Shown piece after piece: positions 1-64,000 of a stretch of 64,000 bases of DNA. Made by a program: the position numbers and the translations under genes. This DNA is from Calditrichia bacterium (GTDB lineage: Bacteria; Calditrichota; Calditrichia; RBG-13-44-9; J075), in the NCBI GenBank assembly GCA_050633245.1, contig JBOEGD010000012.1, forward strand, positions 1 through 64,000. Direction: 5' to 3'. The notes under the pieces were generated by a model. That model was not told where the DNA came from, did not search any database, and saw only the letters and a program-made list of their open reading frames with translations. How positions within the stretch are numbered: position 1 is the first letter of the stretch; each line of letters opens with the position of its first letter.

Positions 1-2590
1 CCGTTTCATCACTGCTGCTGCCAACATCTAAGCTAATGTCATCAAAGAACCACTCATCTGTTGTCGCATTCGTTGCACCACTACGGAAGCGGAACTGGAA
101 GGCAGCATGATAGGCATCTGCAGGTAGTGAAAAGCTGACCAGCTCAAACGGCTCGAACAAGCCAAAGCCATTATCGGTTCCGATAAACTCATTTAAGAGC
201 AACCAGTTGCCACCAGCGTCGGTGTATTCAAGGAACACACTCTCACCAATTTCAAGATCGTGCTCGGATTCCTGCATCGACAGCGTCACGCTACTCTGAG
301 CGCTTAGGTCAATCGGGTTGGTTGACAGCGTCTGATCCGAACCGTTTACAGAAACGAAATACGGTGCAGACGGAACCGGGAATGGGAAGGTGTTAAACGA
401 AACACCATTGGTATCGATCACTGCAATATTAGCAGAGGCACCCCACTTCGCCGGATCGATAACGCCTGAATCAGGCCAGGATTCGGTGAATGGGAACGGT
501 GCGGCTGCTCCGATAAAGATCGAATCGGTATTGGATGCCAGACCTTCATTGAGTGTATACTGTGCGGCTGCATAGTAAGTCACTGTTGTGTTGGTCGGTG
601 GATTGGCATCTGTATAGCTCAACACGCTGTCAGGTGTCATAGCGATCTGAGAAAAGGTTACGCCATCTTCACTACGATATACATTGTAACCGGTAAGGGC
701 GGAGGTGCGTGGTGTTGGCAGACCGGCTTTACTGTGAGAAACACCACCAAGCAGGTGCTCGATCTTCTCCAGTTCAGTCGGATTGGCAAACGTCGCCACA
801 TCCAAGGAAGCAGTCGCAAGACCAGTAAGGTTGCGCTCCTTCACATCGCTAAGCTTGGAGGAGGTGCCATCAGAATACAGCACGCGAATGCGAGCATTCG
901 GGCCAGATCCTTCCTGAACAACCACGCGCAGGATGTTGTTACGTGCAAGACCGGCATTCACATTGGCAATCACATCCCAGGCAATACCCAGAGTTGTCGA
1001 CTGCACCCATGAACGAAGGTTGTCACGACTGTCAATATCCGAACCCAAACCAATGGCAGAATCAACCGGTTCAACAACAGACACAAAGAAGTCACCTGCG
1101 CTGATGGTTACCGCACCGGCGGACAGATCAAAATTATCAAAATCGACGTTGCGATTTACAATCGGATAGTTCCCGCTGAAAAGCTGAGTGCCAGGACCCG
1201 CTGTATCACCGTCATAAATACGAACTTCCGTGGACTGCATCGTATCGCTACCGGCAGGAACGCCTCCAAACAACATCTGGGCTTCCAGAATCGTTGTCGG
1301 ATAAATTTGCGGAGTAAAACGAACCGCCAACTCACCGTCATTTCCACCACCGATACTTAGCGTACCTTCACTGGTACCATCATCATAACCAAGAAACGGC
1401 TCAGGAAGTGGTGCATTCCAGGACAGATCAGCTGTAAAACCAGCTGCTTCAGCAACAAAGCCGATCGGCGGGTTGTTCTCTACCTGAGACGGTGCATCAA
1501 GTGAGATATCATCGATATACCACTCATCTACAAAGTCACCAATATACACCCAGGCGATGTAAATATTCTGACCTTCATAAGCTGAAAAGTCGCGCACATT
1601 GGCTTCCCACACGTCTTCTGTGGAAGCAGCCAGGCTGTCGACTTCTACAAAGTCACCATCAGCAGGGTTACCGCTACCGGTGGACACATACAGTGCGTGT
1701 TTCTCATAGAAGGAAGAAAAGTTAATGTTCTCGAAGAACACCAGCTCAGCACCGGCGCCCACATTGTTAATCAGCGGGGACACAAACCAGCTACTGTCGG
1801 TTAGATCCGCATCAGCAAAATTCGCTGAGTAGATCGGAGAGTTCGCACGAAGCGTCGTCAAAACAAGGGTATCAACACCTGTGTGATACTCCGTCCAGCC
1901 GGCTGGTGGCCAAACGCCACTTTCCATATCTTCGCTGAAGGGATAGTCGAGAACAACAGGAGGAATTTCAACCGATACATCGTCAATATACCACTCATCT
2001 ACGAAGTCACCGGTATAGAGCCAGGCGATATAAACATCTTGTCCATCATAAGCAGACAGATCAACAACTCGCTGTTCCCAAACATCTTCAGTGGAAGCAC
2101 CAAGACTATCAACTTCTACAAAGTCGCCATCAGCAGGGTTACCACTCCCGGTAGAAACCCAAAGGCCGTGATACTCATAGAAAGAGGAAAAGTTTATATT
2201 TTCATAGAAAATTACGCCGGATCCGGCTTCAAGAGCAGTAATCTGAGGCGTTACCAACCAGCTACTATCCGTGAGGTCAGCGTCAGCAAAGTTTGCTGAG
2301 TTAACCGGGGAGTTAGCTCGCAGGGTTGTTAATACAAGTGTATCAACACCTGTGTGGTACTCTGTCCAGCCAGCTGGCGGCCATGTACCACTTTCAAAAT
2401 CTTCAGAAAGTTGAGCAGATTTCGAAATAGATCGAATCGGCTTTTGTTTCTGTACATACGAATCAGACTCACTCTGCTTTATTGCGAGTTTTTGTGCATA
2501 GGACAACTCGTCCTTGGCAAGCACAAATCCGCTCATAAAGATAAGTGAGCATAAAATTACCATGAAAGCAGTACCGCATCTCATACTCAT
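1..2590 (-). CDS. Large secreted adhesin-like protein: two tandem cleaved-adhesin/choice-of-anchor-J-like domains, an FN3-like domain with an insertion, and a further beta-sandwich. The 3' end is beyond the window edge and the gene is absent from the ORF track.
   Basis: ATG at 2590 preceded by AAGGAG. Hand translation gives MSMRCGTAFMVILCSLIFMSGFVLAK (signal peptide), EDFESGTWPPAGW...WLVTPQI...YIAWLY...WYIDDVSV twice, and ADLSWNAP...LTGYNVYRS...SYTD. I saw no stop codon down to base 1. Confidence 0.85.
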   Translation of the reverse strand, partial: MSMRCGTAFMVILCSLIFMSGFVLAKDELSYAQKLAIKQSESDSYVQKQKPIRSISKSAQLSEDFESGTWPPAGWTEYHTGVDTLVLTTLRANSPVNSANFADADLTDSSWLVTPQITALEAGSGVIFYENINFSSFYEYHGLWVSTGSGNPADGDFVEVDSLGASTEDVWEQRVVDLSAYDGQDVYIAWLYTGDFVDEWYIDDVSVEIPPVVLDYPFSEDMESGVWPPAGWTEYHTGVDTLVLTTLRANSPIYSANFADADLTDSSWFVSPLINNVGAGAELVFFENINFSSFYEKHALYVSTGSGNPADGDFVEVDSLAASTEDVWEANVRDFSAYEGQNIYIAWVYIGDFVDEWYIDDISLDAPSQVENNPPIGFVAEAAGFTADLSWNAPLPEPFLGYDDGTSEGTLSIGGGNDGELAVRFTPQIYPTTILEAQMLFGGVPAGSDTMQSTEVRIYDGDTAGPGTQLFSGNYPIVNRNVDFDNFDLSAGAVTISAGDFFVSVVEPVDSAIGLGSDIDSRDNLRSWVQSTTLGIAWDVIANVNAGLARNNILRVVVQEGSGPNARIRVLYSDGTSSKLSDVKERNLTGLATASLDVATFANPTELEKIEHLLGGVSHSKAGLPTPRTSALTGYNVYRSEDGVTFSQIAMTPDSVLSYTDANPPTNTTVTYYAAAQYTLNEGLASNTDSIFIGAAAPFPFTESWPDSGVIDPAKWGASANIAVIDTNGVSFNTFPFPVPSAPYFVSVNGSDQTLSTNPIDLSAQSSVTLSMQESEHDLEIGESVFLEYTDAGGNWLLLNEFIGTDNGFGLFEPFELVSFSLPADAYHAAFQFRFRSGATNATTDEWFFDDISLDVGSSSDET
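1505..2405 (-). repeat. Intragenic tandem duplication, two units with a ~471-bp (157-aa) period
   Basis: gtatcaacacctgtgtg occurs at 1869 and 2340. ttctacaaagtc(a/g)ccatcagcagggttacc and ataccactcatctac also recur in both units. Confidence 0.85.
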
Positions 2591-3064
2591 AGTAATCGCT
2601 CCTTGTGTTAGGTGGATGTAAACCAATAATGATATTGGGGTAAAAATAAACCTTAATTTTCCAGTCATTTCCGCACTGATTAACGGCATGAATTATTGCA
2701 CAGCGTGAAAGCGCTGTAAAAACTGATTTCAAATAGAGGAGATAAATAACAAGATGCCAGCAAAGTCCCTTTTCAGCAGGAGGCCTCCAAAGACCAAAGT
2801 TCCTATTCCCAAGTAATAGAATTATTTCATCAACTTTTTAGGTATTGTGCAATCGGTTATCATTAATTTTTGAGGCAAAATTATACACGATGATATGATT
2901 ATTAATGATGTTAAGGCGTAGTATAAAATACACTTAAGCCGTAATTCAGACTACATTTATGGAGCAATGCTTACAAATATACCGGAAATTAAGAAAAAAC
3001 CAAACTTTTTTACAAATTGAACTCAAAAAGATTACAGAACGATAAAGTCCGCTTTATTCAGCCA

Positions 3065-4192
3065 TTAACTTCCCTTCTTCTTACGCCTGCGCTCTCTTCT
3101 TGACGAAGTTATCAAGGCATGTTTTTTTAGTAAAGCATATTCATGTTCAAAGTTTGGTGTCAACACTCCCTTACCTATCTGCTGCTCAATTTCAGCCTGT
3201 TTCCAGAAGCGCCCATCCTCCAGTTCCTGTGGATTAATTCTAAAAGGGCCCTGATCGCGCAATAGAAAGGCATGAACCAACTCGCTCTCTAGCTCGGTCC
3301 GATTGATGTAGCGAAACAAAGCTTGAAAACGTTTTCCAACGATTCCGAGTTCTTCCTCTGCTTCACGATACAGTGCCGCCTCAATTGCCTCTCCACTATG
3401 CACATGTCCTCCGACAGCAGTATCCCAATAGCCTGGCAACAAATCTTTTGTCTCAGCACGCTTTTGTAGAAAAACATCACCTGCAGAGTTAATAATGTGA
3501 AGATGCACAACCGGATGCAGTAGGTTCGGATTGCCGTGTACCTGGCTTCGTGGCGCACGACCTATGATCTTCCCATCGGCGGAAACAAGGTCGAACCACT
3601 CTTCTTCTGCAATTGCCCTCCTGCGGCTTCTTATTTGCCAAAATTCATAGAGCATCAAAATCCCCATCGCAATATAAAAAAGCCCGCCACTGATAAATCC
3701 CCACGCCTCATTACTCATATAAAACGCTGAATAAATAATTAGCACTACGTGTATAAGTAATAAATAAAACATGCTGCGCATCATGCGCCGCATTTCGGTA
3801 AACTGCTCTTCGGAGAACTCTACACCACGAGTATAGCGCCCCATCATGTTAAGCAAGATCGGCGTACGGGAAAAGGTCGTTATGCCAAGCAACACAACCA
3901 GAATACCCTCAATGAGGGCAGGCTTTAGCTTAAAGAAAATATCATTTTGCAGCAGCAGGGAAATCAAGCCGAGGGTCACAATTAATCCAACATCGAACAA
4001 AACAAAACGGTCGATACGATTTTCGCGAACATAAATGTAGAGGATCTCGACCAGGCCGAGCGAAATAGCTACAATGAGTCCTATAGTAAGTCCAAACAAG
4101 GCATCAGCAACAATAAAAACCAGCAGCGGAAGAAAACCGATGGCGAGATTTTTTAGCAACTCTTTGCGTTCGAGCATAGTTCTCCGACTCAT
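3065..4192 (-). CDS. YciB/IspA-like membrane domain fused to a NUDIX hydrolase (IDI/YfcD-like)
   Basis: Multi-TM N-terminus (GFLPLLVFIVAD...FFKLKPAL). C-terminal HPVVHLHI, LQKR and Nudix box GGHVHSGEAIEAALYREAEEELG. Start placed at ATG 4192; 4177 is an alternative. Confidence 0.8.
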   Translation of the reverse strand: MSRRTMLERKELLKNLAIGFLPLLVFIVADALFGLTIGLIVAISLGLVEILYIYVRENRIDRFVLFDVGLIVTLGLISLLLQNDIFFKLKPALIEGILVVLLGITTFSRTPILLNMMGRYTRGVEFSEEQFTEMRRMMRSMFYLLLIHVVLIIYSAFYMSNEAWGFISGGLFYIAMGILMLYEFWQIRSRRRAIAEEEWFDLVSADGKIIGRAPRSQVHGNPNLLHPVVHLHIINSAGDVFLQKRAETKDLLPGYWDTAVGGHVHSGEAIEAALYREAEEELGIVGKRFQALFRYINRTELESELVHAFLLRDQGPFRINPQELEDGRFWKQAEIEQQIGKGVLTPNFEHEYALLKKHALITSSRRERRRKKKGS

Positions 4193-4275
4193 GTTGAAAT
4201 CAGCTTGAGAGAGAAATATACGATTTAGGTAGATTATTGCCAAGGCGGCAGAAGTGAGAATTTAGCGTGGTAATT

Positions 4276-5850
4276 CTATAAATCAACATGCGGGTTGCCA
4301 GCCAGCGCACTTTCAAGCTCCTCCAGCTCATGTTGCGCATGAACCAGATCCGGATGACCGGACGGCAGCTTAATTTGATAAATTTGAACAGCATGATACA
4401 GACAGGCACGTGCATCACTGACCTCATTTCGATTAACGTAGATCTGTGCCAGGTTCATATAGATAGAGCCGATAAGTGGATCTTCCGCTCCCAGCACTTT
4501 CTGGCGCACTTCGATTGCCCAGAATAAATACTGCAGCGCCCGATTCTCATCGCCGCCCTGTAGATTGGTAAGTCCGATATTTGCCAATTGACGTCCAACA
4601 TAGGGATGTTCTGCACCGAGAGTGCGCTCAATAATTTCCATATTTCGAAAGACATAGCGCTGCGCGAGTTCAGGTTTTTGCTGCTCATAATAGATCATGC
4701 CAATTTTTTGTAAAATAGCGGCAACATAAGGATGATCGAGCGCCAGCTTACGTTCGACAATTTGCAGTGCTCGACGATGACAGTCCAGACCATCTTCGTA
4801 TTCTCCCTTACCGGCATAGGCCGTGGCAAGCTTTACGAGAAGAGGAATAAGGTGAACGCTGCGTGTACCAAGCTTGTATTCTGCCATTCGCATTGCCTGG
4901 CGACAATGAGTGAACGCCTCACTATAGCTCCCAAGCGCATAAAAAATTTCTCCAAGGTTTGCCATAATAACAGCTTTGGAAGGATGACTATCGCCACGAA
5001 AGACCTGCTCACCAAGCTCGCGCGCACTCATTAACGTTTCAAGAGCATCTTCGTGATCACCACGAGCCAGGTTCACCAACCCGATGTTATTCATGATCTC
5101 CGGGAACAGCTTATCATTCCCCAAAACGCGCGCCAGACGCATTTGTTGCTGTAAACAGCTTAAGGCGCGTTTATAGCTGCCCAATCGATACAGCAATCTT
5201 GCCAGGCGTCCCGTCAAGTCGTATTGATAAAGTACCTGCTCTTTCGTTTCTATAGCCTGATATTCTTTCCAAAGCTGTTGATATACCCGAAGCAGATTCT
5301 GTTTATCATCATGAGAATTGTATTCTCCACCATTTGCAAAATGGTCGACCAAGAACATTCCGGTTCGATAGCGATCGATTAAAAAGTCTTCCAACAAAAA
5401 GAAGCCATCACGACTTTTCCATACATCGGGAGCCTGCTTAATAAGCAGCTGTAGCATTTCCGCTGTAATAATCAAAACAACCGCGCGACGCGAACCACGA
5501 ATTTCCTCGAAACGGGCATTAAAAGCCTGGAAAACCTGATTATCCTTACTTCCGGGCCCACCGGTAAAAAACTTGTCCAGCTGACTGATAACAGTAATTT
5601 CTTTTTCTTTTGAGAAGAAGACACCGGATATAAGATGCTGTACCACATCTTTGGCGCCCTTAAAATCGATGATATTGAGTTTGACTTCTTTTTGCAGGTC
5701 TTTCAACAGCTTTTTACGAACCGAGGCAGCATCACATATAACAATATGCAAAGCAAACCCTTCGATAGCAGAAAGTGCCAATTTTAGACGCGGGACGTCA
5801 TTGATTGGTTTGGAGGAGACACTTTTCTTTATTTTACCGTTTCGCTTCAT
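4276..5850 (-). CDS. Tetratricopeptide-repeat protein (kinesin-light-chain-like TPRs) with an uncharacterised N-terminal domain
   Basis: Repeated units such as HPSKAVIMANLG, HPYVAAILQKIG, HPYVGRQLANIG and a C-terminal HPD. Confidence 0.85.
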   Translation of the reverse strand: MKRNGKIKKSVSSKPINDVPRLKLALSAIEGFALHIVICDAASVRKKLLKDLQKEVKLNIIDFKGAKDVVQHLISGVFFSKEKEITVISQLDKFFTGGPGSKDNQVFQAFNARFEEIRGSRRAVVLIITAEMLQLLIKQAPDVWKSRDGFFLLEDFLIDRYRTGMFLVDHFANGGEYNSHDDKQNLLRVYQQLWKEYQAIETKEQVLYQYDLTGRLARLLYRLGSYKRALSCLQQQMRLARVLGNDKLFPEIMNNIGLVNLARGDHEDALETLMSARELGEQVFRGDSHPSKAVIMANLGEIFYALGSYSEAFTHCRQAMRMAEYKLGTRSVHLIPLLVKLATAYAGKGEYEDGLDCHRRALQIVERKLALDHPYVAAILQKIGMIYYEQQKPELAQRYVFRNMEIIERTLGAEHPYVGRQLANIGLTNLQGGDENRALQYLFWAIEVRQKVLGAEDPLIGSIYMNLAQIYVNRNEVSDARACLYHAVQIYQIKLPSGHPDLVHAQHELEELESALAGNPHVDL

Positions 5851-6154
5851 CGCAACTCACGTTTGCGTCTGTGGAACTTTCGCAGTTCCAGTTAAGAGGT
5901 CATAGGAGCAGATGACCGGAACATAGATCGGTTATATATAATAAGAAAACATATTGCCTGAAGACAACTGTATATATTCCCAAAAAGAAGAGAATTCAGG
6001 CTTTTAGAGCAGAGGTTTACCTTAAAAAGCTGTTAAGAGTATACGAATTAAAGAATTTCTTAAAATGATCCACTGCACACGATAGCAAAATCTTCTTTCC
6101 CACAATCTTCCCGCAGCATCAAAACATTACATACAGACTAAAGATTCACGTCCA

Positions 6155-6191
6155 TCAAATATCGCAGCATGCGCTGCGTTGCGATATTTGA
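6155..6191. repeat. Intergenic inverted repeat with 12-bp perfect arms
   Basis: tcaaatatcgca (6155-6166) / tgcgatatttga (6180-6191). Confidence 0.6.
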
Positions 6192-6836
6192 CACAGTGAA
6201 AAGTTTATCGATACAATTCGTCGTTTTTTCATAGTGCTCACAGTAATGGACCTAATCTGAGTGGGATTAGGCGATGGCAATGCGCAAAAAATGCTCTGAA
6301 AACACTAATTAGTATATTTGCATCGTTGTTAAGATACGATTTTCGCCCCCTTTGAATTTGCCAAAGGCTGGGAAATATCTGTCTTTTTCAAAAACCAGTG
6401 ACCAAGTAAGACTTGCTACGCTCTCTATTAGTGGAGAGTGAGAATGAGATTATTATTTCCACGAGAATCGTTTTTTTGATTCGCATCATCGATAGCATCG
6501 ATTTTTGTTCTAGATTTCCTATTGTGCTTCGGCACATTGACATTGGAGTCAGTTCACACAGGGTGGTGCGCCCTCCGACCTGATCAGTTCGTGTGATCAC
6601 TTATATGAGGTCAGGCTTTAGAAGCTCTAAAGCCCCTACTACTACGCTTACTTTGCACGCGATCGACCTCACATTTCCAGAATTTTACTATAGTCCGGCA
6701 CTGGTGTTACCAGAGCTGCGGCGATTAATAATAATATTTTCGATTGGTATTAATGATGGTAGTTAAACAAAGGTAAGGGATTAATCGCTCCGTATTTGTT
6801 GGAGAGCAAGGAAGCGACCCCGGAAAGGAATATTTA

Positions 6837-9800
6837 ATGGTCAATTTACGCATGATCTTAACTGTGCCCCTACTATTGCTTTTAGTAGTATTTTCAGGGC
6901 AAACGGTGATGGCTCAGGGCATCACCCATGTCTGGGACGGAACGGATGGCAACTGGAGTGACGCAACGAAATGGAATCCTGCTACGGTTCCAGGGCCGAG
7001 CGACTTCGTGGAAATTAGCAGTGGAACGATTACCCTCGATGGATTTTACACCATTGTTGGGGGAGTATTTAGCGGTGGGCGCCTGGAAGGTCCCAATCGT
7101 TTTGTGGTTAATGGAGCTCTAAGCTGGACTGGTGGCACTTTTGCAATTGACGATTCTGTTATGATTACAACAAATGGGTCGTTATCGCTTACAGGTGGAA
7201 ACGCTAGAAATGTAGACAACAGCACAATACTAAATTCAGGAACGATTACGCTTTCTGGAAATAATGCTGAGATTATGTTAATGAACGACGGGTTCCTAAG
7301 AAATGACACCCTGGGTACCATTGAATTTTTGGGAAATGGGTCGATTGCATATGCTGACAGCACAAACAACGGTTTCATAGTGAATCGGGGAACAATTAAA
7401 AAACTAAGCGGTGGCGGTACATCTGTAATTGATGCTGTGTTGGTTACTACAGGAGAACTCAGTATTCAAGCCGGGGAATTTCTGCTGACACGGTCATCCG
7501 TAATTCCTGTTACCGGTAGCATAACGATTAATCCGGGGGCGGTGCTTAAGTTAGACGCGGCTACATTCCCGTTTAATAATGCGATAGTTGGTGGCGGTGG
7601 TGAGTTAAAGGTTCTTGAAGCGACGTTGTTTGCCACCGGTATTGCTGGCGTTATCATTGCTGAAAATACGGAACTGTCGATGGTAAATGTTAATGCTACT
7701 CTTGATGGTGATGGCCCAATTGTGGTCGCTGGAAATCTTGACTGGCAGCGTGGTATAATCACCGGAACAGGCAATACCAATGTGCTTGGTAATATAGATT
7801 TAATTGACGGTGGAACACGCATTCTTGACGGGCGAACGTTAACAGTTAACGGAACAGCTCTTTGGTCAGGCACAAAGGATATTCGCTTAACCGGTGGCTC
7901 TACGTTAGAAATCGGTGAGAACGGGTTCTTCAATATCGAGAATAATGAAGAGATCTTTTATACTGAACCCGGTGGCGGTCAAATTCTGGTCAAAGGAACT
8001 TTTGCCAAATCATCCGGTGGAAATACAACGACTCTGGAAGTTCCACTCAACAATCAGGGCCTGGTAGAAGTCTCCAGTGGACGCTTACTGCTCGAAGATG
8101 GTGGCGATTGTGTTAACGGTACATATACCACTTATTCCGGCGCAACGACAGAGATGAGAACCGGAACCTTTTCCTTCAATGGAGGAGTTGTTAAGGAAGA
8201 CGGAAACTTTCAGCTGAGTGGAGATAATATCACCACAAGTGGTAGCAGCCTGACCATAGATCAGACCGGTCTGTTCATAATGGGTAACGGAGAACTCAAC
8301 AACAATACGACCATTACCAACAATGGTGTCTTTGACGTTATCAAGGGAACCATTTCAGGTGTTGGAACGATTATTTCCAACGGTGAATTTAACATCTACG
8401 GTAGTAGTACGAAGTCTTTTGTTCAGCAGCAAATTTTTATAAACGGTGGCGGAAGTCTTGATGGTGACGGCACCCCGCGCATGGACAACCAGGCTCGAAT
8501 TACCAATGGCACAAACTCGACCTTTGAAATTCTATCAGATGTGCCACTCGAACTATTTAACAATAGCGGTTTAGCAAGTTTTGTTAACAAAGGCACAATG
8601 ATTAAGAGTGGCGGCACCGGAGCAACTGTTTTCCAGCCGGGATTTCTAAATAGTGGAACCTTGAGCGTCAATACAGGTTCAATGCGCTTCGAAAGAGGTG
8701 TCCCTGGCGATCATAGCAGCGGCACAATCATTACCTCATCCGGAACAACTGTTGACTTTATTAATGGTACCTTCGGATTCTCAGGCGTTACCTTCGACGG
8801 TAATGGAACCGTCAACTTTCTTACTGAAGTTGTTGTCAATGTAGATGTCGGCGGTATGCAGGTTAACAGCGGAGTCGATTTCTTTATGGACGGCTCTGAC
8901 ACTGAAATTAGTGGAATCGGACCAGTTGTATTCGATACACCATTCAACTGGGGTCGTGGGTTTGTTTCCGGTAGTGGCATACTGACAATGAACAGCGGCG
9001 GCAGTTTTTATTCTGAAAATCGTAAGGTCATCGACGGAAAAACCATTGTAAATAATGGTACACTGAATTTCGATAGTGGCGATATGCGTATGGATAACGG
9101 TGGCTTAGTTATAAACTCACCAAACGCAGAGTTCAATCTTAATCTCTCTACAACCTTTGGTTATCGCGCACCAGGTGGCGGTACAATCGATAATCAGGGA
9201 ACGTTTAACGCTAACGCAGCAGGATTTATCGACGTCATTTTTGACAACTCCTCCGTTCTGAATATTGTCGCCGATACCCTGTCGTTTACACGTCAGCTAA
9301 ATAACAAAACAAATGGGATTATAGCTGGCAGCGGATTTCTGGACCTGGTAAATTCCGGCTTCGACAATGATGGTGTTGTTAGCCCGGGAAGCTCACCCGG
9401 TAAAATCATTTTCGACAACGAGTACTCGCAGAACGCGAGCGGCCGTTTAAACATCGAAATTGGTGGAACTGATCCGGGAACAGGCTATGATCAGATTGAA
9501 GCATCAGCGATGTCTCTCGATGGAACGCTAAACATCTCTTTTATTAATGGATTCTTTCCATCTCTTGGACAAACGTTTGAGGTTCTTAATTACAATACGC
9601 GCAGTGATACATTTCAGACAATCAATACGCCAAGCTTTGGTGATATTCCGATATTCGCTGTCGAATATCAGTCCGACAAGCTGTTGCTTACTACCATTAA
9701 CGACAGTAAGATTTCCGTAAATATGAAAGCCTATCTGCAGGGCGCATACATCGGTGGCGGACAGATGTCTACCTCTCTGCGCGATCAGGGTTTAGTCCCG

Positions 9801-10355
9801 GTGACGCAACCATACAATACTGCTCCGTGGAACTACGACGGTGCTGAGCAGGTCACGACTGTTCCTACAGATGTGGTAGACTGGGTTCTCTTTGAGATTC
9901 GCACCAGCACCACTGACGTTCTGGTTCGTCGTGCTGCCTTCCTGAAAAAGGATGGAAGTATTGTAGAATTGGACGGCGTCTCGGCAATTTGTCTACCTGG
10001 ATCAGCAGGGAATTATTACCTGGCAGTATACCATCGCAATCATTTGCCGATAATGAGTGCTAACGCTGTTTCGCTAAGCGAGACTGCAGGTCTATATAAT
10101 TTTAGCACCGGCCAAGGTCAGGCTTTTGGCACTGATGCAATGGTTGAAGTTTCTTCCGGAGTATTTGCCTTACCGGGTGGAAACGCTGACGCAAATGCGG
10201 CTATCGATTTAACTGACCTTACCGTTGGCTGGAAAAGTGAAGTTGGGCTATCAGGTTACAAACTAACTGATTTTAATATGAATGGTCAAATCCAGAATAC
10301 GGATAAAAACTTTGTCTGGAAAGCAGCACGTGGTAAGAGTTCTCAACTTCCTTAA
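6837..10355 (+). CDS. Large secreted Gly/Asn-rich beta-strand repeat protein (passenger-like beta-solenoid) with a C-terminal dockerin-like domain
   Basis: Signal peptide, WDGTDGNWSDATKWNP, many N.GT/I.K..GGG repeats, SPGSSPG...LNIEIGG...YDQI, and terminal paired Ca-loop-like motifs GNADANAAIDLTD and TDFNMNGQIQNTD. Confidence 0.8.
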   Translation: MVNLRMILTVPLLLLLVVFSGQTVMAQGITHVWDGTDGNWSDATKWNPATVPGPSDFVEISSGTITLDGFYTIVGGVFSGGRLEGPNRFVVNGALSWTGGTFAIDDSVMITTNGSLSLTGGNARNVDNSTILNSGTITLSGNNAEIMLMNDGFLRNDTLGTIEFLGNGSIAYADSTNNGFIVNRGTIKKLSGGGTSVIDAVLVTTGELSIQAGEFLLTRSSVIPVTGSITINPGAVLKLDAATFPFNNAIVGGGGELKVLEATLFATGIAGVIIAENTELSMVNVNATLDGDGPIVVAGNLDWQRGIITGTGNTNVLGNIDLIDGGTRILDGRTLTVNGTALWSGTKDIRLTGGSTLEIGENGFFNIENNEEIFYTEPGGGQILVKGTFAKSSGGNTTTLEVPLNNQGLVEVSSGRLLLEDGGDCVNGTYTTYSGATTEMRTGTFSFNGGVVKEDGNFQLSGDNITTSGSSLTIDQTGLFIMGNGELNNNTTITNNGVFDVIKGTISGVGTIISNGEFNIYGSSTKSFVQQQIFINGGGSLDGDGTPRMDNQARITNGTNSTFEILSDVPLELFNNSGLASFVNKGTMIKSGGTGATVFQPGFLNSGTLSVNTGSMRFERGVPGDHSSGTIITSSGTTVDFINGTFGFSGVTFDGNGTVNFLTEVVVNVDVGGMQVNSGVDFFMDGSDTEISGIGPVVFDTPFNWGRGFVSGSGILTMNSGGSFYSENRKVIDGKTIVNNGTLNFDSGDMRMDNGGLVINSPNAEFNLNLSTTFGYRAPGGGTIDNQGTFNANAAGFIDVIFDNSSVLNIVADTLSFTRQLNNKTNGIIAGSGFLDLVNSGFDNDGVVSPGSSPGKIIFDNEYSQNASGRLNIEIGGTDPGTGYDQIEASAMSLDGTLNISFINGFFPSLGQTFEVLNYNTRSDTFQTINTPSFGDIPIFAVEYQSDKLLLTTINDSKISVNMKAYLQGAYIGGGQMSTSLRDQGLVPVTQPYNTAPWNYDGAEQVTTVPTDVVDWVLFEIRTSTTDVLVRRAAFLKKDGSIVELDGVSAICLPGSAGNYYLAVYHRNHLPIMSANAVSLSETAGLYNFSTGQGQAFGTDAMVEVSSGVFALPGGNADANAAIDLTDLTVGWKSEVGLSGYKLTDFNMNGQIQNTDKNFVWKAARGKSSQLP

Positions 10356-10391
10356 AAAACGAAATAATCAAATCCATTACAGGGAATACAC

Positions 10392-11273
10392 ATGAAACAT
10401 ATAAAATCATTACTCTTTGCGATTGTTTTTGGTTGTCTCGCCACTTCAACAATCTTTGCTCAAGGATTAACATTTACATTTGCGAACGGTCAATTGACAG
10501 GTACCGGGCCTTATAAATACCGAGTATTCGTATTTATTAATGCCGATACGCCCGGCACAAAACTCGGAGACACACAAGTATATATTAATTATAACAGCCT
10601 TGCTTTCGGAGATTCAATCGCCGCAAGAGGCAAGCTAAGCAGCGGAAGAACAACGTTACTTGGCGGCAACAGTGGCGGAACAGAGTTATACTCTATTCAA
10701 AACATAGTTGATCATGGTACAAACCGGGTTTGTATCACCGCAGCGTACGACTTCGAATCGAACACCTCTCTTGCCAATGAGGTACCTGAAACTCCTACTG
10801 GTTTATTCTTCATTGATATAGAAGTCGAAAATCGAGCATGGCTTTCCGGACTCAGTTTTGAAGGGTCTTTAATGCAGGGGCAACAATTTCTTGCAGACAA
10901 CTTTCTTCAATACAGCTCTGTAATAGCGACCGATACAGACGACACAGTTCTTGGAGTTGAAACCGTGCAGAACAACATAATTCCAAGCGAGTTTAAAATG
11001 GATCAGAATTATCCGAATCCGTTCAACCCGGAAACGACCGTTCGCTTCGATCTGCCTGCTTCACTTGGCGGCGAGAATGTAACATTGGTTGTCTACGATA
11101 TGCTTGGTCGTAAGGTTCGCACTCTGCAGGATGGCCCTTTATCTGCCGGCACCTACGAGCTAAAGTGGGATGCAAAAACAGATACCGGTGCTGACCTGGC
11201 TTCCGGAACCTATCTGCTACGCCTTCAGGCAAAACGTCAGCAGCAAATCATCAAAATGCTGTTGATGAAGTAA
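10392..11273 (+). CDS. Secreted cohesin-like beta-sandwich protein with a T9SS/FlgD-Ig CTD
   Basis: Signal peptide, LGDTQVYINYNSLAF...LFFIDIEV...SGLSF, and CTD QNYPNPFNPETT...YDMLGRKV...SGTYLLRL. The cohesin call is by pattern only. Confidence 0.7.
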   Translation: MKHIKSLLFAIVFGCLATSTIFAQGLTFTFANGQLTGTGPYKYRVFVFINADTPGTKLGDTQVYINYNSLAFGDSIAARGKLSSGRTTLLGGNSGGTELYSIQNIVDHGTNRVCITAAYDFESNTSLANEVPETPTGLFFIDIEVENRAWLSGLSFEGSLMQGQQFLADNFLQYSSVIATDTDDTVLGVETVQNNIIPSEFKMDQNYPNPFNPETTVRFDLPASLGGENVTLVVYDMLGRKVRTLQDGPLSAGTYELKWDAKTDTGADLASGTYLLRLQAKRQQQIIKMLLMK

Positions 11274-11291
11274 GCAGGATACATTTGCAAC

Positions 11292-11329
11292 AAAAAAGGG
11301 CGTTCGATTTTATCGAACGCCCTTTTTTT
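11292..11329. terminator. Bidirectional intrinsic terminator
   Basis: aaaaaagggcgttcgat-tt-tatcgaacgcccttttttt between convergent genes. Confidence 0.9.
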
Positions 11330-11348
11330 ATCTAAAGATTTCAAACTC

Positions 11349-13415
11349 TTATTTCATTTCGGCAATCTGCTTTAACATATCTTTTGGATTTTGAAAGTCT
11401 GGATCCAACTCGATAGCCTTTTTATACGAAGCAATGGCCTTTTCTTTTTCTCCGGTTGCCAGATAAAACTCTCCAAGACTATCTCGAAGATTTGCCACCT
11501 CCGGATTCAATTCAACCGCCACACTCAGCAACTTAACCGCAGCAGCGGGCTGGCCAAGTCCACCAACACGATAGGCAAGGTTATTTAGGTTGTTCTGATT
11601 GGCAGGGCCTCGTGAATCGAGCTCAACTGACTTTCTCATATTCTTCGCGCCAGATTCTCTACTCCCCAGTAATACATCCACTATTCCATAAGCGCCAAGA
11701 GCTGTCGCCGAATTGGGATACTGCTCAGCTCCAAGTTTTGCCAGGGCATAGGCCTGCTTGGGGTTCACGACAAAAGCCTCCTGGACCATTTGCCATATCT
11801 GCCCTGAGTAATCCGGCACTAAGGCGGAGTTTCCATATTTATTTTTGTACTGGCTTTCCAGCATCTTCACATCAGAGTTTGCTTTTATCTCGAGACCACC
11901 GGAATTTTGCAAGGATTTCCAATTTGCATTCCATGCCTTCAACTTCGCGGCAACTGATGGTTTAAATTGATGGCTTGTCGGTACATCGGCTCTTCCTGCA
12001 ACCGCAGCATGATAGGCAACAGCCATTTCCAGAGGCGCCTGGTCGTAGATCAAAGGTAATTTCTTCGGCGCCAACCGGGCAATTTGCATAGCCATATACG
12101 AACCTGCTGTTTGCCAGGCTCGCTTACCAATGGCATTAGACCCGGCGTTAACGAGGTCAGACGTCAAATTATCATTGTTCAAAAGTGCAAATGCCTCGGC
12201 CACCCGAGCTTCATTTGAGTTACTGGCTTTTTTCTGCCAATCGTAGTAGGCCACGCCTTGATCAAGGCATTTTCGAAGAGCTGAGTGTAGCTGTTTGTCT
12301 CCCTCATTAGAGAAGTAGGGATTGGGTAAATTTCGATTTAATCCCAACATTTCATAGGCCAAAAAGCGCGAATATTTGCGCGGTGATGAGTTTTCTAAAT
12401 TACTGGCAACGGCGATCGTCAAATCTATTCCCGGAAAGTGTGCCAGGTCTGTTCGCGTCCCCTCCTGTGCACCACCATGCGCAACCAGATATCGCCCAGA
12501 TAGCCCGTCAACGCCCCATCCCATCGCATAGTAGGTTATTCGTCCGTCTTTAGTTGACATTGAGGTCCACATCTCATTGCGGGTAGCTTTTTCCAGCACC
12601 TTGCCTGCGCTAAGGCCTTTTGCAAAACGCACCATATCTGTTGCAGTCGCACGCGTCCCGCCACCCCCGATTTTTAAACTTGTACTAACCGGAACCGAAT
12701 TTTCGACCCGGTCGTTGCGAATTCGATAGCCCTGAACACGATCCGGAATAAGCTGATAAAGGTAGTCTACTGATGTATTGTTCATTTCCAACGGCTGCCA
12801 AACCTCACTTGTCATAAAATCCTGAAAACTCATACCTGAGGCACTTTCAATAATTGCCCACAACACGTTATAACCATAAGTTGTGTAGTTATACTCTGTT
12901 CCAGGTTCCGCCAGCAACTCCCAATCCTGAAATATCTGAAGGGCTTCTTCGGTAGTCATATCATTCACGGTGAGTGCTTCAGCAGAATAATTGCGATAGT
13001 GGCTAACGCCACCAAGATGTCCTAACAGCTGTCGGACTGTCAGTGGCCACTGTTTCCGCGGAAAGTTTGGGAGATAAGTTTGCACTTCAGCATCCAAATC
13101 GATCTTGCCCTGTTCTACCAATTCTAATATGCCCACAGCAGTCATCGGCTTTGAAACAGAGGCCATACGATAAGAAGACTTTTCTGAAGCCGGGGTTTTA
13201 TTTTCAAGATCAGAGAAACCATATCCCCGAGACCAGTGAACTTCTCCTTGCGAAAAGGCAACTGTTACCCCAACCAGTTGATTTTCTAAAATATCCGCTT
13301 GAATAAGCGCTTCCAACTTTGCTATAGCATTCTGATAGCGTGGAGGAATGTCAGTTGCCTCTTGTCCGATAGCAGGTATCCAAAAAAGCATAATTAGTAT
13401 CAGGTGTTTGCGCAT
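11349..13415 (-). CDS. Serine hydrolase (beta-lactamase/PBP-like family) with C-terminal TPRs
   Basis: SxxK motif (ASVSK), YNYTTYGY, HGG, a C-terminal TPR (DSLGEFYLATGEKEKAIASYKKAIELDP) and a signal peptide. Confidence 0.9.
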   Translation of the reverse strand: MRKHLILIMLFWIPAIGQEATDIPPRYQNAIAKLEALIQADILENQLVGVTVAFSQGEVHWSRGYGFSDLENKTPASEKSSYRMASVSKPMTAVGILELVEQGKIDLDAEVQTYLPNFPRKQWPLTVRQLLGHLGGVSHYRNYSAEALTVNDMTTEEALQIFQDWELLAEPGTEYNYTTYGYNVLWAIIESASGMSFQDFMTSEVWQPLEMNNTSVDYLYQLIPDRVQGYRIRNDRVENSVPVSTSLKIGGGGTRATATDMVRFAKGLSAGKVLEKATRNEMWTSMSTKDGRITYYAMGWGVDGLSGRYLVAHGGAQEGTRTDLAHFPGIDLTIAVASNLENSSPRKYSRFLAYEMLGLNRNLPNPYFSNEGDKQLHSALRKCLDQGVAYYDWQKKASNSNEARVAEAFALLNNDNLTSDLVNAGSNAIGKRAWQTAGSYMAMQIARLAPKKLPLIYDQAPLEMAVAYHAAVAGRADVPTSHQFKPSVAAKLKAWNANWKSLQNSGGLEIKANSDVKMLESQYKNKYGNSALVPDYSGQIWQMVQEAFVVNPKQAYALAKLGAEQYPNSATALGAYGIVDVLLGSRESGAKNMRKSVELDSRGPANQNNLNNLAYRVGGLGQPAAAVKLLSVAVELNPEVANLRDSLGEFYLATGEKEKAIASYKKAIELDPDFQNPKDMLKQIAEMK

Positions 13416-13550
13416 AAAGTTAATCCTCCAGGAATATTGAGCTCTGCGGAATTAGTATGAGTGGTTGATGCAGTCAGGTATGTAATAAAAACGTTTTAGG
13501 CGATGGATGCAAAAGAATGTTGTTGAAAAAGAATGATGTTGAAAAAGAAC

Positions 13551-13573
13551 AAAACCCCGCAGTCACTACGGGG
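13551..13573 (-). terminator. Intrinsic terminator of 13593-14069
   Basis: Minus strand reads GCCCGTAGTGACTGCGGGGTTTTGTTCTTTTT. Confidence 0.6.
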
Positions 13574-13592
13574 CTAGTTCAAAAAGATGAGC

Positions 13593-14069
13593 CTACTTTC
13601 TGTATACAAGCACATTTTCGTAAATGGAATTGAATTCATCTTCATCGATTTCAACCGTTAACTTGTTCTTGTCTCGGGGAGCCCTCAACGCGTCAAAATC
13701 TATGTGTTGAAGATGTTCCCGAATCGTTGCGTTGTCTTCGAACCGATGCTGACGCTCTAAAAAGCCCAGAGCCCATTGGTTATTCATTTTAGTCAGTGCA
13801 ACCAAAGCAAGGCGTCGAACCTGCGTATCTTCATGATTACGAAAGACGCGCATTACATCAAAGACGGCTTCTCTAACATCAAGTTTTCCATCATACCGAA
13901 TAACCAACTGCATGGCGGATTGCTGTAAACCAGGCTTTTCAGATTTTAATGCAAGAACAACATTATCACTGAAGATCTTCCAGCGATCTTCTCCGGCATG
14001 TAGTGAATGGAAGCTTAGCGTTATAAATATGGCAGCGAGTGCCAACAAGATAGTACGGCGGTTTTTCAT
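13593..14069 (-). CDS. Exported helical (HEAT-repeat-like) protein of unknown function
   Basis: Signal peptide MKNRRTILLALAAIFITLSFHSLHA, HEAT-like segment EDTQVRRLALVALTKM, and RBS AAAAGGGA. Confidence 0.8.
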   Translation of the reverse strand: MKNRRTILLALAAIFITLSFHSLHAGEDRWKIFSDNVVLALKSEKPGLQQSAMQLVIRYDGKLDVREAVFDVMRVFRNHEDTQVRRLALVALTKMNNQWALGFLERQHRFEDNATIREHLQHIDFDALRAPRDKNKLTVEIDEDEFNSIYENVLVYRK

Positions 14070-14123
14070 GGCGAATCCCTTTTAAGATAGTTTATAAATA
14101 AAGTTACTGTGGCGTAATCTTGC

Positions 14124-14150
14124 TTACGGAGAAATTTTATGATGGTTACA
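14124..14150 (-). promoter_or_regulatory. Putative ECF-sigma promoter for 13593-14069
   Basis: Minus strand TGTAACC (14150-14144), 15 nt, CGTAA (14128-14124). This matches the general ECF AAC/CGT pattern. Confidence 0.55.
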
Positions 14151-14170
14151 AAAAGACTGGTTTTAGGCAT

Positions 14171-14230
14171 AAAAAAAGTGCCTGACCGCCACAGTCAGGC
14201 ACTTAAAAGGGATTCGCCACATAGTGACGA
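14171..14230 (-). ncRNA. Putative ~60-nt antisense-acting sRNA: 5' hairpin, anti-SD stretch and terminator
   Basis: Sequence UCGUCACUAUGUGGCGAAUCCCUUUUAAGUGCCUGACUGUGGCGGUCAGGCACUUUUUUU. It has its own promoter and terminator, and 14202-14219 is the exact reverse complement of 14069-14086. Confidence 0.7.
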
Positions 14231-14235
14231 GATGA

Positions 14236-14264
14236 ATTATAGCGAATGAGGACTTAAAACTCAA
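14236..14264 (-). promoter_or_regulatory. Sigma70-type promoter for the putative sRNA
   Basis: Minus strand TTGAGT (14264-14259), 17 nt, TATAAT (14241-14236). Confidence 0.7.
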
Positions 14265-14621
14265 TTGCTAAAAGAAATAATTTATTAAGCCCCTTTTAAC
14301 CGCCAGCCTGCCAAGCTGTTTCCAAACAGCCGCTCAACACAACAGACCTCCCCCTGAACGCTATGCTTTAGCATCAAAACTTTAGCTGTTTTTTCTAAAT
14401 TGATTTTTTTTAAGAAGACCGCCAATATCCTGTGACACTTTCGTGATAAAATAGTCAATAGAGACTTTTTCGGGCTTTTGAAGAGCTTCAAAGCAATCGG
14501 TAGAAAATAGTTCATTTTCCAAATTGTTCAAGATCTCCGTGACATCCTCGTGATCTTCTTTTCACACATTTGGAACAGATTTTCAAATAAACCAACCCAT
14601 TAGTTTAACCGTTTTGAAAGG

Positions 14622-15554
14622 ATGTATCTCATGTTGAAGAAGATTCTGTTATTAAGCTTTGTCTCGCTATTTGCATTTTGGGGATGTTCTAATGAAGACT
14701 CGATTCTGTCTTCAGACAGCCCGATTACCGAAAGCAGTTCCAGTAGTCAGGATGATATTACTGTTGAGCAGTCTGCATTTAATTCACAGCTCGAAGCAGA
14801 GATTGCTTCCGAGAGCGAAGACATTACGTTTACCGCAAAATTTATCAATCGTATTGATGGCCCAACCGTAATTACCGAGCCGGGATTTTATCGCGTTACA
14901 AAAAACTTTAGTGTTACTGAAGCCGGAGCAGATGCGATCGTTATTCAGTCTGACAATGTTTTTCTTTCTCTTGGCGGACATACAATAAAAGGCCCGGGTA
15001 ACAAAGACGGTCGTGGTATCGTGCTTGATAATGTTCGGAATGTACTCGTAGCAAATGGACGATTGAAAACATTTGGTATAGGCGTGGTTATGGATGGCAC
15101 AATCCGTTCCGCGGTAAAAGGGATTAAAACCGTTGGTGGCGATGAGTTTGCCGATCCGCCAAATGGTGTCGCACCCCAAATTGGTATTATGTTGATCAAC
15201 AGTTACCGAAACTATATCTTGTGGAACACCTACCGCAAAGTAAACCTCGGTATCTTCGTCCGCGGTGGCAACAGCTTTGAAAATCGCATTCTCAATAATA
15301 CGGCTCGTGCCGGTGATAATGGATTGTTGGCAATCTGCTATAACCCGGCTCCCGGCGGTGATCCGGCTGGACCGCATGATGATGTTGTTCGCGGCAATAA
15401 CCTGGTTCGCTTTGGTGTTGGCATCTCTGCAAGCGCTGAATCTACGAACAATTACTTCGTACGCAATCGCATCCGCTTCTTCAACGATGATTATGTTGAT
15501 GCAAACGGCAGCAATGTATTCGAGAATAACAACTCGCGTCAAATTAATCCCTAG
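14622..15554 (+). CDS. Lipoprotein with a right-handed parallel beta-helix (pectin-lyase/NosD-like fold)
   Basis: Lipobox FWGC, a Ser-rich linker, ITEPGFYRVT...DNVFLSLGGHTI, and repeated GI.L / NRI..N strands. Confidence 0.8.
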   Translation: MYLMLKKILLLSFVSLFAFWGCSNEDSILSSDSPITESSSSSQDDITVEQSAFNSQLEAEIASESEDITFTAKFINRIDGPTVITEPGFYRVTKNFSVTEAGADAIVIQSDNVFLSLGGHTIKGPGNKDGRGIVLDNVRNVLVANGRLKTFGIGVVMDGTIRSAVKGIKTVGGDEFADPPNGVAPQIGIMLINSYRNYILWNTYRKVNLGIFVRGGNSFENRILNNTARAGDNGLLAICYNPAPGGDPAGPHDDVVRGNNLVRFGVGISASAESTNNYFVRNRIRFFNDDYVDANGSNVFENNNSRQINP

Positions 15555-15582
15555 AACAATTATTCCCTCCCCCTCCAATGCA

Positions 15583-15615
15583 AAGAGCGACTGCCCATTA
15601 TAGTCAGTCGCTCTT
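15583..15615. terminator. Hairpin between convergent genes, probable terminator
   Basis: aagagcgactg / cagtcgctctt, 11-bp arms. Confidence 0.65.
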
Positions 15616-15640
15616 GCTGGTCGTTCGCTGGGGGAACATC

Positions 15641-17770
15641 TTACTTCATCAATACCATCTTACGCGACGTTGTAAAATTACCAGCCTGAAGCTGATAGAA
15701 ATACGTACCGGATGCCAATTCAGCAGCATTAAACGTAAACTGATGCTCTCCTGAAGTCAGGTTTCCATCCACTACCGTTGCAACCTGCCTTCCCTGTAAA
15801 TCAAACACCTTCACCGTAACCTGCCCCGGAATAGCCATACCAAAACTGATCGTTGTTGAAGGATTAAATGGATTGGGATAATTCTGCTTCAGAGAAAAGT
15901 TCTCCGGTAATGCTGTATTTTCATCACCAAACCCCAGCGGTGTTCCTGTTACAATGGGAAGAATAATCTGCGAAGGAAATGCGGCACTGCGCTGCATGTC
16001 AAGAACCGGTGTTCCGCTTGTTGGAATGCGTTCAAAAGTGTCCGCATCATGTCCGGCGATGGCCACGCGAATGCGATGGCCCGGCTCCAGCATTACTGAT
16101 GTCGGTTGCAAAGTAAAATGTAGTTCCACAATCTCATTTGCCGGAATAGGAGCACCATCAGCTGCCAGGTAACTATGATAAGGTCCAAACTGATGATATG
16201 GCGGTGTACCATTGCTTACCTGACGGTGTAGCGCTCTGAGTATTCCTTCGGTGATATACGTAACGCGACCATCCGGAGCAACGTCTTCCAGGTAGGCGAT
16301 AAAGGTGCCATCACTCTCGGAAGACCGCACAAACAACTTCACTTGTGGATGTCCGGTAATCTCCAGATTCTCCGTGAGAGGCTCAGAGGTATAGGTCAAC
16401 AGCTTCTGATCTTCAAACTGACGATCGGTAATTAGCTTATCATTATCCTGCAGCCAACGACCGCCGACACCGGTTGTAGCAGTAAAGTCCACGGTATAAC
16501 TGTCGAACGCATCGCTACTTTGTGAAGGATTCTCAGCAAGTTTGCCGTCAGCACTAAAAAAGAGCGTTTCGTTAACAACATCTGCCGGAGGCCAAACGTC
16601 TGTCGTTTTCCAGGCACCTTCATTCAACGTATAGTATAGAATTTGATTTTGAGCCTGTGGCGGCGTGGTCTCTTTTAAATACGGTGCCATGAAGGCCTCG
16701 AGCTGAACATATTGTTCTTCCACCGAGACACTGTCTATACCGCCAGGATGAAATGGGTCGAGTGCATCTTCCGAACCATGCCCCCAGGGACCAATTACAG
16801 TGAACTGTGGATTAGAGAAAGTATGGAAACGCGTCAACACGCCATTAGCCGTACCGGCATCAAACCAGCCGGCTTGTGCAAAATAAGCGACGCCACTTTG
16901 CTCGATGTCCTGTCGAAAGGCGTATGGGCTAAAGTCTTTCATTTCAACACTGCCAAAAAGATCGTCTTTATACACAACGGATTGAATCGCATCGCCAACA
17001 ACCAAATTGTTTGCGTGTTGTAAGATTGCTTCATCCAACATGGTTCTATCCGGATCTGCATCAACCGGACGAACGCCGGAAACGATAAACTCTTTTATAG
17101 ACGGACAATCACCGGGGTCTGCACCAACGACCCCACAAATATCATTGGCATCCAGCAATTCATTAAATTCTGACCAAGCCTGAACAAACGTTACGTTCTT
17201 AACACCACCGGGAATAGCCAGATCTAAATACGGATCAAAATCCGAGAAATGTGGTGCAATCACTTTTACCTCGCTCCGTCCAACCGAACCGGTAAACTCC
17301 GCAGTGTTTCCATCATATGAGACGCCAAAAGAGCCGATTTTAGAATTGCTCCAGTTTTGTGCCGCTATCCAGTCGCTAACCTCACCGAGATCATTGATTT
17401 CATCACCAGACCAAGGCGATGTTCTACTGCCAAAAGAAGCTCCGGAGCCACGAGCATCGACTACGACAAAAGCATAGCCAAATGTATTCCAGAATTCACC
17501 TTCCAAAGCGGTATCATCGTCGATGAATTGTGGATTGATAATATCGAATGCTCGCCAATAACGGGTTGAACGTATAACGGCCGGAATTTGTTGTCCAGCC
17601 GTTATCTGCGGTAAGAAAACGTCAACGGCTACCTTTACGCTATCCGGCATGGTTATGTAAATACTTTCACGAGAACTCGTTTGGGCGGTAAGGCGATTAG
17701 ACCAAACCAAAGTTAATAGAACTGCTACCAAAAGTGGCAGAGCACAAGACTTTACAATTTTCATTTTCAA
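15641..17770 (-). CDS. CocE/NonD-family (S15-like) hydrolase with T9SS-type CTD
   Basis: DARGSGASFG, nucleophile motif GVSYDG, GPWGH, PepX_C-like domain (GHRIRVAIAG) and QNYPNPFNP. Confidence 0.9.
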   Translation of the reverse strand: MKMKIVKSCALPLLVAVLLTLVWSNRLTAQTSSRESIYITMPDSVKVAVDVFLPQITAGQQIPAVIRSTRYWRAFDIINPQFIDDDTALEGEFWNTFGYAFVVVDARGSGASFGSRTSPWSGDEINDLGEVSDWIAAQNWSNSKIGSFGVSYDGNTAEFTGSVGRSEVKVIAPHFSDFDPYLDLAIPGGVKNVTFVQAWSEFNELLDANDICGVVGADPGDCPSIKEFIVSGVRPVDADPDRTMLDEAILQHANNLVVGDAIQSVVYKDDLFGSVEMKDFSPYAFRQDIEQSGVAYFAQAGWFDAGTANGVLTRFHTFSNPQFTVIGPWGHGSEDALDPFHPGGIDSVSVEEQYVQLEAFMAPYLKETTPPQAQNQILYYTLNEGAWKTTDVWPPADVVNETLFFSADGKLAENPSQSSDAFDSYTVDFTATTGVGGRWLQDNDKLITDRQFEDQKLLTYTSEPLTENLEITGHPQVKLFVRSSESDGTFIAYLEDVAPDGRVTYITEGILRALHRQVSNGTPPYHQFGPYHSYLAADGAPIPANEIVELHFTLQPTSVMLEPGHRIRVAIAGHDADTFERIPTSGTPVLDMQRSAAFPSQIILPIVTGTPLGFGDENTALPENFSLKQNYPNPFNPSTTISFGMAIPGQVTVKVFDLQGRQVATVVDGNLTSGEHQFTFNAAELASGTYFYQLQAGNFTTSRKMVLMK

Positions 17771-17900
17771 TCTCCATTATGTTGCAAATGATCGTTTTCA
17801 CTGTTTACTTTGAACCTGCAGCGAAACAGGTATAGACATTCCGATTCTCAACGCTATCCTGTTCACTGTAGGCTAAATAACGCATATTGTCTCATGGAGA

Positions 17901-19607
17901 ATGAAAACAGTGCATCAACGGCTCAAACAGACGCATGAAGTGCTGCAACAGCTCCTTCTTACAGGCTTTATGCTCTGTTTGATGTTACTCATTGGTTGTG
18001 ACGATGACGATTTTAAAGACAATGTTCGCTTTAACAGCGGCGACAGTCTGACCTGGGCAAGTCTCGAATACGACGACAGTCACTGGCAGAGGCAGGGTGA
18101 GGATCCGGAGCAATCCGGGGACTATTTTTGGATACGTTGGCATATCTCACCCCAAGAGCTGGAAGATGTTTCTGAAGACAATCCCGGGCTATGGATCGGC
18201 ATCCTGGCACCGTCAGATTTTTACTGGAATGGTAAATTTATTGGCAGCAACACCTTTGCCGGTGCTCCGGTAGAAAGCGACAGCGCGCTTGTTTTTACAA
18301 CACTAAAATTTCCAAAGGTCGATAAAAACGACGATGGAAATTTGCTTGCCGTTCGCATGTATAAAAAGACCCATCTCACAGGAGTGGTAGAATTAGAGTT
18401 GGGAAACTATAGCGAACTCAGCAGTTCGATGCGCTATCGTGAACTTGGTGAGTTAATTCTCGGCATCATCTACTTTGTTATTGCAGCCTTTTACATATTT
18501 TTCTGGGCAAGCGGTGAGACACAATTTGCCTCACGTGTTTTTATTGCATTACTTTTGTTGGCATCCATTACCAGCATAAACGATTTTCTACTTCACTATC
18601 TGCCAATCCAGGCCGATCAGCTCGTTCCGTTTTATATTTTTGACCTGACTATTATGTTTTCGATTGGCATTTTTATCCCCGCTTTCTTAATGCTTCTTTT
18701 CTCGTATCCCAAGAAATGGCACCTGATTCCCTACGCTTTGGTTGTTTTCGTTTTAGAAGCGTTACAACCAAGCGGACTTTCGCTGTTGGCAGGAGTTTTC
18801 GCAGGTTTTGCGGTATCGGTCTGGGCATTGGTGAAGAAGAAAGAAAATTCACTGCCCTTGTTTATCGGTATGCTGGTCTGTTTTCTCGGTAGCCTGATAG
18901 ACGGAGTGTTTGAAAATAACTTTATGGACTTTGGCTTCCTGTTCTTCATTGTCATCATCAATATTGTTTTATTAAAACAAATTCGCCAAAGGCGCCGAGA
19001 TCATCAGGCCTCGCTACTGCGATCGGCACGGCTGGAAGCGCAGCTATTGCGGAAAAGCATTCAGCCGCACTACGTGCTTAATTCAATGAATGCGGTAATG
19101 GACTGGATTGAAACCGAACCTGACAAGGGTATCGAATTTCTGGGTGCGCTGGCGGAAGAGTTTCAGGTATTGAGCAGAATCTCGCACAAGAAGGAAATAA
19201 GCGTCGCTGAAGAGATAAAAATTTGTGAAGCGCATCTTAAAATCATGTCTTGCCGTAAAGAAATAAAGTATTCATTAGCAACCTCAAATATCCTTGCTGA
19301 AGAAAAAATTCCGCCCGCAATTTTTCATACGCTTATTGAAAATGGCGTTAAGTATGGTGGGACAAATGGAAGCGGAGTCGATTTTAAAATCGATCGTAAG
19401 CAATTGCCTAATGGAAGAAGTTATAGCATCTTTAATTCAGGTGAAGGAATTGGCAATAAGAAGAACAAACCAGACGGAACCGGAATGCGTTACATAAAAT
19501 CTCGACTGGAAGAAAGTTATGGGCAAGACTGGAAGCTGGAGAGCCATTATCGCGAAGATGGCTACGAGTGCCTCATCGATATCTATGACGGAGGCTCGGT
19601 AAAATGA
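17901..19607 (+). CDS. LytS/YehU-type membrane sensor histidine kinase
   Basis: Extracytoplasmic domain, about 7 TM helices, IQPHYVLNSMN, PPAIFHTLIENGVKYG and GTGMRYI. Confidence 0.9.
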   Translation: MKTVHQRLKQTHEVLQQLLLTGFMLCLMLLIGCDDDDFKDNVRFNSGDSLTWASLEYDDSHWQRQGEDPEQSGDYFWIRWHISPQELEDVSEDNPGLWIGILAPSDFYWNGKFIGSNTFAGAPVESDSALVFTTLKFPKVDKNDDGNLLAVRMYKKTHLTGVVELELGNYSELSSSMRYRELGELILGIIYFVIAAFYIFFWASGETQFASRVFIALLLLASITSINDFLLHYLPIQADQLVPFYIFDLTIMFSIGIFIPAFLMLLFSYPKKWHLIPYALVVFVLEALQPSGLSLLAGVFAGFAVSVWALVKKKENSLPLFIGMLVCFLGSLIDGVFENNFMDFGFLFFIVIINIVLLKQIRQRRRDHQASLLRSARLEAQLLRKSIQPHYVLNSMNAVMDWIETEPDKGIEFLGALAEEFQVLSRISHKKEISVAEEIKICEAHLKIMSCRKEIKYSLATSNILAEEKIPPAIFHTLIENGVKYGGTNGSGVDFKIDRKQLPNGRSYSIFNSGEGIGNKKNKPDGTGMRYIKSRLEESYGQDWKLESHYREDGYECLIDIYDGGSVK

Positions 19608-20299
19608 CACGAATTTTACTCGTTGAGGATGAAATGCGCGCAGCTAAGCGGATGATGCGGCTACTGGAAGAACATTTTCCCGAAGAATTTTCCATAACGC
19701 ATCATCAGGATATTCATGAAGGAATTGCCTGGCTGAAAGATAACGAGATCGATCTGCTGCTGCTTGATTTAAACTTAAACGGAGAGAGCGGATTTGATGT
19801 ATTAAAAAATACCGTTGCTGAGTCATTTCAGACGATCATCTGCTCGGCCTATACCGATAAGGCAATTGAAGCCTTCGAACATGGCGTGCTGGACTTTATT
19901 CCCAAACCACTAATGGCAAGTCGCTTGAAACAGGGGTTAGATCGTTATTTCGGTACCCGCGGCCCTGAACATGAAATGCAGTTATTGGCCGTTAAACGGG
20001 CTGGTGAAATAAAAATGCTACCGCTGGAGCGTGTCGATTTCATAAAAGCGGCCGGTCATTACTCAGAACTTCATGTCGATACAGGTAAATCTGTATTACA
20101 CGATAAATCGCTGGAGAAACTGGAGCGGTTATTACCTATACACTTTCGTCGCATTCACAAGTCGTTTATTGCAAACCTGAACTCTATAGAAAAGCTAAAG
20201 TCGTATCCCGGGAGTAAATACGAAGCCAAAATGAGAAATGGCGAAACGTTGCCCATCGGCCGTCATCGCTATAAAGAGCTAAAGCAAGCTCTTCTTTAA
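19604..20299 (+). CDS. LytTR-family response regulator
   Basis: REC domain (VEDE, LLDLNL, FIPKP), LytTR domain (FRRIHKSFIAN) and ATGA overlap with the kinase. Confidence 0.93.
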   Translation: MTRILLVEDEMRAAKRMMRLLEEHFPEEFSITHHQDIHEGIAWLKDNEIDLLLLDLNLNGESGFDVLKNTVAESFQTIICSAYTDKAIEAFEHGVLDFIPKPLMASRLKQGLDRYFGTRGPEHEMQLLAVKRAGEIKMLPLERVDFIKAAGHYSELHVDTGKSVLHDKSLEKLERLLPIHFRRIHKSFIANLNSIEKLKSYPGSKYEAKMRNGETLPIGRHRYKELKQALL

Positions 20300-20384
20300 T
20301 GCTATTTTGTAATAAGCCTTATGGTTATATTGCCTTTCCTCTCTTTTATTTTATCATCACACTTATCCTATGGGAGTTTGGTAC

Positions 20385-22988
20385 ATGAAATCACGTCTAT
20401 ATATTTTGACCGCTCTGCTTTGTTGCGGAATCGGTGTCAGTTTGTTTATGATGACCGACAATACATCGTTGGATGCCGAAATCTGGCAGCAGAAACTTGA
20501 GAAGTCCGAGCCGGGCCCAGATCAACGACCATCTGAGTGGCTTTGGGAACGTCGTACATTCCCACATGGTGACGTAGCAAAGGGTGCACATCTGGAAATG
20601 CTTCAGCAAGCTCAGCAAATGCATGCCGAGAAGCGTTCGCAGAAAGGTAATGAACTCACATGGGAATTCGCAGGACCAACCAATGTGCAGGGTCGCGTCA
20701 ATGATATTGAATTCGATCCCATCAATCCAAATATTATTTATACGCTACCCAACACCGGTGGCGTATTTAAATCGACCGACTCCGGCACATCCTGGATTCC
20801 TGTTTTTGATGAGCAGTCTATCCTAACCACCGGAGACATTGCCATTGACCCGATCACCCCAACCACATTGTATGTTGGAACTGGTGACCCGAATGGCGGA
20901 TCGCGTAATTTTCCGGGAGCGGGCATGTATAAGTCAACCGATGCAGGCGACACCTGGCAGCTCATAGGGCTGGAAAACACCGTTTCGATTGGACGCGTCT
21001 TAGTCGATCCGGTAAACACGCAGCGAGTCTTCGTAGCAGCAATCGGTTCTTACTTTGCGCCCAACCCGGAGCGCGGCGTGTATCGCAGCAGCGATGGCGG
21101 AGCCAGCTGGGACAATGTTCTATTTGTGAGCGACTCTACCGGCGCGATTGATTTGATCATGGATCCCACCAATCCCAACTTCCTTATGGCAGCAATGTGG
21201 GAACGCGTTCGCCGTCCACAATCGTCGCATCTATTTGGGCCAACCGGCGGCATCTATACAAGCACCGACGGTGGAGATACCTGGAATTTGATCGATCCGG
21301 TTTCTGCGGGTCTTCCCGATCCGACCGCCAGGAATGTTGGACGAATTGGCTTAGCGATAAGTCAGAGCGATCCCAACATTATCTATGCTCTCTATAATGA
21401 TGGCCGAACCTTAATCGGTATCTATAAATCAATCGATCAGGGAGCCACCTGGACCGATGCGGATCCGAACAATCAGCTTAGTGCCGCTTTCGGAACATTT
21501 AGCTGGAATATGGGACAAATTCGCGTTCATCCAACCGACCCGGATATTGTGTATGTGCTGGATGTGCGGATGGCAAAAACAACCAATGGCGGGAATAGCT
21601 GGAGCATTGATGTGCCATTTCACGTAGACTTTCATGCACTGGCGTTTAATCCACAGAATTCCGATCACATTCTTCTCGGTGGTGATGGCGGTATCGATAT
21701 CTCAACCAATGGCGGGAATAGCTGGAGTGAAATCCCCGGTCTACCGGTAACGCAATTTTATGAGATTGGACTCGATGCGAGCAATCCACAGCGACTATAC
21801 GGCGGCACGCAGGACAACAGCACCCCGCGCACGCTTACCGGTCAGCTGGATGATTGGGATATTCTTTTTGGTGGAGATGGCTTCTATGTCATCGTTGACC
21901 CGACTAATCCCAACGTCATCTACGCAGAAGCTCAATTTGGTTTCCTGGGTAAGTCTACAAATGGTGGCGCCTCATTTAATTCTCCGGTTACAAATGGCAT
22001 CAACGGTTCGGAACCAACAAACTGGTCTACACCGGTTATTATGGATCCGAATAACTCGCAGCGACTGTATTACGGCACAAACCGCGTGTATCGCACAGAG
22101 AATGGTGCCTCGAACTGGAATGCTATTAGTCCCGACTTAACCGATGGCGGACCGCGTCTCGGAACGATCACCACCATCGCTGTTGCGCCAACTAATACCG
22201 ACATCATCTATGCTGGAACCGATGATAGCCATGTCTGGCTCAGCACAGATTTTGGTCTTTCCTGGAATGAAGTAACTGCCCCGGCCATGCCCTATCGCTG
22301 GGTAACGCGCGTGGCGGTTGACCCGACTGATGAGAATGTAGCCTATGTCGCCTTCTCCGGGCTAAAGTGGCGCGACCCCGAACCGCACATCTTTAGAACC
22401 AGTGACCTTGGTGCAAATTGGACGGATATCAGCAGCAACCTGCCCAGCGCGCCAATTAATGCGATTGCAATTGATCCGATTGTGCAGGACGCCGTATATA
22501 TTGGTACGGATGTCGGTGCTTACGTGAGTTTTGATGCAGGTGGCAACTGGGAAGTGCTTGGAACAGGAATGCCGTTGGTAACGGTCTTTGATATGAAGAT
22601 TCACCCGAATGAGCATTTCCTGGTAGCTGGAACATACGGTCGGTCAATGTATAAAATGGATCTCTCGCCACTTACCGGAATCGGACAAGAAGGTGAGTCG
22701 GGAGTGGCAGAAGGCTTTCAGCTGGAGCAGAACTTCCCGAATCCGTTTAACCCGAGCACAACCATTCGCTATAGTTTAGAAAGTGCCAATACCGTTAGCT
22801 TGAAGGTTTTCAACACTCTGGGACAGGAAGTGAGATCTCTTGTGAGCAAGCAGCAGGCAGCAGGCGACTATTCCATAGATTGGAATGGATTGGACAATTC
22901 CGGGGCAGCAGTTGCTTCCGGCACCTATGTTTATCAGCTACGCGTGGAGAATCAAGTGTTGAGCAAAAAAATGACGCTGCTACAGTAA
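20385..22988 (+). CDS. Secreted VPS10/BNR-repeat beta-propeller (GH74/sortilin-like) with CTD
   Basis: Many S.D.G..W BNR repeats, GGTQDN, GGDGF and QNFPNPFNP. Start placed at the second ATG, behind GGGAG. Confidence 0.88.
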   Translation: MKSRLYILTALLCCGIGVSLFMMTDNTSLDAEIWQQKLEKSEPGPDQRPSEWLWERRTFPHGDVAKGAHLEMLQQAQQMHAEKRSQKGNELTWEFAGPTNVQGRVNDIEFDPINPNIIYTLPNTGGVFKSTDSGTSWIPVFDEQSILTTGDIAIDPITPTTLYVGTGDPNGGSRNFPGAGMYKSTDAGDTWQLIGLENTVSIGRVLVDPVNTQRVFVAAIGSYFAPNPERGVYRSSDGGASWDNVLFVSDSTGAIDLIMDPTNPNFLMAAMWERVRRPQSSHLFGPTGGIYTSTDGGDTWNLIDPVSAGLPDPTARNVGRIGLAISQSDPNIIYALYNDGRTLIGIYKSIDQGATWTDADPNNQLSAAFGTFSWNMGQIRVHPTDPDIVYVLDVRMAKTTNGGNSWSIDVPFHVDFHALAFNPQNSDHILLGGDGGIDISTNGGNSWSEIPGLPVTQFYEIGLDASNPQRLYGGTQDNSTPRTLTGQLDDWDILFGGDGFYVIVDPTNPNVIYAEAQFGFLGKSTNGGASFNSPVTNGINGSEPTNWSTPVIMDPNNSQRLYYGTNRVYRTENGASNWNAISPDLTDGGPRLGTITTIAVAPTNTDIIYAGTDDSHVWLSTDFGLSWNEVTAPAMPYRWVTRVAVDPTDENVAYVAFSGLKWRDPEPHIFRTSDLGANWTDISSNLPSAPINAIAIDPIVQDAVYIGTDVGAYVSFDAGGNWEVLGTGMPLVTVFDMKIHPNEHFLVAGTYGRSMYKMDLSPLTGIGQEGESGVAEGFQLEQNFPNPFNPSTTIRYSLESANTVSLKVFNTLGQEVRSLVSKQQAAGDYSIDWNGLDNSGAAVASGTYVYQLRVENQVLSKKMTLLQ

Positions 22989-23017
22989 TCTTCTGCTATA
23001 CAAAAACTGTATTATCA

Positions 23018-23052
23018 AAAAGGTGGCTGCGTTGGGTTTGCAGCCACCTTTT
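23018..23052. terminator. Bidirectional intrinsic terminator
   Basis: aaaaggtggctgc / gcagccacctttt. Confidence 0.85.
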
Positions 23053-23133
23053 CTGTTTTAACCGCGATTCCATTTCGTCGGATTTTAAATGATATAATTA
23101 CAACCCTTGCACAGGCAGGAGAGATGATCTTAA

Positions 23134-24303
23134 TCATTTAGGCGCAACTGCCTCAATTGTACGAACAAGCCCGCTTTTTCGATTATACAACAAAAGCTGA
23201 TCATCTAAATAAAATACCTTGTCATCAAGAAAACTCGGCATTGGAACATCCAATACTTTTTTCCCGTCTTTTGAATAAAAATCCAATCTCGCAGGCTTTC
23301 TGGTTCGGTGATAAAGATATTCTGTTCCGACAAGAAAACCCATATTATCTGATCCCCACACATCGTTACCCATCTCCTCCTCATTAGCACTCTTCGTCCA
23401 AACGTGCCTGCCGAGAATAATATCCGTCATGCCTAATATTCCCACATGCCAGTTCTTAAGCCGTTCTTTCACCAGAGTAGCCCGTGTGGCTCTTGTAGAT
23501 GCCCAAAAAACAAATCGGCCGTCCTCACTTATCACGGCTCTGGTTGAACCGAGCTTATCAGAAACATTCAGTTTGACTATTTGTTGACCCAAACTATCCA
23601 GCACATACACATTGTTTACTCCAGTAAAGCAAATGCGCTTATTACGCGAAACCGATAAGGTATTTCGTTGAAGAGAACCACCTGAGGCCTCCCATAGCAC
23701 TTCAGCATTTTTATTCAAAGCGATCAGCTTGTTATTTGCATAGCATAAATACAGTCCGTCTCGCTCGGCCATATAGCTATAGTGTGTAAGCTCGGGCATT
23801 TCTCTTATTAAGGTGCCATTTTGAGCATAAAAGGCACAAGTTTCACGCTGCTGCTCATAACCATTATCTGCCAGAATAAACGTAGAGTCTGAAAAGTATC
23901 GCAGAGACTGCATCTTATCTTCTACCCGACCAAGCTCTTCACCCATTCTCGAATAAATTTGTGAGATAATTTTTACCGGTGAACCTCCCTCCAATTCTTC
24001 AGAAAAGTCCTGGGTGATAATCAGAGCGCGGTTCTCAAATAACTGAGCTCGTTGTTTAAAAGGATTATCCGTTCCAATTCCTCGAACGGGTAAAGTCTTA
24101 ATCAGTTGCCCACTTTCATCAAAGAACAATAGATCGGACTCAAACTTTGAAATTTTCATTTGAAATATGTACTTTTTCGATACATCAACATCAGCCAGCT
24201 GACGGTGATATTCTGCCGGCGAAGCATATTCATTTACAATCAGCTCCTGAGCAAAGAGTTGTGAGGTTAATAACCCTACAAAATAGAGGAATAGTCGGAA
24301 CAT
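23134..24303 (-). CDS. Secreted hypothetical protein, probable beta-propeller
   Basis: Signal peptide MFRLFLYFVGLLTSQLFAQ (start moved to ATG 24303) and repeated D..G..(I/L)W-like blades. Confidence 0.7.
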   Translation of the reverse strand: MFRLFLYFVGLLTSQLFAQELIVNEYASPAEYHRQLADVDVSKKYIFQMKISKFESDLLFFDESGQLIKTLPVRGIGTDNPFKQRAQLFENRALIITQDFSEELEGGSPVKIISQIYSRMGEELGRVEDKMQSLRYFSDSTFILADNGYEQQRETCAFYAQNGTLIREMPELTHYSYMAERDGLYLCYANNKLIALNKNAEVLWEASGGSLQRNTLSVSRNKRICFTGVNNVYVLDSLGQQIVKLNVSDKLGSTRAVISEDGRFVFWASTRATRATLVKERLKNWHVGILGMTDIILGRHVWTKSANEEEMGNDVWGSDNMGFLVGTEYLYHRTRKPARLDFYSKDGKKVLDVPMPSFLDDKVFYLDDQLLLYNRKSGLVRTIEAVAPK

Positions 24304-24388
24304 CAGAACCCGTTTTGTGAAGTAGTTTGTGTTAGGGAGGTAATTAAATAATATGCGTAAGAATAAGGGAATGCAACTTAATTCAGTC

Positions 24389-27055
24389 TTAGCGCAACAA
24401 TAACATCTTTTTGGTGATCGTCTGTCCGACATGATTCAGCTGATAAAAATACAGCCCGCTGGCCACGCGCTCACCGAGACTGTTTCTACCGTCCCACTTC
24501 ACTGTATAGCTGCCGGGATCATGGTTTCCTTCGACCAGCATTTTTATCAACGCTCCGCGTGCATCATAAATTTTCAGCTTTACCAGGCCAGAGCCGTCTG
24601 CAACCCCATACTCAACTTCGGTGCAAAGTAAGAATGGATTGGGATAGTTTTGCCCCAGAAAGAAGAGTGCCGGTGGCTGCTGTTCTTCAATGCCACTACC
24701 GAGCAATTCCACATAGAGAGTATCATTCGTCAAGTCGTCACTTGCTATCCGCAAGCGCGCTGTCTTTTCTCCTACATTTGTCGGTAAAAAGCTTATGGAA
24801 AGATGAATACTATCTTGAGGAGATACAAGATATGGTAACGAATCCGAAGGGAGAATAAACAACCCGGCATCCGCACCAACAATCTCGATATTCTGTATCT
24901 TGAGATCCGTCATCCCAAGGTTTAAAATGCGAATTGAGTCGGATTGCAAATCGCCAATCGGCAGTTCACCATAATCCAGCGTGTCTGGCATTACGACAAT
25001 CTGTGGCACTGGCAGGGCCAGTCCGTGCAAGAGAACTTCTTGTAGACCAATCTCCTGATCATTACTGGTAACCTGCAAAGCCACCTCTTTGATACCCACA
25101 CTCTGCGGAAAAAACTGAATATCTATCAAAATGCTGTCTTGAGGATAAATAATTTGTGGCAAAGCGAGAGGCTGAAGTTGAAATGCTAAAGAGTCTGTTC
25201 CGACGATTGTAATCTGTTGAACAGTAAGATCTGTAGTCCCTACATTATAAACGATTACCTGCTTTGCAGCAGAACCGCCAACGGCTAATTCACCAAAATT
25301 CAGTGTGTCAGGTGAGACCTCGATTTGTGGTGAAGGCAAACCAACTCCGACCAATGGCACTTCTAGCAGGACTTCATCAGGATCATCATTTTCAATAAGT
25401 AGCTGAACGGATTTTTCACCAATTGACGTCGGACTAAATCGTAGTGTCATCGTCGTACTAAAACCGGGCTGTAGCACATGCGGTGCATTGCCGGCGGCGA
25501 TGCGAAAATGACTACTATCTGGCTCCGCAATACTGGTGCTGCTAATTGTCAACGTCCCGCTACCCACATTTGATAGCGTTAGTATTTTATCCACAGAATC
25601 ACCAACGGCAATCCCTGCAAAATTCAAGCTATCCGGCGAGATAATAATATCAGGAATCGGTTCGATATCGACTCCGGTTCCAAAGAGGTTCAGCACCAGC
25701 GGAGACAGATTTGGATCGTTGCTTTCGATGACCAATCCGGCACTGATATCGTTTAACTCAACCGGATGAAAGCCTACTGTCAACTGTGCGCTATCGCCGG
25801 GAGCAATGGTCATCATTCCTCCTCCCGAAAGAATGGAATACTGAATCGGCTCTCCACTGCTGATTCGAGTCTCCGTAATAACCAGCTCAGCACTTCCGGT
25901 ATTGTAAATATTCAATTGCTGACTTACCGTATCACCCAGCAGCACTTCACCAAAGTTAAAATCAACTGGATCGGTAACAATATTCGGGGCAGCATAGGCG
26001 ATTCCAGACAGGCTGACCAAAACCGGATTTTCATCTCCATCGCTATTGTAGATTTCAAGTATCGCACTTTTATTCCCTGCAGATAGAGGTTCAAAAAACA
26101 CGGTCGCTCCACGGCTTGCACCACCGGGGAGAGAAAAAGGCCCACGATCGCCCGAAAGCGCAGACAAATTAAATTCACCACTATCTGGCCCGACAATGAC
26201 GAGCGTGTCAACTACAAGAGTGCTTTGACCAACATTCGAAATAAGCAGCGAAAGATTATTAAAGAGACCAACTTCCACAGAGTCCATATCCAAAACCAGT
26301 GGAGACACCTCTATTTCCGGTGGGCCAAGAGACAAGCCTTCTCCCAGAAGCGTTATTCCAACTGGACTTTCATCGGGATCATTGCTGTAGAAATCCACTT
26401 GGCCTTCAAGCACACCCGCCATTTGAGGAGAAAAACCCATTAGTAACGACACGAAGCCACCGGCAGGAACGCTAAACGAACCCGGAAAATTATCGCGAAA
26501 AAAGCTGGCACTACCCGGCCCGCTGATAACTGTGCTGTCTATCGTTAAGGCTGCGCCACCGTTATTGGATATTGAAAAGATAAGGCTGGTGCTATCGCCG
26601 ACTTCGATTGTTGAGAAGCTCAAGGTATCAGTGTTTAGCTGAATATCCGGAACAGGTGCAGGCACTGCGGTAGCAACAAGCTCGATTGGGTATGGATTGA
26701 CACCAACATTATTACTAAAAATCAGGATCCTGGCATCTTTTTCTCCCGCAACCTGAGGCTCGAAGAAAGCTAGATTCACGTGCTGACCATTCGGCGGTAA
26801 TTGAAACGGATCGTTAAACTGCAGAGAGAACTCAGCGGCATCAGGCCCGGCAAAAACAACGCTGTCTATAGATAACGTCTCAGTCCCGATATTAGAATAA
26901 ATAAGCGAAGCACTACGCGTTTGACCAACCTGTGCAGTTGGAAAGAAGATGGAATCCGGACCGCTTATTTGCTGTGCTTCTGCTGTGAAAGACAGCAGAA
27001 ACCAGCAAAACACTGCGATGGCACATTTTGACGCTTGTCGAATCATTATTTTCAC
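24389..27055 (-). CDS. Secreted protein with seven choice-of-anchor-D (ASH-like Ig) repeats and a FlgD-type CTD
   Basis: Seven units of P.I.V.P..L.FG....G...I.N.G...L.I...F.P...G...L.I.SND. CTD reads QNYPNPFLL...SGLYFYQL. Confidence 0.88.
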   Translation of the reverse strand: MKIMIRQASKCAIAVFCWFLLSFTAEAQQISGPDSIFFPTAQVGQTRSASLIYSNIGTETLSIDSVVFAGPDAAEFSLQFNDPFQLPPNGQHVNLAFFEPQVAGEKDARILIFSNNVGVNPYPIELVATAVPAPVPDIQLNTDTLSFSTIEVGDSTSLIFSISNNGGAALTIDSTVISGPGSASFFRDNFPGSFSVPAGGFVSLLMGFSPQMAGVLEGQVDFYSNDPDESPVGITLLGEGLSLGPPEIEVSPLVLDMDSVEVGLFNNLSLLISNVGQSTLVVDTLVIVGPDSGEFNLSALSGDRGPFSLPGGASRGATVFFEPLSAGNKSAILEIYNSDGDENPVLVSLSGIAYAAPNIVTDPVDFNFGEVLLGDTVSQQLNIYNTGSAELVITETRISSGEPIQYSILSGGGMMTIAPGDSAQLTVGFHPVELNDISAGLVIESNDPNLSPLVLNLFGTGVDIEPIPDIIISPDSLNFAGIAVGDSVDKILTLSNVGSGTLTISSTSIAEPDSSHFRIAAGNAPHVLQPGFSTTMTLRFSPTSIGEKSVQLLIENDDPDEVLLEVPLVGVGLPSPQIEVSPDTLNFGELAVGGSAAKQVIVYNVGTTDLTVQQITIVGTDSLAFQLQPLALPQIIYPQDSILIDIQFFPQSVGIKEVALQVTSNDQEIGLQEVLLHGLALPVPQIVVMPDTLDYGELPIGDLQSDSIRILNLGMTDLKIQNIEIVGADAGLFILPSDSLPYLVSPQDSIHLSISFLPTNVGEKTARLRIASDDLTNDTLYVELLGSGIEEQQPPALFFLGQNYPNPFLLCTEVEYGVADGSGLVKLKIYDARGALIKMLVEGNHDPGSYTVKWDGRNSLGERVASGLYFYQLNHVGQTITKKMLLLR

Positions 27056-27076
27056 CTTAAAATTCTTGGCTCAGCT

Positions 27077-29194
27077 CTATCGAAGTAATAGCATACGACG
27101 GCTAAGCTGATTTTTACCGGATCTCAGTCGATACAAATAGATACCACTTGAAACTGTTTTCCCCGCAGTATTGCGTCCATCCCAAGAAACCTGATAGCTA
27201 CCAGCTGGCTGGACCCCACTGGATAATTGTGCCACCTTTTGTCCGAGCAATGAGTAGACTGCCAAGTCGACGTCTTCTGTTCGCAACAGGCGATAGCTAA
27301 TTTGCGTTGTTGGGTTAAATGGGTTGGGATAATTCTGAAGCAGCTGCATCGTTTCAGACACCTGTTCAGAACCGGACGGGCCGATTGGCAGGGAGCTATT
27401 CTCCCATTTAAGAATTTGCCCGGCACTTCCACAGAACCAGCCAAGGTCGTCATTTAGGAAAAAAAGGTATGAGTTCACACTCCCCGGAGGCTGCTTTTCC
27501 GCCCAGCTTAAGCCGCCGTCCATGGAATGATAAACGCTATAAAAAATGCCCTGCGCAGTCGTCGTCGATGCAATTCCCCATAGCGACGTTGCGCTAACGG
27601 CTGAAAGACGGGCTAATTGTGGCGTATTCGCATTGCTCAACAAGTTCCAGGTTTGCCCACCGTCCGTAGTCCCCTGAAGCTGTGCGCCAAGTACCCAACC
27701 GTTAGTGGCATCAAAAAACTCGAGTTCCGACATGCTCCCTGTAACTGGCGTATTCACAGAATTCCATGTCTGACCAGCATCGATGCTTTTTTCAAGTCCC
27801 AGATTTCCAACCATCCAGCCGGTATTGGCGTCAGTAAAAACCAGATCATTACCAAAAAATGAACCACCGGAAATATTGTAGTACGTCCAAGTGGCACCGC
27901 CATCAGTGGTGTAGAGAATATCACGAGTGGCATCCATTGCCCAGCCCGTAGTAGCGTCAATAAAAGAGATATGTCTATAAGGTGCCAACCCTGCCGAAAA
28001 GCTTGATGTTTGCCAGGTTGCGCCGCCATCACTGGTGCGACGAATTATCCCGGACTGCGATTCGACAAAGATACCTGTTTGCGAATCGAAGACTTGAAAC
28101 GTGCTGATTGCACTTCCACTGCTATCCGACAATAGCCAGGTATTCCCACCGTCATTCGTTTTATATATCTCGCCACCGGCAACTGCCCAGCCATTTGAGG
28201 CGTCTAAAAACTGCACTTTGCCAATATTTGAACGCGTTATCGCACTCCCCTGCTCAACCCAGGTTTCTCCAGCATCCGCAGAGAATAACACAACTCCTCC
28301 GCTTCCAACTGCCCAAGCCAACTCATTTTGCCCAAAACGGACGTCCAATAGCGAAATCGTCGCGTCGCTGTATTTCTGTTCCCAGTTTGCTCCGCCGTCA
28401 GATGTACGAAGCACGGTCCCCAGCGCACCCACCGCAATACCAATATTCTGGTCTTTGAAATCGACCGCGAATAGATTATCCGTCACGCCACTACTTTGCG
28501 CACTCCACGTTACGCCGCCATCGGATGTCTTATGAATACTGCCAAAACCGCCAACCGCCCAACCAACCGATGAGTTGGCAAAGGAAAGATCATTGGGTGA
28601 ACCTACGCCGGGTGCAATGGCCGATGACCAGCTACTTCCACCATCTGTAGTGTAAATAATGGAGCTGGAAAAACCGCAAGCCCAACCAGAATCTGCTGTA
28701 GTAAACTGAATAGAGGAAAGGCTGCCACTAAACCCCGTCGGCATTATACTCCACGTCGCTCCGCCATCAGAGCTTTTGTAAATGTCCGAACTTTCGGTGC
28801 TTCCCATATAGCCCACAGATGCATCCACAAAGCAAAGCGCAGAAAAGCTGTTTAGCGTGTCGACAAAGCTGCTGCTCCAGGTTGCGCCCCCGTCGATGCT
28901 CTTATAAATATTTTCTGAATCTCCAACCAGCCAACCGGTGTTAGAATCAATGAACTGGAGAGCATTCAGAGAACGAAGGCCATTAAAGTAATGCTCAACC
29001 TGCCAGGCCGAACCACCGTCATCGCTTTGCTGAATTGTGCCGCTAAGCCCCACGGCAACGATACGGTTTTGATCGATGGAACAGACATTATTGAGCGCGT
29101 TGCCCTGCGGCAGCGGATTTTGCCACTCCCACTGTGCGAATAAAAAGTTGATGAAGAATATGTGAAGAAAAAGAATCTGCGAGATGCTCTTCAT
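27077..29194 (-). CDS. YCF48-like BNR-repeat propeller protein with CTD
   Basis: QWEWQNPLPQGNALN, many GWAVG..G.I.KT.DGG.TW repeats and QNYPNPFNP. AGGAGG precedes ATG 29194. Confidence 0.88.
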   Translation of the reverse strand: MKSISQILFLHIFFINFLFAQWEWQNPLPQGNALNNVCSIDQNRIVAVGLSGTIQQSDDGGSAWQVEHYFNGLRSLNALQFIDSNTGWLVGDSENIYKSIDGGATWSSSFVDTLNSFSALCFVDASVGYMGSTESSDIYKSSDGGATWSIMPTGFSGSLSSIQFTTADSGWACGFSSSIIYTTDGGSSWSSAIAPGVGSPNDLSFANSSVGWAVGGFGSIHKTSDGGVTWSAQSSGVTDNLFAVDFKDQNIGIAVGALGTVLRTSDGGANWEQKYSDATISLLDVRFGQNELAWAVGSGGVVLFSADAGETWVEQGSAITRSNIGKVQFLDASNGWAVAGGEIYKTNDGGNTWLLSDSSGSAISTFQVFDSQTGIFVESQSGIIRRTSDGGATWQTSSFSAGLAPYRHISFIDATTGWAMDATRDILYTTDGGATWTYYNISGGSFFGNDLVFTDANTGWMVGNLGLEKSIDAGQTWNSVNTPVTGSMSELEFFDATNGWVLGAQLQGTTDGGQTWNLLSNANTPQLARLSAVSATSLWGIASTTTAQGIFYSVYHSMDGGLSWAEKQPPGSVNSYLFFLNDDLGWFCGSAGQILKWENSSLPIGPSGSEQVSETMQLLQNYPNPFNPTTQISYRLLRTEDVDLAVYSLLGQKVAQLSSGVQPAGSYQVSWDGRNTAGKTVSSGIYLYRLRSGKNQLSRRMLLLR

Positions 29195-29373
29195 GTGGCC
29201 TCCTGTTTTAAAGCATACAGGAGGAAAACTAAACAAAACATGGGCATTGCGTCTAACAGTCTACGGACATCGTTTGACACCTTAGAGACACATTCCATGA
29301 TTTTATCCGGTAGCTTCTCAATCGAGAAAAATTCCGTTGAATTTCAACCTCAGACCATTCATATTTGTATTCT

Positions 29374-30384
29374 ATGGGACAAATAACCACGCTTTTCGTA
29401 CATAAAGTTCTGGGTGAAGTAAATAGATCTGCCAACAAAGCAGAGCTTCTGCGCTCTATAGACATCGAGCCAAACAGTCCGGTCGACCCGAAACAAATGA
29501 TTTCGGACGCACAGTATTATGATTTCCTGGAACGTGCAGCAATTGCCGACGGTGATGGCACAACGCTACCGCTTCGCGTTGGTGCAACCATGCGCTGCGA
29601 CGATTACGGAGCTTTGGGACTTGCCATGAAATCCGCGCTGAACCTGCAGGGTTCATATGAACGCGCGGAGCGCTATGCTCTCGTTCTAACCAGCGTTGCA
29701 GCATATCAGGTAGAGATTTCCGGTGAGGGGGCATTTATGCATCTGCATCGTGAAGGAGAGCGACGTCTGGGCATGCGCCTATCTAATGAAGCTAGCATTG
29801 CCAGCATCGCTGCAATCAGTCGTGAGGTTACCACCAAGCCGTTTAATTCCGTCGCAGTGTATTTCAAACATATGGCACCGAGTGATATATCAGCCCATGA
29901 ATCATATTTTGATTGTCCTGTTCATTTCAACTCCGACAAGGATGCCCTCTATCTCTCGAAAGACACCTTGTTAGTCCCCAATAAACTGGGAGATAGCGGC
30001 GTCTCGAAATTCTTTGAGACCCATCTCGATTCTGAGCTTTCCAAACTGAGTGATGAAGGTGCCCTGGATAAGCAAGTGCGAATGCAAATTTCACAATCTC
30101 TTAGCGAGGGCATTCCCAGGGTTTCTGATGTTGCCAGCCAACTCGGCATGAGCGCGCGGACCCTGCAACGTCGATTGGCAGACCATGGCTATACTTATCA
30201 AATCCTGGTAGATGAATCCCGGCGGGAGCTTGCAAAGCGTTTATTGTCGCAAACTGATTTTTCTCTGGTAGAAGTCGCCTTCATGACCGGGTTCTCGGAG
30301 CAGAGTGCATTCAATCGTGCCTTCAAACGCTGGGCCGGGCAAACACCGCGCTCCTACCGAATTTTCTCGCAACCTCCAAAATAA
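29374..30384 (+). CDS. AraC-family transcriptional regulator (OruR/ArgR-like N-domain)
   Basis: MSARTLQRRL and VAFMTGFSEQSAFNRAFKRWAGQTP. Confidence 0.93.
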   Translation: MGQITTLFVHKVLGEVNRSANKAELLRSIDIEPNSPVDPKQMISDAQYYDFLERAAIADGDGTTLPLRVGATMRCDDYGALGLAMKSALNLQGSYERAERYALVLTSVAAYQVEISGEGAFMHLHREGERRLGMRLSNEASIASIAAISREVTTKPFNSVAVYFKHMAPSDISAHESYFDCPVHFNSDKDALYLSKDTLLVPNKLGDSGVSKFFETHLDSELSKLSDEGALDKQVRMQISQSLSEGIPRVSDVASQLGMSARTLQRRLADHGYTYQILVDESRRELAKRLLSQTDFSLVEVAFMTGFSEQSAFNRAFKRWAGQTPRSYRIFSQPPK

Positions 30385-30395
30385 AATTCACCACC

Positions 30396-30433
30396 TTGGC
30401 GCAATCGGTCAAAACTTTGGCATCGACCGTCAA
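30396..30433 (+). promoter_or_regulatory. Direct repeat with a 21-bp period, probable binding site for the adjacent AraC
   Basis: ttggcgcaatcggtcaa (30396-30412) and ttggcatcgaccgtcaa (30417-30433), upstream of the NmrA operon. Confidence 0.65.
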
Positions 30434-30492
30434 GATTTTTGCAGACAATTCCTATATCATATGCTTGCAACCTAAAACAAAAGGAGCAGGTA

Positions 30493-31350
30493 ATGACAAA
30501 ATCATTCAATTCAAATCAACAATCAGCAGGGCTCACCCTGATTCTTGGCGGCACCGGAAAGACCGGCAGAAGAATTGCCGTCGGCCTACGCGCCAAAAAC
30601 TTTCCGATACGCATCGGTTCACGTTCTGCTTCCCCGGCTTTTGACTGGAATAATGAGGCCGGTTGGAATGACTGTCTGCAGGATGTGGAGTCAGTTTACA
30701 TCAACTACGCTCCTGATCTGGCAATCCCCGGGGCCACTGATTCCATTCAGGCTTTTGTAAATAAGGCGAAAACTGCTGGCGTTAAGCGAATGGTGCTGCT
30801 CTCCGGTCGCGGCGAAGCAGAAGCACAAGCCTGCGAAAAGATTGTGCAGGAAAGTGGTGTAGAATGGACAATCATTCGTGCCAGTTGGTTTAACCAAAAC
30901 TTCTCGGAGGGTGCCTTTGTAGACATGATTCATTCAGGGCAGATTACGCTACCGGTCGGTAACATTCCCGAACCTTTTGTAGATGTGGATGATATTGCAG
31001 ATGTTGCTGTTGCGGCACTCACGGAACCCGGGCATGTTGGAGAACTTTACGAAGTAACCGGCCCACGATTGATGACATTCAGCGACGTTGCAGCAGAACT
31101 ATCAGAGGCAACCGGCCGCGAGATCAGCTTTATTCAAATACCTCATCAGGCCTTTATCGATGGGGCAACGGCATCCGGTGCCCCCAAAGAGGTAACCTGG
31201 ATGTTGGACTATCTCTTCTCAACCGTACTGGATGGTCGAAATGCCTATCTCACAGACGGCATTCAGCGAGCGCTGGGACGTGAGCCAAAAGACTTCTCGG
31301 ATTATGCTAGCACCGTTGCGACTTCAGGAGCATGGAAGGCCGCGATATGA
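30493..31350 (+). CDS. NmrA-like NAD(P)-binding protein (atypical SDR)
   Basis: GGTGKTGRR Rossmann motif, FNQNFSEG and PFVDVDDIAD. AAGGAG precedes ATG 30493. Confidence 0.9.
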   Translation: MTKSFNSNQQSAGLTLILGGTGKTGRRIAVGLRAKNFPIRIGSRSASPAFDWNNEAGWNDCLQDVESVYINYAPDLAIPGATDSIQAFVNKAKTAGVKRMVLLSGRGEAEAQACEKIVQESGVEWTIIRASWFNQNFSEGAFVDMIHSGQITLPVGNIPEPFVDVDDIADVAVAALTEPGHVGELYEVTGPRLMTFSDVAAELSEATGREISFIQIPHQAFIDGATASGAPKEVTWMLDYLFSTVLDGRNAYLTDGIQRALGREPKDFSDYASTVATSGAWKAAI

Positions 31351-31757
31351 AAAATTCCATCGTACGAAGTTTACTGGCGGTCTCGGGATTAATCGCGCTG
31401 GGAATCGGTTTTACCATTCTTTTTCAGCCGCATGCTCTATTTGCATCTAATGGCATCGCGCTCGGAGACGATCCAAATCTTCTATCGGAGGTTCGGGCAC
31501 CAGGCGGGCTGCTAATTGGCTGCGGCATTGCGATACTGCTCAGCACTTTCAGATACCGCAACCTGCACTTCGCCTTAATGCTATCTGCAACGGCATACGG
31601 ATTATTTGGTATGTCGCGGCTGATAAGTATGTTACTGGATGGGGTACCATCTTCTCCTTTAATTGCGGCAACGGTGGTCGAGCTACTAATTGGCGGGGTC
31701 TGCTTGCTCGCTATACATTATTTTAACCAAAACGAAACCATATCGGTAAGCGCTTAG
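31347..31757 (+). CDS. DUF4345-like membrane protein
   Basis: Four TM segments, LSEVRAPGG and SRLISMLLDGVP. ATGA coupling to the upstream gene. Confidence 0.75.
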   Translation: MKNSIVRSLLAVSGLIALGIGFTILFQPHALFASNGIALGDDPNLLSEVRAPGGLLIGCGIAILLSTFRYRNLHFALMLSATAYGLFGMSRLISMLLDGVPSSPLIAATVVELLIGGVCLLAIHYFNQNETISVSA

Positions 31758-31797
31758 GCGCTAACCGATACGTAATTAAGTCTCAAAAGGACACCTC

Positions 31798-32292
31798 ATG
31801 GATCTGTTTCAAATTGCCCTTGCTTTATCAACTTTGCTGTGTTCGTTAGTTGCAGGATTTCTATTTGCTTTCGTAATCGTGGCTATGCCGGGAATAGGCG
31901 CATTAAATGACCACGACTTTCTACAGGCCTTCAAAGTGATGGATCGCGTAATTCAAAATAATCAGCCGATCTTCATATTGGTTTGGGCTGGCTCGGTGAT
32001 CCTGTTGGCAATTACAGCGGTGCTCTCTATTTGGCACTTGGAAGGCGTAAACCGTCTGCTGATAATCGGCGCTGCAGCGATCTATTTCTTCGCAGTACAA
32101 TTGCCGACCGTTATTGTTAATGTGCCGTTAAACAACCAGCTGCAGGCACAGAGTCTTTCATCAATGAACGAATCGGAACTACAGGTGGCAAGAAAACAGT
32201 TTGAACCTCGTTGGGTGCGCTGGAATGCTATTCGAACAATCTTTGCGATAGTAACATCCACGCTGCTAATCATTCTGTTAATAAGACTGTAA
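31798..32292 (+). CDS. DUF1772/anthrone-oxygenase-like membrane protein
   Basis: LVAGFLFAF...MPG, NVPLNNQL and WVRWNAIRT. Confidence 0.85.
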   Translation: MDLFQIALALSTLLCSLVAGFLFAFVIVAMPGIGALNDHDFLQAFKVMDRVIQNNQPIFILVWAGSVILLAITAVLSIWHLEGVNRLLIIGAAAIYFFAVQLPTVIVNVPLNNQLQAQSLSSMNESELQVARKQFEPRWVRWNAIRTIFAIVTSTLLIILLIRL

Positions 32293-32413
32293 GTGTTATG
32301 ATCTAAACACTTTTTTTATTACCATGTTCTAGTAACACATTTTTTGATCTTCTAATACTCGCCAGCAAATCGACACCCGATAAACCAGCCGTCCCTTTTC
32401 CGGAGCAACATAT

Positions 32414-34093
32414 ATGAATGCTATGTACAGAATATTACTCTTTGGAATAATCCTGAGTTTTCTGTTGATGTCTGGTTGTGCCCACACGGCCAAGAAAAGC
32501 CAGGCTCCCTCTCTAACATGGGCTGAGCAAGATCTGGGCAGTTTTCCATATCATCCGCTCGTTTATCATCTGGACCTCTCCATCCTAACCTATCAATTAT
32601 ATAGCCAATCGCTGGTCTGGCCATTCGATCCATACTACGAGGAGATGAAAAAAGATCGCAGCGAGTTCATCAAGAAAGTCAAAGCCTGGGCAAAACAAAA
32701 AGGTTCTGAGCAAGATGACAAAGCACCAGTTCTGGATTCCTATCGCGGTCCCGGCGTACTAAACGGGTTTGAGAATAACGCACGGCACGATCCGATTCTC
32801 TATAACTATGCACGCATCCATCCGTGGGGCAGCAGTATTACAAATGCGCTGGGGCGATGGACAGAGTACTTGACGCCAACAGAGCTTACAGGAAAGATTA
32901 AAGACGTATACGTTTCCTATAGAAAAGCCGGCAGCTTAATGGGAACGCTTTCTCTCGACCGCATTGTCCCGAAACGCAACGATAGTACGCCTGATGCCAA
33001 AGACGTTCTACTGGCCTTCGAAGGTGGAACCGGCGATAAAGGCGAAGTAAACCAGCCAGCATCACAAAGCCTTATGGGATTCGTACTGCTGCGAACAAAG
33101 CCGAACGAGCATTACGATATTCACATTGCCTTTCGTGGCAGCAGGAGTGGTTCCGGAGCCAGAGCAATGCGTCAGGCATTTAGTGACGACAATGCGGGCG
33201 GCAACCCCGATTGGATTACGGACATGGGTTACGATCGAGTTGTTCCCGGCGAAGGCGCAGAACATGTAACAACCATCAGTGCCGTTAGCCGAGGTATGGC
33301 GCGTAGCATCAAGTCCATTCTTCCGCAGGTGTTTAACTGTCTTAAAAAAGTTGCCGACATCAGGCAAGGTGCTAAACCAGACAATATTTATGTTACCGGA
33401 CATAGCCTTGGAGGCGCCCTCGGACAGCATTTTGTCAGCGCCATCCTATTGGGGAATCTATATGGCCCAAAGGCCTCAGGGGATGCAATGCCTGCAACTC
33501 TGACCAGCTGGCCGTGGCAACAAATTAAGCTTATTACTTATAGCGCACCGCGTGTTGGTGATGAGGAGTGGGCAAAATTATTAACCGAAACCGGGCTGGA
33601 ATCCGAGTTCTTTTCCAGTCGGTTTAACCCCATTGATGGCAATGCAGCTGACCCGGATGACCCGACAATTGTATCACGTCTACTCGATGACAGCCGCCCC
33701 GTTGGATACCGGGTTTTGATCTCTGATGACCCGCTCACCAGCGAAAAAGTTCCGGGTGGCGGCAAGCACGTAGGCAAAACGGTTTATGTGAACAAGCCCT
33801 CTATTCGAGAGTCTTTTCTGCCACCCGACCTTAGCGCTCACGAGCCCGAGAATGTTCGGCAATACCTCGTCGATAGCTTTGCCGATCCGCGAACGCCTGC
33901 CGCCGCCTGGGGCTATATAAAAATGGATGATATGGTTCCGGATTACGGCAGTGCAGAAAAAGGCAGCGTTGCCGGATTAATCAGGCTTGCCAACGCGGTT
34001 AAAAAATACTATGCAGATAAGGACATTTGGTTTGACACAGAGGCATTTGACCGAGACCTCGCAATTCGATTCTCGATATATAGAGGTGAATAG
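32414..34093 (+). CDS. Lipoprotein with a lipase class-3 (alpha/beta-hydrolase) domain
   Basis: Lipobox MSGC, IAFRGS, DWITD, YVTGHSLGGAL and APRVGD. Confidence 0.8.
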   Translation: MNAMYRILLFGIILSFLLMSGCAHTAKKSQAPSLTWAEQDLGSFPYHPLVYHLDLSILTYQLYSQSLVWPFDPYYEEMKKDRSEFIKKVKAWAKQKGSEQDDKAPVLDSYRGPGVLNGFENNARHDPILYNYARIHPWGSSITNALGRWTEYLTPTELTGKIKDVYVSYRKAGSLMGTLSLDRIVPKRNDSTPDAKDVLLAFEGGTGDKGEVNQPASQSLMGFVLLRTKPNEHYDIHIAFRGSRSGSGARAMRQAFSDDNAGGNPDWITDMGYDRVVPGEGAEHVTTISAVSRGMARSIKSILPQVFNCLKKVADIRQGAKPDNIYVTGHSLGGALGQHFVSAILLGNLYGPKASGDAMPATLTSWPWQQIKLITYSAPRVGDEEWAKLLTETGLESEFFSSRFNPIDGNAADPDDPTIVSRLLDDSRPVGYRVLISDDPLTSEKVPGGGKHVGKTVYVNKPSIRESFLPPDLSAHEPENVRQYLVDSFADPRTPAAAWGYIKMDDMVPDYGSAEKGSVAGLIRLANAVKKYYADKDIWFDTEAFDRDLAIRFSIYRGE

Positions 34094-34418
34094 GATCAAA
34101 GGATGCGAACAGATATTGAAAATTTCCAGCGACTGGCAACAAAATAGTGTGCTGGTGCCTCGATTCCGATCGGCGCGATAAAAATTGACCCCGTTCTCTA
34201 AAAAGGCATATTACTAAATTAATCTTGTGCTAATCTGTAAGTTTTTATCACGTCTTGCGGAGGTAGAAAAACGGTTGACACATTCATAGCCCTTCTTGTA
34301 GATTAAAGAAAATTAGTCCCAACAACCTATTTTATATCATTCGTCCATTCAGCTTGCCAGTCATTAACAAGCCTGAGTTTTGTAATGCGCTGAATATTCA
34401 GAAACCGAAGGAATTCCT

Positions 34419-36671
34419 ATGAAGATCAAGGCAAAACTACTTATCATGCTGGTTTTGGGAGCTTTGCTCATTCCGGCATTTGCCACAGCACAAACAAAAG
34501 GAAACACCCTAACGCTCGAAGGACTTTACAAAGACAATGAATTCCGCTTAAATCGCTTTGGACCGGCCCGGTGGCTGGAAGATGGCTCCGGTTACACCAC
34601 GCTTGAAAAGGCAGAGCAATTCCCCAAGGCCAGAGAAATTATTAAATACAGTCCGAAATCCGGTAAGCGATCTATTTTGGTCAATGCAAGTAAATTGGTT
34701 CCGGCAGATGCTGAAAGCCCACTACCAATCTCTAACTATCACTGGTCGGCTGATGGCAAGATGCTGTTGATCTTCACAAATACCGTAAAGGTCTGGCGAT
34801 ATGAAACCAGAGGGGATTACTGGCTTTTAAACCTCTCTTCGGGTAAGCTCTCTCAGCTGGGGAAATTTGCAAAACCATCGACAATGATGTTCGCTAAGTT
34901 CTCGCCCGATGGCAAGAGCGTCGGCTATGTCGTTGAGAATAATATTTATGTGGAAGATCTGAAGAGCGCCAGGGTCACTCAGCTAACGAAAGACGGTTCA
35001 ACTCGTTTTATTAATGGTACATTTGACTGGGTTTATGAGGAAGAACTCTCCTGTCGCGATGGATTCCGCTGGAGTCCCGATAGCAAAACCATTGCCTATT
35101 GGCATTCAGACACTGAAGGAACCGGCGTATTTTATCTGATCAACAATCTTGATTCGATATATTCTCAGCCCATTCCATTTCCATATCCCAAAGTCGGCAC
35201 AGCAAACTCTGCGGTTAAGGTTGGCGTTGTAGCCGCTACCGGTGGCGATACCCGCTGGTTTGATATTCCGGGAGATCCGAGAAATAACTATTTGGCAAGA
35301 ATGGAATTCATCCCAAAGTCTAATGAGTTGATGATTCAGCAGCTAAACCGACTCCAGAATACCAATACGGTTTGGATAGCAGACATCAAGTCTATGAAGA
35401 TAGACAATATTTTAACCGATAAAGACGATGCCTGGCTGGATATCCACGATAACATTCAGTGGCTCGACAACGAGAAGTCTTTTACCTGGACCAGCGAAAA
35501 AGACGGCTGGATGCATTTATACAAGGTATCCAGGGACGGCAAAAAGATGGAGTTGATCACCAAGGGCGACTTTGACGTGGTGCGAATCAATAACATCGAT
35601 GAAAGAAGCGGCTATGTGTACTATATCGCCTCGCCAACTAACTTTACACAGCGCTATCTGTATCGCAGCCGTATTGACGGCAAGGGAAAAGCTGAGCGCA
35701 TTAGCCCGAAAAACAAAACCGGGCAATTTTCCTATCAGATGTCAGCCAACTCAAAATGGGCTATTGCTACATACAATAATGCCGAGACGCCGCACAGGAT
35801 TTCCGTTGTCAGCCTTCCCAGGCACAAGGAAGTAAAGCTGCTTGAAGGAAATTCTGAACTTAAGGCGAAGTACGATGCCCTGAACTTAAATCCAAAAGAG
35901 TTTCTAAAGGTAGATATCGGTGAGGTTGTTTTCGACGCGTGGATGATAAAGCCGGCAGGGTTCGATGCCTCCAAAAAATATCCGATAATCTTCTTTGTTT
36001 ATGGCGAACCGGCCGGCTCAACCGTTCAGGATCGCTGGACGAGCAGGGCATTGTGGCATCAGTATTTAGCGCAGCAGGGCTACATTGTAATGAGCGTAGA
36101 CAATCGCGGCACCAAGGTTCCGCGCGGTCGCGACTGGCGCAAGTCGATTTACCGGCAGGTCGGCATATTGGCGGCTCACGACCAGGCGAAAGCGGCTCGC
36201 AAGATCTTCGAGCAATATCCATTTATCGATACTGATCGTGTCGGCATGTGGGGCTGGAGCGGTGGTGGCCAGATGACCATGAACTGCATGTTCCGCTACC
36301 CTGAGATTTACAAAACCGGCGTTGCACTGGCCTTTGTTGCCGACCAGCGCCTATACGACACCATCTACCAGGAGCGCTACATGGGCCTGCCTGACGATAA
36401 CGCAGCTGGTTATCACGATGGCTCACCGATAAACCACGCCCATAAGCTGGACGGCAATCTGATGATCATTCATGGTACTGCCGATGACAATGTGCATTAT
36501 CAGAGTTTCGAAATGCTGGTGGATAGATTAATCAAGCACGATAAACTCTTCAGCATGATGTCTTATCCAATGCGTTCGCACAGTATCCGGGAACGAGAGA
36601 ATACCTCGCTACACTTGCGCCGCGTAATAGATGACTATTGGAAGAAAAATTTGCCAACAGGCAGCAGATAG
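34419..36671 (+). CDS. Dipeptidyl-peptidase IV family (S9B) peptidase
   Basis: NGTFDWVYEEE, YPKVG, GWSGGG, HGTADDNVH and HSI, plus a signal peptide. Confidence 0.93.
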   Translation: MKIKAKLLIMLVLGALLIPAFATAQTKGNTLTLEGLYKDNEFRLNRFGPARWLEDGSGYTTLEKAEQFPKAREIIKYSPKSGKRSILVNASKLVPADAESPLPISNYHWSADGKMLLIFTNTVKVWRYETRGDYWLLNLSSGKLSQLGKFAKPSTMMFAKFSPDGKSVGYVVENNIYVEDLKSARVTQLTKDGSTRFINGTFDWVYEEELSCRDGFRWSPDSKTIAYWHSDTEGTGVFYLINNLDSIYSQPIPFPYPKVGTANSAVKVGVVAATGGDTRWFDIPGDPRNNYLARMEFIPKSNELMIQQLNRLQNTNTVWIADIKSMKIDNILTDKDDAWLDIHDNIQWLDNEKSFTWTSEKDGWMHLYKVSRDGKKMELITKGDFDVVRINNIDERSGYVYYIASPTNFTQRYLYRSRIDGKGKAERISPKNKTGQFSYQMSANSKWAIATYNNAETPHRISVVSLPRHKEVKLLEGNSELKAKYDALNLNPKEFLKVDIGEVVFDAWMIKPAGFDASKKYPIIFFVYGEPAGSTVQDRWTSRALWHQYLAQQGYIVMSVDNRGTKVPRGRDWRKSIYRQVGILAAHDQAKAARKIFEQYPFIDTDRVGMWGWSGGGQMTMNCMFRYPEIYKTGVALAFVADQRLYDTIYQERYMGLPDDNAAGYHDGSPINHAHKLDGNLMIIHGTADDNVHYQSFEMLVDRLIKHDKLFSMMSYPMRSHSIRERENTSLHLRRVIDDYWKKNLPTGSR

Positions 36672-36698
36672 TCTTTGCTACACGGTAAGAGATGCTCC

Positions 36699-36798
36699 CA
36701 TTGAAAGGTTCGTTCAATGTCACAAAGGGATTGGGTTATCCTCCCGGATAACCCAATCCCTTATCTACTCAATGAGTTGCCGAAACTCCATTGAACGA
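36699..36798. repeat. Cluster of inverted repeats including a 17-bp perfect hairpin
   Basis: AAGGGATTGGGTTATCC-TCCC-GGATAACCCAATCCCTT (36725-36762), flanked by CATTGAA/TTCAATG repeats. Confidence 0.75.
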
Positions 36799-36945
36799 TT
36801 AACGACCTTCCCCATCAAAATTTTTAATCCAACAGGCATTTGAGAGTTGTATGGAAACCAGAAAATCATTATCGTAGTATAAGACATTCTAATATCTGCC
36901 TACAGTTAATGTCCAATCATGCTGCTTCTTTAGAAAGGTGCTGTT

Positions 36946-38538
36946 TTGGATAACAAAAAAGCAAAAATACCAGAGCTGCTGCAAGATAAAGGCGGGCTGA
37001 AAAGCGGCGTTTCCAGGGAAGTCTCCCGGGAAACCGGTGCTCCGGAGGCCATGATTTATGGCGTCGGCAGTTTTTTTCATCTTCTTTCAAACCCCGACAC
37101 TAAGGTACGAGTGTGCACCGGCCTCTCCTGCCAACTTGCCGGCGCAAATAAGATTCTTGAGGCCGCCAAAGCCGCAGGTCTTCCGGTGGAAGGCTGTTCC
37201 TGCCTGGCCGCCTGTGATCAACCTCCGGTGGTTTTGCGCGATCGCGACGTGATAACGCAGATTCAGTTATCGGATATCGAACAGACGGGCGGCGATTGGA
37301 AACAGTTAAAGCCTGAAATTGCTTCTGGTGGCTACGCATGGTCCGGGGCCGTAGGTCCTGACCGGGACGATTCCGAAAAGCAGGTTTTCAACCTGCTCGG
37401 GCAACTCGACTGGTCCGGGGCAGCTCTTAAAAAAGCAAGTGCCATGGATCCGGATGACGTAATTCAGCTAGTGGAAGACTCCGGGCTGCAGGGACGCGGG
37501 GGAGCGGGATTTCCGGCCCATATCAAATGGAGGGCGGTGCGGGAGCAACAAGAGCCGCAGCGCTATCTGGTATTGAACGCAGATGAAGGTGAACCCGGCA
37601 CCTTTAAGGACGGCGAGATTATGATGCGCCGTCCGGATCTGATAATCGAGGGGCTGGCAATAGCCGCTCGAACCGTAGGTGCAACAGACATTTATCTCTA
37701 CCTGCGTGGCGAATTTACCTTTCCCAAAATAGCGATGGCGACAGCATTGGAAAAATTCAGTGAGCAGGGGTTACTCGATGATCTGAATTTTCACTTTCAC
37801 GATGGACAGGGAGCGTATATTTGCGGTGAGGAAACCGCGCTTCTGGAAGCCCTCGAAGGTAAACGGGGAATGCCCCGGTTGAAGCCCCCTTTTCCGGTAG
37901 AAAACGGACTGTGGGGCAAACCAACCCTGATTCACAATGTTGAAACGATTGCCTGTGTGCCGCCGGTTATGCTGCACGGAGGAGAATGGTTTAAAGACCT
38001 TGGACGCACCGAGCCCGGGACGAAGCTGTATTGCATCAGCGGACATGTGCAAAATCCCGGAACCTACGAATTACCACTTGGCGTAACGCTGGACGAGCTG
38101 GTTGCAGAAGCCGGTGGGTACGTCGGTACGCTAAAAGCCTTTTGTCCCGGTGGTGCCAGCTCCGGGTTTCTGCCGGCCACGATGAGCAACCTGCCACTCG
38201 ATTTTAAAGGCTTGGCCAAGGTTGGTTCCATGCTCGGTTCCGCCGGAATTATTGTTCTCAACAATACGGTTAATATGAAGTGGGCGGCCGGACACCAACT
38301 GCGCTTTTTTGAAGACGAGAGTTGTGGCCAATGTGCCCCCTGCCGGATCGGCACCCGTTACCTGCGAGAGGCAATAGACGCCTCTATTGAAGGAACGGAA
38401 AGCCCCGACACACCGAACCTTGAAGTTGCAGACGAGGTAGCATGGCAAATGAATGAAGGTTCTATTTGCGGATTGGGGCAAATTGCCGCTCTACCGCTTA
38501 CCACCGCCAGGAAATACTTCCCCGAGGATTTTATATGA
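36946..38538 (+). CDS. NAD-dependent formate dehydrogenase diaphorase subunit, NuoE-like [2Fe-2S] domain fused to a NuoF-like domain
   Basis: VCTGLSC...CLAACD, GRGGAGFP, NADEGEPGTFKD, YICGEETALL and ESCGQCAPCR...SICGLG. The TTG start is uncertain. Confidence 0.9.
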   Translation: MDNKKAKIPELLQDKGGLKSGVSREVSRETGAPEAMIYGVGSFFHLLSNPDTKVRVCTGLSCQLAGANKILEAAKAAGLPVEGCSCLAACDQPPVVLRDRDVITQIQLSDIEQTGGDWKQLKPEIASGGYAWSGAVGPDRDDSEKQVFNLLGQLDWSGAALKKASAMDPDDVIQLVEDSGLQGRGGAGFPAHIKWRAVREQQEPQRYLVLNADEGEPGTFKDGEIMMRRPDLIIEGLAIAARTVGATDIYLYLRGEFTFPKIAMATALEKFSEQGLLDDLNFHFHDGQGAYICGEETALLEALEGKRGMPRLKPPFPVENGLWGKPTLIHNVETIACVPPVMLHGGEWFKDLGRTEPGTKLYCISGHVQNPGTYELPLGVTLDELVAEAGGYVGTLKAFCPGGASSGFLPATMSNLPLDFKGLAKVGSMLGSAGIIVLNNTVNMKWAAGHQLRFFEDESCGQCAPCRIGTRYLREAIDASIEGTESPDTPNLEVADEVAWQMNEGSICGLGQIAALPLTTARKYFPEDFI

Positions 38539-41351
38539 AAAAAGAAAATATGCAGATGATCATAAACGGTAAAGCGATCTCCTTTACCGAAGGCGAAACT
38601 ATCCTGAGTATCGCTGACCGAAATGGCTGGAAAATCCCCACACTTTGCCACGATCCGCGTCTGGACCCCGCAGGAGCCTGCCGCACCTGTCTGGTTGAAG
38701 TAGAGGGATCACGCCGACTGGTTCCCTCTTGCGCTCAAAAAGCAACAGATGGCATGGTGGTAAGCACCGAAAGCCAACGTATAGACAGACATCGCAAGTC
38801 GCTGCTTGCTCTGTATATGACCGATCACCCGCACGATCGTGCACTTGCCGAAATAGGATCTCCAAATCAGCTGCTCGATATGGTTGAACAATTTCAGGCC
38901 CCCACCAGCTGGGGACAGATGGAATCGCAGCGCGATCACCGCGATCACGATCATAATCCCTATATCCATTTTAATGCCGAAACCTGCATTGCCTGCGCCC
39001 GCTGTGTGCGCTATTGCGAGGAGATTGAAGCAGTCTCTGCCATTACTTTGGCCAACCGGGGATCCAAAACAACCATCTCTACCGTTGATGATCTGTCGCT
39101 GCTGGAAACAACTTGCGAAAAGTGCGGCGGATGTATTGATGTCTGTCCCACCGGAGCAATGACGGAGAAACTACCGTTAACCCGGAGCGCAAAGCCGGAG
39201 CGCGAGCTACAAAAGGTCCGCTCCACCTGCAATTTTTGCGGCGTGGGCTGTCAACTCGATTTGAATGTTGACCCGACGGCAAACAATGGTAATGGGCAGA
39301 TCGTTAAAGTGTCCAGTCCTCCTCCCGGCACCACTACAAACGACGGGAATCTCTGCGTAAAAGGACGTTTTGCTTACGACTTTATTCATCATAAAGACCG
39401 CCTTACCCAACCACTGATTCGCAGAGAAGATGGAGAATTGCACCCTGCCACCTGGGACGAGGCCCTACAAACGGCCGCAGACGGATTGCAACAGGTTGCA
39501 AAACGTCACGGCCCGGACGCGCTGGCGTTTGTCAGCTCTTCACGCTGCACGGTAGAAGAAAATTATCTGGTGCAAAAGCTGTCCCGGGGAGTCTTCCGCA
39601 CCAACAATGTGCATCAATGCGCCGCCACATGACACGCTCCTACTGTGGCCGGTCTGGTCAACACGTTTGGAGCAGGTGCAATGACGAATTCAATTGGTGA
39701 GATTCGCGATGCAGATTTTCTTTTTGTTATCGGAAGCAATACCAGTGAAGCACATCCGATTATCGCGATGGAAATGAAGCAGGCGGTACGACGTGGTGCG
39801 ACTCTTGTCGTAGCAGACCCTCGCGCAATCTGGATGACCTCCATCGCGGAGAAGCATATGCAGTTAAAACCGGGCACCGATGTCTGGCTGTTGAATGCCA
39901 TGGCACACGTTATTGTTGACGAAGATCTGATCGATCATCAATTTATCAATCAACAAACCGAAAACTTCGAGTCGGTGAAACAGGCGGTGGCAGCCTATAC
40001 ACCAGAGAAGGCGGAAGCCATTACCGGCGTATCAGCGGAGGATATTCGCTGGACTGCCCGGCGTTATGCGACGACGGAAAAAGCGGGAATTTACTATACC
40101 CTGGGAATAACCGAGCACTCACACGGAACAGATAATGTGTATGCACTGGCCAATCTGGTACTGATGACCGGTCATTTAGGGAAACCCTCTTCAGGTATGA
40201 ACCCTCTTCGCGGACAAAACAATGTACAGGGGGCAAATGATGCCGGCGCCAGTCCTATTTTCTACCCGGGATATCAGCGCGTAGATGATCCTGAAGTTCA
40301 TGCAAAATACGAAACATCCTGGGGCGTTCCTCTCTCCACCACACCAGGGCTTAATCTAAATGAGATGATGAAAGTAGCCGGGGAACGTATTAAGGCGTTC
40401 TTTATCATGGGCGAGGACATCGTTATTTCGGAGCCCAACGTGCTTCGCTTGGAAGCAGCACTCAATAATGTTGAATTTCTGATCCAGCAGGAACCCTTCT
40501 TAAATGAGACCTCTCGCTTCGCGGACGTCATTTTCCCCGCCTCAGTCTTCGCAGAAAAGGACGGTGTGTTCACAAATTCGGAACGACGGGTTCAGCGGGT
40601 ACGCAAAGCAGTTAACCCACCGGGTGAGGCTCGTGTCGACTGGCAGATCCTCGCTCAACTGGCGAACAGCTGTGGTGCCGGGTGGAATTATCAAAGCCCG
40701 GCGGAAGTCTATGCCGAGATGGTGAAAGATGCTCCCAAGTTTGCCGGTATCAGTCATGAGCGCCTTGAAGAAACGCATCGGAACCCCGGCAAGAGCGGAA
40801 TCCAGTGGCCCTGTCCAACTCCCGATCATCCCGGAACTGAATATCTTCACAGTAGCGGAGTGCTACGTGGTAAAGGTTTATTCCAAGCAGTTGAGTATTC
40901 TCCATCGGCAGAGCTGCCGGATGAAGAATATGGCCTGGTCCTGTCCACCGGAAGAACCCTATACCACTATAATGCTGCCACACAAACGCGACGGGAGTCT
41001 GGGCTGCATATGAAGCAATCGGAAGCCTTTATCGAAATCCATCCGCGCGATGCGAGAAAGCGCGGCGTGCAGCACAAGGACTTGGTGGAAGTGAAAACCC
41101 GTCGTGGCAGCGTAAACTTGCGGGCACTTTATTCGCGGCAGGTGCGCCCTGGCTGCATCTGGATGCCCATGCACTTTGCAGAGGCTCGGGCAAATGTCCT
41201 CACGAATGATGTAGGCGATAAGGTTACCGGAACCGCAGAGTATAAGGTCTGCGCAGCGGAGGTTAGACCTATTGAACGGGCTAAAGAAGGCGATACGCTT
41301 TTCCCAGGCGCCTATTTTCATGAAAACGGACCAGGCAATGGCAGAACATAA
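38535..41351 (+). CDS. fdhF: Formate dehydrogenase alpha subunit, selenocysteine-containing (UGA at 39630-39632), about 938 aa
   Basis: Joins track ORFs 38466-39632 and 39645-41351 in frame as NNVHQCAAT-U-HAPTVAGL. Has the N-terminal Fe-S motifs, CNFCGVGC, LCVKG, LRGQNNVQG and a molybdopterin-binding C-terminus. ATGA overlap with the upstream gene. Confidence 0.93.
39633..39673 (+). promoter_or_regulatory. Bacterial SECIS element of the FDH alpha gene
   Basis: Lower stem GCTCC(39636-40)/GGAGC(39669-73) and upper stem TGGCC-GGTCT-GGTCA. The GGUCU apical sequence matches that of the E. coli fdhF SECIS. Confidence 0.8.
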
Positions 41352-41602
41352 ACGGGCTCTTATCAATCGAAATTAAATTCCGGATTCTTCCGGGCTTCAA
41401 GTTAATGGGGTGACCATTCCGCACGATCTGTTCTATTTGCTTTTGTTGTCCCAAATTCTTACCATTTAATATACAATTTCCTATTCTTTCTCTGCACCAC
41501 GATTTCTAACAGAATTTTCTACAGCCTACTAAAACTCGATTGTAAAGCGTACATCAAACAAGTTCGTAATTATTTTATAATAACCATCTCCTGGAGGTTA
41601 CA

Positions 41603-42058
41603 ATGGTAAATTATACCCCGGAAACAAGAGGCAGCAAGAAAGAACCAACCACAACAGACGTGTTGGCCAAGGACATCATGCTCAAGAGCTTTGTTCATTT
41701 GAAAGAGTCTCTGACAACCGCAGAAGCTGCGCAAACGCTGTTGGATTACAAACTACCCGGTGCTCCGGTGGTTAATGAGCGGGAAGAGATTGTCGGGTTT
41801 CTTTCTGAGAAGGATTGCCTAAACCGAGTGATTAAATCGCGTTATCTAAACACGCCATCTATTCCGATATCCGAATACATGTCCACCGAGCTGGTCACCG
41901 TTTCGCCAGACAGCAGTTTGTTTTTCGTCGTTGAACTCTTTACCAAACATCCATATCATTGCTATCCCGTGGTAGAGCACAATAAAGTTGTCGGTCTGAT
42001 TTATCGTCATCATTGTTTAAAAGCAACGATGGAAACATATAGAAGGGGATTTGCGTAA
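41603..42058 (+). CDS. CBS-domain pair protein
   Basis: GAPVVN...VGFLSEKDCL, YMS..LVTV and YPVVE..VVGLI, with RBS GGAGG. Confidence 0.9.
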   Translation: MVNYTPETRGSKKEPTTTDVLAKDIMLKSFVHLKESLTTAEAAQTLLDYKLPGAPVVNEREEIVGFLSEKDCLNRVIKSRYLNTPSIPISEYMSTELVTVSPDSSLFFVVELFTKHPYHCYPVVEHNKVVGLIYRHHCLKATMETYRRGFA

Positions 42059-42104
42059 CAGGATAGCGGGAAAAATTCGACAGTATTTATAAAGGAACCT
42101 CAGC

Positions 42105-43574
42105 ATGAATTTTGTATTCTCGGGCTGCATAACAGCGCTTTTTACATTGACATCGCTCGCGTTCTCTCAAGGCAGCGGTAGGATAGACCTGAACAGCCTC
42201 GAGAATTATGCTAATCAGTCCCGACCATCTTATATCTTCAAAGACAACACACCGGCAAACAACCCGATTACCGATGCAGGAGCCACCCTCGGGAGGGTTT
42301 TGTTCTACGATAAAAGGCTATCGGTAAACAATTCCGTATCATGTGCCGGCTGCCATCATCAACGGCATGCTTTTGGCGACCCCAATCAGGTCAGCACCGG
42401 TGTAAACGGTATAACAGGCCGCCATTCCATGCGGCTCATCAATACGCGCTTCGCTAGAGAATGGCGCTTCTTCTGGGATGAGCGTGCCGCCTCACTGGAA
42501 CAACAATCTACCATGCCGCTTCAGGATCACATTGAAATGGGATTTAGCGGAACAATGGGTGACCCGGAGCTCGACTCACTGTTAAACAAAATGTCGACAC
42601 TGGATTATTATTCTGTCCTCTTTGACTTCGTATATGGAGACCCGGGAATATCCGAGGAACGTATACAACTGGCAATGGCCCAGTTTATTCGCAGCATAGA
42701 ATCCTTCGACTCACGCTTCGACGAAGGGCTGACGCAAACCGGAAACATGCGCGTTAATTTTCCAAACTTCACTGAATCCGAGAATGATGGCAAGTTGCTG
42801 TTTTTGAACTTTCCGTTTTTTAATAATGACGGAGAGCGTGTTGCAGGCGGTGCAGGCTGCGCCTTTTGTCACAATCCGCCGGAGTTCAACATAAGAGCGG
42901 GTTCCGGAAATAACGGCTTTACACGCAAAATCGGCGGCGGCAAAGATTTCAGTATTACCCGTTCCCCTACACTGCGCGATATCGCAGCTGCAAACGGGGA
43001 CTTACACGGTGGACTTATGCATACGGGAGACAGGAATACCTTACAAGAAACGATCGATCATTATGATGATATCCTTATCGAGACAGGCAATTTTCGAATC
43101 GACCCGGTGTTGGTAGTTGGAGGCCGCGGCTGGCGCCTCAGGCTAACACCGGGTGAGCGAATTGCCTTGGAAGATTTCATAAAAACACTGACTGGCTCGA
43201 ACGTTTACACCGATCTTAAATGGTCGGATCCATTTGATGCAAACGGCGATTTGGAAATTACTCCACCTTCAACCACAGGCACTGAGCCACAGGCCCCTGC
43301 CGATGCCCTTACCTTTGAGCTTGCGCAAAACTATCCAAACCCATTCAATCCGTCCACTACTATTTCCTATCGTATCGGCCAGTCCAGCCGGGTAAACCTT
43401 AGCGTTTATAATATTCTGGGAATGGAAATCACCACACTGGTGAATAAATTTCAGGAAGCTGGGAGGTATGATATTCCGTTTAACGCAGAGAATTTACCGG
43501 CAGGTGTATATTTTTATCGCCTGACAGCAGACAGACAGCCGGTTGAAACCCGTAAAATGCTGCTAAGTAAGTAG
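42105..43574 (+). CDS. Di-heme cytochrome c peroxidase/MauG-family protein with CTD, copy 1
   Basis: LGRVLFYDKRLS, CAGCH, FFWDERA, CAFCH, PTLRD, LMHTG and QNYPNPFNP. Confidence 0.9.
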   Translation: MNFVFSGCITALFTLTSLAFSQGSGRIDLNSLENYANQSRPSYIFKDNTPANNPITDAGATLGRVLFYDKRLSVNNSVSCAGCHHQRHAFGDPNQVSTGVNGITGRHSMRLINTRFAREWRFFWDERAASLEQQSTMPLQDHIEMGFSGTMGDPELDSLLNKMSTLDYYSVLFDFVYGDPGISEERIQLAMAQFIRSIESFDSRFDEGLTQTGNMRVNFPNFTESENDGKLLFLNFPFFNNDGERVAGGAGCAFCHNPPEFNIRAGSGNNGFTRKIGGGKDFSITRSPTLRDIAAANGDLHGGLMHTGDRNTLQETIDHYDDILIETGNFRIDPVLVVGGRGWRLRLTPGERIALEDFIKTLTGSNVYTDLKWSDPFDANGDLEITPPSTTGTEPQAPADALTFELAQNYPNPFNPSTTISYRIGQSSRVNLSVYNILGMEITTLVNKFQEAGRYDIPFNAENLPAGVYFYRLTADRQPVETRKMLLSK

Positions 43575-43691
43575 AGACCCGACTGGAAGGCACTGGCTCG
43601 CCGGCATGCACCCCTGTCAACGAGCTGGTAGCGTTACTGAAAAAGCAGTAGGTTATTATTGTAGGCATGACACGAAGAAAGGAATTTCAGA

Positions 43692-45164
43692 TTGAATTTT
43701 GCACGCTTGAAGTATATCCCGACAGCATTAGTAGTGCTTACATCGCTCGCCTTCTCTCAAGGCAGCGGTACCATCGACCTGAACAGTCTCGAGAATTACG
43801 CTGATCAGCCCCGCCCATCCTATATTTTAAAAGACAACACTCCGGCAACCAATCCGCTTACCGATGCCGGAGCAACCCTCGGCAGAGTATTATTTTATGA
43901 TAAGAGGCTCTCGGTAAACAATTCCGTTAGCTGTGCCAGTTGCCACCATCAACAATTTGCTTTTGGTGATCCTGACCAGGTGAGCACAGGCGTAAATGGC
44001 ATTACCGCCCGCCATTCAATGCGACTCATCAATACACGTTTTGCCGAAGAAAAAAAATTCTTTTGGGATGAACGTGCCGCTTCGCTGGAAGAACAAACAT
44101 CGATGCCGCTTCAGGATCATATCGAGATGGGATTTAGCGGAACGATGGGTGATCCAGAGCTCGATTCGCTGCTAAATAAAATGTCTGCACTGGAATACTA
44201 TTCGATTCTCTTCAAATTTGTATATGGAGACGCAGCCATATCCGAGGCACGCATACAGCTGGCAATGGCTCAGTTTATTCGCAGTATAGAGTCTTTTGAC
44301 TCACGCTTCGATGCCGGACTGACACAAACTGGCGACATAGACGCGTATTTCCCGAACTTCACTAAGGCTCAGAACTCCGGAAAACAGCTGTTTCTGGGAA
44401 CACCGGTATTTAATAATGATGGCGAGCGTATTGCGGGAGGCGCCGGATGTGCATTATGCCATACTCCTCCGGAGTTCGACATTAAACCAGGCTCCGGGAA
44501 TAACGGCTTTACTCGTAAACTTGGCGGTGGAAATGATTTTAATATTACCCGTGCTCCCACCCTGCGCGACGTTGTCAAATTCAACGGCGCTTCGAACGGT
44601 GGACTCATGCATACGGGTGGCATGTTCAGCATAATCCATGTGATCGACCATTATGATAAGATTGAGATCGTGGAGGGCAACGAACAAATCGACTCGGTAC
44701 TGGTGAGAAGCGGCAGGGGTTGGAACCTCCTGCTCTCTACTCAAGAGGTTAGAGATCTGTTCAGATTTATTGCAACACTGGGCGGTACAAATGTTTATTT
44801 CAACCCCAAGTGGTCCAATCCATTCGACGCAAACGGCGATTTGGAAGTGATTCCACCAACCACCACAGGCATTGAGCCTCAGGCTCCTGCTGATGCACTG
44901 ACTTTTGAGCTGATGCAGAACTATCCCAACCCATTCAATCCATCGACGACGATCTCCTACCGAGTCAGTCAATCCAGCCGGGTAAACCTAACCGTCTATA
45001 ACATTTTGGGAAAGGCAATTGCCACACCGGTAAATGGATTTCAGGAAGCGGGGCGCTACAGCATTTCGTTCAACGCGGCTGATTTAACAGCCGGAATTTA
45101 TTTTTATCGTTTAACTGCGGACGGCCAGCAGGTCGCAACCCGAAAAATGCTGCTGAGTAAGTAA
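43692..45164 (+). CDS. Di-heme cytochrome c peroxidase/MauG-family protein with CTD, copy 2 (tandem paralog)
   Basis: CASCH and CALCH, the same motifs as copy 1, and long identical stretches. TTG start behind AAAGGA. Confidence 0.9.
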   Translation: MNFARLKYIPTALVVLTSLAFSQGSGTIDLNSLENYADQPRPSYILKDNTPATNPLTDAGATLGRVLFYDKRLSVNNSVSCASCHHQQFAFGDPDQVSTGVNGITARHSMRLINTRFAEEKKFFWDERAASLEEQTSMPLQDHIEMGFSGTMGDPELDSLLNKMSALEYYSILFKFVYGDAAISEARIQLAMAQFIRSIESFDSRFDAGLTQTGDIDAYFPNFTKAQNSGKQLFLGTPVFNNDGERIAGGAGCALCHTPPEFDIKPGSGNNGFTRKLGGGNDFNITRAPTLRDVVKFNGASNGGLMHTGGMFSIIHVIDHYDKIEIVEGNEQIDSVLVRSGRGWNLLLSTQEVRDLFRFIATLGGTNVYFNPKWSNPFDANGDLEVIPPTTTGIEPQAPADALTFELMQNYPNPFNPSTTISYRVSQSSRVNLTVYNILGKAIATPVNGFQEAGRYSISFNAADLTAGIYFYRLTADGQQVATRKMLLSK

Positions 45165-45236
45165 AGAATGCTCCTTTAATTGCTCAACAGCATCTAAACC
45201 GAGTCGGTAAATCAACTTGTTTTTAGCGGAAGTGCA

Positions 45237-46814
45237 CTAGACACTTCCCAAGGCGATGTAAATACCAATGGTTACGGCAACTAGACCTATTCCAAACCCT
45301 CTCGCATACTTCCACTGCGTCATGTCTACCACGCCAACATCCTGTATTTTAAATACTTCTTTGGGAGGATAAAAATATGATGCAATGTGCATTGCTACGA
45401 CATTTAGCACAAACTCGATGCCCCAGATATGTACAAAATGCAGATCAACTTTCAGAATAAAGTAAGTGGTTATATAAAAGGCAAACCCAAACAGTAAGCC
45501 AACCTTTGCGCCGGTAGCCGAAACTTTTGGGAAAAAGAATCCAGCCAGTATTACGGTAGCCATTGGAATAAAAAAGATGCCGTTAAGTTCTTGTAGCAGC
45601 TGATACAAGCCTTCCGGAGCATCAGCAACTAAGGGTGCAACAGCAATAGAGACAACAGCAAGGATAAGAGACACCGTTTTCCCCATCCACACCTGCTGCT
45701 TTTCACTGGCATCCGTATTTAGATAGCGTTTGTAAACCCCGAGACTAAAAATAGTTGCCGCACTGTTTAACCCACTGTTAAACGTACTCAAAACAGCCCC
45801 CATTACCACCGCGACAAAAAAACCTGTCATCCAGTAAGGCAATACTTTGTTTACCAATAGCGGGTAAATAGTATCCTGCTCATTATACAGTGAATCTCCA
45901 AAGTGATAATAGGCGATAAGTCCGGGCAGGATAATAACAATGGGAATAAGGATTTTCAAAATACCGGCATATAGTAAGCCTTTTTGCGCCTCAACTAAAC
46001 TTTTTGCCCCGAGGACGCGCTGAATGATTGACTGATGCATGCACCAGAAATAGAGCTGATTCACAATCAATCCTGTAAATAGCACTTCAAAAGGTAGTAT
46101 AGAATCTCGTGCTCCAATAACGTTAAACTTGGAAGGCTCATATTCAAACACCTTTACCAAACCAGAGGCAATGTTTCCATCTCCAATGCTCCAAAGGGCC
46201 AAAACAGGTATCAAAACTCCGGCTATCAGCAATCCATAACCATTAACCGTGTCTGTATAGGCAACCATTTTTAATCCACCAAATATGGCATAAATCGATC
46301 CGACGACCCCAATAGCAATAACTGTAATCCACATTCCCGTTCCTTGAGACACTCCCAGCATTTCAGAAATATTGAAGATGCTTTCGATATTAATCGCACC
46401 GGTGTACAGCACAATTGGCAGAAGTGTCGTAACAAAGGAAATAATTAACAATAAGGCGATCATTGTTCTGGTCATACCATCAAACCGATGTTCCAGGAAC
46501 TCCGGTATTGTGGTTAGTCCCATCTTCAGATACCGAGGCACAAAATACAGTGCCGCCGCCACCAACGCGACCGCCGATGTTACTTCCCACGCGATGATTA
46601 TGGCACCAAAACGATAGGAAGACCCATTCATGCCGATTAAATGTTCGGTAGAGATATTGGTTAACAACATCGATCCGGCAATCACAACGCCGGTTAAACT
46701 TCGCCCCCCTAAGAAATATCCATCTTTGGAATCCAGATTGTCTTTTCTAAGACGATAGGCCGAATAAATTGCTACAAACGCAGTAAACCCCAGAAAGCTC
46801 AAAAATTGAATCAT
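45237..46814 (-). CDS. Solute:sodium symporter (YidK/SGLT-like)
   Basis: GYFLGGRSL, LLTNISTEHLIG, IFGGLK.VAYTD, and QR.LGAKSL.EAQKG, with about 13 TM segments. Confidence 0.92.
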   Translation of the reverse strand: MIQFLSFLGFTAFVAIYSAYRLRKDNLDSKDGYFLGGRSLTGVVIAGSMLLTNISTEHLIGMNGSSYRFGAIIIAWEVTSAVALVAAALYFVPRYLKMGLTTIPEFLEHRFDGMTRTMIALLLIISFVTTLLPIVLYTGAINIESIFNISEMLGVSQGTGMWITVIAIGVVGSIYAIFGGLKMVAYTDTVNGYGLLIAGVLIPVLALWSIGDGNIASGLVKVFEYEPSKFNVIGARDSILPFEVLFTGLIVNQLYFWCMHQSIIQRVLGAKSLVEAQKGLLYAGILKILIPIVIILPGLIAYYHFGDSLYNEQDTIYPLLVNKVLPYWMTGFFVAVVMGAVLSTFNSGLNSAATIFSLGVYKRYLNTDASEKQQVWMGKTVSLILAVVSIAVAPLVADAPEGLYQLLQELNGIFFIPMATVILAGFFFPKVSATGAKVGLLFGFAFYITTYFILKVDLHFVHIWGIEFVLNVVAMHIASYFYPPKEVFKIQDVGVVDMTQWKYARGFGIGLVAVTIGIYIALGSV

Positions 46815-47210
46815 AACTGCACCGCCGACATTTTGTTATTCTTACGCTCGTTGGTCTGAGAGTGGTTCAGCAGGTCTGCGAAGCACTGCCATTTAATGAT
46901 CGAGCCTATTATAAATACGCGAATGAATCGACATAAAAAAGGGGCAGAGTGAATAGAACCCAATTTTGCATTGTTCGAATTAATAAGTATACTTATTTCA
47001 AATGGCCTGTTGAAAGACCAATACAGGTTGCCAAATCAACAGCCCGGCCCCTGACTCAGACTTTAATTAGTTCGCTCGTATATAAAGCAAATAGATAATG
47101 CAGGACTCAACGTCAGACAAAACAGCTTGAACCTGCCTTCCTGTTAAGAATTGATTTTACAACGCGCTCAACTACTTATTCTTTGTGACCAAATTAAGGA
47201 GGTCCAACAA

Positions 47211-49931
47211 ATGCAAGCTAATCAACCGTATTCAAGGGCAGCAAAACTCTATCAAATTCTAATTGTGACTTTTGCTTTTTGCTTTGTGCTCTCAACACAC
47301 CTTCAAAGCCAGGAGACGTTTGGAAATATTGATGGAAGAATTACAGATGGTGATGGCAAGGCTTTAACTGGTGCAAACGTGATTCTACAAGGAGCAAATA
47401 AGGGCACCGCAACGGATTTAAATGGACGCTATAATATAAACCGGGTTACTGCAGGGTCTTATACCTTGGAAGTTTCTTACATTGGCTATCAGACACAGAC
47501 GGTTGAAATTAGCATCAGCGACGGACAGACTACAACCCAAGACATTCAGCTGAGCGCTGCGATTTTTGATGTGAGTGAAGAGGTCGTTTGGGGAATTCGT
47601 GCAAAAGGACAAGCTGCTGCACTTACCAGACAAAAAAATGCTGCAAATATTGTAAACATTGTTGCTGCTGACCAGATGGGACGCTTTCCCGATGGTAATG
47701 CCTCTGAAGCTGTTCAGCGCGTACCGGGCGTCGCTCTGGAGCGAGATCAGGGTGAGGGGCGCTATATTCAAATTCGAGGCGGCTCTGCACTAATGTCTTC
47801 CATTACCTTTAATGGCGAGAGAATCCCTTCACCGGAAGATAGCAGGCAGATCGCACTTGATGCTGTGCCGGTAGACATTCTGGAATCGATTGAAGTAGCG
47901 AAAGCAATTACACCGGACATGGATGCCGATGCAATCGGAGGTAGTGTAAATCTTGTTACGAAGAAGGCGCCATTTGAGAGACTCGTAAACCTTGAGTTAG
48001 CCGGCGGATACAATGCCATACGCGAAAACGGCGGCGGGAGTGGCAATATCACATTGGGCACCCGAACGGCAAATGATAAAATCGGCATTCTTGCAAATGC
48101 CAGCTGGAATCGACGCAGTCTCGGCTCAGACAATGTGGAACCGGAGTATGATCTGGGAGACCCTGGTTTAGGTGATGACGTTCTGAGCGAACTGCAAACG
48201 CGACTCTATGATATCGATCGAACCCGAGTTGGCCTGAATACAATGCTGGATTTCCGCCATAGCAATCAGTCTTCAAATTTTCTAAATATCATTTATTCTC
48301 AAAGTAAGGACGAGCAATTACGCCGAAAGTTTGTAAATGCAGATTTTGATGATGGCGATGTATTGGAACTGGAAGATAACTGGAGAACCGAAGACCTTAG
48401 TACATTAAACCTGTCTGGCGGCGGAGATCATAATCTGAACAATGGGATGGCTATTAACTATAATGTCACCTATGTAAAATCCAGAGAAGAGAAACCAGAC
48501 ATTCAGGAAATCGTATGGGTTCAGGAAGGCCTGACCAGCTTTAGCCCATCCATCGCAGATCCCGAAAACATAACTGCTAATCCGGGATCTGTATCGGGTG
48601 AGTATGAATTCGACAAAATCGAAACGGAAACAAGCGAAATCAATAATGAAGACGTCGTTGCTGCACTCAGCTTCAGCCTTCCTCTGAACATCGGAAGCAC
48701 AGACGGGAAGCTTACATTTGGCGGTAAATTCAGAACCAAAACAAAAGACCAACAAGTTGAAGTAATGGAATATGGGCTTGTCGCTGGTGATGCAATTTTG
48801 GGAGATGGATTTGGCGAAGACTTCAGCCTGGATGGATTTAACCCGGGCAATTACCCCTTTCCGGGAACTGTTACTAATGTCGACGATTTGCAAAACATCG
48901 TCAGTTCATTTTCGTCCCGCTTTGGAGAATTGGAAAGCGAAAAAGATATCGAAGCCGATGCTGAAGATTATGAAGTGAAAGAACGTGTTGTCGCCGGGTT
49001 TGGCATGATTGAGTTGAATGTATCTGAAAAGTTTACTTTGATTCCCGGTGTTCGTTTTGAACAAACCAATGACGAAACTCAGGGTTTCGAGTTCGACAGC
49101 GAGCTGGAAACAACCGTTGCCTCACCCGTTGCGGAAGAGTCATACGGCAATTTTTTTCCTATGATGCATCTGCGCTATCGCGCGACACCCTATACGAATG
49201 TTAGAGCCGCTTATACTTCTGCTATTGCCAGACCCAATTTTTACGATCTTGTCCCCTATCGAATTCGTGATGATGAAGATTTATTTATCGGAAATGCTGA
49301 ATTATCACCAACAACTTCTGCCAATTTAGATCTGCTTGTAGAACACTACAATCAATCGATTGGCGTTCTTTCGGGCGGCATATTTTACAAACGGCTTACC
49401 GACCCCATTTTTGTTTTCGTAGAAGACAACACATTAGGTGGCGATACAAATCAGCCACGCAATGGAGAATCCGGCAATATATTTGGTGCTGAATTAGCCA
49501 TTCAGCAACAGTTAAGATTTCTTCCCGGAGCTCTCAATGGACTGGGATTCTATGGAAACTTCACCTATGTGGATTCTAAATTGACGTTGCCCGATGGACG
49601 TGAGGTTAAACTCCCGGGACAGGCAAATAATATTCTCAACCTTGCACTAAACTATGAAAAGTCGGGCTTTTTTGCGCAAACAAGTGTGAGTTATCATGGC
49701 GACTATCTAATGGAAGTGGGTGGCAGCGAGGAAGAAGATTTGTTTATCGACAAACATCTGCAGATTGATGCCTCAGCAAGCTATCAATTGTCGGAGACTT
49801 TCAATGTTTTCCTTGAACTCGTTAATCTTAACAATGAGCGATTTAAAGTATTTGAAGGGGTCAGCGAACGCCCGCGACAGCTTGAGTATTATGAAACCTC
49901 AGGCCGGTTGGGACTAAGGTTCAATCTGTAA
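47211..49931 (+). CDS. TonB-dependent receptor with an N-terminal carboxypeptidase-regulatory-like domain
   Basis: GANVIL...GTATDLNGRY, plug RDQGEGRYIQIRG, EVAKAITPDMDADAIGG and a C-terminal barrel ending GLRFNL. AAGGAGG precedes ATG 47211. Confidence 0.93.
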   Translation: MQANQPYSRAAKLYQILIVTFAFCFVLSTHLQSQETFGNIDGRITDGDGKALTGANVILQGANKGTATDLNGRYNINRVTAGSYTLEVSYIGYQTQTVEISISDGQTTTQDIQLSAAIFDVSEEVVWGIRAKGQAAALTRQKNAANIVNIVAADQMGRFPDGNASEAVQRVPGVALERDQGEGRYIQIRGGSALMSSITFNGERIPSPEDSRQIALDAVPVDILESIEVAKAITPDMDADAIGGSVNLVTKKAPFERLVNLELAGGYNAIRENGGGSGNITLGTRTANDKIGILANASWNRRSLGSDNVEPEYDLGDPGLGDDVLSELQTRLYDIDRTRVGLNTMLDFRHSNQSSNFLNIIYSQSKDEQLRRKFVNADFDDGDVLELEDNWRTEDLSTLNLSGGGDHNLNNGMAINYNVTYVKSREEKPDIQEIVWVQEGLTSFSPSIADPENITANPGSVSGEYEFDKIETETSEINNEDVVAALSFSLPLNIGSTDGKLTFGGKFRTKTKDQQVEVMEYGLVAGDAILGDGFGEDFSLDGFNPGNYPFPGTVTNVDDLQNIVSSFSSRFGELESEKDIEADAEDYEVKERVVAGFGMIELNVSEKFTLIPGVRFEQTNDETQGFEFDSELETTVASPVAEESYGNFFPMMHLRYRATPYTNVRAAYTSAIARPNFYDLVPYRIRDDEDLFIGNAELSPTTSANLDLLVEHYNQSIGVLSGGIFYKRLTDPIFVFVEDNTLGGDTNQPRNGESGNIFGAELAIQQQLRFLPGALNGLGFYGNFTYVDSKLTLPDGREVKLPGQANNILNLALNYEKSGFFAQTSVSYHGDYLMEVGGSEEEDLFIDKHLQIDASASYQLSETFNVFLELVNLNNERFKVFEGVSERPRQLEYYETSGRLGLRFNL

Positions 49932-49969
49932 GCGATTAGCTGGTTCGCAGTTAATAACAGTCTTATGCA

Positions 49970-50004
49970 GTTCTTCTTTGCCACACTTATTGGCAAAGAA
50001 GAAC
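49970..50004 (+). repeat. 14-bp perfect hairpin after the TBDR gene (stabiliser or weak terminator; no U-tract)
   Basis: gttcttctttgcca / tggcaaagaagaac. Confidence 0.65.
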
Positions 50005-50074
50005 GATTCAATATGTTTATGACAATAGACAATGTTTAAGTGCTTCAACGCTACTTCTCTATGCAAGGAAAGAA

Positions 50075-51160
50075 ATGAATAAGCCTTTGAAACTGGCAGT
50101 GCTCGGAGTGGGTAGAATGGGTTTTATTCATGCACGCCACGTTCAGGAACTGGCCGAGAAGACCAATACCTGTCAACTGGTTGCTGTAGCTGACACAGAT
50201 AGAGACTTCTCCGCCAAAACAGCCCATAAGCTCCAGCAACATCAGAATACAAAAATTTACTCCTATGCGAGTGCTACGGAACTGGCAATTAGCAATAGTA
50301 TAGATGCTGCAGTTATTGCTTCTCCCACTGTAAATCACTATCAAGATACCAAAATACTTGTTGATGCAGGCTATCGCGTGCTTTTAGAAAAACCGCTCAC
50401 TGCTTCACTTCAAGATGCGAAAGAACTTACAGGCTATTTAGACTCCAGTCAGAAGGCCAGTACTTCTGTGATGCTGGCTTTTATGAGGCGATTTGACGAG
50501 CCATTAATGCTGGCAAAAAAACTATTGGACTCCGGCAAAATTGGCCGTCCGTTTAAATACTCGTCTATTTTGGAAGATCCGCTTCCACCACCGGAAGGTT
50601 ATATCAGCCCGGGGCTTTTGCTGGATATGGCAATTCATAATATTGATGAAATTCTCTGGCTGCATGGAGACAAACCGGAACGTGCGATTGCTTTCGGCTC
50701 AAACCTCTATAGCCATGGAGAAAGTGATGTTGAGGAAGATTTTGATGATGCAATGCTGCAATTATGGTTTCCGGGTAATGTGCTCGGGCAGATTCAGGTA
50801 AGCAGAAATCACGTCGCGGGCTATCGTGCCGAAACGTGGATTTACGGTGAGCAAGGTATGATTCACGTTGGACATTTTCAGGATGACCCACATGCCATTT
50901 CCGTGAACTCTTATAGTCGTGACAATCAGGTGATTGAGAAAAAGATATTCATGCAGCGAAAGTATGAGGAGGACGTTCCGGTTTTTGCAACCCGGTTCGG
51001 CAATTCCTATAAATCCGAACTGACTCATTTTGTCGATCAATGTCATACCAACTCTCCATTTTCCGTGACACATATAGATGGATTTCTCGCACAACAGGTT
51101 GCTTTCGCGAGTCAACGCACGGTAAAAGGCGCAGATGGCGCGAATCTCATTAGATACTAA
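50075..51160 (+). CDS. Gfo/Idh/MocA oxidoreductase, inositol-2-dehydrogenase-like
   Basis: GVGRMG, EKPL, FMRRFD, LDMAIHNID and RFGNSYKSEL. Confidence 0.85.
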   Translation: MNKPLKLAVLGVGRMGFIHARHVQELAEKTNTCQLVAVADTDRDFSAKTAHKLQQHQNTKIYSYASATELAISNSIDAAVIASPTVNHYQDTKILVDAGYRVLLEKPLTASLQDAKELTGYLDSSQKASTSVMLAFMRRFDEPLMLAKKLLDSGKIGRPFKYSSILEDPLPPPEGYISPGLLLDMAIHNIDEILWLHGDKPERAIAFGSNLYSHGESDVEEDFDDAMLQLWFPGNVLGQIQVSRNHVAGYRAETWIYGEQGMIHVGHFQDDPHAISVNSYSRDNQVIEKKIFMQRKYEEDVPVFATRFGNSYKSELTHFVDQCHTNSPFSVTHIDGFLAQQVAFASQRTVKGADGANLIRY

Positions 51161-51480
51161 CTAAAGATGTTGCCGAACGAACTTCGATTATAGGTTTCAA
51201 TCAACACCTGTCTTTTTGAGAAAAAAATTCTTTTCCTATTGATTGTCTTGGTAGAACAAGATAATTTAAGACAAAAGAGTCTTTATTCTTAAACAGAGGC
51301 ACCAATGACACACTCAGGTCGGGAATAGATAAAAATGATCATAAAGAATGTTGATTTTTCTTTCCAGTTGAGGAAGTCAACATTCCTTTTCGGACAGTAG
51401 CAAGATTAACAATCGCCGGAAGCAACTGCTACGCCCCAAACCTGTATGGAAGCAATAAACAGACGTATAATGGAGGCAAC

Positions 51481-52713
51481 ATGAAGCACCTCAAGTTATT
51501 AGCCATAGCATTTTTATGTGTAACGCCACTTTTCGTTTGGGCGGATGGAGATGAGGAAAATAAAGACTGGAAGTTAATTGCACAAATCCGCCAGCGCTCG
51601 GAAGTCGATAATCGGGATTTTAACAGCGATACCGGGCTCGAATCGTTCACCGGTCTGCGGTCCCGTCTGGGTGTACTGTTCACACCGGCCGAGGACCTGA
51701 GTGCCTTTTTTCAAGTGCAGGATACGCGATTCTTCGGAACGGAAACCAGCACGCTCTTCGACGGTAGGGCAGATAATTTCGACCTGCGCCAGGCCTACTT
51801 CCACCTTAAGGATCTCTTTAGCTGGCCGGTAGATATTAAAATGGGTCGTATGGAAGTAAACTATGGGCCCCAGCGCTTGATCGGCGCGGTTGGATGGCAT
51901 CCAATTGGACGCAGCTTCGATGGAGGAATACTCACCATCAAAGGGGACGGGAAATCTCTCGATATTTTTTCCTTTAAAGAAGTGGAAGAATTTGAAATTG
52001 AAGACAAAGGCGATCGCAGTGTAGGCGGAGCTTACGGAAATATAAATGTCGGGGACAGCCATAAGGTGCAGCCATTTATTATCTGGCAGATCAGCACGCC
52101 GGATTCGATCATCAATCGCTTCACTACCGGATTTTATGTCAATGGAAAGCCCGGCAACTTTCGCCATGAGCTTGAGTTCGCCTATCAGGGTGGTTCAGTG
52201 GGCGATCTGGACGTAGCAGCCTACATGTTTGCAGCTAACTTCGGCTACGTATTCTCAGATGTATCAACAAAACCCATGGTTTCCATCGGCGTTGATTATC
52301 TAAGCGGTGACGATACCTTGGGGGATAATGACATCAAGTTCTTTGACACCCTGTATGGCACCAACCACAAATATTACGGTTTCATGGATTACTTTCTAAA
52401 CATTCCGGTCAATACCTTTGGCCGTGGATTGATGGATCTGCATCTAAGGTCTTCCATAAATATTAACAAAAGCACCAAGCTTGCCTTAGCGCTGCACAAC
52501 TTTTCTTCCACTGAAGACTTTGTGGGAACCGGCGGCGAGACCGAAACCGCGTTCGGAAAGGAAATCGACCTCACACTGACGCATAAGTACAACTCTCAGC
52601 TTGGCATAACCATCGGTGCATCCATATTCTCACCGGGTGAGATCTTTAAACAAGAGCGCGGTGAAGATCTGTCCAGCTGGTATTACCTGATGACAACAGT
52701 TAATTTGAAGTAA
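51481..52713 (+). CDS. Alginate-export-family (AlgE-like) outer-membrane beta-barrel
   Basis: QIRQRSE...RSRLG, LRQAY, GPQRLIG..GW...GRSFDG, YLSGD, THNKY-like TNHKYYGFMDYF and GKEIDL. Confidence 0.82.
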   Translation: MKHLKLLAIAFLCVTPLFVWADGDEENKDWKLIAQIRQRSEVDNRDFNSDTGLESFTGLRSRLGVLFTPAEDLSAFFQVQDTRFFGTETSTLFDGRADNFDLRQAYFHLKDLFSWPVDIKMGRMEVNYGPQRLIGAVGWHPIGRSFDGGILTIKGDGKSLDIFSFKEVEEFEIEDKGDRSVGGAYGNINVGDSHKVQPFIIWQISTPDSIINRFTTGFYVNGKPGNFRHELEFAYQGGSVGDLDVAAYMFAANFGYVFSDVSTKPMVSIGVDYLSGDDTLGDNDIKFFDTLYGTNHKYYGFMDYFLNIPVNTFGRGLMDLHLRSSININKSTKLALALHNFSSTEDFVGTGGETETAFGKEIDLTLTHKYNSQLGITIGASIFSPGEIFKQERGEDLSSWYYLMTTVNLK

Positions 52714-52735
52714 TATCATTCAAGAAAATCTGTAG

Positions 52736-52778
52736 AAAAAAAGCGTTCCTTATAAAAACGGTGAGGAGCGCTTTTTTT
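52736..52778. terminator. Intrinsic terminator
   Basis: aaaaaaagcgttcct...aggagcgcttttttt. Confidence 0.8.
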
Positions 52779-53134
52779 AGACCGTGTTGACAACAGCAAT
52801 TTTCAGAGAAAGTAGACGAATTATGCCACTCCGCGAGGCTTGTGGAATCTTTTTTTTACTTAGCTCTAATGACTCGGGGCTAAAACGAGATGTTTAGATA
52901 AAAATGTTCTAAAAAGCAACAGAGGTACTTTAATATGTATAGTAGCGTACATCATAAAACTACATAAACCCCAGAGGGGTAACATAAAATCAAATTGTCC
53001 ACACGATCTAATGGATCTCCAAAAAACAGCGAGTTTTTATCTGGAGATTGATCGAATAGCTCTCCCTAAATCAATCCGGCTTGGCTTCAATTCCATAGAT
53101 CCCTATATTCTCTTTTACGTCTAACAGGAGATGT

Positions 53135-54277
53135 ATGGAGACATTTCAAGCAAGTGTAGTTGATGGTATGTATAGCGGGATGCTCATCATGTCTTCCCTT
53201 CAGGGATTTGTTCTGGCAGCAATTCTATTTTTTCATGCCCGGCTAAAGAGTCGTTCCAATCAATTTTTAGCACTTTCCTTATTCGCCGTCTCGATTGTGG
53301 TATTGTACGACGGTCTATATTATGTGAATCTGAATAATCTTGCCGATTCGATTCTGGCCTTTCTTCCCATTTACTTAACAAGCCCAATCTCGATCGGTAT
53401 TTATTTTTTTGTTACTTACCTGATCCATCCCAAACATCAGCTAACAAGTTGGGAAAAATGGTGGCCTGTACCAATTATCCTTGAAGTATTTCTACAAATT
53501 GGTCTGATAATCATAAATGTGTATTCTGAAAGCGGCACAATTTCCATTTCAGAAAAGTCCATCATACTTATTGAACAATCCATTGGTTTGCCTACATCGC
53601 TGATTCTTATTCCTCTGGCATTAAAGAAGGTCTATCACTATCACACTTTTTTGTTTCAGAATTATTCAACAATTGCCCAAAAAGACCTCAAATGGCTAAG
53701 GCGGGCATTACTTCTTAAATATGGATTAACCTTGTTATGGCTGGTAAGTTTTATATTTGAGTGGGCAGGTTTTTCCGTCAATTTAATTTATGAGATCCTA
53801 ACCCTCAGCTTGGCAATCGTGCTATTTGGTATAAGCTACTTTCTGCTACTACATTACCATCTTTTTCAAATAGTTCCTATCCAGACAGCGGAAAGAACGC
53901 AGGATAATTACCCAAAAAAGCTGTCACCTAAAACTGATCAATATTACGATGTTCTCAAGGATCTAATGCAAAACGAAGCTCTATACAAAAACTCCTCCCT
54001 GACATTAAGCATGCTTGCAGAACGGCTGGAAATTAGCAGTGGCTATTTGTCGCAGATTATTAATGAGAAAGAGCAAAAGAACTTCTTCGAATTTATTAAC
54101 CATTATCGTATCGAGGCAGTAAAAAGCAATCTTGTGGATAAGAAATTCGACCAGTATAGCATTATGGGTATCGCATCCGAATGCGGGTTTAGTTCAAAGT
54201 CGGCATTTAATTCTGTTTTTAAGAAACTTACCGGCTATACACCTTCAGCTTATAAAAAACGCCATCATCCAAGATAG
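53135..54277 (+). CDS. Membrane-anchored AraC-family regulator
   Basis: About 7 TM segments, then LSQIINE...NFFEFINHYRI...IASECGFSSKSAFNSVFKK. Confidence 0.9.
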   Translation: METFQASVVDGMYSGMLIMSSLQGFVLAAILFFHARLKSRSNQFLALSLFAVSIVVLYDGLYYVNLNNLADSILAFLPIYLTSPISIGIYFFVTYLIHPKHQLTSWEKWWPVPIILEVFLQIGLIIINVYSESGTISISEKSIILIEQSIGLPTSLILIPLALKKVYHYHTFLFQNYSTIAQKDLKWLRRALLLKYGLTLLWLVSFIFEWAGFSVNLIYEILTLSLAIVLFGISYFLLLHYHLFQIVPIQTAERTQDNYPKKLSPKTDQYYDVLKDLMQNEALYKNSSLTLSMLAERLEISSGYLSQIINEKEQKNFFEFINHYRIEAVKSNLVDKKFDQYSIMGIASECGFSSKSAFNSVFKKLTGYTPSAYKKRHHPR

Positions 54278-54434
54278 TTTTTAGTTTGGGACCGTCCAGA
54301 ATTCCACACTTTTAAAAACTCCGCACCAGTTTTTTCGCATCAATCTGCATCGATCCGGTATATTTCAGCATTCATAAAAAGAGATGCATACCGACTGTTT
54401 AAGATCAATTAACCTTAAAGGAACGAAGAAAAAG

Positions 54435-55604
54435 ATGAATAGAAGAGAATTCCTGAAACTTTCCAGCATACTTGGCCTTTCCGCACCATTTTACTCATTG
54501 CTTAGCTCATGCAATAAAAATACTCTGGGTGTTGGAAATTTTTCCGGATCGGTAACCATCATCGGCGCCGGTGCAGCGGGAATGGCAGCAGGTTATCTAT
54601 TGGCACAGCAAGGTATCGATTATCAAATCCTGGAAGCATCTTCTACCCACGGGGGAAGGATGAAGCGTACCACAAATTTTGCGGATTTTCCGGTGCCACT
54701 GGGTGCAGAATGGCTACACGTTGAAACTGGTATTTTTAAAGAGATCGTTAATAAGAACTCTACTCCAATTAATGTCGATACCACTCCATACGACCGGGAA
54801 ACAGAATATGGTCTCTATGAAGGTCAGCGAGTTTCTATAGAAGAAATGGGATTTAAAAAAGAACGTAAATTCATTAATTCTACCTGGTTCGACTTTTTTG
54901 ATCAATACATCTTCCCTTCTGTGCGGGAGAAGATCATTTATAATACAGTCGTTGAATCTATAGACTACTCAGCAAACAAGGTAGCGATACAAACAGCAAA
55001 CAAAGATTTCTCTGCAGATAAGGTGATTGTTACCATCCCGCTGAAGATCCTGCAGAGTGGAAGCATCACTTTTTCTCCTGAATTACCTCAAAAAAAACAG
55101 TCGGCAATAAACGAAGCTACTGTCTGGGATGGCTGTAAGGCGTTTATTGAATTTTCAGAAAAGTTTTATCCTGCCTTTGTAGGATTTGAGATTCAACCGG
55201 AAAAAGCAGGACAAAAGCTATACTATGATGCCTCCTATGGCCAGAATTCATCGAAACATATTCTGGGACTCTTTGCTGTCGGAAGCGGAACTATTCCCTA
55301 TGTTCAGTTAACCGATGCTGCTCTTATCGACTATATACTTAATGAGTTGGATGTCATTTTTAATAATCAGGCAACTGCCAACTATGTAAAACACATTTTT
55401 CAAAACTGGAATGAAGAACCGCATATTAATGGGGCCTACTTATACGACCACGAAAGTTGGTCCCGGGTACGAAAACTTGGCGATTCGGTAAGCGGAAAGT
55501 TATTTTTTGCTGGTGAGGCATATACAGATGGGGGTGACTGGGCAAGCGTACATGCAGCCGCAAGATCTGCCAGACGGGCGGTCAGCAAGATACTACAGTC
55601 CTGA
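54435..55604 (+). CDS. Flavin-dependent amine oxidase family protein with a Tat signal (possible lipoprotein)
   Basis: MNRREFLK twin-Arg motif, LSSC, IGAGAAG, GGR, LGAEWLH and FFAGEA. Confidence 0.88.
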   Translation: MNRREFLKLSSILGLSAPFYSLLSSCNKNTLGVGNFSGSVTIIGAGAAGMAAGYLLAQQGIDYQILEASSTHGGRMKRTTNFADFPVPLGAEWLHVETGIFKEIVNKNSTPINVDTTPYDRETEYGLYEGQRVSIEEMGFKKERKFINSTWFDFFDQYIFPSVREKIIYNTVVESIDYSANKVAIQTANKDFSADKVIVTIPLKILQSGSITFSPELPQKKQSAINEATVWDGCKAFIEFSEKFYPAFVGFEIQPEKAGQKLYYDASYGQNSSKHILGLFAVGSGTIPYVQLTDAALIDYILNELDVIFNNQATANYVKHIFQNWNEEPHINGAYLYDHESWSRVRKLGDSVSGKLFFAGEAYTDGGDWASVHAAARSARRAVSKILQS

Positions 55605-55690
55605 GTTAAAAGGCACAGCTATAATTTTACTCTCGGTATAAATATGTATGAATGATGTTAACAATCACGAATATCCTACAAAAGAACCAG

Positions 55691-56004
55691 TTATTTATTA
55701 AAAGTCTCATCTATCTTTGCCTTAGCCACTTTCTTCAGATTCAAACAAACTCCAGGACTTACTTTCGTCGATATCCAATCAGCTCCTTCCTCTTTCCCGG
55801 CGACTTCTCATGTCCCTTAGAGAAAGTACCAATTCTCACTAACAGTTTTATGAACCATAGCGGTGCTAGTTTGTTCAACTGGTATCGAACAATGACATAT
55901 ACCTCCAGCTTCATAGGTCGTCAAGAGGCGAATCTCTGAACCATCTGGAGCAAGAGGTCATATTCCGTTTTCAAAATTTCCGTTACAATTTTTTGCTTTT
56001 TCAT
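55691..56004 (-). pseudogene. Degraded cupin-domain gene with a frameshift and internal stops
   Basis: AGGAGG and ATG 56004 give MKKQKIVTEILKTEYD. After a 1-nt frameshift the frame reads LAPDGSEIRLLTTYEAGGICHCSIPVEQTSTAMVHKTVSENWYFL*GT*EV...VSPGVCL, which matches the cupin H-x4-E-xWYF pattern. Confidence 0.7.
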
Positions 56005-56236
56005 GTCTTCCTCCTGCCTCCTTAAGACTGCAAGATAAAGCCTCACTCTACCGCATTTAATTTAGACAAAACTACTCATACCAATCAGGTTAGAACGTTC
56101 GGTATACAATGAGGATAGTATTCAAATAAAGTTTCAAATCTTTGATCTCCTAAGAGAATAATCCCAAGCAAAAACCTAATAGATAATTGCGGGCCAGCAA
56201 CTCCCATGTAGCATGAACCCAACAACAACTTCGCAA

Positions 56237-56992
56237 CTACCACCATACACCGAACGTAGCCAAGTAGCTCATTCCACTTGATTCAATCCTCTTTTCCAGA
56301 GGTAAACGAAAAACCTCTTCGGCATCTTCATCTTTTAAAAGGGTTTTACCATATAGAGCGGAGACAGCAATCGAAAAACCATTATCCAATTGCAAATAGA
56401 GGCCAGTTTCTAAATTCCAGCCGTTTCCATAGGAGTTCTGCTCAATGACAGCATCAGTATCAGGATTTTTTATCTTACTTTTCAAAATATTATATGTGTA
56501 AGAAGGCCTTATCAAAACGCCAAAATCCTCGATCACCGAATGAGTTCGAATACCACTCTCAAGAAAGTTATTATTGATACCAATATCAAATAACGAGGCG
56601 CGAAGGGTAAGTCTTACTGAAAGCGGGACAAGGAATCGGTTATAGTTTAGCTCAGCGATTTCTGTGAATGAATCCGTTGGTTCAGACGGAGCCAGTACAT
56701 AATCAAATGACGTATATTTTTCGTTGAAGAAAAATCCCCCTAAGCCAATATCAGCTCTAACTTCGCCCTCACCCGATAATACCTGATAATAAAATATACC
56801 CCAATAGTCCGCTACCGGGAATACATTCGAATATGATGCACCATAGCTAATGTCAACATATTGTGATTTATCATGGGCTGCGACAAACTGACTTGGCAAA
56901 CAAATCAAGCAGGTGCTAGTTAACACCATCAACCTGTTAATACTAAATATTTTCCTCATCAGTCCCTTGTGATTAAGAATATCAAACAGCAA
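56237..56992 (-). CDS. Hypothetical exported protein, possible small outer-membrane beta-barrel
   Basis: Signal-like segment ending AAH, alternating beta strands and an aromatic C-terminus (TFGVWW). The true start is probably ATG 56959 or later. Confidence 0.6.
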   Translation of the reverse strand: MLFDILNHKGLMRKIFSINRLMVLTSTCLICLPSQFVAAHDKSQYVDISYGASYSNVFPVADYWGIFYYQVLSGEGEVRADIGLGGFFFNEKYTSFDYVLAPSEPTDSFTEIAELNYNRFLVPLSVRLTLRASLFDIGINNNFLESGIRTHSVIEDFGVLIRPSYTYNILKSKIKNPDTDAVIEQNSYGNGWNLETGLYLQLDNGFSIAVSALYGKTLLKDEDAEEVFRLPLEKRIESSGMSYLATFGVWW

Positions 56993-57253
56993 TTCATGCT
57001 AGATGTAAGTATTGAGACCTTGCTTGATATATATGCAATTTTCTTTTATTGGCTCTCTCAAAGAGGCCCATAAAATAATTAATTTCAGAAAATTATATTG
57101 GTTTCAGGGGGAGTTGTTATTAAATAATAACAAATACGGTACTGAATTGTCAAGGTCTATTTCTCTGTCAAATCAATGTATTTCCTTACATGCAGCAACC
57201 CCCTGCTAAAGGGTCCTTTTAACAACACACCTGATATTTATAAATGACATTCC

Positions 57254-58108
57254 TTACCCCCTGGCAAGCATCGGAACGGTAAATACTCCCTTAGGTAATT
57301 CAAAATTGCCTCGCGTGAAGAGATAATCCTCTTTGTTCACTACAGCCATATATCCTGAGCTGAGCTTGTCCGGCGTAAAATAGTATTTTATTTTTTGAAC
57401 CGCTTCCGTAGCGATATACGGATACAACTTTTCGATAGTTGGAATCACCTTTCCGACAATATCAAAAAGTTTCAGGAACTGGCCTTCAATTTTATAAATC
57501 ACAAACACATCCAGTTCAGCGATATAATAGATATCATTCTTGAAAAGATTATCACAATACCAAAGGAATAGCCAATTCTGTTCTATATCCCCATACACAT
57601 TGGATATAGAAGTTCGCCTGCGAACGTATTCAGCCAATCGACTTGCATCAGATGCTCGACGAATATCTACGTTACTAACCTGGGAAGGGTGAAAAACCGT
57701 AATCGGTGGTGACGCTTCAAAATGACCGGCCATTTCGATTGGCATAAAGTTGAACTGCTGATAAAAATCTGCCAGATTACGGTTTGCCAGAAGAAACGCT
57801 GACCCATTTTGAGCATTGATGTACGAATCTACCTGCTGGAATAACCGCCTTATCAATCCCTGCTTTCGATAGTCTGGCATCGTGCAAACGGTTTGGACCA
57901 TATAAGCAATTTGCTTTTTCCCGTTTATACACTGATGGAACGTACCGACAGAGACGTTGGCAACAATTTTCCCGTTATCAACAAAAGAAAACGGCATATA
58001 GTGCAGATCATTTTCTTTTAACACTGTAAAGCCGAATATTTTCAGACTCAGTTTATTCAGGCTATCGCGAAGGACAGTATCGCTTGCGTAATTGGTAACG
58101 AATCTCAT
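57254..58108 (-). CDS. GNAT-family N-acetyltransferase
   Basis: IVANVS, acetyl-CoA motif VCTMPDYRKQGLIR, and FYQQFNF. Confidence 0.88.
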   Translation of the reverse strand: MRFVTNYASDTVLRDSLNKLSLKIFGFTVLKENDLHYMPFSFVDNGKIVANVSVGTFHQCINGKKQIAYMVQTVCTMPDYRKQGLIRRLFQQVDSYINAQNGSAFLLANRNLADFYQQFNFMPIEMAGHFEASPPITVFHPSQVSNVDIRRASDASRLAEYVRRRTSISNVYGDIEQNWLFLWYCDNLFKNDIYYIAELDVFVIYKIEGQFLKLFDIVGKVIPTIEKLYPYIATEAVQKIKYYFTPDKLSSGYMAVVNKEDYLFTRGNFELPKGVFTVPMLARG

Positions 58109-58206
58109 TTATTTCTTCCAAAGTATATTTTCTTATGGGGTAATAACTCCAACGGAAGTAATATAATACTGAACAACTAAATTCCGTCAGAGGAGACCGC
58201 CATTTT

Positions 58207-59091
58207 ATGCCCCATATATTAAAGAACGATGAGCTCTCGGTTCACATAGATTTACCGGGAGAGAATTATAACTCTACCCGCTTTGATCAGACCGGTAAAA
58301 TTACAGACGTCCTGTATCGAGGGATTCGCGTATCCGGCGTTGAGAGAACCGATGCAGAGAACGAGAACTCGTTTGGCAAGGGATTCTATAATGAGTTTGG
58401 TATTGACGCTGCGTTGGGGTTTGATGAGGCAGAAGTCGGCGGACGGTTTCACAAAATAGGTGTCGGCTTATTAAGAAAAGACGATGATCAATACCAGTTT
58501 AACAAACGTTACGAGCTACAGCCGGCCAAGTTTGAGGTAATTACCGAATCGAACAGGGTTCTCATAACCTGTAAATCACAGTCTACTTCAGGTTATGCTT
58601 ATATGTTGGAAAAGGAAATTGTTTTGCACGATAGTGCTTTTACCTTGAAATACCGTTTACACAATACCGGTGAAAAGGATATTGTTACCGATGAATACGT
58701 GCATAATTTCACGGCGATTAATGATGAGTTAATGGGACCGGATTATCAGCTGATCTTCCCCTTTCAGCTGAACCCCGATCAATTTACGGCTTCCGTTAAT
58801 CCCGAGCAGGTGATTAGTATTGACAAGCATCAAGTAAATTTTACAGGTTCGCCCGGCGAGCAATTCTTTTTTAGCCATCTTAACGGTAAGCATACTTCTG
58901 TGGCCAAGTGGGAACTGTGGCAACTCAAAAGTAAGATCGGACTAAGCGAAACCGGGAGTTTTCAAACCAATAAAATAAACCTTTGGGGTTGGAAACACGT
59001 GATTAGCCCGGAGTTGTTTTTCTATATACATGTCAAACCTGGTCAATCCACAGAATGGTCCAGAACATATGATGTGTTTAGGTTAGATTAA
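58207..59091 (+). CDS. Conserved hypothetical protein, galactose-mutarotase-like fold suspected
   Basis: RFDQTG, G.YNEFG, FHKIGVG, YVHNF and ISPELF, in a 294-aa ORF with an RBS. Confidence 0.65.
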   Translation: MPHILKNDELSVHIDLPGENYNSTRFDQTGKITDVLYRGIRVSGVERTDAENENSFGKGFYNEFGIDAALGFDEAEVGGRFHKIGVGLLRKDDDQYQFNKRYELQPAKFEVITESNRVLITCKSQSTSGYAYMLEKEIVLHDSAFTLKYRLHNTGEKDIVTDEYVHNFTAINDELMGPDYQLIFPFQLNPDQFTASVNPEQVISIDKHQVNFTGSPGEQFFFSHLNGKHTSVAKWELWQLKSKIGLSETGSFQTNKINLWGWKHVISPELFFYIHVKPGQSTEWSRTYDVFRLD

Positions 59092-59142
59092 GAATACATA
59101 TCATTAGAAAGTACAGTACTCAAAAATGCGCGGGTATATTAA

Positions 59143-59703
59143 TTGGATCAATATTTAAAGTATTCTCTTCGCGAAACTCCGATGATTGGATTATCAATTG
59201 AGCAGGTTAGGACAATGCTTAAGAAATACGACTTTTTTTGTAAAGACACTCCATGGAGTGAAAAATGGGCCAATTCAACTGGCAAGGGAATTGTCCACCA
59301 GTATGAGTTGAATGAAGATGGTTTGATTATTTTCGATAAGTCGACAGACTTATTTTGGCAGCAATCCGGTTCAGGGGAGCTACAAGAAGAAGGAGTATTA
59401 TCTTATATCTCTGAGTTGAATGAGCAACGCTTTGGTGGTTGCTCTAATTGGCGTGTACCGACTCTGGAAGAAGCTATGAGCCTGATGGAACCAAGGCAAG
59501 CCAATAAAGTTTATATTTCTCCAGTATTTGATTCACGGCAACATTGGATATGGACAAGCGATCTACTGGAGGAAAATAAACGGGGATACAGTGATGCAAT
59601 TTGGGATGTCTCATATGGTCAGGGACGTTGCACACTGAATCCATTCGATTTTGCCAACAGCAACTATGTCCGTGCCGTTTACTCTGCAAGTGATCAGAAT
59701 TAA
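59143..59703 (+). CDS. DUF1566 (Lcl C-terminal-like) domain protein, possibly N-terminally truncated
   Basis: DKSTDLFWQQSGS, NWRVPTLEEAMSL, WIWTSD and YVRAV. Confidence 0.8.
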   Translation: MDQYLKYSLRETPMIGLSIEQVRTMLKKYDFFCKDTPWSEKWANSTGKGIVHQYELNEDGLIIFDKSTDLFWQQSGSGELQEEGVLSYISELNEQRFGGCSNWRVPTLEEAMSLMEPRQANKVYISPVFDSRQHWIWTSDLLEENKRGYSDAIWDVSYGQGRCTLNPFDFANSNYVRAVYSASDQN

Positions 59704-59809
59704 TATAGCATTATGATCTTTAGTCTAAATTGCGACGTTGATTGACCATTTAGGCCACGCCTATCGATCTTCTCAATGACCGAGAATTTGATTTTTTGCG
59801 CATGAAGTA

Positions 59810-60847
59810 TTATTGCCTGCTTAAAATCTGAGCAATACGATTATAAACAATCTTCGATATTTCCCAGGCGTTGCCGCCGCTGGTATTCACGAACTGGATT
59901 ACAACCGTATCCATATCCTCATGATAGCGGGCAATACTTTGGTATCCCGGTAGTAAGCCGGTATGGTTATATTTATAGATAGAGGAGTAAATGGATTGTT
60001 CCTGATCGGTTAACAATGAGCCATCATTCAAAGCTCTTATGAACACGCCAACGTCTTTTACAGTCGCGACCATTGAACCACCGGGGTGTATAAAATCGTT
60101 ATACTTTATATCAGGACCATAACCGACATAATAGCCACTCATCACCTCGTTTAAATTGACCTCACTCAACAAGCTGTAGGTGTTATTCAGCTCAAGTGGC
60201 AGTAGAATTTCCTCTCTCACATACTGATGATGACTGTATCCTAAAACTTTGTCAAGAATTAGACCAATCAACCAATAATTGGTATTGGAATAACGATACT
60301 CAGCATCAGGCTCAAAATCTGCAGGCATATCCAACACCAACTCAGAAGGTCCCATATTGTCTTTGTAAGGACTGGTCCACGGGTAATCCGGATGATCACT
60401 GTAATTGTAAATCCCACTGCGATGCTGCACCAGCACTCTCAGATTGATTCTTTCTGCATTTTCTATTCGTCCGGCAAATTCGGGCAAGTAATCGGCGAGC
60501 GTACTATCCAGAGACAATCGCTTTTCATTGACCAGTTCGGCTACCGCAACGGCGATATATAACTTGCTGATACTGGCAATCTTAAATAATGCCTGTGGAT
60601 CGGCCGGGATCTTATTTTCCCGGTTTTTCCAGCCGGCAGAGTATAATGTCGCCGGCTTATCGGCTTTCTGCACATATACGACAATACCGTCAAGGCCGTG
60701 CTGAATCGCATCATCCACTTCTTCCTGAACGGTATCAGGTAATGGCTGTAACCATGCCCAGACAATATCCCAGGGTGGAAATATCACAATACAAATAACA
60801 GCAATAATCGGCATGATGATTCGAAGGAGTCGGACGGTAGGCTTCAT
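59810..60847 (-). CDS. Serine hydrolase (beta-lactamase/D-Ala-D-Ala peptidase-like family)
   Basis: IASISK, HRSG, YSNTNY and HTG. Confidence 0.9.
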   Translation of the reverse strand: MKPTVRLLRIIMPIIAVICIVIFPPWDIVWAWLQPLPDTVQEEVDDAIQHGLDGIVVYVQKADKPATLYSAGWKNRENKIPADPQALFKIASISKLYIAVAVAELVNEKRLSLDSTLADYLPEFAGRIENAERINLRVLVQHRSGIYNYSDHPDYPWTSPYKDNMGPSELVLDMPADFEPDAEYRYSNTNYWLIGLILDKVLGYSHHQYVREEILLPLELNNTYSLLSEVNLNEVMSGYYVGYGPDIKYNDFIHPGGSMVATVKDVGVFIRALNDGSLLTDQEQSIYSSIYKYNHTGLLPGYQSIARYHEDMDTVVIQFVNTSGGNAWEISKIVYNRIAQILSRQ

Positions 60848-61160
60848 TTTTTTGATAGTACTTTGGTCCTTCAGCGTCGCTAAACGCTACACTCAGCGGA
60901 AGCGTGGGTTTTCAAGTATTGTAGATTTATTTCGAGATCTCATGTTAATACAAAATACGGATTTCTTGTTTATTTACGAAAACTTAAATCTACGCGGACA
61001 GTTAAAAGCTCGCTTTTCCTTCAATTCTTTCAACACATCCTCAAGCACTGCCTGCGTATTAGACAATTTCTCTCGGTTTTGATAGGGCGAGACCAAAAGA
61101 CATCCAACAATCATGGGAGAGAGTTGGATGCGTGGTTTGCCTTTTCAATACAGCATCGGC

Positions 61161-62021
61161 CTAGCACCCGATATTTTCTACTGGTGCATTACCTTGCTGA
61201 AATATAAGGATCTTATTTACACGTAGGTTACCATCCCAATACCAGCGAAGACCATTGTTATACTGCCAGAAGTTATCACCGGTATCTACAAGTTCCGGTG
61301 GTCCAAAATTGGCTAAAACTTCTGATTGCAATGATCCGATTCCGAGAAAATCGCGCGTTACATCCGCGAATGGTCCTTCCATAATGATAACCGTTGCGAC
61401 TTCGTCTTGCTCTGGAGTTATTCCGGTCCCTGGCAGAAAGATAGAAATCCCCTGATTAGTATATTTCACAATATGCCCGGATATGCTGCCGAAAGGGTCA
61501 ACAATAGTGCAGAACGTATCCGAAAAACCAAGAATTTGAATAATGTGTTGATAGGTATCTCCTATTTCTATTCCTGCCGCACCGATTCCTTGTAGGATAG
61601 TGACGTTATAAAACACCTCAAAAGACACGGAAATTTCTGAAGTTGTTTCTTCTGCTTCCAACCGAAGTACATCTGTATAGTCTCCTATCGGTTGAAAAAT
61701 GTCAGCAGTCAACTTTAGAGTATCAGGAATGGAGGAACTGGCACCTTCAAATCTCTCCAGCGCGAGCCAGGAAGGCTGACCCACCACTCTCCAGCTACAA
61801 GCTGAGCCATTATTAGAAGCACTAACTGTTATTTCACTTGCATTAGCCTCCTGTGTTAATACAACGGCGTTCTGGCCCGCCGATATTGTAAGATCGCACA
61901 GTAGAGGATCTGTAGTCTCACTACAACTTAACTGCATGAAAACAGTAACACTCATAATTAGTAGGAGAACAAGCTGAGGTAGAGAGAATAAATCTCGGAT
62001 AGATTGTTTTTGTAAATACAT
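61161..62021 (-). CDS. Hypothetical lipoprotein with a BACON-like Ig domain
   Basis: Lipobox QLSC, SWRVVGQPSWLAL, and C-terminal GI.IG...V...FG.P repeats. Confidence 0.7.
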   Translation of the reverse strand: MYLQKQSIRDLFSLPQLVLLLIMSVTVFMQLSCSETTDPLLCDLTISAGQNAVVLTQEANASEITVSASNNGSACSWRVVGQPSWLALERFEGASSSIPDTLKLTADIFQPIGDYTDVLRLEAEETTSEISVSFEVFYNVTILQGIGAAGIEIGDTYQHIIQILGFSDTFCTIVDPFGSISGHIVKYTNQGISIFLPGTGITPEQDEVATVIIMEGPFADVTRDFLGIGSLQSEVLANFGPPELVDTGDNFWQYNNGLRWYWDGNLRVNKILIFQQGNAPVENIGC

Positions 62022-62317
62022 AACACCTCCCCAATAAACGGAACATTAAACCTTTGTTTGCACATTATTTCTTGAAGTTCGAATTGACAAAATGTAATCG
62101 ATCAATGTGGGGGAGTTATTGTTAATAATAGCATGTTTGCTTGAAACATGTCAAGAATTATACCTAAAAAATAGTTGACAACTTTTTGCTAAATTTCACA
62201 TCTAGTCGTTCAAGTAAACCGACTTATTTGCGAATAATAACAGCTTGACGTTATGTTAATCCAACGCTCACAAAAAGCAAAGTGCCTCTAATCAAAACTA
62301 TAGGAGCGCTTTTATAT

Positions 62318-62363
62318 TGGTGCTCCCCCCAGGGAGTGTCGAGTGAATACATCTGGGTGGTGA
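62318..62363 (-). repeat. Repeat copy 1: tRNA-3'-end-like / att-like sequence
   Basis: Minus strand ...CTCGACACTCCCTGGGGGGAGCACCA, followed by an imperfect hairpin and T-run. 28/33 nt identical to copy 2. Confidence 0.6.
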
Positions 62364-62502
62364 GGGCGGCACTATATAAATCAATCCACTAATTCGATCT
62401 TATTTGATATCATACACTCAACGTTCAAAATTCAGGGTTGTTCAATAACCAGAGAATCCACTGGGTTGGACAGTTTTTCCGCCTACAGCCGTTGCATATC
62501 TG

Positions 62503-63411
62503 CTACTCATAATTTACGACCTCAATATAAATATCATATTGCTTGTTCTTTTTGGCAATGTAGGCAATGTGTTTTCCATCCGGCGACCAACTCGGTTCGG
62601 TGACACGGTTGAAGCCCTCTCCCATTTTCTGCAGCACCTTGCCTTGCAAATCCAGGATCTGAATATAGCGGATATCTTCACTTTCCTTCTTGGCAGAAGC
62701 AATGAACTTTCCGTCCGGGGACCAGGACGGGCAGAAATCGTGACCGGGGCTATTGGTTACTCGCTGTAACGATTGATCAGCAACACTAAGAATGTAGATT
62801 TCATCGTCTTTACCTTCCGTATCGCGGCGTGAGAAGAAAGCGATTTGGGAGCCGTCCGGTGAGTAACGCGGCCAGACATTGCGGAAGGAACCCGGGTCAA
62901 TTGCCGAATCTGTCGCTGTCGTTGAAGTCGCTGGAATTTCGATTCGCTTTACACCAACACCAATAGTGAAACTAAAGAGGTCGATATTACCCTCAACAGC
63001 GGCACAGTAAACAATCGATTTTCCGCCAGGCGACCAATGGGGCATCATCTCGCTTTCCGGGGACTGGGTGATCCCATCGAGGTTGTTAGAGACAAGATCA
63101 TAGATATACAGATCAGGCTGGCCGTTAAGATCACTCTGCAAAACAATGGATTCATTCTTCGGGGAAAAGGCCGGAAAACGCTCGTTCCGGGGAGTATCAA
63201 GGACCTTCTCAATTCGGCGCTCATCAACCATCAATAAAAAAATCCCCCAGGAGCTGTCAACCTTGCTTTCAAAGAGAATTTTTTTGCCGTCCGCCGACCA
63301 GGTGGGATAACGCTCATCCGCGGGGGTATCGGTGAGCTGGATGGGGCCATTTTTACCCTGCGGAAAAGCAGCGGCCGTAAAAGAAAGGAGGATGAAGAAA
63401 AGCGTGCGCAT
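62503..63411 (-). CDS. TolB-like PD40-repeat beta-propeller protein
   Basis: Signal peptide and repeats PTWSADGK, PAFSP, PHWSPGG, PRYSPDG and PSWSPDG (twice). Confidence 0.88.
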   Translation of the reverse strand: MRTLFFILLSFTAAAFPQGKNGPIQLTDTPADERYPTWSADGKKILFESKVDSSWGIFLLMVDERRIEKVLDTPRNERFPAFSPKNESIVLQSDLNGQPDLYIYDLVSNNLDGITQSPESEMMPHWSPGGKSIVYCAAVEGNIDLFSFTIGVGVKRIEIPATSTTATDSAIDPGSFRNVWPRYSPDGSQIAFFSRRDTEGKDDEIYILSVADQSLQRVTNSPGHDFCPSWSPDGKFIASAKKESEDIRYIQILDLQGKVLQKMGEGFNRVTEPSWSPDGKHIAYIAKKNKQYDIYIEVVNYE

Positions 63412-63571
63412 ATTTGTCCGTCTTTTTTAGAGTGTAAGTATTCAAGTTCTCCAGGATTGATTTGATTTTAATCTAAAAGATGATTTAAAAAGAGGCAAGT
63501 CTAAAGCCCTCAAGAAGAAAAACACCCCAAGCGATGCGAACCCCTGCAAAACATCCTCTCCATACCCCCAT

Positions 63572-63607
63572 AAAAACAAAACGGGTTATCCGTTTGGATA
63601 ACCCGTT
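63572..63607 (-). terminator. Intrinsic terminator
   Basis: Minus strand AACGGGTTATCC-AAAC-GGATAACCCGTT-TTGTTTTT. Confidence 0.85.
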
Positions 63608-63611
63608 GCGC

Positions 63612-63654
63612 TGTACTCCCAAGGGAGTGTCGAGTCTATACTTGTAGGTGGTGA
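63612..63654 (-). repeat. Repeat copy 2: tRNA-3'-end-like / att-like sequence
   Basis: Minus strand ...CTCGACACTCCCTTGGGAGTACA, directly followed by the terminator. Confidence 0.6.
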
Positions 63655-63691
63655 AGCAATACACAATTAACTTGCAAAATAGATATAATAT

Positions 63692-64000
63692 CTACTTCAG
63701 GATCTTATTCAATTGTATTAAGATCTTCTCTTTCGATGGAACTCCATCTGGATAATATCTTCATGTAGGAGCGGCTGGTGCTGGTCTTGACACCCCAAAT
63801 AGATCTGTTGAATTTAGTAATATAGTTGGTGTTCCATAACCTGTTCTGCAATCGTGAGCAGGGAGCTCACCTACATCAATTATTTCTACTTGTTGCGGTA
63901 GACGCAGTTCTTTAATTGCATCAATTAAGTGCTCATACATTGTTTGAGAGTTTGAACAATTGGAACGCGTTAAGAAGCAGATTTTTTTATTTCTATCCAT
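63692..64000 (-). CDS. Small thioredoxin-fold putative selenoprotein (UGA at 63763-63761), at least 102 aa
   Basis: CSNS...GYGTPTILLNSTDLF...PT-U-RYYPDGVPSKEKILIQLNKILK-TAG. The ATG sits exactly at the window edge, so the N-terminus may extend further. Confidence 0.78.
63721..63760 (-). promoter_or_regulatory. Putative SECIS element
   Basis: After the UGA: AGAUAUUAUCCA-GAUGG-AGUU-CCAUC-GAAAGAGAAGAUCU. The apical loop has G at position 2 and lies 17 nt from the UGA; AGAU/AUCU forms a basal stem. Confidence 0.65.

Follow-up and report, generated by a model that had tools for sequence, protein, structure and literature searches.

Why should the gene for an exported protein be preceded, on its own strand, by two promoters of different types with a terminator between them, and also by an inverted copy of its own ribosome-binding site (RBS)? 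This question is raised by a locus on the minus strand of a 64,000-nt stretch of DNA from a Calditrichia bacterium (positions 1 to 64,000 of contig JBOEGD010000012.1; hereafter, the window). The answer put forward here is that the region very probably encodes a real and previously undescribed regulatory RNA, as the pairing between this predicted RNA and the mRNA of its neighbour has co-evolved in relatives.

Layout of the locus and its predicted transcripts

The first element is a sigma-70-type promoter, TTGAGT-17-TATAAT (14236..14264, minus strand, as are all features below unless stated), which matches the consensus at 10/12 positions in a scan and has TTGAGT at 14264..14259, TATAAT at 14241..14236 and a spacer of 17 nt. 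It is predicted to start a small RNA of ~59 nt (14171..14229), the ends of which are placed from the -10 box (5′) and the U-tract (3′). This RNA would begin with a 5′ hairpin, CGUCAC-UAU-GUGGCG (14215..14229), which is found both in the fold and as the first helix of the comparative model (6 pairs), continue with a single-stranded segment, AAUCCCUUUU, and end in an intrinsic terminator hairpin of 11-13 bp (14176..14204) with U7 at 14171-14177. Two segments of the RNA are of particular concern here: an 18-nt anti-Shine-Dalgarno (anti-SD) segment, UGGCGAAUCCCUUUUAAG (14202..14219), the beginning of which is overlapped by the 3′ arm of the 5′ hairpin, and a terminator-loop segment, ACUGUGGCG (14187..14195), which comprises 2 nt of the 5′ arm and 7 nt of the loop. 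The 59-nt RNA has a minimum free energy (MFE) of -27.3 kcal/mol (z = -5.85; 0/200 shuffles fold as well), and its fold includes no antiterminator alternative. Thus far, the locus is as the first-pass annotation had described it from the letters: the claimed promoter is there, and so is the claimed unit of ~60 nt with a 5′ hairpin, an open segment and a U7 terminator. That annotation had also pointed out that UGUGGCG occurs twice in the small RNA, which is true of the window, but the duplication has been lost in a related genome of a different genus (G007). A repeat search found no internal direct repeats in the small RNA, and a search of positions 13500-14700 against Rfam release 15 gave, as its best match, an unrelated snoRNA model at 26 bits (gathering score 43). 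A coding function for the small RNA was considered and rejected: a 19-codon frame runs from an ATG in the 5′ hairpin of the window, but there is no ATG in the closest related locus (metagenome contig L039) and the frame differs in G007 (by eye).

The second promoter, TGTAACC-N15-CGTAA (14124..14150; motif scan), has TGTAACC at 14150..14144 and CGTAA at 14128..14124, with 15 nt between them. As predicted from the motif, it is of the ECF (SigW-like) type: in this class, the -35 element contains AAC and the -10 element CGT(A), with 16 ± 1 nt from one to the other, and the autoregulated sigma gene has them as well. An ECF-like promoter had been claimed from the start, and the homologs of the protein gene bear this out: GnAAC-N15-17-CGTA is present in 24/46 distinct upstream regions, where 0.31 would be expected from shuffles. 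A near-identical box (TGTAACCAT.ATAAA...CGTAA) lies ahead of one of the 36 sigma genes of the genome, i.e., that of a SigW-like ECF sigma factor, which scores best with the NCBIfam SigW models (176 bits, under the equivalog cut-off of 209). The G007 ortholog of this sigma factor (85% identical) is preceded by TGTAAC-N16-CGTA, and the gene adjoining the sigma gene encodes a LiaF-like/toast-rack protein, not RsiW. The SigW consensus of Bacillus subtilis is TGAAAC-N16-CGTA, and the promoter of the protein gene is similar when counted from AAC to CGTA (TGTAAC-N16-CGTA); the host here, however, is a member of the Calditrichia, and the sigma factor is SigW-like, its orthology to SigW being only putative.

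The mRNA from this promoter would start near 14119, as judged from the -10 box, and would have a leader of ~50 nt (14070..14119). A 5′-terminal hairpin, UUAC-GCCACA-GUAA, is predicted at 14104-14117 and the remainder of the leader is predicted to be unstructured; the MFE is -3.7 kcal/mol, and 184/200 shuffles fold at least as well. Since the leader is itself unstructured, pairing could only mask the RBS and never unmask it. The gene (13593..14069) is an open reading frame whose product is an exported HEAT-like alpha-solenoid protein of 158 aa; the N-terminal signal peptide was identified by eye. The gene is monocistronic and is followed by an intrinsic terminator (13553..13575; terminator scan). 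The protein is modelled by AlphaFold2 as all-helical (pLDDT 88.5). Pfam gave a weak match to HEAT_2 (E 0.031, below the cut-off), NCBIfam gave no match, and the best Foldseek matches in the PDB were generic alpha-solenoid repeats of the alphaRep/ARM/CpcE type, with E at least 0.04 and none at E ≤ 0.001. Homologs of the protein are encoded in 33 of 61 related genomes.

In a search of sequencing runs, no RNA run was found to contain the stretch, and the four runs compared with it gave contigs only. One of the runs was guessed to be RNA, and its single 175-nt contig (13891-14065) lies entirely within the protein gene. In run X2, a contig of a close variant retains ACTCAA (plus strand) at the place of the -35 element, with different letters in the spacer (by eye).

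Complementarity to the neighbouring mRNA and its conservation

The anti-SD segment and the start of the protein gene form a perfect inverted repeat of 18 nt (14202-14219 with 14069-14086), the last base of which is the A of ATG; the target site, CUUAAAAGGGAUUCGCCA (14069..14086), spans the Shine-Dalgarno (SD) sequence together with the A of AUG. Another perfect repeat, of 9 nt, connects the terminator loop (14187-14195) with the leader segment CGCCACAGU (14106..14114), in a register that is conserved. Both of these complements had been reported in the first-pass annotation and both were recovered at the stated places. When up to 3 mismatches are allowed, the 18-mer occurs in the 64-kb window at just these two sites (0.08 chance matches expected), and 0/2000 shuffles of the leader at the window locus reached 9 nt of complementarity to the loop. 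Four of the ~22,500 candidate starts in the 6.3-Mb genome have an upstream complement to the RBS of at least 16 nt: three of these complements lie 56-74 nt upstream, as local hairpins, and the fourth is that in the small RNA, at -150. A genome-wide ranking of targets, for which the earlier reading had called, placed the adjacent gene best of 35,095 start regions by pairing with the seed (-31.3 kcal/mol; runner-up -23.5 kcal/mol), a lead of ~8 kcal/mol. RNAduplex energies for the whole RNA did not separate cognate from non-cognate pairs (in G007, -54.1 kcal/mol for the cognate pair and -59.3 kcal/mol for the shuffled minimum), because the long interior loops that are allowed inflate every value.

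A search of genome contigs with the single protein as query found no relative, and the search was redone with a two-sequence alignment. Among 46 distinct homolog loci, the module is present at three, i.e., the window (G000), metagenome contig L039 and genome G007, and the other 43 are without the small RNA. The L039 protein has 62% amino acid identity to that of the window; for G007, the identity is 43% over the full length and 59% by tblastn over residues 30-131, and the genes around the module differ from those of the window. The promoter of the small RNA is TTGAAT-17-TATAAT in L039 and TTGAGT-17-TACAAT in G007, with the hexamers in equal places, and the hexamers and their 17-nt spacing hold at all three loci while the spacer sequences diverge. 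Both hairpins, the U-tract (U7 or U4CU3 among the three), the ECF motif and both intermolecular pairings are retained in L039 and G007, and at each locus the ECF promoter sits between the terminator and the leader. The longest complement to the RBS is 18 nt in the window, 14 nt in L039 and 16 nt in G007, each reached by 0/200 shuffles. When the window and L039 are compared in 30-column bins of a 1-kb alignment, the small RNA has 29/30 and 26/30 identical columns and the coding sequence 8-27/30; the small RNA is more conserved than the coding sequence. Over 86 genomes of the phylum, a covariance model (R2) detected the small RNA in G000 and G007 only, other matches being weak. Seventeen of these (L082-L098) were rejected as ordinary terminators, with a downstream complement that never exceeded 10 nt and none at an RBS, and a 16-nt IUPAC pattern with at most 2 mismatches gave counts over the 86 genomes equal to those of a reversed-pattern control, i.e., noise.

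The changes that separate the three loci fall on both sides of the pairs. Intermolecular helix 1 (anti-SD with SD) has 18/18 pairs in the window and 17/18 in both L039 and G007, with double-sided changes in column 7 (A-U to U-A) and column 18 (G-C to A-U, and G-U in L039). Intermolecular helix 2 (loop with leader) has 9/9 pairs at all three loci, in one register (2 nt of stem and 7 nt of loop), with double-sided changes in columns 2, 4 and 6; in G007, GGUUUCGCG pairs with CGCGAAAUU by 7 Watson-Crick and 2 G-U pairs. The two intermolecular helices together have five double-sided compensatory changes across the three loci. Within the small RNA, the hairpins have 17/17 pairs in 3/3 sequences and five double-sided changes (two in the 6 pairs of the 5′ hairpin, three in the 11 pairs of the terminator), these pair counts being taken from an alignment that was fitted to the model; slid controls for the hairpins gave 30-44% pairing and no double-sided changes. 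The small RNAs of G000 and L039 are nearly identical, and so the covariation amounts to one comparison (G000/L039 with G007) within a total of three lineages; the 7-nt Watson-Crick core of helix 2 in G007, taken alone, was equalled or beaten in 107/2000 leader shuffles. The presence of compensatory changes upstream of homologs had been suggested as a check, and those in L039 and G007 lend support to the central claim of the first-pass annotation, namely that an RNA with its own promoter and terminator pairs with the leader and the SD/start codon. Its further suggestion, of entry by kissing loops, stands in part: the loop and the leader co-vary in a conserved register, but the minimum-energy folds narrow the terminator loops to 3-4 nt, and a leader hairpin is predicted at two of the loci (G000 and G007), L039 being the exception.

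Proposed mechanism and its alternatives

On balance, we lean towards the view that the module encodes a sigma-70-driven antisense small RNA with one dedicated target, which would block translation of the neighbouring ECF-dependent mRNA. The near-consensus sigma-70 promoter would drive the ~59-nt non-coding RNA, stopped at the strong intrinsic terminator, and, twenty-odd bases past this terminator, the ECF (SigW-like) promoter would drive the mRNA of the 158-aa exported HEAT-like protein. The terminator loop would contact its complement at the leader's 5′ end, and the pairing of the single-stranded seed would be extended into the 3′ arm of the 5′ hairpin, giving a duplex of 17-18 bp that covers the SD sequence as far as the start codon's first base. 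Such a duplex would exclude the ribosome and probably expose the mRNA to double-strand-specific decay. With the small RNA presumably constitutive and envelope stress as the putative inducing signal, the protein would be made just when the ECF-driven mRNA outnumbers the pool of small RNA, i.e., above a threshold. We infer from the sequence both transcripts with their predicted ends, as well as the action in trans, the repression, the threshold behaviour and the inducing stress. Perhaps, the module represents the first natural “gatekeeper” to be recognised (a housekeeping small RNA placed head-to-tail with one gene of an ECF regulon, with two-site contact, a threshold and independence of Hfq), although this wider claim is tentative and we hold it to be rather doubtful.

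Of the alternatives, a cis-acting leader survives best, and we consider it unlikely. Read-through from the sigma-70 promoter would fold the anti-SD segment onto the SD sequence and be silent, and only the shorter ECF-initiated mRNA would be translated; the terminated short RNA would be a by-product, and this arrangement could coexist with action in trans. In the predicted fold of the 190-nt read-through RNA (MFE -58.9 kcal/mol, z -6.72), the anti-SD:SD helix indeed stacks below the terminator hairpin. As a read-through transcript would make the identical helix in cis, the pairing alone is no proof of trans action, and the covariation in helices 1 and 2 suits both kinds of pairing alike. Against this, a strong terminator (11-13 bp, followed by U7 or U4CU3) lies between the two partners and has been conserved with compensatory changes, so that little read-through is to be expected; the near-consensus promoter, needless for silencing a read-through transcript, has been kept 7 nt upstream of the element in 3/3 lineages; and the terminator loop, part of a structure that serves termination, co-varies with the leader. 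With regard to the class of attenuators, riboswitches and thermometers, a read-through RNA would pair its anti-SD segment with the SD sequence, and the terminator is followed by a conserved ECF promoter.

It is improbable that the small RNA, while real, has its chief role elsewhere, either in regulating many genes or in binding a protein as in type III toxin-antitoxin systems. The order of RNA, terminator and gene does resemble that of toxIN as presented in PMC4147584, and the seed also gives energies of -21 to -23.5 kcal/mol with a few further start regions. The adjacent gene, however, beats the 35,094 other start regions by ~8 kcal/mol, and the best large secondary candidate, the only one tested for which G007 has a clear ortholog, shows no complementarity in that genome (-8.6 kcal/mol with the G007 RNA, where the cognate pair has -26.0 kcal/mol); a second one tested has no clear ortholog in G007. 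A multi-target regulator was rejected on these grounds, i.e., that the secondary candidates are weak and the sole one with a clear G007 ortholog is not conserved. In addition, the RNA accompanies the gene for the 158-aa protein in G007 even though the neighbouring genes differ. As for type III (toxIN-like) systems, the small RNA here has no internal direct repeats and the protein is an exported helical repeat, which, having a signal peptide, would not meet a cytoplasmic RNA.

Least probable is an element acting as DNA, in which the inverted copies would be either protein-binding operators paired by looping or the two termini of a miniature mobile element: the concerted change of the inverted repeat (column 7) would be expected of paired protein-binding sites too, but the distance between the copies varies (115 nt in the window, about equal in L039 and ~220 nt in G007), four of the six non-Watson-Crick positions in the pair tables are G-U pairs when read from the transcribed strand, tolerable in RNA and not in duplicated DNA sites, a second and unrelated pair of segments co-varies within the terminator loop, one copy lies exactly on the SD/ATG and the other between promoter and terminator, and a mobile element with 18-nt terminal inverted repeats is ruled out by the 18-mer and the whole module being single-copy in the 6.3-Mb genome.

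Relation to known systems and significance

Type I toxin-antitoxin loci in which the antitoxin RNA is a non-overlapping neighbour include zorO/orzO, shoB/ohsC and dinQ/agrB. For a further pair, tisB/istR-1 of E. coli, the account in PMC4147584 gives 21 nt of complementarity between IstR-1 and tisB, induction of tisB, but not of istR-1, by DNA damage, and a part for RNase III in decay. The module described here is similar to that pair (as presented in PMC4147584) in that the small RNA gene adjoins a single target without overlapping it, each has its own promoter, there are about 20 nt of perfect complementarity, and the target would be stress-induced (here, by the predicted ECF promoter) whereas the RNA would not. 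However, pairs of the tisB/istR-1 type are divergently transcribed, whereas the two genes here lie in tandem in one orientation; the site bound by IstR-1 is a standby site well upstream of the RBS, whereas here the SD/AUG would be covered and a second, loop contact made; and tisB/istR-1 induction is via LexA, whereas here it would be via an ECF sigma factor. The targets of type I systems are described as hydrophobic peptides of less than 60-70 aa (PMC2887945, PMC11264685), and the definition in the former, of a small, hydrophobic and membrane-active peptide, does not fit a protein of 158 aa with a signal peptide and a confidently modelled, all-helical HEAT-like domain, here an exported helical repeat. 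The other hallmark of type I systems, a base-pairing RNA at the same locus, is found by sequence (18 + 9 nt) in three lineages.

Kissing-loop antisense RNAs of plasmids and insertion sequences include CopA/CopT, RNAI/RNAII and RNA-OUT/RNA-IN, and hok/Sok is described as a system of this kind (PMC4147584). As in these, recognition here appears to begin at a hairpin loop and would be followed by an extended duplex that blocks initiation of translation; those RNAs are encoded on the opposite strand with full complementarity, whereas the RNA here comes from the strand of its target, upstream of it, and is complementary in two segments (18 + 9 nt). Nor is this a cis-encoded overlapping antisense RNA, as the RNA and its target share a strand without overlap and the elements lie in series.

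Small RNAs and ECF regulons are also linked in enterobacteria, where the sigma-E-dependent MicA, RybB and MicL have multiple targets and require Hfq. The likeness is that an ECF regulon is tied to base-pairing small RNAs that block the RBSs of mRNAs for envelope proteins. The wiring, however, is reversed: MicA, RybB and MicL are themselves under the ECF sigma factor and act on genes with housekeeping promoters, whereas here a sigma-70-type promoter would drive the RNA and the single target would be ECF-driven. The terminator has the features of those of Hfq-type small RNAs, with CCCUUUUAAG upstream of the stem and the U7 tail after it. Hfq itself (PF17209) had 0 matches in the 97.1%-complete genome, in a search for which the control was positive in 5/14 reference genomes; a divergent Sm-like protein is possible despite this result.

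To our knowledge, base-pairing small RNAs are known almost solely from Proteobacteria and Firmicutes, and we know of no base-pairing regulator described so far in the phylum studied here. In a table of a 2022 survey, Calditrichaeota have just one annotated small RNA (PMC9029176). Full-text searches of the literature outside subscription journals turned up no natural co-oriented small RNA just upstream of a single ECF-dependent target, and none for Calditrichota. The locus yields a candidate regulator and its candidate target jointly, each with predicted ends. The G000/L039 and G007 versions are a natural series of compensatory mutations, and the pairing could therefore be tested in a heterologous reporter without culturing the hosts.

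If the favoured reading holds, the design of an adjacent, non-overlapping antisense RNA is not confined to peptide toxins, and, should the HEAT-like protein be harmful when its expression is leaky, the logic of type I toxin-antitoxin systems would extend to a large secreted protein. Wiring of this kind would be unusual as a means of making part of a stress response sharper or later. A private, co-oriented RNA with a housekeeping-type promoter that restrains a single gene of an ECF regulon would also correspond to the leak-suppression logic of synthetic biology. In the SUPER protocol, as set out in PMC13769309, an engineered upstream small RNA in E. coli removes the leaky expression of an inducible device; the logic of the design is alike, but SUPER is engineered, whereas the module in the window is natural and co-evolving.

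Architecture and complementarities of the module

The 550-nt intergenic gap between a divergent gene at 14622 (plus strand) and the gene for the 158-aa protein (14069..13593, minus strand) houses the module in series, with both promoters located on the minus strand in the order claimed by the first-pass annotation. The upstream promoter is TTGAGT-17-TATAAT (14264..14236; 10/12 in the consensus scan); that strand has no other sigma-70-type match within 13400-14800. It is followed by the predicted sRNA (14229..14171), a 59-nt unit comprising a 6-bp 5′ hairpin, ten bases left open in the predicted fold (AAUCCCUUUU) and a GC-rich hairpin of 11-13 bp, then U7; its fold of -27.3 kcal/mol (z -5.85) was equalled in 0/200 shuffles. 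Further along the same strand are the ECF promoter motif TGTAACC-15-CGTAA (14150..14124) and a predicted leader of ~50 nt, the 5′ end of which is a small hairpin (UUAC-GCCACA-GUAA), and then the ATG.

Two segments of the sRNA were said to be perfectly complementary to this leader, and both complements are exact: 18 nt at 14202-14219 with 14069-14086 over the SD and start, the final base being the A of the ATG (helix 1), and 9 nt of the terminator loop segment at 14187-14195 with 14106-14114 in the leader (helix 2), all on the minus strand. Both are above chance: the 9-nt length was reached by 0/2000 leader shuffles, and an upstream anti-RBS complement of at least 16 nt occurs at four starts among ~22,500 candidate starts in the genome. 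There is no third copy of the 18-mer in the 64-kb window, even allowing 3 mismatches, and no second copy of the module in the 6.3-Mb genome. The other three starts (~1642 on contig C37, ~6356 on C45 and, as a minus-strand index, ~46214 on C26 of this genome) have complements of 16-21 nt in local hairpins 56-74 nt upstream; these hairpins may sequester the SD in a leader, or may be artefacts where the frame is short and spurious.

A genome-wide target search, proposed at the outset, ranked the neighbour first: among 35,095 candidate start regions (mean -9.1 kcal/mol, sd 2.6), the 19-nt seed region pairs best with its own neighbour (-31.3 kcal/mol), the next being -23.5; whole-RNA duplex energies were uninformative. 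C1 (532 aa), the highest-ranking of the large secondary candidates, has an ortholog 53% identical in G007, a genome of another genus that also has the module, and was rejected as a conserved target, as the start of that ortholog scores -8.6 with the G007 sRNA (cognate pair, -26.0); for a second candidate, no clear ortholog is present in G007. From the ranking and the C1 mismatch, the sRNA looks dedicated to its neighbour.

Recurrence and covariation in relatives

Homologs of the 158-aa protein are present in 33/61 related genomes searched. Homolog loci (50, giving 46 distinct upstream regions once L048=L010, L050=L013, L055=L027 and L056=L033 were dropped as duplicates) were each searched, up to 400 nt upstream, for a complement of their own RBS region (-25..+6). 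Absence of the paired repeats upstream of homologs would have counted against an sRNA; they are present in 3/46 loci, each at a length reached by 0/200 shuffles: the window, with 18 nt at -150; the 1-Mb metagenome contig L039, with 14 nt at -149 and a protein of 62% aa identity; and G007 (L010=L048; 16 nt at -255), the closest genome and of the same family, whose protein is 43% identical over the full-length alignment and 59% over tblastn residues 30-131. In the remaining loci the best complements are at most 10 nt, among them local matches of 10 nt at -52 (L034) and -62 (L019), and a match of 9 nt at -75 (L057).

When the three loci are aligned, their blocks match one after another (-35, -10, anti-SD, terminator, U-tract, ECF -35, ECF -10, SD/ATG), with divergent sequence between the blocks and a G007 leader ~90 nt longer; in the promoter scan, the sRNA promoter is TTGAAT-17-TATAAT in L039 and TTGAGT-17-TACAAT in G007. 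A covariance model of the three sRNAs, searched against 86 genomes of the phylum, gave strong matches only in the window's genome (E 1.5e-19) and G007 (8.4e-16); 17 weak matches that were inspected proved to be plain terminators without an RBS complement downstream. The module is thus confined to certain lineages, having been added to a gene family with older, wider ECF (or sigma-54) control. The genes flanking the module in G007 are unlike those in the window and L039; thus, the sRNA travels with the gene for the 158-aa protein. When the window and L039 are compared over 1 kb in bins of 30 columns, the two bins spanning the sRNA (29/30 and 26/30 identical) are the best in the alignment, coding bins ranging from 8/30 to 27/30. 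A contig from sequencing run X2 is a close variant of the window locus (62 differences and 24 gap letters over 814 nt), in which the promoter spacer has diverged while the -35 letters are unmoved and kept (as read from the table), and a 1-base deletion and a 1-base insertion two positions apart leave the ECF spacer at the same net length.

The three sRNAs fold alike (z -5.9, -5.2 and -4.6 for the window, L039 and G007). In the covariance-model alignment, which is biased toward structure because it was fitted to the model, each of the three forms 17/17 intramolecular pairs, 5 of which show double-sided change; sliding the partners by 1-3 columns left 30-44% pairing and zero double-sided changes. 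Compensatory changes upstream of homologs, which the first-pass annotation had proposed as a check, were found in both intermolecular helices, all covariation coming from one deep comparison (G000, the window's genome, and L039 versus G007). Helix 1 pairs at 18, 17 and 17 of 18 positions in the window, L039 and G007, respectively; column 7 is A-U in G000 and L039 and U-A in G007, and column 18 is G-C, G-U and A-U in turn. Helix 2 pairs at 9/9 positions in all three, always in the same register, in which seven loop bases and the final two of the 5′ stem arm take part, with double-sided changes in column 2 (C-G to G-U), column 4 (G-C to U-A) and column 6 (G-C to C-G); its 7-nt core in G007, taken alone, lies at ~5% chance level (107/2000 shuffles). 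As to the suggested kissing-loop entry, helix 2 co-varies in register, and its leader partner in G007 falls within an 8-nt loop that a predicted 9-bp hairpin presents, but predicted folds leave only 3-4 nt in the terminator loops, and folding predicts no hairpin in the L039 leader.

Two 16-nt direct-repeat boxes, GTGACA....TCGTGAT (14432-14447 and 14539-14554, plus-strand coordinates), lie between the sRNA promoter and the divergent gene in better-conserved bins (20-21/30 identical with L039), and may be a regulator site for that NosD-like lipoprotein gene or for the sRNA promoter.

Proposed mechanism and known systems

These comparisons support the reading as an sRNA that would pair with the RBS of the adjacent ECF-promoter gene. 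The predicted fold leaves the leader essentially unstructured around the SD, so pairing could only hide the SD and AUG, that is, repress. On the most economical model, transcription of the sRNA would start from its near-consensus promoter of housekeeping type and end with release at its own terminator, the terminator loop would make initial contact with the ECF-initiated mRNA at its 5′ end, and the seed would then zipper into a 17-18-bp duplex covering the RBS. Hfq was not found in the window's genome.

The main rival, or perhaps a companion mechanism, is action in cis, since a read-through transcript would form the identical anti-SD:SD helix within itself; as a sole function, however, it is disfavoured by three points: the strong terminator is conserved, so is the sRNA promoter, and the terminator loop and the leader co-vary. 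A DNA-level element, whether a pair of operator sites or the ends of a mobile element, is a poor fit, the element being single-copy with variable spacing of its two copies, G-U (transcribed strand) at 4/6 non-Watson-Crick positions, and an independent second segment pair that co-varies too. The sRNA model is suited to experimental test without culturing the organism.

The two-site contact resembles that of the plasmid kissing-loop antisense RNAs, which lie on the opposite strand and overlap their targets, and the wiring is the inverse of that of the sigma-E small RNAs. Closest in logic is tisB/istR-1, described as a neighbouring non-overlapping RNA with 21 nt of complementarity, where the target gene is stress-induced and the RNA gene is not (PMC4147584); however, the arrangement is tandem here and divergent there, the target site here is the RBS itself, and the predicted contact here is at two sites. 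Type I systems are characterized in one account by a small hydrophobic toxin as their defining feature (PMC2887945), a character that the present target lacks, so that the module falls outside the definition. No Rfam family matches the sRNA; searches of open-access text found no natural example of a small RNA that lies upstream of an ECF-dependent gene in the same orientation and has that gene as its single target, and none for Calditrichota, one survey table giving a single annotated small RNA for Calditrichaeota (PMC9029176). At the level of sequence comparison, the element very probably represents a new family of small RNAs.

The target gene, its promoter and its family

The claimed ECF-like promoter recurs: GnAAC-N15-17-CGTA lies within 250 nt of the start in 24/46 homolog upstream regions (shuffle expectation 0.31). 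It also lies upstream of 1/36 Sigma70_r2 genes in the window's genome, that of an ECF sigma factor whose best NCBIfam score is to SigW models (176 bits, under the equivalog cut-off); the box of this gene (TGTAACCATTATAAA...CGTAA) nearly equals that of the 158-aa gene (TGTAACCATCATAAA...CGTAA). The B. subtilis SigW consensus is TGAAAC-N16-CGTA, and the G007 ortholog of this sigma factor (85% identical) has TGTAAC-N16-CGTA in the same position. The promoter of the 158-aa gene is thus, from its motif, of real ECF type. At the sigma locus (L079, G000:C30:39000-46000), the sigma gene (3110-3691, minus strand) is followed by a gene for a 288-aa protein (2247-3113, minus strand) that matches LiaF-C/toast-rack weakly and is a candidate anti-sigma factor or sensor, and it has a divergent STAS-domain gene upstream.

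Ten other homolog regions (L013, L024, L027, L028, L031, L033, L034, L043, L044, L058) carry a sigma-54-type box, TGGCA(C/T)-N5-TTGN (0.06 expected), none has both boxes, and 12/46 match neither strict pattern. The family seems always to be under an alternative sigma factor. Several of the sigma-54-type homologs, by eye, follow the 3′ end of an apparent enhancer-binding-protein gene. In L034 and L027, the stretch immediately after the TGGCA(C/T) core (CTCCTTTTGA and TCCTTTTG, respectively) is complementary to the locus's own SD over 10 and 8 nt (reached by 0/200 and 9/200 shuffles), at ~-50 to -57 from the start.

The 158-aa protein has an N-terminal signal peptide (judged by eye) and is modelled with confidence (pLDDT 88.5) as all-helical; the model resembles generic HEAT/alphaRep/ARM solenoids only, with no PDB match at E <= 0.001; Pfam gave a sub-threshold HEAT_2 and NCBIfam no match. 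The homolog-bearing records of relatives are titled Calditrichia or Calditrichaceae, and an S15/PepX-type peptidase in the window (15641-17770, minus strand) has a C-terminal type IX secretion sorting domain, which is consistent with placement in FCB-group relatives. Two homologs, L049 and L057, come from records whose titles read 'Candidatus Brocadia sp.' and, respectively, 'Bacteroidetes bacterium', reflecting either contaminated bins or a protein family extending beyond Calditrichota. The homologs in L040, L041 and L049, which have no ECF box, sigma-54 box or anti-SD complement upstream, are 286 aa long, ~2x the usual length, and may have arisen by duplication or fusion of the repeat protein.
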